DNA of 22,891 bases from a virus. Taxonomy: Duplodnaviria; Heunggongvirae; Uroviricota; Caudoviricetes. This document shows, piece after piece, positions 1 through 22,891 of this stretch. The translations under genes were made by a program, and so were the position numbers. Within the stretch, counting starts at the first letter, position 1. Every line of letters starts with the position of its first letter. The DNA lies in the IMG/VR virus record IMGVR_UViG_2713896907_000001, positions 1-22,891 of that record. One strand, given 5' to 3'. The notes beneath the pieces were generated by a model. The model was not told the DNA's origin. It did not search any database and saw only the letters and a program-made list of their open reading frames with translations.

Positions 1-502
1 TCATCACAGCCCAGTCAGTTTCTCCTGGATGATTTGCATAGAATTGCTCAGGTGTAACAAATTGAGATTTGTCTGTTAAATCATGCAATACCTCATGAAG
101 ATTCATACCAAGATCTGTTCCAACAAGTTCAGAACCAGAGTTAGAGGATAGTTCTTGTTTGAATCTGTCAGGCTCATACTTCAACACATTAGGAAAATAA
201 AACTGCCGCGCTCCATATGCATCATAAACGGCCATAGAATGGCCTTGCACAGTTACGAATTTGGCAATCTGTCCGTTATATACCGGGTAACCAGCAGCGT
301 TAATGATGATTGGTTGCGAAACAGGAACGTGAGAGCCGTCTTCGTTCTCCACATAAACCTGAATCTGGTTTTCAGGATTTACCGGGTCAGTGTCAATTTT
401 ACCGATATAAATTTTGCCATTAGCTACGGCTTTAAAAGAACGAGCCATAGTGAAGAGTTGCGAAGGCATCGATACGATCACATTGGCTGTAATGTCTGTC
501 AT
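1..502 (-). CDS. Tailspike protein, N-terminal head-binding domain (partial; gene continues past the left edge of the window)
   Basis: Not in the ORF track because no stop lies in the window. Manual minus-strand translation from ATG at 502..500 gives [97 protein letters not shown]..., closely matching the remembered P22 tailspike N-terminus ([11 protein letters not shown]...[22 protein letters not shown]...[10 protein letters not shown]...[15 protein letters not shown]). GGAG Shine-Dalgarno upstream. Confidence 0.85.
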
Positions 503-634
503 TTAATTTGCTCCAGATACAAGGAATCGCCGCAGCATGGCTACGGTTGATGTTTGTTGCATACCGAAATGGTACGATTGTTGATTTGTACAGTAGGTTT
601 TACGATGCCATTCCACCCATTTGGTGAGGCATTG

Positions 635-892
635 ATGATGTACAGCAAATACGATGAGGCGCAGTTCCACTTGAGGCTTACGCACGAGTTGCACGCTAAG
701 ATTAAGCAGCGTGCAAAAATGAATAACAGGTCTATCAATTCCGAAATTGTGGCTACGATGGAAGAATCACTCTCCAAACCATCACCTGTAAGCGGGTATC
801 GTGATGAAGAAGAGAGGTTGGCCTCATTAATCTCGGAGCGAGTAAAAGAAGTTGCGGCTGATATCCTTAGAAAAGAAAAAACCCGCGATTAA
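635..892 (+). CDS. Mnt-like ribbon-helix-helix repressor (paralog A)
   Basis: From ATGATG at 635 (GGTGAGG Shine-Dalgarno upstream): MMYSKYDEAQFHLRLTHELHAKIKQRAKMNNRSINSEIVATMEESLSKPSPVSGYRDEEERLASL.... The NGRS-type RHH core and the C-terminal SKPSPV(S/T)GYR..ERLA segment match remembered P22 Mnt; the N-terminal beta-strand residues differ. Upstream part of the track ORF 554..892 is probably not translated. Confidence 0.7.
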   Translation: MMYSKYDEAQFHLRLTHELHAKIKQRAKMNNRSINSEIVATMEESLSKPSPVSGYRDEEERLASLISERVKEVAADILRKEKTRD

Positions 893-900
893 GCGGGTTT
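875..900 (-). terminator. Intrinsic terminator for the minus-strand arc-ant operon (hairpin also overlaps the 3' end of the plus-strand mnt-like gene)
   Basis: Stem ACCCGC (881-886), 6-nt loop, GCGGGT (893-898); on the minus strand it is followed by a TTTTTTCTTTT run. Lies directly after the stop of ORF 907..1128. Confidence 0.6.
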
Positions 901-906
901 AGCTGG

Positions 907-1128
907 TTAGTTATCAAAAAGTCCGTACGTTTCTTCTTCTTCAGGTGTAAGGGGAAGAATCTCTACTCTATCTATAGATACCTTTTCAATGTACCCATGA
1001 GGTCTACTTAAAATTAAAGCTCTCTCATGCCACAGAACTCCAAGAATGTGATACCTTCCAGCATCGCCTTTTACCCTGGCTCTTCCTTTGATTCTTGGCG
1101 GCATAATGCCATATTTTTTCTTTGCCAT
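907..1128 (-). CDS. Hypothetical 73-aa protein, translationally coupled to the upstream antirepressor-like gene
   Basis: ORF MAKKKYGIMPPRIKGRARVKGDAGRYHILGVLWHERALILSRPHGYIEKVSIDRVEILPLTPEEEETYGLFDN; its ATG overlaps the stop of the preceding gene (TAATG at 1126-1130). No family recognised. Confidence 0.45.
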   Translation of the reverse strand: MAKKKYGIMPPRIKGRARVKGDAGRYHILGVLWHERALILSRPHGYIEKVSIDRVEILPLTPEEEETYGLFDN

Positions 1129-1853
1129 TATGCAACATTACTCCCATGAATCAGGTGTTGTAGTGCTTTAACACCTTCCTCATTGTAGCGGAACGCTTCC
1201 ACCTGTTTGCTGGAATGCGCAGATTTATCCAGGAAGAACTTCCCGTACTGCTCAGTTTTGAGGTTGTTTGCGTTAGCAATGCGACCAATCTTGTTGGCCG
1301 TTACTCCAAGCTGCTCTGCAACCTCCCCTGCTGAGTAGTAATGCTCTTCTATTGCCGGAAGAGGTATTGCATTAAAACCAACGAGCGGGTTGATTATACT
1401 TGCTGCCGCTGTCTGCTTTGCCTCCGGCGCAAGATTTGGCATCAGATCGAACAGATTGGTAACAGCTTCAACCGTCATTTTCAATGTTCGCGCTTGACGA
1501 TACTCAACAAGTCCACTCGCTGATTTACCGCTTTTAATGTGCGCTTCCTGCATACTTTCAAGTTTGTCTACAAGTGTTCGGCGAACTGCTTTAGATTCGC
1601 GAGCAGCAACACGAAGCGCCTGCTTGATAGTCATGGAGATAACATCAATGTCAGCCCCGTTTTTCCGACCTACACTTTTTGTGTAGGTCTCGCCTTCCAA
1701 TTCATCCTCAATTTTCTCGATGAATTTGTTGTTACGTACTGATGGCTCTCCACATAACTTGCGAGCTTCATTAACCATCATCAGAAGACTTTGGCTGTCA
1801 ATGGTTTTATCCGTGACAACGGATCCGATGTTTGCTACATTCTTAAAAGTCAT
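1128..1853 (-). CDS. Antirepressor-like protein with C-terminal ANT/KilAC-type DNA-binding region (ant2)
   Basis: Track ORF 1128..1940 begins at a non-ATG codon; the likely start is ATG at 1853 (MTFKNVANIGSV...) preceded by an AAGGAA Shine-Dalgarno. C-terminal segment YYSAGEVAEQLGVTANKIGRIANANNLKTEQYGKFFLDKSAHSSKQVEAFRYNEEGVKAL looks like the helix-turn-helix part of phage antirepressor C-terminal domains. Confidence 0.55.
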   Translation of the reverse strand: MTFKNVANIGSVVTDKTIDSQSLLMMVNEARKLCGEPSVRNNKFIEKIEDELEGETYTKSVGRKNGADIDVISMTIKQALRVAARESKAVRRTLVDKLESMQEAHIKSGKSASGLVEYRQARTLKMTVEAVTNLFDLMPNLAPEAKQTAAASIINPLVGFNAIPLPAIEEHYYSAGEVAEQLGVTANKIGRIANANNLKTEQYGKFFLDKSAHSSKQVEAFRYNEEGVKALQHLIHGSNVA

Positions 1854-1891
1854 TAGGCATTCCTTATGTGGTAGTAAGTGTGTGACATAGG

Positions 1892-1922
1892 CCGCCAGCA
1901 GCACACTGGCGGTTTTCTTTTG
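1892..1922 (+). terminator. Plus-strand intrinsic terminator antisense to the ant1-ant2 junction (candidate end of a sar-like antisense RNA)
   Basis: Perfect 7-bp stem CCGCCAG (1892-1898), 7-nt loop, CTGGCGG (1906-1912), followed on the plus strand by TTTTCTTTTG. No credible plus-strand protein gene ends here. Confidence 0.55.
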
Positions 1923-1940
1923 CGCCGTCCTGTGCACCAA

Positions 1941-2567
1941 TCAATGAATCCATTCCTCGCCGCGAAGTTTTGCCAGCATTGGCTGAGCGTTCTTTACGAC
2001 AAAATTGTTGGTATCAAGATTCTTCATTTCACGAAGAAGTGATTTCTTGGTTTCTTCTGACATGTAGCGAGTCTCATATGCAATATCGTAAATCCTTCCT
2101 GAAAGCTCAGAACCAATTTGCTTCATTCCTGGGTAGATGTGTTTGCACATTTGTTGACTCTTCTCCATCCACAATTGTAAGTAGCAGAGATTAACCAGCT
2201 CTTCGTCAGTGAACTGTTTTGCAATCGGTGAGCATTCTGTCTGCCGATCCAAAATATCCAGCACCCAGCGGCGGAACTCTTTGGCTACCGGAGTGCGAGC
2301 AAACATCGCGATTAGGTGGGCACCGCGTAGTGAGAAAACTCGCACTTTTTTGCGATAATTTCCTGAGGTACTCACTTCGAGTACCTGAGTCATTCCGGCG
2401 CTAAACTCATCGCTATACTTGTTATAAATCATTGTTACTGCACGACTATTTGCGTATTTAAGTGCAGATGCAATATTAGATGATGTAAACCAAACACCAT
2501 GCATATCACGGGTGGGCACCAACTCAACTCCGTGGAAGTTGTAATCTGATTTTGCTACAATATTCAT
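1941..2567 (-). CDS. Antirepressor-like protein, N-terminal (BRO-N/Ant-N type) domain (ant1)
   Basis: Track ORF 1941..2651 would overlap arc; the likely start is ATG at 2567 (MNIVAKSDYNFHGVELVPTRDMHGVWFTSSNIASALKYANSRAVTMIYNKYSDEF...) with an AAGGAAA Shine-Dalgarno. It sits directly downstream of the Arc-like gene, as ant does in the P22 immI region. Confidence 0.55.
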   Translation of the reverse strand: MNIVAKSDYNFHGVELVPTRDMHGVWFTSSNIASALKYANSRAVTMIYNKYSDEFSAGMTQVLEVSTSGNYRKKVRVFSLRGAHLIAMFARTPVAKEFRRWVLDILDRQTECSPIAKQFTDEELVNLCYLQLWMEKSQQMCKHIYPGMKQIGSELSGRIYDIAYETRYMSEETKKSLLREMKNLDTNNFVVKNAQPMLAKLRGEEWIH

Positions 2568-2601
2568 GTTAGTTTCCTTGCATACGGTTACTGACATAGA
2601 G

Positions 2602-2645
2602 GCCCGGTTTGTGTTCGCGCACTGCCGGGCTTCACTATTTTTATT
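2602..2645 (+). terminator. Plus-strand hairpin plus U-rich tract in the arc-ant1 intergenic region (candidate sar-like terminator)
   Basis: GCCCGG (2602-2607) pairs with CCGGGC (2625-2630), with an inner GTG/CAC stem; followed by TTCACTATTTTTATT. Position matches where P22 sar RNA terminates, at the 3' end of arc. Confidence 0.4.
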
Positions 2646-2814
2646 GGGCATTATCTCTTTCCTCTCTCAGGCTTTTAGCCAGTCGCTGCACAATCGCAGA
2701 GTTGATAGAAATTCCATCCATTTCAGCAACACGTCTAATCTCCTCCTTCATTCGCGCTGGCAAACGAAGCTGGAAACTTTGACTTTTACGACCTGTGTAA
2801 AGCACATCTTTCAT
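2641..2814 (-). CDS. arc: Arc-like ribbon-helix-helix repressor
   Basis: From ATG at 2814 (GGGAGG Shine-Dalgarno 7 nt upstream): MKDVLYTGRKSQSFQLRLPARMKEEIRRVAEMDGISINSAIVQRLAKSLREERDNAQ. RHH pattern resembles remembered P22 Arc (PQFNLRWPREVLDLVRKVAEENGRSVNSEIYQRV); divergent from an Mnt-like gene and upstream of ant-like genes. Confidence 0.7.
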   Translation of the reverse strand: MKDVLYTGRKSQSFQLRLPARMKEEIRRVAEMDGISINSAIVQRLAKSLREERDNAQ

Positions 2815-2841
2815 AAGTAATCCTCCCACAATGATACCAAC

Positions 2842-2857
2842 TTGGTTCTAGAACCAA
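2842..2857. promoter_or_regulatory. Perfect 16-bp palindrome TTGGTTCTAGAACCAA in the divergent arc/mnt control region (candidate operator)
   Basis: The sequence at 2842-2857 equals its own reverse complement. It lies in the 96-bp intergenic region between the divergently transcribed Arc-like and Mnt-like genes. A related half-site AAGTTGGT occurs at 2883-2890. Confidence 0.6.
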
Positions 2858-2925
2858 TTTAACACCATTTATTTTGATGTCAAGTTGGTGCTATTGTTTA
2901 GCGAACATCTTTACGTTGAGGTCAT

Positions 2926-3246
2926 ATGAGCAAGTTCCCTAGTCATGAAATGGATAGGTTCAATATCAGGCTTCCTGCAGGAATGCGGGATGCTATAGCT
3001 GAACGAGCAAAACGTAACGGCAGATCAATGAACTCAGAGATTGTTCAGATACTGGAAGATGCCTTGAATGCAGAAAATACACTCGGGGAAATAGCAGATA
3101 AAATCAACAGCGTCTCGGTTCCGCTAAATGTTGATGCGCTAGTTCAACTTCAAGCCCAGGTTATCGCCATGCAAAAAGAAATACAGGAAAAGTTCAGAGA
3201 GCAGAACGAAAAGTTGAGAGAACTGCTAAACAAAAAACCCACCTGA
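2926..3246 (+). CDS. Mnt/Arc-family ribbon-helix-helix repressor (paralog B, in the canonical mnt position)
   Basis: MSKFPSHEMDRFNIRLPAGMRDAIAERAKRNGRSMNSEIVQILEDALNAENTLGEIADKINSV... has the RHH core (FNIRLP ... NGRSMNSEIVQ) followed by a coiled-coil-like C-terminus. Divergent from arc, as mnt is in P22 immI. Confidence 0.7.
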   Translation: MSKFPSHEMDRFNIRLPAGMRDAIAERAKRNGRSMNSEIVQILEDALNAENTLGEIADKINSVSVPLNVDALVQLQAQVIAMQKEIQEKFREQNEKLRELLNKKPT

Positions 3247-3271
3247 AGGTGGGTTAATTTTTGCCTTTTTT
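3231..3271. terminator. Bidirectional intrinsic terminator
   Basis: Stem AACCCACC (3236-3243), loop TGAA, GGTGGGTT (3248-3255). Flanked by an A-run upstream and TTTTTGCCTTTTTT downstream, so a U-tract follows the hairpin on either strand. Separates the immI genes from the upstream moron cluster and late operon. Confidence 0.65.
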
Positions 3272-3345
3272 GGACCATATTGACTACTTATAAAATGAGA
3301 TCAATATTTAATCGCCCAATAACGGGTATATGTTGAGGTATATCA

Positions 3346-3524
3346 TGGCGAAAAAACCAGGTGAAAACACAGGAAAAAACGGCGGAATATACCAAGAAGT
3401 TGGCCCACGCGGCGGTAAGAAAGACAATTTTGCAACCGTCAAGGACAACGAAAGGCTTCCACCAACAACAAAGCCAGGTCATGGCTGGGTATTGGATAAG
3501 CGAACTCCAGACAGCAAAAAGTAA
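3346..3524 (+). CDS. YjzC-like small protein
   Basis: From ATG at 3346 (GAGGT Shine-Dalgarno): MAKKPGENTGKNGGIYQEVGPRGGKKDNFATVKDNERLPPTTKPGHGWVLDKRTPDSKK. The KPGE..G.Y.EVG..G and P.T...H.W pattern resembles the YjzC-like family as I remember it. Has its own upstream region after the bidirectional terminator. Confidence 0.55.
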
Positions 3525-3537
3525 TAATCAAGCCGGG

Positions 3538-3903
3538 TCACTCCGGCTTTTTGATATGTCGCTCGCAGAACTCAACAAGCCTGCTCATTAAGTAGCAGTA
3601 AGTCTCGTTGGCTCTTCCTGGTTCAACATCAACACCTACCCTTGAGCAGATATCGAATGCCATGTGAGCGCACTCATGGGCAATAGTAGATAGTTTGCCA
3701 TTGAACACGCCTATCACATGCAAAACACCATTCTCGCTACTCATTGTATGAGACGCTCCGTTGGCGTCCGAGTCATGCACGTCAACGCCAAGTTTTTGAT
3801 GCAGGCGTTGCCATTCTGGAAAGTCTCTACAAAACACAATTGTACCGCTCTCAAAGAGCGGAACGAGCATCTTTGGTACGTTTCCAATGTTAACTTTTTT
3901 CAT
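3538..3903 (-). CDS. Small HExxH zincin-like protein (possible minimal ImmA/IrrE- or SprT-like metallopeptidase fold)
   Basis: From ATG at 3903: MKKVNIGNVPKMLVPLFESGTIVFCRDFPEWQRLHQKLGVDVHDSDANGASHTMSSENGVLHVIGVFNGKLSTIAHECAHMAFDICSRVGVDVEPGRANETYCYLMSRLVEFCERHIKKPE. HECAH motif, with a Glu 17 residues downstream and an ANETYCYLM segment reminiscent of the ImmA/IrrE E..AN.FA..LL motif. Confidence 0.5.
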   Translation of the reverse strand: MKKVNIGNVPKMLVPLFESGTIVFCRDFPEWQRLHQKLGVDVHDSDANGASHTMSSENGVLHVIGVFNGKLSTIAHECAHMAFDICSRVGVDVEPGRANETYCYLMSRLVEFCERHIKKPE

Positions 3904-3933
3904 GGTATCCTGCACAAAACTAAGGAGGTTGGT

Positions 3934-4323
3934 GTGAAGCGATTTCTTGCTGCTATGTTCTTATTCATATCTTTTGAGGCTACAGCAGAGTGCTGGGTCG
4001 TTGGAGATATGCGCGGAATAAGCTATTCAGAACGAAATAATTTCCATCCGGAAGAAGATGGTTTTAGTGGAACATTCATCATTAAGACAAGCGGTGAAGA
4101 TGCCAGCATCACATATTCTGGGACAGATGCGGGCGGCATGGCTTACAAAGCATTGTCTAAAAACTCCATCATAGGAATCGGCGCGAATGGCGAAACTCAA
4201 CGCGTTATCGACTCATGGGTAATACATCCTACTGGAACAGTTTTAATGTCAAAAACCATTTCCGGTTATGGAAATATGGATTCAACCAAAGCTTTTGTTG
4301 GAAAAGTAAAAAGAAAATGTTAG
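3934..4323 (+). CDS. Hypothetical exported protein with N-terminal signal peptide
   Basis: The track ORF 3718..4323 is antisense to the HExxH gene over its 5' half. The likely start is GTG at 3934, 5 nt after an AAGGAGG Shine-Dalgarno (3922-3928). Product MKRFLAAMFLFISFEATAECWVVGDMRG... has a basic n-region, hydrophobic core and ATA-E cleavage-like site; no lipobox. Confidence 0.5.
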   Translation: MKRFLAAMFLFISFEATAECWVVGDMRGISYSERNNFHPEEDGFSGTFIIKTSGEDASITYSGTDAGGMAYKALSKNSIIGIGANGETQRVIDSWVIHPTGTVLMSKTISGYGNMDSTKAFVGKVKRKC

Positions 4324-4347
4324 CGATTGAATCCAATTTCCCATACG

Positions 4348-6222
4348 TTACTGCTGTGTTGCCTCAGTAGCAAACAGCGGTCTGATGGCATTCGCAGCGT
4401 TATTTAGCGCTCTTTCATAGGCTGGTGTTCCTGCTTTGGTGTTTGCCAAACGAAGAAGCATATTCCTTGCGGCTTTGGACTCATACAAACGCATCATTGC
4501 ACCAAAGCCAGCCTCAAGCCCCATTGATACTCCAAGAGTCGCAGTTGCGCCAATCGTCCTTATCCTGTTGGCTTGTGATTGCCCCGTCTGAGTTACTACA
4601 TTTGCGGTGTCTGACCTTGCTGTTTGCTGTAGAACTTCATGAAGAGCATCAAGCTCTTTCATGTGCTTTCCAGAAAAAATAGTGTTGTAAATTTCACCGC
4701 CTGACTGAGATTTAAGCTTATTAACTTCAGTGATGAACTTGGCTGGAGAGTCACCGGCCTTTTCCGCTATTTTGCTGACGTAAGCTGCACGCATAGCATC
4801 TTTCCCTTTATCATCCAATGCGCTCCAGATTCGTTTCACGTCAGATGGCTTTCTGCTTAATACAACGGTATTTATAAGTTCAGGACTGGCTTCACTGCTT
4901 GCCTTGTTGAGCTTGTTAGCAATGTTTTTATTAAGCACCTTATTATAAACGTTTGCATAATCGGAGTTTGCTTTAAGGTATTTTGCTGCGTCTGATGCAC
5001 CGAGGTTTTTTGCAACTGCGCTACGAAGATCTTTTGACATTGCATTCTCTACCATATTGGTAGCTGCTTTTGCCTGGTTGGGGAAGACCATAGCATCTCC
5101 CTGAACATTGGATCTAAATGCTGTTCTGTGCTGACGCAAGAGATCAAACGTAACATCCAAATCAGTTGCAGGGTTTGCTAATTCTTCACGTAGGTTACGC
5201 AAGGATGTAAGCAGGCTTTGATTGGCAGACGTCCCAAGCCGTTCCTGTCTTGCGATCGCTGTATTCAGAGCATTCATGGTATTTGTGGTATCAACTGCGG
5301 CATTACCCATTTTATTGGTGACGTCATTGATAACAGCGCCAGCGGCATCCTTCCGTCCCCTTAACGTGGTGGTCAGAGATTTCACCACATCATCAGGGTT
5401 GTACTCACCAAAACGGTCAAAATAATTGCTTACCAGCTTACTACGCGTTGCATATTGCTCCGCTCGCTTTGAGCCTGTCCCGAGCAAAGCCCCCTCAGCA
5501 TCCTGAGTAAGTCCGCGAGTGAAAGCATTTTTCGGCGGGATAACATCAGATGTCATTGGTGTCACGCCCATCGATTCTGATGTGGCAATTTTCTTCGCCA
5601 CTTCTGGCGCAATATCACCTTTTATAGCCGTTATTCCACGCCCTATTCCCTTTGCTGCTGCGGAAAGAACACCCTGAGCGGCAAGGTTAACTCCGGCATT
5701 TTTAGCTGCATTTTGTGCGAAATCACCTTTCTGATTTGCGGCCTCTGCCAGTGATCCAATAGCCATGCTTCCTGCCGTTCCAACTCCTGGAACTAAATAC
5801 CCGCCAATTGTTTCTCCAGCTTGAGCGTAGGGGTCTGTCGGTCTGTCTACTGGACGATAGACATCATCCAATACTTTTGGCCCACCAAGCCCCTGACTGA
5901 TTGCATTAATCAGACTTGCGCCACCCTGCAATACGTCAAATGGTATGTTTACCAGACCACGACCAGCCTGTTCTGCAATTTGCCCTGCACTTTGACCACC
6001 AGTGAGCCAATCGCCAGCTTGTTGCATCAATGATGGTTCTTCTTTCTGCTGCTGAGGCGGAGGGTATGCTGCATAAAACTGATCTCTTGCTTCAGCCCAT
6101 TTGTCACCAGCCTTAGGGGCAACAACCTCATCAAAATATTGCGCTTGAGCCTGTGCTTTCTGTTCTTCAGTTAACGCCTGATACTGTGGAGAAGCGATAA
6201 CATCTTTCCATGCTTTAGCCAT
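4348..6222 (-). CDS. Ejection (injection) protein, P22 gp16-like
   Basis: 624-aa ORF in the gp16 position, last of the 14-7-20-16 ejection block; size close to P22 gp16; Ala/Gly-rich low-complexity internal region typical of these proteins. Confidence 0.75.
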
Positions 6223-7571
6223 TAATCACCCCATAAAGACGAGAAACCGGACTTATTGCTGTCGCTTCCTGATTTTCGCTCACTAACATATGTGTCATAA
6301 CCTGATGAACTATATCCCATTGATTCAGCCTCCCTTGCTGCAACCTTTTGAAATACAGAATATTGCGATCGGATTTCAGATAACTGTTTTCTGACGACCT
6401 CTTCAGGCTGTGTTATATCGAGTTTCGCGATCAGGTTTTCCAGTTTTTGGCCTTCAGCATTGGAGAGGCTACCCATACCTCGCATAGTCTGCACGTTCTG
6501 GACAAACGCCCCCGACTTTAATTCTTCTATCGCATTACGGTTTGCAAGCCCTTCAGCACTTGTGAAGCCATCTATATTTCTTCCTTCGAAGCGACCAATA
6601 CCTTCAAGCTCCTTCTTACCAAGCAAAGAATCAATTTTCTCTATCCCTCGCTCACCAGTAATTAACGCATTGTTGTAATTATTGTTGCCATCAAGCCATC
6701 TCTTAGCCTGAGACATTCTGGCTGACGTTGCAGCTTTACCGGTTAGCGGATCAATTCCCGTCGCTGCTATCTGTGAGTTAAGAGACAAAACATCCATATC
6801 CTGAAGTTGTCCTGCTCTTTCAAGGGCCGCCTGTGACTGCTTAAACACATACTTGTCGTGATTCAGTCTTGCCATTTGAGCCTTATAGGAAAGATCCTGA
6901 CCCCTAATAGCCCTCGCATTCGTCATGTCATTATTGCGAATGGTTTCTTTAATTCTTTGCTGCTCCTGCTGGCGACCAACCATCTTATCCTGAACAGCAA
7001 ACGCCTTTTCTGGTCCAAGCGCACCGAGAGACATAGTAGTCAGCATGTGTGATAGCTGCTCTGGATTCTGGATACCTGTCTGAATCATCCAGTCAGCATT
7101 AGCGCCAACGCGATTTAACCTGTCCTTGTTGTCAGTAATGAATTTACTGTAGGCTTCCGGTCCCTGAGAAAGAGCGACGTTAGCTCTCATGGCTAAATCG
7201 CCCATATCGTTGCGTTGCTGCTCATTAAGACCGGAAAACGCCTGTTGTGCCTGCGCAACAAACGCTGGATTTTCCTTGGCAAACTTAAATAGTCCCGATG
7301 GATCACCAGAAGCCCATGCATCAGCATGAACCTTATTGAACGCATTAATCGCTTTCTGTTGCTGTTCCTGCTTATAAATATCAGCAACTCCAGCCAGACC
7401 ACGTAACGCGGTCAGACCAACGTTATTTGCACCTGAGCGAGCCAACTCATTGTTTTCGCGGATCAGACCAAGCGTTGCGTTAATGTCGCTTGCCTTTGGC
7501 GCATTCTCATTTTGCGTACCGATGCCAGCCAGAAAACCACCAGAATTAATACCCTGTTGCCACGTAGCCAT
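6222..7571 (-). CDS. Ejection protein, P22 gp20-like
   Basis: 449-aa ORF between gp7-like and gp16-like genes; stop overlaps the start of the next gene; size and position match P22 gp20. Confidence 0.75.
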
Positions 7572-7581
7572 TGATTACCCC

Positions 7582-8274
7582 TTAAAACAACGAGCCAAGC
7601 AGACCAAGACCAGCACCGATACCAGCACCCCACGGAGTTGATAGCTCGAGAGCACTGGCTATGCCACCACCCAAAAGCGCACCGGATGCAGCACCACTAA
7701 CCCCCTGCTGCAATGCTGACGGTCGGTTGGCGTTTGCCGCAGCCAGCGCCGCGCTTTGCTGTGAAATCTGACTCATGTTGTTGGCATATGTTTGCCCGGC
7801 GTTTGCCTGCCCCTGAAGAGCGCCAAGACCGATATTTGCCAGGTTGTTGTAATTGTTCATTTGTCCAGATAGCCATTGCTGACCAAGCGTTGGTGCGATT
7901 GTTGCTAACTGATTACTGGTTGCGGTGGAACCCAATCCACCTGTTGCTTCCGCTGCAGCCAGACTCTGATAGCGAGCCTGACCAGCAAGATCTTTGTACT
8001 GCTGAGAGTTGTAATACTGGTTAAGTGCCTGACCTTGCCCTTCCAGAGACGATAAGTTCTCGAGGCTGCCGAGATACTTATCAGCCAGAGGAGTAAACGG
8101 CTTCAGGTTGTTCATGATGGTGTTGAACTGCTTATTTTGCAGGTCTGCGGCATACTTCTGAGCTTCTGCGGCATACTTTGCACTTTTATCAGAACTGCCA
8201 CCTTTCCCGCCTTTTTCAGGGCAATAAGGTTCCTCGCCGCGCAGTTTTCTGCCCAGTTTAAATGCATATAACAT
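7582..8274 (-). CDS. Ejection protein, P22 gp7-like
   Basis: 230-aa ORF (MLYAFKLGRKLRGEEPYCPEKGGKGG...) with an Ala/Gly/Gln-rich C-terminal region; position after the gp14-like gene. Confidence 0.7.
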   Translation of the reverse strand: MLYAFKLGRKLRGEEPYCPEKGGKGGSSDKSAKYAAEAQKYAADLQNKQFNTIMNNLKPFTPLADKYLGSLENLSSLEGQGQALNQYYNSQQYKDLAGQARYQSLAAAEATGGLGSTATSNQLATIAPTLGQQWLSGQMNNYNNLANIGLGALQGQANAGQTYANNMSQISQQSAALAAANANRPSALQQGVSGAASGALLGGGIASALELSTPWGAGIGAGLGLLGSLF

Positions 8275-8276
8275 GG

Positions 8277-8732
8277 CTATCTCCCGTGATTCAGGAAGTC
8301 GATTAGTTCTTCGCGTGTGGCGCTGTAAAAAGTCACGTCATCCACGCCTTTAAAGTATTTCTTGATGGTTCCGACACGCTTAAGGCCAATCATTGCGCAG
8401 TAAATCTGCCCGTGGCGGAATTTGCGTGCGGCGAATGATGTGACGCACTGAACGGTGGTGTTAGTCAGAATGTATCGCCAGAACGCCAGCCCGATTTCCT
8501 TGCTGAAGCCGCGAATCTCTGGCAGGTACATGGCGTGGCAATCGAATGTCAGCGGCTGAATCTCCTGATAGTAAACAATGCCGCCGAACTGCCCGTGCAC
8601 GTTCACCTCAAAGTAACGGCAATCAGGTTTGTAGTCGTATCCATCACCGTTGTTGCTCCCGGCGATAATGTCAGGGTGATTTCCGACTGCTTCTATCAGG
8701 TCGATGTTTCGCGTTGGTTTGAATGTAATCAT
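8277..8732 (-). CDS. Head assembly / ejection-associated protein, P22 gp14-like (by synteny)
   Basis: 151-aa ORF immediately downstream of the tail-needle gene with a 4-nt start/stop overlap; called by position in the conserved P22 order 26-14-7-20-16. Confidence 0.55.
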   Translation of the reverse strand: MITFKPTRNIDLIEAVGNHPDIIAGSNNGDGYDYKPDCRYFEVNVHGQFGGIVYYQEIQPLTFDCHAMYLPEIRGFSKEIGLAFWRYILTNTTVQCVTSFAARKFRHGQIYCAMIGLKRVGTIKKYFKGVDDVTFYSATREELIDFLNHGR

Positions 8733-9433
8733 CAGTCAATCAGCCCATGTAATCTAAGTGCCGTTTCAAGCGCCAGAATACGCTGCCGCGCCTGCTGCAA
8801 ACCTGTAGCGAGAGCTGCGACTTCGGATTGTGTGTACGTAGTGCCGACAGTGTATGACTGGTTAGCGTTGAATGAGCCAAGAAGTGGCGTACCTGTGGCT
8901 GCAGTCCATCCGGTATTTCTTGCTCCAACAACCTGAATTCCATCAACTGAATATGATGTTTTTACATTCAGTGGTGACGCAAGAGACTGCGATTCGGTTA
9001 CGGTTTTCGATACGTAATCACTCTTAATGTCAGATACATCGCTTTCTACGCCCTCCAGTCTTTTGTCAACAGTGACAAGATGCGCCTGAATATCGATAAC
9101 CTCATCCAGCAAGTAATCAACATCGCTACGCAGTACGACTATCTTCCCTTCGGCGGTTGTTAACCTGACCTCAAGGAGATTTATCGCTTTTGTGTTTGCG
9201 GTGATTCTTGCATCGTGGTCATCGAGAATCACATCCTGCTCATCGTTTCTGACTTGTGCGTCATAAGCGCCCTGTCCGGCCTCGTTGGCCTTGTTAGCCA
9301 CATTACCAACATCAGTACCCTGTGCGATAACGTAAAGCAGATATGACTGCGAGAAGATATTGCGTGGAAGGACTGATGTATCGAGACGCGTCGCCTGAAC
9401 AATAACCGGTGTGTTGAGATTCGAATCAGCCAT
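8732..9433 (-). CDS. Tail needle protein, P22 gp26-like
   Basis: 233 aa, [43 protein letters not shown]...[60 protein letters not shown]; near-identical to remembered P22 gp26 N- and C-termini. Confidence 0.9.
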
Positions 9434-10851
9434 TACTCAATCCTTATCTGAGCGCCAGACAGAGTGACAGGTGACTTCGTGATAACGCGCAATTTGAAGC
9501 CGACATTTTTCCTGATGCGCCCTACTCGCTTCCACAGAACACGCTTGTCGTAAACGAACGGTTCATTCTGCTCAATCATCTGCTCACGACCGTAATTGAT
9601 GCCGTCAGTGGTTGCAGAGAGAAAAAGGCGATCAGCATACTGCGCAACGCCAGTTGACGACTCAACCTCAAGGTCGAACACTCTGGCGTTATCCGCTTTG
9701 AACAACGGAGTAAACAGCAGGTGTTCCTGTTGAAGACCATACTGACTGCTGATATCGAACTGCAATTTCCCGGTCATGGATTCCAGCTTATCGCCGCACG
9801 TTATCTGATTTCCTTCGTAAATGAAGTCGATAGCGCGGTACACATCGTCATACAAGCCTGTTTTCAGTACACACCATTGCGGACCATTGGCGCTTGAAGA
9901 TGCGTCGTACACGAGAACATGGCGAGGAAGGTGGATAATCAGCAACTCATGAGCATCAAAGCGCAGAGACTCCATCACGCCATCAGCCAGTTCATCAGCA
10001 GTGTAGGAGCGGAGGATTTTCTCAACGCTCGCGCTGGCGATTGGTGATACCTGACCAGAGCCGATGATATACACAGACGGCGCACCTGTTGCCGGATTGC
10101 TGATGAACGCATACGAATCAGCAAACGGCGTTTTGCAGTAAGTTCCGGCAATGCCTTTCTGCACCATCAGCGATGGCTGTGCGACATACAAAGCGGCACC
10201 AACGGTGGTTGCACCTGTCAGGGAAAAATATTCAATAGTCGATGAACCAAAGCAGACGATGAAGTCTCGCCATGTCCCGATACCGATGATGCCGTCCGGC
10301 TGCGATTCTGCGCGATATTGTGCGCTGTAGCGGTCAGGATGCGATTCGTCTTCAAGGTCAGTGATAAACCATGAATCAGTGCCGTCTTTTGACCACGCAT
10401 AACGCCCACGTAAGCGCGTAATGTCGCGAACTGAACCTAACTCGTACTGTGTGAATCCGCTGTCAGTAGGCCAGTTTGAGACGGTTTTAACCGTGCCATC
10501 ATAGCGGTATTCGACCAGTTGACCATTAACACCTATCGCCTGTGATGTCCGACCATGCGCCATTGATACACGATCACTTCCGGCGACGTCACCGACTTCA
10601 CTTTCCCCTTTGTAGAGCTTGCCACCACACACGCGATAAACAGCATTCTGCGCCATGTTGTACTCGACGCCGCGCGATACACCATTCACATCAGAACGTT
10701 TGGCAATGCCCGGGAATGAGCGAAGATATCCGCTGCTGTTGAGGATTTCTTTGGGTGTAGCCAGCATATTCACTGGCAGATAGTCGATATAGTCGGCGTT
10801 TCGGAAGTCTTTGCCGACACCTTTCATAAGTGGAAGTTGCTGAATCGGCAT
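9433..10851 (-). CDS. Tail accessory / head completion protein, P22 gp10-like
   Basis: 472-aa ORF between gp4-like and gp26 genes; same length as P22 gp10; overlapping start/stop with gp26. Confidence 0.8.
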
Positions 10852-10860
10852 TTATTCACC

Positions 10861-11322
10861 TCACGTACTCGGATCATCTTTCTCGATGTAAAACCGATTC
10901 CACGTATACGCGCTTTTGTTACCACTACCGCGAGGCATGTCATTTCGCCGCTCAAGTGGTGGTATTTTGGTTAAAGCGATACAGATTGTTTGATATGCAC
11001 TGTCAGCAGCGGTAAGGAGAGCGTCTGACGGCTGAATGACGTTATCCATGCACACTTGCACAGCGAGTTTCAAAGCGACGCCATCATTTGCCCATGCAGG
11101 GATGCCTGAATCATCGTCAGGTAACGGCATGATGCCGTTTTCTGTATCAGCAAACTGATACCCAAGCTCGATACCTTTCGCCTGCCATGATGCCATCATG
11201 TCTTCGAGGTCATTAATGGCATCTTCAATTGCCTGAGGGTCAGCATCTGTCAACGTGGCATTGGAATACAGCCCGGCTTTTCGTAAAGCCTTTAGAACGA
11301 GGTCACCCTTCGTTTTCGCCAT
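10861..11322 (-). CDS. Head-to-tail adaptor protein, P22 gp4-like
   Basis: 153-aa ORF (MAKTKGDLVLKALRKAGLYSNATLTDADPQAIEDAINDLEDMMASWQAKGIELGY...) directly upstream of gp10 in the conserved order. Confidence 0.75.
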   Translation of the reverse strand: MAKTKGDLVLKALRKAGLYSNATLTDADPQAIEDAINDLEDMMASWQAKGIELGYQFADTENGIMPLPDDDSGIPAWANDGVALKLAVQVCMDNVIQPSDALLTAADSAYQTICIALTKIPPLERRNDMPRGSGNKSAYTWNRFYIEKDDPST

Positions 11323-11491
11323 CTTCTTCCGCCTTAGCCACTTTTTGCTTCGTTGCGGTTTCTTCAGGAGTTTTTACCCAGCCTTTTTTCAGGTGAGATT
11401 TAACTTCTTCGTCATCAACAATGATGTAATCGACAGCAAACTGACCACAGGTGATCATGTTGCCCGGCTTATAGAGCATTGTTCGTGCCAT
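11303..11491 (-). CDS. Small hypothetical protein between coat and gp4 genes
   Basis: From ATG at 11491 (GGGAGAAG Shine-Dalgarno): MARTMLYKPGNMITCGQFAVDYIIVDDEEVKSHLKKGWVKTPEETATKQKVAKAEEDGENEG; Sf6-type genomes carry a small gene here. Overlaps the gp4 start by 20 nt. Confidence 0.45.
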   Translation of the reverse strand: MARTMLYKPGNMITCGQFAVDYIIVDDEEVKSHLKKGWVKTPEETATKQKVAKAEEDGENEG

Positions 11492-11532
11492 TGTCTTCTC
11501 CCAATAAAAATGGGGCCGAAGCCCCACCCAAA

Positions 11533-12786
11533 TTACTGCCCGGCAATAACGATGCCCGTATATTCAGGAACAAGTACAGAGCAACCGTACAGAGTGGTGA
11601 AACGAGCAGTGGTTACGCCTTTGATGTGGTCGAAGGCGTAAGACATGATCAGCGTAGCGCCCTGCTCGGTGGTTGCTGTCATTACCTGTGGACCCTGACC
11701 AGTCGGGAACGCCAGTTTGCCGTACATCAGTTCAACAGAGCCATCAGCCCAGAACAGGTTAGCCGGTGCGGCATTCTTGTTGAGAATGGTGATTGCTGCG
11801 CTATTTGCCGCGTTAGCATCAACGTTTGCATATGGTCGGCTGGCGACATCCGCGTTGTCAGGCGGCAGAATTTTCGGGGAGATAGTTACTGTCGTTCCGC
11901 TTACTGCCAGAACGCGGAATACCTGCGGCTGCCCGGTGGTATCTTTGGTGATCTGGTGTACAGAATTCACCCCTGCAATGGTAAACGCATCGCCAACCTG
12001 CAAACCTTCAGCAGATACCGTAATGGTCCCCTGTCGGTTATCCACTGGCATATCGTTAGCATCTTTCGCTTCAACCTTGTGTGCAGGTGCTGCTGCCAGC
12101 GTAATGGAAGTTGCTGTACCCTTCGGAACACGACCAGAAATATCGGTCTTGTAGCTATCGAAGGACGCAACCGGAGGGATCTGCGCTTTTTCGTATGCTG
12201 TCAGGGTTGCGCCCTGAGCATAGGCACGGTGACCAAGCTCGCCAGCAAGGTCTTTGTAGTTGAAGGGGTTCCAGAAAGAGCGACGGTTGATACCCTGAGG
12301 TACACCAATCGCCGTCATGGTGGCATCAATACCTGCCGCACAGCTCCACAAATCACGGCCCTGTGAACCTGTGGTTGAGTCAGCCATCGTGATCACGTTA
12401 GTAGCACGCTGCGTGACCATGGAAATCAGGTCAGAGTCAATCTGTGCAGCAAGGCGCATACCTGCGGCTCGACCAGCTTCAGTTTTATGTTCCGGGTCAC
12501 GCATTTCACGCGCATCCAGAGTGTACAGAATGTTTTTCGGCTCCTTGAACACAGAAGGAACAAGGCGCTGAACCAGTGCTGTAGGCGTTTTGCCGCTGAG
12601 ATCGAGGCCTTCTTCAATGTTCATGTGGTAATGCTGCGGACGATACAGAACATCACCTGCTCGCTGCATTGCGGTATCACCGGGACGGAATTTTTTAGCG
12701 TTACGGGAAACTACGCAGGCGGCCTCAAAGCCTTCAACGTAGTTTTCGAACATGATTTCAAGGTCTTTTGCTAATTGGTTAGCCAT
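11533..12786 (-). CDS. Major capsid (coat) protein, P22/Sf6 gp5-like
   Basis: 417-aa ORF downstream of the scaffold gene. C-terminal half (ANVDANAANSAAITILNKNAAPANLFWADGSVELMYGK...) resembles P22 coat ([39 protein letters not shown]). Confidence 0.9.
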   Translation of the reverse strand: MANQLAKDLEIMFENYVEGFEAACVVSRNAKKFRPGDTAMQRAGDVLYRPQHYHMNIEEGLDLSGKTPTALVQRLVPSVFKEPKNILYTLDAREMRDPEHKTEAGRAAGMRLAAQIDSDLISMVTQRATNVITMADSTTGSQGRDLWSCAAGIDATMTAIGVPQGINRRSFWNPFNYKDLAGELGHRAYAQGATLTAYEKAQIPPVASFDSYKTDISGRVPKGTATSITLAAAPAHKVEAKDANDMPVDNRQGTITVSAEGLQVGDAFTIAGVNSVHQITKDTTGQPQVFRVLAVSGTTVTISPKILPPDNADVASRPYANVDANAANSAAITILNKNAAPANLFWADGSVELMYGKLAFPTGQGPQVMTATTEQGATLIMSYAFDHIKGVTTARFTTLYGCSVLVPEYTGIVIAGQ

Positions 12787-12804
12787 GCTTAATGCTCCGA
12801 TAGG

Positions 12805-13698
12805 TTATTTTTTTGCCTTTTTAGCGGCGAAATACGGCGTCCAGTCACCAGTTTCCAGCGCCTTGGCTTTCAGTTTGTCGAGGTTATTGATTACTGCGCC
12901 GTTGCTCCCCTTAACTGTCGGGGTTGTGGCTGCCGTGGTTTTTGCTTTTGGCATGATTCTGGCCTTCGATTCGATACGTTCCAGCAGACGACCAATTGCT
13001 ACGGGGTTGGTAGCTTCTGCCAGTTGCTTGCGCAGTTCAGCGTTGCGACCGAGCGCCAGAACAACGATTTCCGGCTTCTCTGACTCAAACAGGATCGCGT
13101 TTTGTGTCTCGATGGGAATTTCCTCGAGTACGGCCTGCTCAGCTTCCTGATAGCCAGGAACTTTGAGAGCCTTAACACGTTGCTGATATTTGGATAATCG
13201 CTCTTGATAGGCAGCCTGAAGCTCCTGCTCCTTCTGCTTGCGAGCCATCTCCTGTTGCTGGTACTTGCCGTTATCCTCTGCCCACTTAGCCATGCGTTGC
13301 TGGTAGATTTCTTCATCGAAACCGATGTCCTCATCATCCAGTTTTGGCATTCGCGGTGGGTGAGTGATTACCGGCTGCTGCTCGACGGGTTTCTGAGACT
13401 GACGCATCAGCTCTTTCAGCTCGCGGTCTTTCTCTTTAATCGTCTTGCGCAGGTGTTTTACCAGTCCATGCTCAGCGCCATCTTCGCTGGTTGGCGAATC
13501 CAGCTTTTCGTCACCAAAGTAGAATTCCTGTTCTGATTCGTCGTCATCAGTTTCAGTAGCTTCCTCTGCATCATTGCCGGAGGACTCACTGCCATCTTCT
13601 GTTTCGACTTCTTCAGCCAGTTCGACATCATCAGGAATCTGCTCTGACGCGTCGGTTTCGATTTCAACTTCTGGTGTGTTTTCTGCCATCTGGTCCAT
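12805..13698 (-). CDS. Scaffolding protein
   Basis: 297-aa ORF with a very acidic N-terminus, a charged Gln/Glu/Lys/Arg-rich helical middle and a basic C-terminal tail (DKLKAKALETGDWTPYFAAKKAKK); sits between portal and coat. Confidence 0.8.
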   Translation of the reverse strand: MDQMAENTPEVEIETDASEQIPDDVELAEEVETEDGSESSGNDAEEATETDDDESEQEFYFGDEKLDSPTSEDGAEHGLVKHLRKTIKEKDRELKELMRQSQKPVEQQPVITHPPRMPKLDDEDIGFDEEIYQQRMAKWAEDNGKYQQQEMARKQKEQELQAAYQERLSKYQQRVKALKVPGYQEAEQAVLEEIPIETQNAILFESEKPEIVVLALGRNAELRKQLAEATNPVAIGRLLERIESKARIMPKAKTTAATTPTVKGSNGAVINNLDKLKAKALETGDWTPYFAAKKAKK

Positions 13699-13788
13699 TT
13701 GTTACCCCTGTTTACTCGATGTTCAGCCCATCGGAAGGCAATAGGGTGCAAGGCCTCATAAAGACAGCCATTGCACGTTATGGGTTAA

Positions 13789-15987
13789 TTACTGCTGTGG
13801 TTGTTGCTGGGTTGATTTTTGCAGGATGCTGCTGATGTCCATTCGTTGTGCATGGCCCTGTGCCTGACTTTTCAGGACAAGCTCTGCATCAGCACGGGCA
13901 TTGTCTCCTTGCTGTTGCTGGAACTGTCCGAGCAGTTTCAGCGCCTCACGGATATCAGATTTTTGCTGGCTATCGGCAGATGCGAGGATTTTCACAACAT
14001 TTGCCGCAGCAACCTGAGCATCCGTCTGTGCCTGGAATGCTTTAACCTGAATGGCTGCCTGTTCGTTCTGCGCTTTCTGCAATTCAGCCTGACCAGCAAG
14101 AAGCTGACCTTGCGCTGCAACCATAGCCGGATCTGGCTGACTGGCCTGTTGTTGTTTCGCCTGTTCAACCATCTGCTGTTCTTCAGGCGTTCTCGGCTTG
14201 ATAACGCCAGACAGAAGCAACTGATTGCGGTTGTATTCTTTAAGGTCGTCCATCCCTTCGCCGTCCATATTGTCGAGAATCATCGACGATACAAGGTCGT
14301 GCTTCGGCGTTCCTGGTGGGATAAGTGCCAGCATGGAAAGTAACGACTTAACCGTTGCATCACGGCGAGTAGCGAACGACTGACCGACATCGACAGTCAC
14401 TTCATAGTTACCCTGCGAAAGGTCGTTAAGCGCGATAACCTGCCCTGTCTGACGGTCAACCACTTCACCAGTCATCAGCGCCACGTCATCGCTGCCATCC
14501 TCATTAACGATGCGCATTGGCGTATCGCTGCCATAGACTTCACGAGCCATAGAAAGCCACACGACGCCAGCACGGCGCATGGATTTAGCCATGTTGTCCA
14601 TGTAGATATAGGACTGCGTGTCCATCCGATTAAAGATGCTATCAACGGTATCGGTAGCGACGTTGCTCGGCATGTTCTCAAGCTGCGACGCACCTGTAAT
14701 TTGCTGAATAGCCGTTCCGGTGTACTGCAATAGCCCGGCAAGAGCAGGAGGCATTTGTGTCGGAGGTGTCCAGCCAGCAACCTGAGCCTCTGAAATGACC
14801 GTTCCGTTTTTGTCCTTCTTGCTGGTCATGGGAAGAACTGCAGGTCTTTTCTTATTCCTCTCTGCCCAGTGATTCATTAATGGACCGGGAATGAAATCAA
14901 CATCCACGATAGGAATGCCATCACCGCCAGCCTGAGTAGCGTTATCTGCAATCATGGAAACCATCAGGTTCTCAAGACGCTGTGCATCCATCGCTTTTGC
15001 TGCGTGGCCTTCGATTCGCTCCTGATTATCAACAAATGAGCGACGCCCATATACCGGGATGAGAGGAATATGTTCGCCAGGAATACGCTTCGGTTCTTCC
15101 AGCCATTCAGCGCCAGAAAGAAGACCGCAATAAACTCGGCGTTTCTTCACCGTTCTCTCGCCAATCAGTTCGAATGCACCATCGGTCAGCTCGTCGACAA
15201 TATCTTTGATTTGCTCTTCATCATAGATTGCCGTTTCTCCGCTAACAGGGTTGCGCCACGCCGTGAGCTTCACCTTCTCTATGCGAACTTCGTAGTAACG
15301 TCCAACATAGATGGCGTCAGGCGTTGACCAGTCATACTGAGTACCAGTGTCATCCCGAGAAAGGCTTGCCGCAATGGAATCAGGGTATTCAGCCTCGAAC
15401 GCTTTAGGCGTCATGGAGAACATTTCCATAGCCCACATAGCATCAGAGCGGTCATATTGTTTGCTGTCCTGATCGAAGAAGACGCATGTCGCCGGGTCGT
15501 AAACAGGAAGAATGCTGATGCGTCGCTGCTCGTTACTTGGGTCCATTTCATCTTCGTAATCGGCACACATGCGGAAACAACCGAATCCGCCCGTTACAGC
15601 ATCATCAAATGCGTTATCACACGCTTCGCCACCTGATGTTTCCTGATAGTCAGCGCGGAATTTGCCGTTCATCTTTTCGGCTAACGCTTCCGATGCCTTG
15701 TCATCCTTCGGCCTGAATTTAACGCTGATGCGATTCTGTCGATACTCGCCAATGATGCGATCACATTCACGGGCAATCTTATTCAGTTCAAAGCGCGGGT
15801 AATGCTCAAACCTGCCTTCATCAAATGAGTAACCAGCGTTTGTGCTGCCTTCCCACTGTGCGCCGGATACCCGGACGAAACGTTGAGCCTCAATAATCTG
15901 CTCACGCATATCCTGCGTTGCTGACCAGGCATTATCAAAGTTGCACAGCACCTTGCGATGCCAGTCAGTCATCTTTTTTTCTGCCAT
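13789..15987 (-). CDS. Portal protein, P22 gp1-like
   Basis: 732-aa ORF. Segments such as KRRRVYCGLLSGAEWLEEPKRIPGEHIPLIPVYG and the C-terminal Gln-rich helical region ending DISSILQKSTQQQPQQ align with remembered P22 portal (KRRRVYKSIITCT...AGEHIPIVPVFG; long C-terminal barrel). Confidence 0.9.
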   Translation of the reverse strand: MAEKKMTDWHRKVLCNFDNAWSATQDMREQIIEAQRFVRVSGAQWEGSTNAGYSFDEGRFEHYPRFELNKIARECDRIIGEYRQNRISVKFRPKDDKASEALAEKMNGKFRADYQETSGGEACDNAFDDAVTGGFGCFRMCADYEDEMDPSNEQRRISILPVYDPATCVFFDQDSKQYDRSDAMWAMEMFSMTPKAFEAEYPDSIAASLSRDDTGTQYDWSTPDAIYVGRYYEVRIEKVKLTAWRNPVSGETAIYDEEQIKDIVDELTDGAFELIGERTVKKRRVYCGLLSGAEWLEEPKRIPGEHIPLIPVYGRRSFVDNQERIEGHAAKAMDAQRLENLMVSMIADNATQAGGDGIPIVDVDFIPGPLMNHWAERNKKRPAVLPMTSKKDKNGTVISEAQVAGWTPPTQMPPALAGLLQYTGTAIQQITGASQLENMPSNVATDTVDSIFNRMDTQSYIYMDNMAKSMRRAGVVWLSMAREVYGSDTPMRIVNEDGSDDVALMTGEVVDRQTGQVIALNDLSQGNYEVTVDVGQSFATRRDATVKSLLSMLALIPPGTPKHDLVSSMILDNMDGEGMDDLKEYNRNQLLLSGVIKPRTPEEQQMVEQAKQQQASQPDPAMVAAQGQLLAGQAELQKAQNEQAAIQVKAFQAQTDAQVAAANVVKILASADSQQKSDIREALKLLGQFQQQQGDNARADAELVLKSQAQGHAQRMDISSILQKSTQQQPQQ

Positions 15988-15988
15988 A

Positions 15989-17404
15989 TCAACCTACACC
16001 ACAAGGAATTGAGTAACTGGAATAGTCGGGTTGCGCAGCCGACTCCGGGCAATGCATACACATCATCAGCGCATCAGCCAGGTTAGGAGATGGAATACCG
16101 AGCTTCTGCTTCATTTCGACCTTAGTCATAAGCTCCAGCTTCCCGTTGTTATTGAATTTGCGCTGAATCTGCGTAAGTTCTGCAAACAGCTTCTCCAGCA
16201 TCTTCTCGCCTATCGCTTCTTTGTCGAAACTCAGCATGTCGTCTGGGTCTGCATACTCACCGTGAACAACCGCCCGATATGTCAGATACAGCCTGTCAGC
16301 CAGCGCGTAATAGAATTGCGCTCGCTTATTGCGGAAAACATCGCCAATAGTGCGGACGTTGTCTCCCTGCACGACTTCATCAGCCCATGCTCCGGCCTGA
16401 TAAGGCGCATCTTCATCGAATGGCGATTCGCTGCCCTTGAACATCGTGGCGGTAATTTTCTTGCCGGAGAATGCTTCCGTTGTCTGTCTGCGTAGCCCTG
16501 CACCGACACCATCACCATCCCACAGGTAATGGTCAGCGCCGTCTTCAATTGCCAGCGAAGTAGCCCAGTCAGCACCCTCGTTGATGTCCATCAGCAGACC
16601 TTCGGCAATGCGCTTAACTACCGAACCGTGACGCGATGCATAACCTTTAGCATCTGGCCCTGTATCTGATGGGTCATGCGCAGAGACAACAGCGCCTTTC
16701 GCTTTCCATCCGAGTTTCTTGTGCGCATCGGTTGCGGCTTCAAGCCATTCACGTTTGATGATTGCCATATCACTTGCGCTTACTGGCTCACCAAGCCAGA
16801 TGTGACGATACAGTGTCGGGTTTCTGCGTTTACACTCTTCCATCTCCAGACGGAGAACTTCAGGAAAGTGCGGGTTGTCGGTGTAGTTCACCGTCAGCAG
16901 ACAAATATCATCGGGAGGGTTTACTACGAATCGCTGATAGGTATCGTCGAGGATGTTTTTCGGGTTAAAGCTCACCCATATTTCGGAAAACGGCTTGCGG
17001 ATGGTTGGTATCAGGATATCCCATGATTCCTTCGTTACCGCTTCCGCTTCTTCCACCCAGCAGATATCAATGCCTTCGAGCGATTTAATCTTCGTCGGGT
17101 TGTTTTTGATGCCGTAGAACATGAATTCAGCATTCGTTCCGAGATGACGAATCATTGAACGCTGAATTTCAAACTCAGCCGAATACCCTTCCCGCTCTAT
17201 GGTGTCTTCAAGCAACCGGATTACCGAATCGCTGATACTGTTTTGCAGTTCACGAGCGCAGAGAATACGCACAGGCTGCCGACGCGCCGCTTCAACAAGC
17301 AGCCTCGCAATTGCCCATGATTTACCGCTACCTCGACCGCCTTTGGCGACTTTGTAGCGATGCGCCTCAATAAACGGTTCAAAGATAGGATTAATCGAGG
17401 TCAT
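15989..17404 (-). CDS. Terminase large subunit
   Basis: 471 aa, MTSINPIFEPFIEAHRYKVAKGGRGSGKSWAIARLLVEAARRQPVRILCARE... with a Walker A ATPase motif and a C-terminal nuclease region; matches the Sf6-type large terminase as I remember it. Start overlaps the terS stop (ATGA). Confidence 0.95.
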   Translation of the reverse strand: MTSINPIFEPFIEAHRYKVAKGGRGSGKSWAIARLLVEAARRQPVRILCARELQNSISDSVIRLLEDTIEREGYSAEFEIQRSMIRHLGTNAEFMFYGIKNNPTKIKSLEGIDICWVEEAEAVTKESWDILIPTIRKPFSEIWVSFNPKNILDDTYQRFVVNPPDDICLLTVNYTDNPHFPEVLRLEMEECKRRNPTLYRHIWLGEPVSASDMAIIKREWLEAATDAHKKLGWKAKGAVVSAHDPSDTGPDAKGYASRHGSVVKRIAEGLLMDINEGADWATSLAIEDGADHYLWDGDGVGAGLRRQTTEAFSGKKITATMFKGSESPFDEDAPYQAGAWADEVVQGDNVRTIGDVFRNKRAQFYYALADRLYLTYRAVVHGEYADPDDMLSFDKEAIGEKMLEKLFAELTQIQRKFNNNGKLELMTKVEMKQKLGIPSPNLADALMMCMHCPESAAQPDYSSYSIPCGVG

Positions 17405-17841
17405 TTTCCGAATAGAGTGCTCATCGGTGATGTTTCAATCTGAATTGCGCCGCCGTCTTTGCCTGTTAGCTCGTGATCAACCTTGTCGCGCCATTTATCC
17501 TTCTGTCGGTTCTTAAGCCAGAAGATGGCGGCGGTTGTATCAGGCGGGTAATACTTCTCAAGCGGAGTTTCGACAATTCTGTTTTCAATAACACGAATAT
17601 CGATGTCTGGAGCCACGAAGCCCATAGCGCGTTGATAAAGACGGTCACTAACTTCTGCATCAGCGACGGCCTTACCCTTTTTTATGGACTCCGAAAACTT
17701 AGGATAATCAAGCTTCCACTTGTTAATAGTTGACTCACTGACTTCAAAGAAATCAGCAAGTTCTGCATCGGTGTAGCCCAGCAAGCACAGTTTGCGTGCC
17801 TGTTCGGCATACGCCTCTTGATACTTTGTTGGGCGCGCCAT
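17401..17841 (-). CDS. Terminase small subunit
   Basis: 146 aa with an N-terminal helix-turn-helix region and C-terminus ...TGKDGGAIQIETSPMSTLFGK, matching the Sf6 small-terminase C-terminus from memory; directly upstream of terL. Confidence 0.85.
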   Translation of the reverse strand: MARPTKYQEAYAEQARKLCLLGYTDAELADFFEVSESTINKWKLDYPKFSESIKKGKAVADAEVSDRLYQRAMGFVAPDIDIRVIENRIVETPLEKYYPPDTTAAIFWLKNRQKDKWRDKVDHELTGKDGGAIQIETSPMSTLFGK

Positions 17842-17843
17842 GT

Positions 17844-18086
17844 TTATGCTCCGGTAGTGAACAGGTCTAACGCTTCCTTCGATTTACGCACCGCTTCGAT
17901 AGTTCGGGTCGTGATATCTGAATTAGCGCCACCTGACTGGAAGTGAATTTTGAATAGCTCAAGCTTCAGTTCGTCAGTGCCAATGAATTGAAATGCTTCC
18001 TCCGCGGATGCGTTCTGGTTCATGACCAGCTTGTAAATCTCTAACTGGAATTTCTGTTCTTCAGTCATGGGAATAATCTCTGCCAT
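17844..18086 (-). CDS. Hypothetical 80-aa protein immediately upstream of terS
   Basis: ORF MAEIIPMTEEQKFQLEIYKLVMNQNASAEEAFQFIGTDELKLELFKIHFQSGGANSDITTRTIEAVRKSKEALDLFTTGA; GGAG-like ribosome-binding site; no family recognised. Confidence 0.45.
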   Translation of the reverse strand: MAEIIPMTEEQKFQLEIYKLVMNQNASAEEAFQFIGTDELKLELFKIHFQSGGANSDITTRTIEAVRKSKEALDLFTTGA

Positions 18087-18189
18087 TGTTGGCTCCGTTT
18101 ATCCGTTAAAAGGGATATCAGTTAAGTTATCCCGTGTAGGGTATAAGCCATTATCAAAGCCACTCTGTAGGGAATGGCTTTTGTAATAA

Positions 18190-18570
18190 CTACTGTTCGC
18201 TTAGCTTCTGCTTCAGCAAGTAACCTTCGAGCATCCAGATTTTGTTTACAGCATTTTGCCGGGCAATCTTCCGACCAATTTCTGCATCAAAGTTTTCCGG
18301 GCTTGCACAGGCACTCTCTCCGGTGACGGTGAAGCCATTCTTCAGCACCAGTACGCAGAAAGTGAGCAACTTCAATGGTGATAAATCACGATCGCCTTCT
18401 TCTGGTTTTTCCCTGCCACAATATTCGTTGCTGGAAATGGCACCATTTCGTCCATCATAAGCAGTAAAGTAATGCTCGCTTTTAATCACGTCTTCGATGT
18501 GCTGCGGGGTGATTCGCGGTGCCGTTTTGCCTTTCTCAACGATTTCTTTTTCGATTTGCTGGTCGTTCAT
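18190..18570 (-). CDS. Gp49 / Sf6 gene-66 family-like protein
   Basis: 126 aa; core LKLLTFCVLVLKNGFTVTGESACASPENFDAEIGRKIARQNAVNKIWMLEGYLL resembles the Phage_gp49_66 family as I recall it; located between the lysis and packaging modules as in Sf6-type genomes. Confidence 0.5.
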   Translation of the reverse strand: MNDQQIEKEIVEKGKTAPRITPQHIEDVIKSEHYFTAYDGRNGAISSNEYCGREKPEEGDRDLSPLKLLTFCVLVLKNGFTVTGESACASPENFDAEIGRKIARQNAVNKIWMLEGYLLKQKLSEQ

Positions 18571-18886
18571 AATTATGACCCTGTAGAGTAGTTGCTTGAT
18601 TAGGATGTCTTTCCATCAGTCCGCCACCACAAAGAATCTTTTTTGCCATAAGGCTGGAGGTTCATCTTTCAGTGGCTGCCAGTGTTACTTCCCCACTTAC
18701 TGGCTTGGGTTGTTTCGTGGTACTGCCGTTAACTGGTGGCGCACAGATTTAGTTAAATCCGTTCTCGCCTGAACTATCTTTTACATACCCGGATTGTGGG
18801 GATGTAAATCACGGTTTCATTATCAAGCCCACCAGTAGATGGGCTTTGTAATGAAGAGTTGTTATGAAAATTGCTCTAAACAAGCA

Positions 18887-19375
18887 TTAATAGCCATCAG
18901 AAGTAATCGCTACAGATTTCAATCCCTCAATGTCATCCTTGGACAGGGCGAACCATTCACCGTGCTTTCTCTTTGCGGCAAATTTGCGATGAAGCATGTT
19001 TTCAGTTTCTCTTCCACCAGGGATCAGGCACTCAAGCTTCAAGCAGTCTGGTCCAGAGTTGCCAAGCGATTTGATGCGTTGTGGAATGTTGGATGAATAC
19101 CCAATTTTGGTTAGCCCAGTTTTCTTCGATGACAAAACGTATACCTGAGGAGGTTCTTTTCTCTGGTCTTCCATTACACGTCTCATTGTTGCCATAAGTC
19201 CGCCGTGCATCAGCATTTCAACAAAGAACGCTGACCGAACACCTGACGACTTAAGCATGCCAGAAAATTCACTTGCCAATTCCATTAACTCTGCGATGTT
19301 TTCAGGAACTTTTTGGCAGTTATCTTCCTTGTATAAGGAAATCATTCTTTGAAGCTTTTCTTCTAATTGGTTCAT
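18887..19375 (-). CDS. T5orf172 (GIY-YIG-like) domain protein with short helical N-terminal region
   Basis: From ATG at 19375: MNQLEEKLQRM... The C-terminal part VYVLSSKKTGLTKIGYSSNIPQRIKSLGNSGPDCLKLECLIPGGRETENMLHRKFAAKRKHGEWFALSKDDIEGLK fits the T5orf172 pattern (hydrophobic-Y start, KIG, R..SL, GG.E.E..LH..F, GEWF). Confidence 0.6.
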   Translation of the reverse strand: MNQLEEKLQRMISLYKEDNCQKVPENIAELMELASEFSGMLKSSGVRSAFFVEMLMHGGLMATMRRVMEDQRKEPPQVYVLSSKKTGLTKIGYSSNIPQRIKSLGNSGPDCLKLECLIPGGRETENMLHRKFAAKRKHGEWFALSKDDIEGLKSVAITSDGY

Positions 19376-19524
19376 AGCGTCTTTACCTTTTAGAAAGTGA
19401 GCCTGTCTCACAGAAAAGCCGCCCCGAGATGGTCGCCACCATATACGGCAGTTCTCAGGCTCAACTTTCTGAAAGGCTCGGGTGATGTAATATGCGCGTG
19501 AGATGCGCTGTGAAATTCAGATGT

Positions 19525-19548
19525 AAAAAAAGCCCCGCATCGCGAGGC
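19525..19548 (-). terminator. Intrinsic terminator downstream of the lysis cassette
   Basis: Minus strand reads GCCTCGC-GAT-GCGGGGC followed by TTTTTTT (plus-strand A-run at 19525-19531); 34 nt after the Rz stop. Confidence 0.7.
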
Positions 19549-19581
19549 TCATTAAATTGACTTTGTGATTTGCAAAAAAAA

Positions 19582-20019
19582 TTATTTCAGGCATTGCGTC
19601 CTGATGTACTCCTGCAGGTAGTTAACCTGCGCGGTTATCCTGTCGATTCCACTTCGGAGACGGTAATAATTGAGTTCAGCATCTGCTGTAAGTCTTGGGC
19701 TTTCTCCATTGCCCATGCTGCTGGCTCCGGTCGTTGACTTTGCACAGGTGGCGGCGACTTGCAGGCGCTTACGACCAGCAGAAACATCAGCACGGAGACT
19801 TTCGATAGTCGCGTTAGCATCAGCAAGCTCCTTTGTGTATCTGGCGTCGAGTTCAGCTACATCACGTTGACGCTTCTGCATATCAGAGATGATAGATGTG
19901 GCTTTATCGCGCTGGTCTTTGTAGGCGATGGCGTTATCACGGTAATGATTAACAGCCCATGACAGGCAGACGATGATGCAGATAACCAGAGCGGAGATAA
20001 TCGCGGTTACTCTGTTCAT
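19582..20019 (-). CDS. Rz-like i-spanin
   Basis: From ATG at 20019, overlapping the endolysin stop (ATGA): [79 protein letters not shown]...; N-terminal transmembrane segment plus coiled-coil periplasmic domain; last gene of the lysis cassette. Confidence 0.8.
19635..19826 (-). CDS. Rz1-like o-spanin lipoprotein, embedded in Rz in another frame
   Basis: [42 protein letters not shown]...: signal peptide with lipobox VSAC and a proline-rich mature region, fully nested in the Rz gene; exact start uncertain. Confidence 0.6.
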
Positions 20020-20513
20020 TGCTGACCCCACAAACAGATTTCACGCTCAATCTCACGACGAGTCATGAGACCTTTCCATTGCTTACCGCCAGCGTATGTC
20101 CAGCGACGTAGCTGATCACATGCGCCTTTGATATCGCCCTGGTTTATTTTGCGAAGAAGCGTCGATGTTCTGAAATTGCCAGCGCCCACGTTGTAAACGA
20201 ACGAGTAAAGAGCGCCGCGCGTTGTTTCCGGTATATCAACTTTTATGTACGGGTTAATTTGTCTGGCGGCCGTGGCAAGGTCTTTATTCAGGAGGGCTTT
20301 GCATTCTGCTTCGGTATACGTTTTACCGGGAATGATGTCTTTTCCTGTATGCCCGTAACATACCGTCCATACACCAACTATGTCTTTGTAAGGATTATGT
20401 CTCACACCTTCCAGACCATCGTTACCACTTGGGCCAGTGATTAACACAGATGCTATGGCAATAGCCCCGCCACCAATAGCAGCAGCAACGGCTTTTCGTA
20501 ATGATGGAGGCAT
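20016..20513 (-). CDS. SAR endolysin (phage-21 R-type lysozyme)
   Basis: 165 aa; N-terminal weakly hydrophobic Gly/Ala-rich signal-anchor-release segment ([20 protein letters not shown]), then [23 protein letters not shown] with an E-8-D-5-T catalytic spacing; directly after the pinholin. Confidence 0.85.
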
Positions 20514-20728
20514 TATTCACCTCTCGCAGCCTTTCGTCTGTCTTCTCTGATTTTGAAATACAGATTTGTCAGATAAGTGAGAAAACCCAAGACAAGGCTT
20601 CCAAGCACTCCAATCGCAGCCCACTGTGACGGACTGACCTGATCCAACCACTGCAAAAACCAGTATCCCGCACTACCAGCAGATGTTCCGTAGGCAATGC
20701 CAGTTGAGATTTTGTCCATTGATTTCAT
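20513..20728 (-). CDS. Pinholin, phage-21 S21-type, with dual-start motif
   Basis: [71 protein letters not shown] matches remembered phage 21 S21; two in-frame Met codons (MKSM) consistent with antiholin/holin starts; strong GGAGG ribosome-binding site. Confidence 0.85.
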
Positions 20729-20779
20729 AGCAACGCCTCCGCCAGTAACGGATTGCGTAGTTCTTATATTGGGAAGGGG

Positions 20780-20839
20780 AAAAAAGAAGGCCGCAGCGTA
20801 ACTATCACTGATGAATTCAGGATAGCCAGTGGCTACGGC
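20780..20839 (-). terminator. Structured hairpin followed by a U-tract between the tRNA genes and the holin (candidate terminator or tRNA-like remnant)
   Basis: Minus strand GCCGTAGC ... GCTGCGGC forms an 8-bp closing stem (one G-U) around an internal CTATC/GATAG and CTGA/TCAG hairpin, followed by CTTCTTTTTT. Too short (about 54 nt) for a tRNA. Confidence 0.4.
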
Positions 20840-20846
20840 TCAGTTA

Positions 20847-20922
20847 TGGTGCTGGTTAACGGACTTGAACCGCTACCCATTCGCTTACAAGGCGACTGCT
20901 CTACCATTGGAGCTAAACCAGC
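20847..20922 (-). tRNA. tRNA-Thr (anticodon UGU)
   Basis: Minus strand GCTGGTTTAGCTCCAATGGTAGAGCAGTCGCCTTGTAAGCGAATGGGTAGCGGTTCAAGTCCGTTAACCAGCACCA folds as a 76-nt cloverleaf: perfect 7-bp acceptor and 4-bp D stem, anticodon loop CTTGTAA, T-loop TTCAAGT, encoded CCA. One G-A at the base of the anticodon stem. Confidence 0.75.
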
Positions 20923-20927
20923 ATATT

Positions 20928-21002
20928 TGGCGGGACAGCGTGGACTCGAACCACGATAAGAAGGTTAACAGCCTTCCGTAATGACCTTTATACGACTGAC
21001 CC
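20928..21002 (-). tRNA. tRNA-Asn-like (anticodon GUU), possibly slightly degenerate
   Basis: Minus strand GGGTCAGTCGTATAAAGGTCATTACGGAAGGCTGTTAACCTTCTTATCGTGGTTCGAGTCCACGCTGTCCCGCCA: perfect anticodon stem GAAGG/CCTTC, loop CTGTTAA, T-arm CGTGG-TTCGAGT-CCACG, encoded CCA. One U-U mismatch in the acceptor stem and a 3-bp D stem. Only 5 nt from tRNA-Thr. Confidence 0.55.
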
Positions 21003-21006
21003 AAAT

Positions 21007-21090
21007 AAAAAAAGCCACCGTTGCAACTTAAGAGTCACTAACGGCAGCTTATGCCAATAGTGTTGCTCATTTGCTCAATGATGTCAACAC
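21007..21090 (-). promoter_or_regulatory. Candidate Q-dependent late promoter region (pR'-like -35 TTGACA and a short hairpin plus U-tract leader) between Q and the tRNAs
   Basis: On the minus strand a perfect TTGACA (21087..21082) lies 7 nt after the Q stop. Downstream, CTGCCGTT...AACGGTGGC can pair and is followed by TTTTTTT (21013..21007), right before tRNA-Asn. No convincing -10 hexamer at 17-bp spacing, so the call is weak. Confidence 0.3.
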
Positions 21091-21093
21091 GTT

Positions 21094-21582
21094 CTATGCT
21101 ACATGTTTAATTTTCTCTACACGTTTCCGATTTTTAAACGCACTATCCAGAACCGGGTAAATCATAAACAACGAGGCATTAAGGATTTCGTCAACTTCCC
21201 GTCGACAGGTTGCGAGCGATGGTTTTTGAATGCGCCCGCCGCCACGGCATAACATCTTGCGAGGTCTTGCGACGCGATGATAGTAAGATGCAATGGCGTG
21301 CCTGGAAGAGCCATGAGCGTAGTAGCTGAGGAGGATTCCAAAGGCTTTTTTGTCAATGTACATGACGGAATCGACGACCTGAGAAATCAACATTCCATCA
21401 TCATCATTACACATTGGCCTTGTCATAACTCTTCCCGGCTCTACGCTCTCCATGAACTTCGCTATTACGCTGCTCATGCGCTTTTCCAGACGACCTGAAT
21501 AAACCCATGCGCCCCACAGTTCAAGCCAGCCATTCAGCCACTCGTGCTGTTCTTTGGTGAGGTTTAGTTCTCTTATGCTCAT
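21094..21582 (-). CDS. Putative late-gene antiterminator Q (phage 21/82 type), by position
   Basis: 162-aa ORF MSIRELNLTKEQHEWLNGWLELWGAWVYSGRLEKRM... between ninH and the late leader/lysis cassette, the invariant position of Q in lambdoid phages; start overlaps the ninH stop. Called by synteny, not by recognised sequence. Confidence 0.55.
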   Translation of the reverse strand: MSIRELNLTKEQHEWLNGWLELWGAWVYSGRLEKRMSSVIAKFMESVEPGRVMTRPMCNDDDGMLISQVVDSVMYIDKKAFGILLSYYAHGSSRHAIASYYHRVARPRKMLCRGGGRIQKPSLATCRREVDEILNASLFMIYPVLDSAFKNRKRVEKIKHVA

Positions 21583-21767
21583 CGTCTTCCTCTCTTGCCC
21601 TGTTTGACCATCAGGACGCCGTTAACTATTACGTGACGTTCGCCTTTGCTGTCTCGGTTGTACTTGAGCACTGTTCCTCTTGCACAGGAAAGCATCCTCG
21701 CCACTTCGGTCTGATTGCCTCGTGTCTGGATAAGAAGCTCTGGTATCGTTTGAATTGTGGCGTTCAT
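21579..21767 (-). CDS. ninH: NinH-like DNA-binding protein
   Basis: MNATIQTIPELLIQTRGNQTEVARMLSCARGTVLKYNRDSKGERHVIVNGVLMV... resembles remembered lambda NinH (MTFSVKTIPDMLVEAYGNQTEVARRLKCSRGTVRKYVDDKDGKMHAIVNDVLMV). Confidence 0.85.
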   Translation of the reverse strand: MNATIQTIPELLIQTRGNQTEVARMLSCARGTVLKYNRDSKGERHVIVNGVLMVKQGKRGRR

Positions 21768-22126
21768 ACGTTCTCCAGTTCGGTGATTTTTATTCCAAGC
21801 CGTCCGCCTGGCACTTTCACACCACGAATTACGCGAATGTCATCGAATTGCTCGTCGTCTTCCGCAAATCCGGCGTGGATAAGGGAGTCGAGTAAACCTT
21901 TCAGGATGTTGTCGAGGTCGCGGCGGCGGGAGTCTGGAACGTCTGCGATGACTTTGATGCGGAGTCGTGATTTGGTGAAAATGTCTAACTTAAGTTGGCG
22001 GATGATTTGCTGAACGTCTTTTCGGTATTTCTGGCCTTTATCGCTGATGTAGTATTGGCTTCCCCGTCTTCGCCAGTAGGTATTCACCGACGGCGGGTAT
22101 GGAAGCACAAACTGATATTCGTTCAT
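21764..22126 (-). CDS. rusA: RusA-family Holliday junction resolvase
   Basis: 120 aa with LPYPPSVNTYW and DSRRRDLDN motifs, matching RusA (LPWPPSNNRYY ... DRRRRDLDN). Confidence 0.9.
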   Translation of the reverse strand: MNEYQFVLPYPPSVNTYWRRRGSQYYISDKGQKYRKDVQQIIRQLKLDIFTKSRLRIKVIADVPDSRRRDLDNILKGLLDSLIHAGFAEDDEQFDDIRVIRGVKVPGGRLGIKITELENV

Positions 22127-22413
22127 GACTTAATCTTCCCCTCCTTCAGCAGTATCGCCTGCGTCCTGATCACGCCTTCGAGGTGGTAAAGTCTGGCGTC
22201 TTTGTTGTCGAGAATCCGGGTGCGTCGGTCGATCTCCGCGTGGCAGTCACTACAAGCCCATGCGCCGATCAGGTCGTCAGGCTTCATTCCCGTTCCGCAA
22301 ATTCCAGCCATCCGGTAATGTGCCAGAACTGTAGTTTCAGGATTACCATTGCATATTCCGTAAATACGTACCTGGCATTCTCTGCCGCGTGCTTCTTTGC
22401 GTAGGTTAGCCAT
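22123..22413 (-). CDS. YbcO-like (DUF1364) nin-region protein
   Basis: MANLRKEARGRECQVRIYGICNGNPETTVLAHYRMAGICGTGMKPDDLIGAWACSDCHAEIDRRT... closely resembles remembered E. coli DLP12 YbcO (MADLRKAARGRECQVRIPGVCNGNPETSVLAH...CSACHDEIDRRT). Confidence 0.7.
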   Translation of the reverse strand: MANLRKEARGRECQVRIYGICNGNPETTVLAHYRMAGICGTGMKPDDLIGAWACSDCHAEIDRRTRILDNKDARLYHLEGVIRTQAILLKEGKIKS

Positions 22414-22682
22414 TATGGTTCACTCCAGTAATTCTCAATTGCAGCAGCCATTCTCTGCATCCACTCAGCCAGCTTTAACGCGGCTTCTCTTTCAGAACCA
22501 CATTTAGGGAAATCCTTCATTTCCATGCTGGCCTTATATGTTCTGAATGCCTGGTCTCCGGTAATAACCAACTCCTGATCAAGCACCGAGCGTTTATTCC
22601 GGTGTTGAACGTAATAGACAGATTCAGTCCGCATTTCTTCTCTGTCTTTTTTGAAGGAAATAAGCTCAGAGAAATCACTCAT
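22413..22682 (-). CDS. Hypothetical nin-region protein (89 aa)
   Basis: ORF MSDFSELISFKKDREEMRTESVYYVQHRNKRSVLDQELVITGDQAFRTYKASMEMKDFPKCGSEREAALKLAEWMQRMAAAIENYWSEP; start overlaps the stop of the upstream small gene; no family recognised. Confidence 0.5.
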   Translation of the reverse strand: MSDFSELISFKKDREEMRTESVYYVQHRNKRSVLDQELVITGDQAFRTYKASMEMKDFPKCGSEREAALKLAEWMQRMAAAIENYWSEP

Positions 22683-22845
22683 CGTCTTCTTCCTCGTGCA
22701 TCGAGCTATTCGGATCGCTCATCAGTTCTGCGCAGCAGTGCTCACACACGTGAACTTCCAGCACATGCAGCTTCTGACCGCAGTTAGCGCACGTTAAAGC
22801 TCGCTCGACACTTCCTTGTTCGTAACTTCGATTTTGGTCAATCAC
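22675..22845 (-). CDS. NinF-like small cysteine-rich protein
   Basis: Not in the ORF track (under 60 aa). Manual translation from GTG at 22845 (GAGGAAAA upstream): (M)IDQNRSYEQGSVERALTCANCGQKLHVLEVHVCEHCCAELMSDPNSSMHEEEDDE; CxxC...CxxCC pattern and position typical of lambda-type NinF. Confidence 0.5.
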   Translation of the reverse strand: MIDQNRSYEQGSVERALTCANCGQKLHVLEVHVCEHCCAELMSDPNSSMHEEEDDE

Positions 22846-22891
22846 CTTGTTTTCCTCGCACGTTCTCTAAGCCACCGGATATCCCACAGGT
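22841..22891 (-). CDS. 3' end of an upstream nin-region gene (partial, runs off the right edge)
   Basis: Open minus-strand frame ...TCGISGGLENVRGKQGD ending at a TGA that overlaps the NinF-like start; only 16 codons in the window. Confidence 0.3.

Follow-up and report, generated by a model that had tools for sequence, protein, structure and literature searches.

The window analyzed here, a stretch of 22.9 kb of phage DNA, contains exactly two tRNA genes, tRNA-Asn(GUU) (21002..20928) and tRNA-Thr(UGU) (20922..20847). Both are on the minus strand, 5 nt apart, and are located between the Q antiterminator gene and the S21 pinholin gene, with a hairpin and a U tract flanking the pair on either side. 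The two genes, their spacing and their location had been read from the sequence in the first-pass annotation, and ARAGORN indeed calls both on the minus strand, each with an encoded CCA, while the matches to the Rfam tRNA family RF00005 reach 55-61 bits against a gathering score of 29. All genes and signals of the locus are on the minus strand, and the order of transcription is Q, pR', tR', Asn, Thr, hairpin, S:

21094..21582, minus strand: Q antiterminator gene of the phage 21 type, 162 aa (ORF; Pfam Phage_antitermQ, PF06530, 85.6 bits; the same as CPT_21_63, 'antiterminator', of OL657228.1)
21059..21087, minus strand: late promoter pR' with the Q-binding element (QBE), mapped from the phage 21 annotation onto the window, the sequences being identical
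21087..21082, 21079..21064 and 21064..21059, minus strand: pR' -35 element TTGACA, QBE ATTGAGCAAATGAGCA and -10 element AACACT, respectively (phage 21 mapping)
21052 and 21051..21045, minus strand: transcription start and sigma-dependent pause element TAAGCTG, respectively (positions transferred from phage 21, whose annotation refers to PMID 31663818)
21003..21050, minus strand: tR', the intrinsic terminator at which the short pR' leader RNA ends (a terminator in the phage 21 annotation, PMID 1704887, and also in phages L and Nil2)
20928..21002, minus strand: tRNA-Asn(GUU), 75 nt, CCA encoded (ARAGORN; RF00005, 55.3 bits)
20923..20927, minus strand: AAUAU spacer between the two tRNAs (sequence)
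20847..20922, minus strand: tRNA-Thr(UGU), 76 nt, CCA encoded (ARAGORN; RF00005, 61.5 bits)
20790..20839, minus strand: long imperfect hairpin, start of the lambdoid 'bsq3' boundary sequence (fold; homology to lambda; CUS-3 annotation 'bsq3; boundary sequence')
20776..20789, minus strand: U-rich tract CUUCUUUUUUCCCC 3' of the hairpin (comparison with phage 21, lambda, BTP1, HK629 and Kp6LV)
20513..20728, minus strand: S21 pinholin/antiholin gene with dual starts Met1 and Met4 (ORF; Pfam PF04971, P21 holin, 122 bits; phage 21 annotation)
20016..20513, minus strand: SAR endolysin R21 (ORF; Pfam Phage_lysozyme; phage 21 annotation)
19582..20031, minus strand: Rz i-spanin; the Rz1 o-spanin lies within it, at about 19635..19826 (ORFs; Pfam Phage_lysis; phage 21 annotation)

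The late region of phage 21 (GenBank OL657228.1, 39011-40081) is 99.1% identical to positions 20700-21120 of the window and has the same gene order. The -35 element, QBE, -10 element, pause element, terminator and both tRNAs are identical in the two phages, whereas the downstream hairpin differs by a few substitutions (CCUGA against CAUGA) and the tract by one fewer U. Elsewhere, the window consists of a virion module of the P22-like (CUS-3-like) kind, as opposed to the siphovirus module of phage 21. Thus, the region is probably a phage 21-type late-gene control region, and its carrier a P22-like (CUS-3-like) prophage or phage. Both tRNA genes are intact, head the late operon of a lambda-like prophage and have already been catalogued: the phage 21 record OL657228.1 has features for the two tRNAs as well as for pR', the start site, the pause element, the QBE (Yin et al. 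2019) and the terminator (PMID 1704887), the phage 21 genome has been screened previously with ARAGORN and tRNAscan-SE, and the tRNA pair has been described for Sf6, SfI, BTP1 and other phages.

The complete set of late control elements, namely a tandem QBE (ATTGAGCA / AATGAGCA), the -35 and -10 elements of pR', the pause element and a terminator, is present 3' of the Q21-family gene, and their sequences and spacing are identical to those in the OL657228.1 annotation. Judging from this identity, the hairpin upstream of tRNA-Asn is tR' as annotated in phage 21. It consists of a 17-bp hairpin followed by U7AU3 and abuts the tRNA-Asn gene without a spacer; the predicted fold of 21052..21003 has a dG of -20.2 kcal/mol (z -6.1), and none of 200 shuffled sequences was equally stable. 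A simple promoter and terminator scan of positions 20400-21700 called neither pR' nor a terminator at either of the two hairpins because its rules are stricter than the sites (-10 element AACACT; bulged or long stems). The same scan of the same interval, with the rules that also miss pR', found no separate promoter for the tRNAs beside pR'.

The matches of both tRNA genes to RF00005 are full-length (model positions 1-71 in the Infernal alignment), with E-values of 1e-12 for Thr and 5e-11 for Asn. The conserved tRNA elements that we checked (U8, G18-G19, U33, a purine at position 37 and the T-loop GTTCRA) are present in both, with U8, the GG within CAAUGGUA, the anticodon loop CUUGUAA and the T-loop segment GGUUCAAGUCC in tRNA-Thr, and U8, the GG within AAAGGUCA, the anticodon loop CUGUUAA and the T-loop segment GGUUCGAGUCC in tRNA-Asn. 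In E. coli, threonyl-tRNA synthetase recognizes G1-C72, C2-G71, G35 and U36, and asparaginyl-tRNA synthetase recognizes G34-U35-U36 and the discriminator G73. All the former are present in tRNA-Thr, with G1-C72 and C2-G71 invariant in the Thr family, and all the latter in tRNA-Asn, with G73 invariant in the Asn family. Deviations from regular pairing were flagged by Infernal in both molecules: G27·A43 reduces the anticodon stem of tRNA-Thr to 4 bp, and tRNA-Asn has an acceptor-stem U4·U69 and a U13·U22 that closes its D stem, which correspond to the acceptor mismatch and 3-bp D stem that had been noticed at first reading. The sequence of tRNA-Thr is identical to that of the phage 21 tRNA-Thr. 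In the Thr family (a small sample, n=7), 96% of the stem positions are paired, both-sides changes occur in 9 of the 21 pairs and none of 500 shuffles matched the covariation score; the Thr gene is under structural selection.

The hairpin downstream of the tRNAs (20839..20790) has a predicted dG of -27.7 kcal/mol (z -5.7; 0 of 200 shuffles equal) and is followed by CUUCUUUUUU, so that hairpins with U tracts on both sides of the pair, as originally described, are borne out. In the window and in phage 21, 8 U are found within 10 nt after the stem. The U tract is present only where the hairpin joins a 21-type lysis cassette, and lambda, BTP1, HK629 and Kp6LV have the hairpin without it. The hairpin element is 93% identical to lambda 44945-45003 and was found in 80 phage records; the homology indicates that it is a conserved lambdoid boundary sequence shared with lambda. 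Among six homologues, a single both-sides change was observed, a count reached by 88 of 500 shuffles in sequences too alike for covariation to decide. The alternative that positions 20780-20839 are a tRNA remnant, which had been raised in the first-pass annotation, was rejected: neither RF00005 at E<=10 nor ARAGORN yielded any match in positions 20400-21400 beyond the two genes, and the homologous lambda locus, examined with ARAGORN, contains no tRNA. Rfam searches of the flanks at E<=10 and of the lambda and CUS-3 leaders at E<=1 returned nothing beyond the two tRNAs and chance snoRNA hits.

Comparison with the boundary sequences of CUS-3 and with the tR'/6S RNA of lambda shows that the tR'-containing leader corresponds to bsq4 and that the downstream hairpin makes up the first ~60 nt of bsq3. 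Where the window has the two tRNAs, lambda, CUS-3 and HK629 have a non-tRNA segment of 165-230 nt, which in lambda is moderately structured (fold z -2.7). Sf6, SfI, BTP1 and other P22-like or lambdoid phages carry the same Asn/Thr module, 98-100% identical over window positions 21051..20785 (transcript start through the end of the boundary hairpin), but have a different Q and QBE upstream and mostly a lambda-type S downstream, in which case the hairpin is without the U tract. In other phages, too, a tRNA cassette separates tR' from the first late gene, but its content varies: Asn-Leu in L, Asn-Thr-Gly in JLK-2012, Asn-Phe-Thr-Arg in Mulock, and the ileZ-argN-argO cluster between Q and stx in Stx-converting phages. 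Nil2, with a Q21-type Q, retains only a 24-nt 5' remnant of the Asn gene.

Based on this arrangement, we infer the timing of expression and the processing route of the tRNA pair, with a probability of roughly 0.8 for the explanation as a whole. RNA polymerase would start at the constitutive pR' (21052) and pause at the sigma-dependent pause element. Without Q, it would stop at tR' (21050..21003), yielding only a leader RNA of ~50 nt; with Q21 bound to the QBE, it would become terminator-resistant and read through tR', both tRNAs and the boundary hairpin with its U tract into S21, R21, Rz/Rz1 and the virion genes. The tRNAs would then be excised from the 5' region of the late transcript, the 5' ends by host RNase P and the 3' ends through trimming by RNase E and exonucleases, and no CCA addition would be needed because CCA is encoded in both genes. 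The position of tR' upstream of the tRNAs and the lack of a separate promoter in the simple scan fit expression restricted to the late phase.

Such a restriction may, however, be too strict. The RNA-seq paper on the BTP1 lysogen lists both tRNA genes separately, beside five genes with TPM >100, a wording which suggests that the tRNAs are abundant in lysogenic cultures as well; the supplements of that paper, searched for TPM values of the two tRNAs, tabulate none. The alternative is that the tRNAs act in the lysogen as well, with leak-through of tR' from the constitutive pR' transcribing both genes and ending at the second hairpin and U tract. The hairpin and U tract 3' of the tRNAs in the 21-type arrangement, the annotation of terminators on both sides of the tRNAs in phage L, the separate mention of the tRNA genes where the genes above 100 TPM in BTP1 lysogenic cultures are listed and the transcriptional signal reported near the tRNAs for the Kapi1 and BTP1 lysogens are all compatible with this possibility. 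Nevertheless, tR', with its 17-bp stem and U7 run, looks strong, BTP1, lambda and HK629 have no downstream U tract, so a two-terminator unit is not general, and BTP1 induces spontaneously in ~0.2% of cells, so that, the tRNAs being stable, the bulk signal may stem from induced cells. Leak-through expression in the lysogen therefore appears possible but unlikely, and the same doubtful standing applies to a small constitutive pR'-tRNA-tRNA-terminator unit that would benefit the lysogen.

Under the explanation favored here, in which the pair is made with the late transcript, the tRNAs would add decoding of ACA (and ACG) as well as AAC/AAU in late protein synthesis. The comparison of late-gene codon usage with that of the host, proposed for both ACA and AAC, gave a divided answer. 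ACA makes up 15.2 of every 1000 late-gene codons, compared with 5.4 of every 1000 in a set of 42 K-12 genes (odds ratio 2.8, p 7e-11). Asn codons taken together amount to 49.7 per 1000 against 37.6 in the K-12 genes, but the share of AAC among them is not raised (56% in late genes against 63% in K-12). The paper on SfI reported the same ACA bias and saw no Asn bias, and, given these observations, codon supply explains tRNA-Thr better than tRNA-Asn. In the coat gene of phage L, 24 of the 25 Asn codons are AAC. A first purpose of the pair would thus be the supply of a tRNA for ACA, which is rare in the host, and this would be compatible with a second one.

The second purpose would be to provide tRNA copies that differ from those of the host in the anticodon stem, where Toprim tRNases cut, such that the phage tRNA-Thr(UGU), and possibly tRNA-Asn(GUU), replaces a host tRNA destroyed by P2 OLD or PARIS AriB. 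P2 OLD is lethal because it cuts the paired CNG motifs within the anticodon stem of host tRNA-Thr(UGU), and the tRNA-Thr(UGU) of phage 21 rescues cells from this toxicity by replacing the destroyed host tRNA (PMC12445682, 2025). AriB cuts the tRNAs for Lys(UUU), for Thr(UGU) and for Asn(GUU) between nucleotides 40 and 41, after the motif UAAUC, with tRNA-Lys(UUU) as the main target, and the Lys tRNA of T5 belongs to every published rescuing set (PMC12409363). Both tRNAs of the window have the anticodon of a host tRNA that is attacked, and both carry changes where the nuclease recognizes or cuts the host molecule. Where the host tRNA-Thr has C28-U29-G30 / C40-A41-G42, the phage tRNA-Thr has U28-C29-G30 / C40-G41-A42, and its stem is shorter owing to G27·A43; positions 39 and 41 are G39/G41 as opposed to host U39/A41 in tRNA-Thr, and C39/U41 as opposed to host U39/C41 in tRNA-Asn. 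The Lys/Thr/Asn variants of T5, directed against PARIS AriB, and the phage Thr(UGU) variants, directed against P2 OLD, share with this pair the anticodons UGU (Thr) and GUU (Asn) and the anticodon-stem changes at or next to the cleavage sites. Unlike nuclease-resistant tRNAs such as those of T5, the present pair belongs to a temperate phage, is located in a late leader, as opposed to a lytic phage's large tRNA cluster, and is not accompanied by a tRNA-Lys(UUU), which this phage does not encode. Since AriB mainly attacks tRNA-Lys(UUU) and T5 Lys is part of every rescuing set, Asn and Thr are unlikely to neutralize that PARIS system alone. The P1 Asn tRNA retains the UAAUCA motif, and hence evasion of AriB is not general among phage Asn tRNAs. 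As far as the motifs go, tRNA-Asn possibly contributes to defence evasion and tRNA-Thr possibly resists AriB. Because a published anti-OLD function exists for an identical Thr tRNA, the value of this locus is that of a worked example more than of a discovery.

These data bear on the simpler proposal that the tRNAs solely decode codons preferred by the phage and have nothing to do with tRNases of the host or of prophages. The 2.8-fold enrichment of ACA, shared by SfI, and the AAC preference in the phage L coat gene agree with it, but it leaves aside the protection against P2 OLD by the identical phage 21 tRNA and the anticodon-stem oddities that fit the published resistance mechanism, as well as the Asn codon choice without a shift towards AAC. 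Furthermore, an overall composition bias does not predict that Asn and Thr are again found paired in P1, N4-like phages and Cyrano, where the Asn tRNA is of an unrelated lineage. We therefore regard codon supply as the sole role as quite unlikely.

Going further than the dual role favored here, one could propose that Asn(GUU) and Thr(UGU) form a matched counter-defence cassette rather than a codon-bias supplement, with an Asn variant that resists cleavage, apparent imperfections that are resistance mutations, and leak-through of tR' that hardens the lysogen too. The basis of this tentative and, on balance, improbable extension is that both anticodons are those of targets of Toprim tRNases of competing prophages or satellites (P2 OLD, PARIS AriB), that the anticodon stems of both copies are changed at positions 39 and 41, and that the pairing was assembled independently, with unrelated Asn lineages, in lambdoids, P1, N4-like phages and Cyrano.

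The acceptor mismatch and the 3-bp D stem of tRNA-Asn led to the suspicion in the first-pass annotation that this gene is a variant or decaying copy. The two non-standard pairs flagged by Infernal and a sequence that on its own folds only marginally better than shuffles (z -1.7) are in line with a decaying or non-functional copy. Several observations speak against decay. The gene scores 55.3 bits, well clear of the cutoff of 29, and its sequence is identical among phages 21, L, JLK-2012 and BTP1. In the Klebsiella phages Mulock and 2b LV-2017, both-sides compensatory changes are found at 6-67, 7-66 and 28-42 while U4·U69 is retained; the T4-like and Erwinia relatives have a U-G wobble pair at 4-69, and U13·U22 is invariant in all five members of the Asn family, including the T4-like and Erwinia jumbo-phage relatives. 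Within this family (likewise a small sample, n=5), 92% of the cells are paired, both-sides changes occur in 9 of the 21 pairs and none of 500 shuffles matched the covariation score; like its neighbor, the Asn gene is under structural selection. A T-stem mismatch is also present in the host thrU. A phage tRNA with mismatches is not necessarily in decay, and at least one of those seen here, G27·A43 of tRNA-Thr, belongs to a known nuclease-resistance mechanism. A decaying Asn copy is, accordingly, very improbable.

Finally, although tRNA genes such as thrW serve as integration sites for many lambdoid and P22-like phages, the idea that integration left both sequences behind as fragments of host tRNAs (attachment-site scars) is practically untenable, given that both genes are full length with CCA, lie internally between Q and S and not at a prophage end, are only 72% (Thr against K-12 thrU) and 63% (Asn against K-12 asnT) identical to the host isoacceptors, and are present in free phage genomes. 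As to their distribution, a BLAST search with host thrU found Thr(UGU)-like genes in >1000 phage records, and at least 80% of the tRNA module is carried by 344 of 5426 complete E. coli genomes; in the E. coli genomes listed, RefSeq labels the two genes tRNA-Thr and tRNA-Asn.

Over 20700-21120 the window shares 99.1% identity with Escherichia phage 21 (OL657228.1), a record annotated successively with a Q antiterminator, a pR' -35 element, a tandem Q-binding element (QBE; ATTGAGCA/AATGAGCA, Yin et al. 2019), the -10 element, the late transcription start, a sigma-dependent pause element, a terminator (credited to PMID 1704887), tRNA-Asn and tRNA-Thr, and the dual-start S21. The window is identical at every one of these annotated elements, both tRNAs included, so that pR', QBE, the pause element and tR' are shown, by sequence identity, to be those of phage 21. 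All relevant features are on the minus strand.

Late-region features of the window (promoter, pause and terminator elements mapped from the phage 21 annotation at identical sequence; tRNAs predicted by ARAGORN)
21582..21094, minus strand, Q antiterminator, 162 aa (PF06530), upstream of the tRNAs
21087..21082, minus strand, pR' -35 element
21079..21064, minus strand, QBE
21064..21059, minus strand, pR' -10 element
21052, minus strand, late transcription start
21051..21045, minus strand, sigma-dependent pause element
21050..21003, minus strand, terminator tR'
21002..20928, minus strand, tRNA-Asn(gtt), 3' CCA encoded
20922..20847, minus strand, tRNA-Thr(tgt), 3' CCA encoded
20728..20513, minus strand, phage 21 pinholin S (PF04971), downstream of the tRNAs, as are the lysozyme and Rz genes

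These are the only two tRNA genes detected by ARAGORN across the window; they are separated by AAUAU, and both are full-length tRNA matches in an Infernal search against Rfam (55.3 bits for tRNA-Asn and 61.5 bits for tRNA-Thr; gathering score, 29). Infernal marks non-standard pairs in tRNA-Asn (U4·U69, U13·U22) and in tRNA-Thr (G27·A43). The pair is bracketed by hairpins at 21052..21003 (-20.2 kcal/mol, z -6.1 vs shuffled sequences; followed by U7AU3) and 20839..20790 (-27.7 kcal/mol, z -5.7; followed by CUUCUUUUUU). The first-pass annotation, which placed two tRNA genes with a hairpin on each side between Q and the holin, is correct in all these details according to ARAGORN, Infernal and folding, except that it left the strand unstated; its observation is confirmed, and its interpretation holds in part.

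The pair has been described and annotated before, and a function has been published for one of its members. In the phage 21 genome paper, ARAGORN and tRNAscan-SE gave two tRNA genes; the SfI paper places the same Asn(GUU)/Thr(UGU) tandem after Q and notes it also in Sf6, ST64T, PS3 and phage 21; and in the phage L paper the late operon of P22-like phages is described as having tRNAs at its 5' end. Of 5426 complete E. coli genomes, 344 contain 80% or more of the module, and in those listed RefSeq labels the two genes tRNA-Thr and tRNA-Asn. The remainder of the window matches a P22-like, CUS-3-like virion module (coverage 66%, identity 95%); the window is thus, judged from sequence, a mosaic, a phage or prophage in which the late-control and lysis cassette is of the 21 type.

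By its match to phage 21, the upstream hairpin is identified as tR', which abuts tRNA-Asn with no spacer; the leader and tR' are common to BTP1, L and CUS-3, in which Q and QBE are different, and to the Stx phage Nil2. Without Q, a short leader RNA from the constitutive pR' ends at tR'. Given the established Q mechanism, Q21 would load at the paused complex, and the polymerase would then continue past tR', through the tRNA pair and the second hairpin, and transcribe the lysis and virion genes. As in general tRNA biology, RNase P, RNase E and exonucleases would excise the tRNAs, which stand at the 5' end of the late transcript; CCA, being encoded, would not need to be added. A simple promoter scan of 20400-21700, the strict rules of which also missed pR' and both terminators, found no promoter-like site between tR' and the tRNAs. 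In a study of BTP1 lysogens, where ~0.2% of cells induce spontaneously, five genes are above TPM 100 'excluding the two tRNA genes' and the lytic operon is said to start 'directly after' them; TPM values for the two genes are not tabulated in that study. Its wording on the five genes suggests that the tRNA signal is abundant in BTP1 lysogenic cultures. RNA-seq papers also mention, for BTP1, a transcript signal in the interval from the tRNAs to the holin gene and, for Kapi1, signal antisense to the tRNAs (PMC12922286).

The published function is defence evasion by tRNA-Thr. P2 OLD, classically responsible for P2-lambda interference, is lethal because it cleaves the tRNA-Thr(UGU) of the host where CNG motifs pair in the anticodon stem (PMC12445682). 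In the same paper, cells are rescued by phage Thr(UGU) tRNAs, and the phage 21 tRNA-Thr, which has a shortened anticodon stem with altered pairs at both cleavage sites, is protective too. A preprint on OLD is concordant. Since the window gene has the same sequence as this protective tRNA-Thr, its G27·A43 'imperfection' is, by this identity, part of the OLD resistance mechanism. Thr tRNAs are also cleaved by Gifsy-1 HepS. The PARIS nuclease AriB cuts Lys(UUU), Thr(UGU) and, more weakly, Asn(GUU) tRNAs between positions 40 and 41, after UAAUC, and PARIS is neutralised when the T5 variants of these three tRNAs are combined (PMC12409363). The window tRNAs differ from those of the host at this site (G39/G41 vs U39/A41 in tRNA-Thr; C39/U41 vs U39/C41 in tRNA-Asn). 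A full anti-PARIS role of the pair is nevertheless disfavoured, because the window phage has no Lys(UUU) tRNA, the published rescuing sets all contained the T5 Lys tRNA (PMC12409363), and P1 tRNA-Asn keeps UAAUCA. In P1 (locus L017 125-278) the Asn(GUU) and Thr(UGU) genes stand side by side; in N4-like phages (L016 37-286) and Cyrano (L010 373-620) they share a cluster. The Asn genes of these phages belong to another lineage (59-65% identical to the window gene), so that the recurrent pairing favours selection on the Asn/Thr pair as such.

Another candidate role of the tRNAs is codon supply. In the codon-usage comparison proposed in the first-pass annotation, with 42 K-12 genes as the reference, ACA reaches 15.2 per 1000 codons in the late genes vs 5.4 (odds ratio 2.8, p 7e-11), and total Asn codons are enriched 1.3 times; the AAC share of Asn codons is not raised. 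A report on codon bias in SfI agrees with this.

The suggestion that tRNA-Asn is decaying does not survive comparison. Its sequence is identical across phages 21, L, JLK-2012 and BTP1, and the homologues in the Klebsiella phages Mulock and 2b LV-2017 carry both-sides compensatory changes (6-67 A-U to G-C, 7-66 G-C to A-U, 28-42 A-U to C-G) while retaining U4·U69. Farther off in this lineage, the genes of a T4-like phage and an Erwinia jumbo phage have U4-G69, which indicates that U4·U69 derives from a wobble pair, and share the D arm with U13·U22. In the Asn family, 92% of cells are paired and 9 of 21 pairs changed on both sides (n=5 sequences; covariation score reached by 0 of 500 shuffles), and in the Thr family 96% and 9 of 21 (n=7); with so few sequences, and related ones, these figures lend support but are no formal test. 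A T-stem mismatch occurs even in host thrU, so one mismatch is no sign of decay. The AsnRS (G34-U35-U36, G73) and ThrRS (G1-C72, C2-G71, G35, U36) determinants are all present in the respective tRNAs. Attachment-site scars are rejected, because the genes lie inside the phage and are just 63% (tRNA-Asn to asnT) and 72% (tRNA-Thr to thrU) identical to those of K-12.

The element at 20780-20839, proposed to be a terminator or a tRNA remnant, resembles an intrinsic terminator in the window; the remnant is rejected, given no tRNA match in Rfam even at E<=10 and a close homologue in lambda. This homologue (44945-45003; L003 601-659), 93% identical, is located between tR' and S, and in CUS-3 the hairpin starts a feature labelled 'bsq3; boundary sequence' (L020 899-1139), its sole annotation; it has no Rfam family. 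The ~50-nt hairpin (20785-20846, minus strand) is 93-100% identical in 80 lambdoid or P22-like phage records, whatever its neighbours, and likeness to other phages ends at 20785, right past it. A U tract is present only where the hairpin joins a 21-type S leader, whereas lambda, BTP1, HK629 and Kp6LV have a UUCUACAC-type sequence instead; the conserved part is thus the hairpin, not the terminator. Its covariation is sparse, at one both-sides change, a count reached by 88 of 500 shuffles.

Between tR' and this hairpin, lambda, CUS-3 and HK629 have a 165-230-nt non-tRNA segment, in the exact place of which the window, phage 21 and BTP1 have the two tRNAs. The segment is conserved (lambda L003 441-600; L020, L011, L018) and contains a long inverted repeat, CACAACAGGTAAGAGCA ... 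TGCTCTTTCCGTTGTG (fold z-score -2.7). Where the window has Asn-Thr, phage L has Asn-Leu, JLK-2012 Asn-Thr-Gly, Mulock Asn-Phe-Thr-Arg and Stx phages Ile-Arg-Arg. Nil2 (AJ413274.1; L005 751-774) has just the first 24 nt of tRNA-Asn, GGGTCAATCGTATAAAGGTCATTA, right past the same tR', then an insertion annotated as IS285-like, ileZ-argN-argO and stx2A; the piece looks like a truncated Asn-gene remnant in Q21-type Stx phages. The JLK-2012 tRNA-Thr (L008 630-705) is identical to the phage type over its first 26 nt and host thrU-like in the remainder, anticodon stem included, and looks chimeric, as would result from recombination between a phage gene and a host gene. The phage L gene annotated as tRNA-Leu(UAA) (L004 529-600) is only 72 nt long, with an odd anticodon arm and with 5' (GCTGGTTTAGCTC) and 3' ends common to the Thr tRNA; it may be a Thr-gene derivative, not a normal Leu tRNA.

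Elsewhere in the window, a 174-aa ORF with MUG113/T5orf172 domains (18887-19411, minus strand), flanked by the Rz spanin gene and an N4 gp49/Sf6 gp66-family gene (18190-18570), appears to be an accessory gene that was inserted into the late operon. Near the left end, an ORF at 1941-2651 (minus strand) combines Bro-N and P22 antirepressor C-terminal domains (Ant-like).
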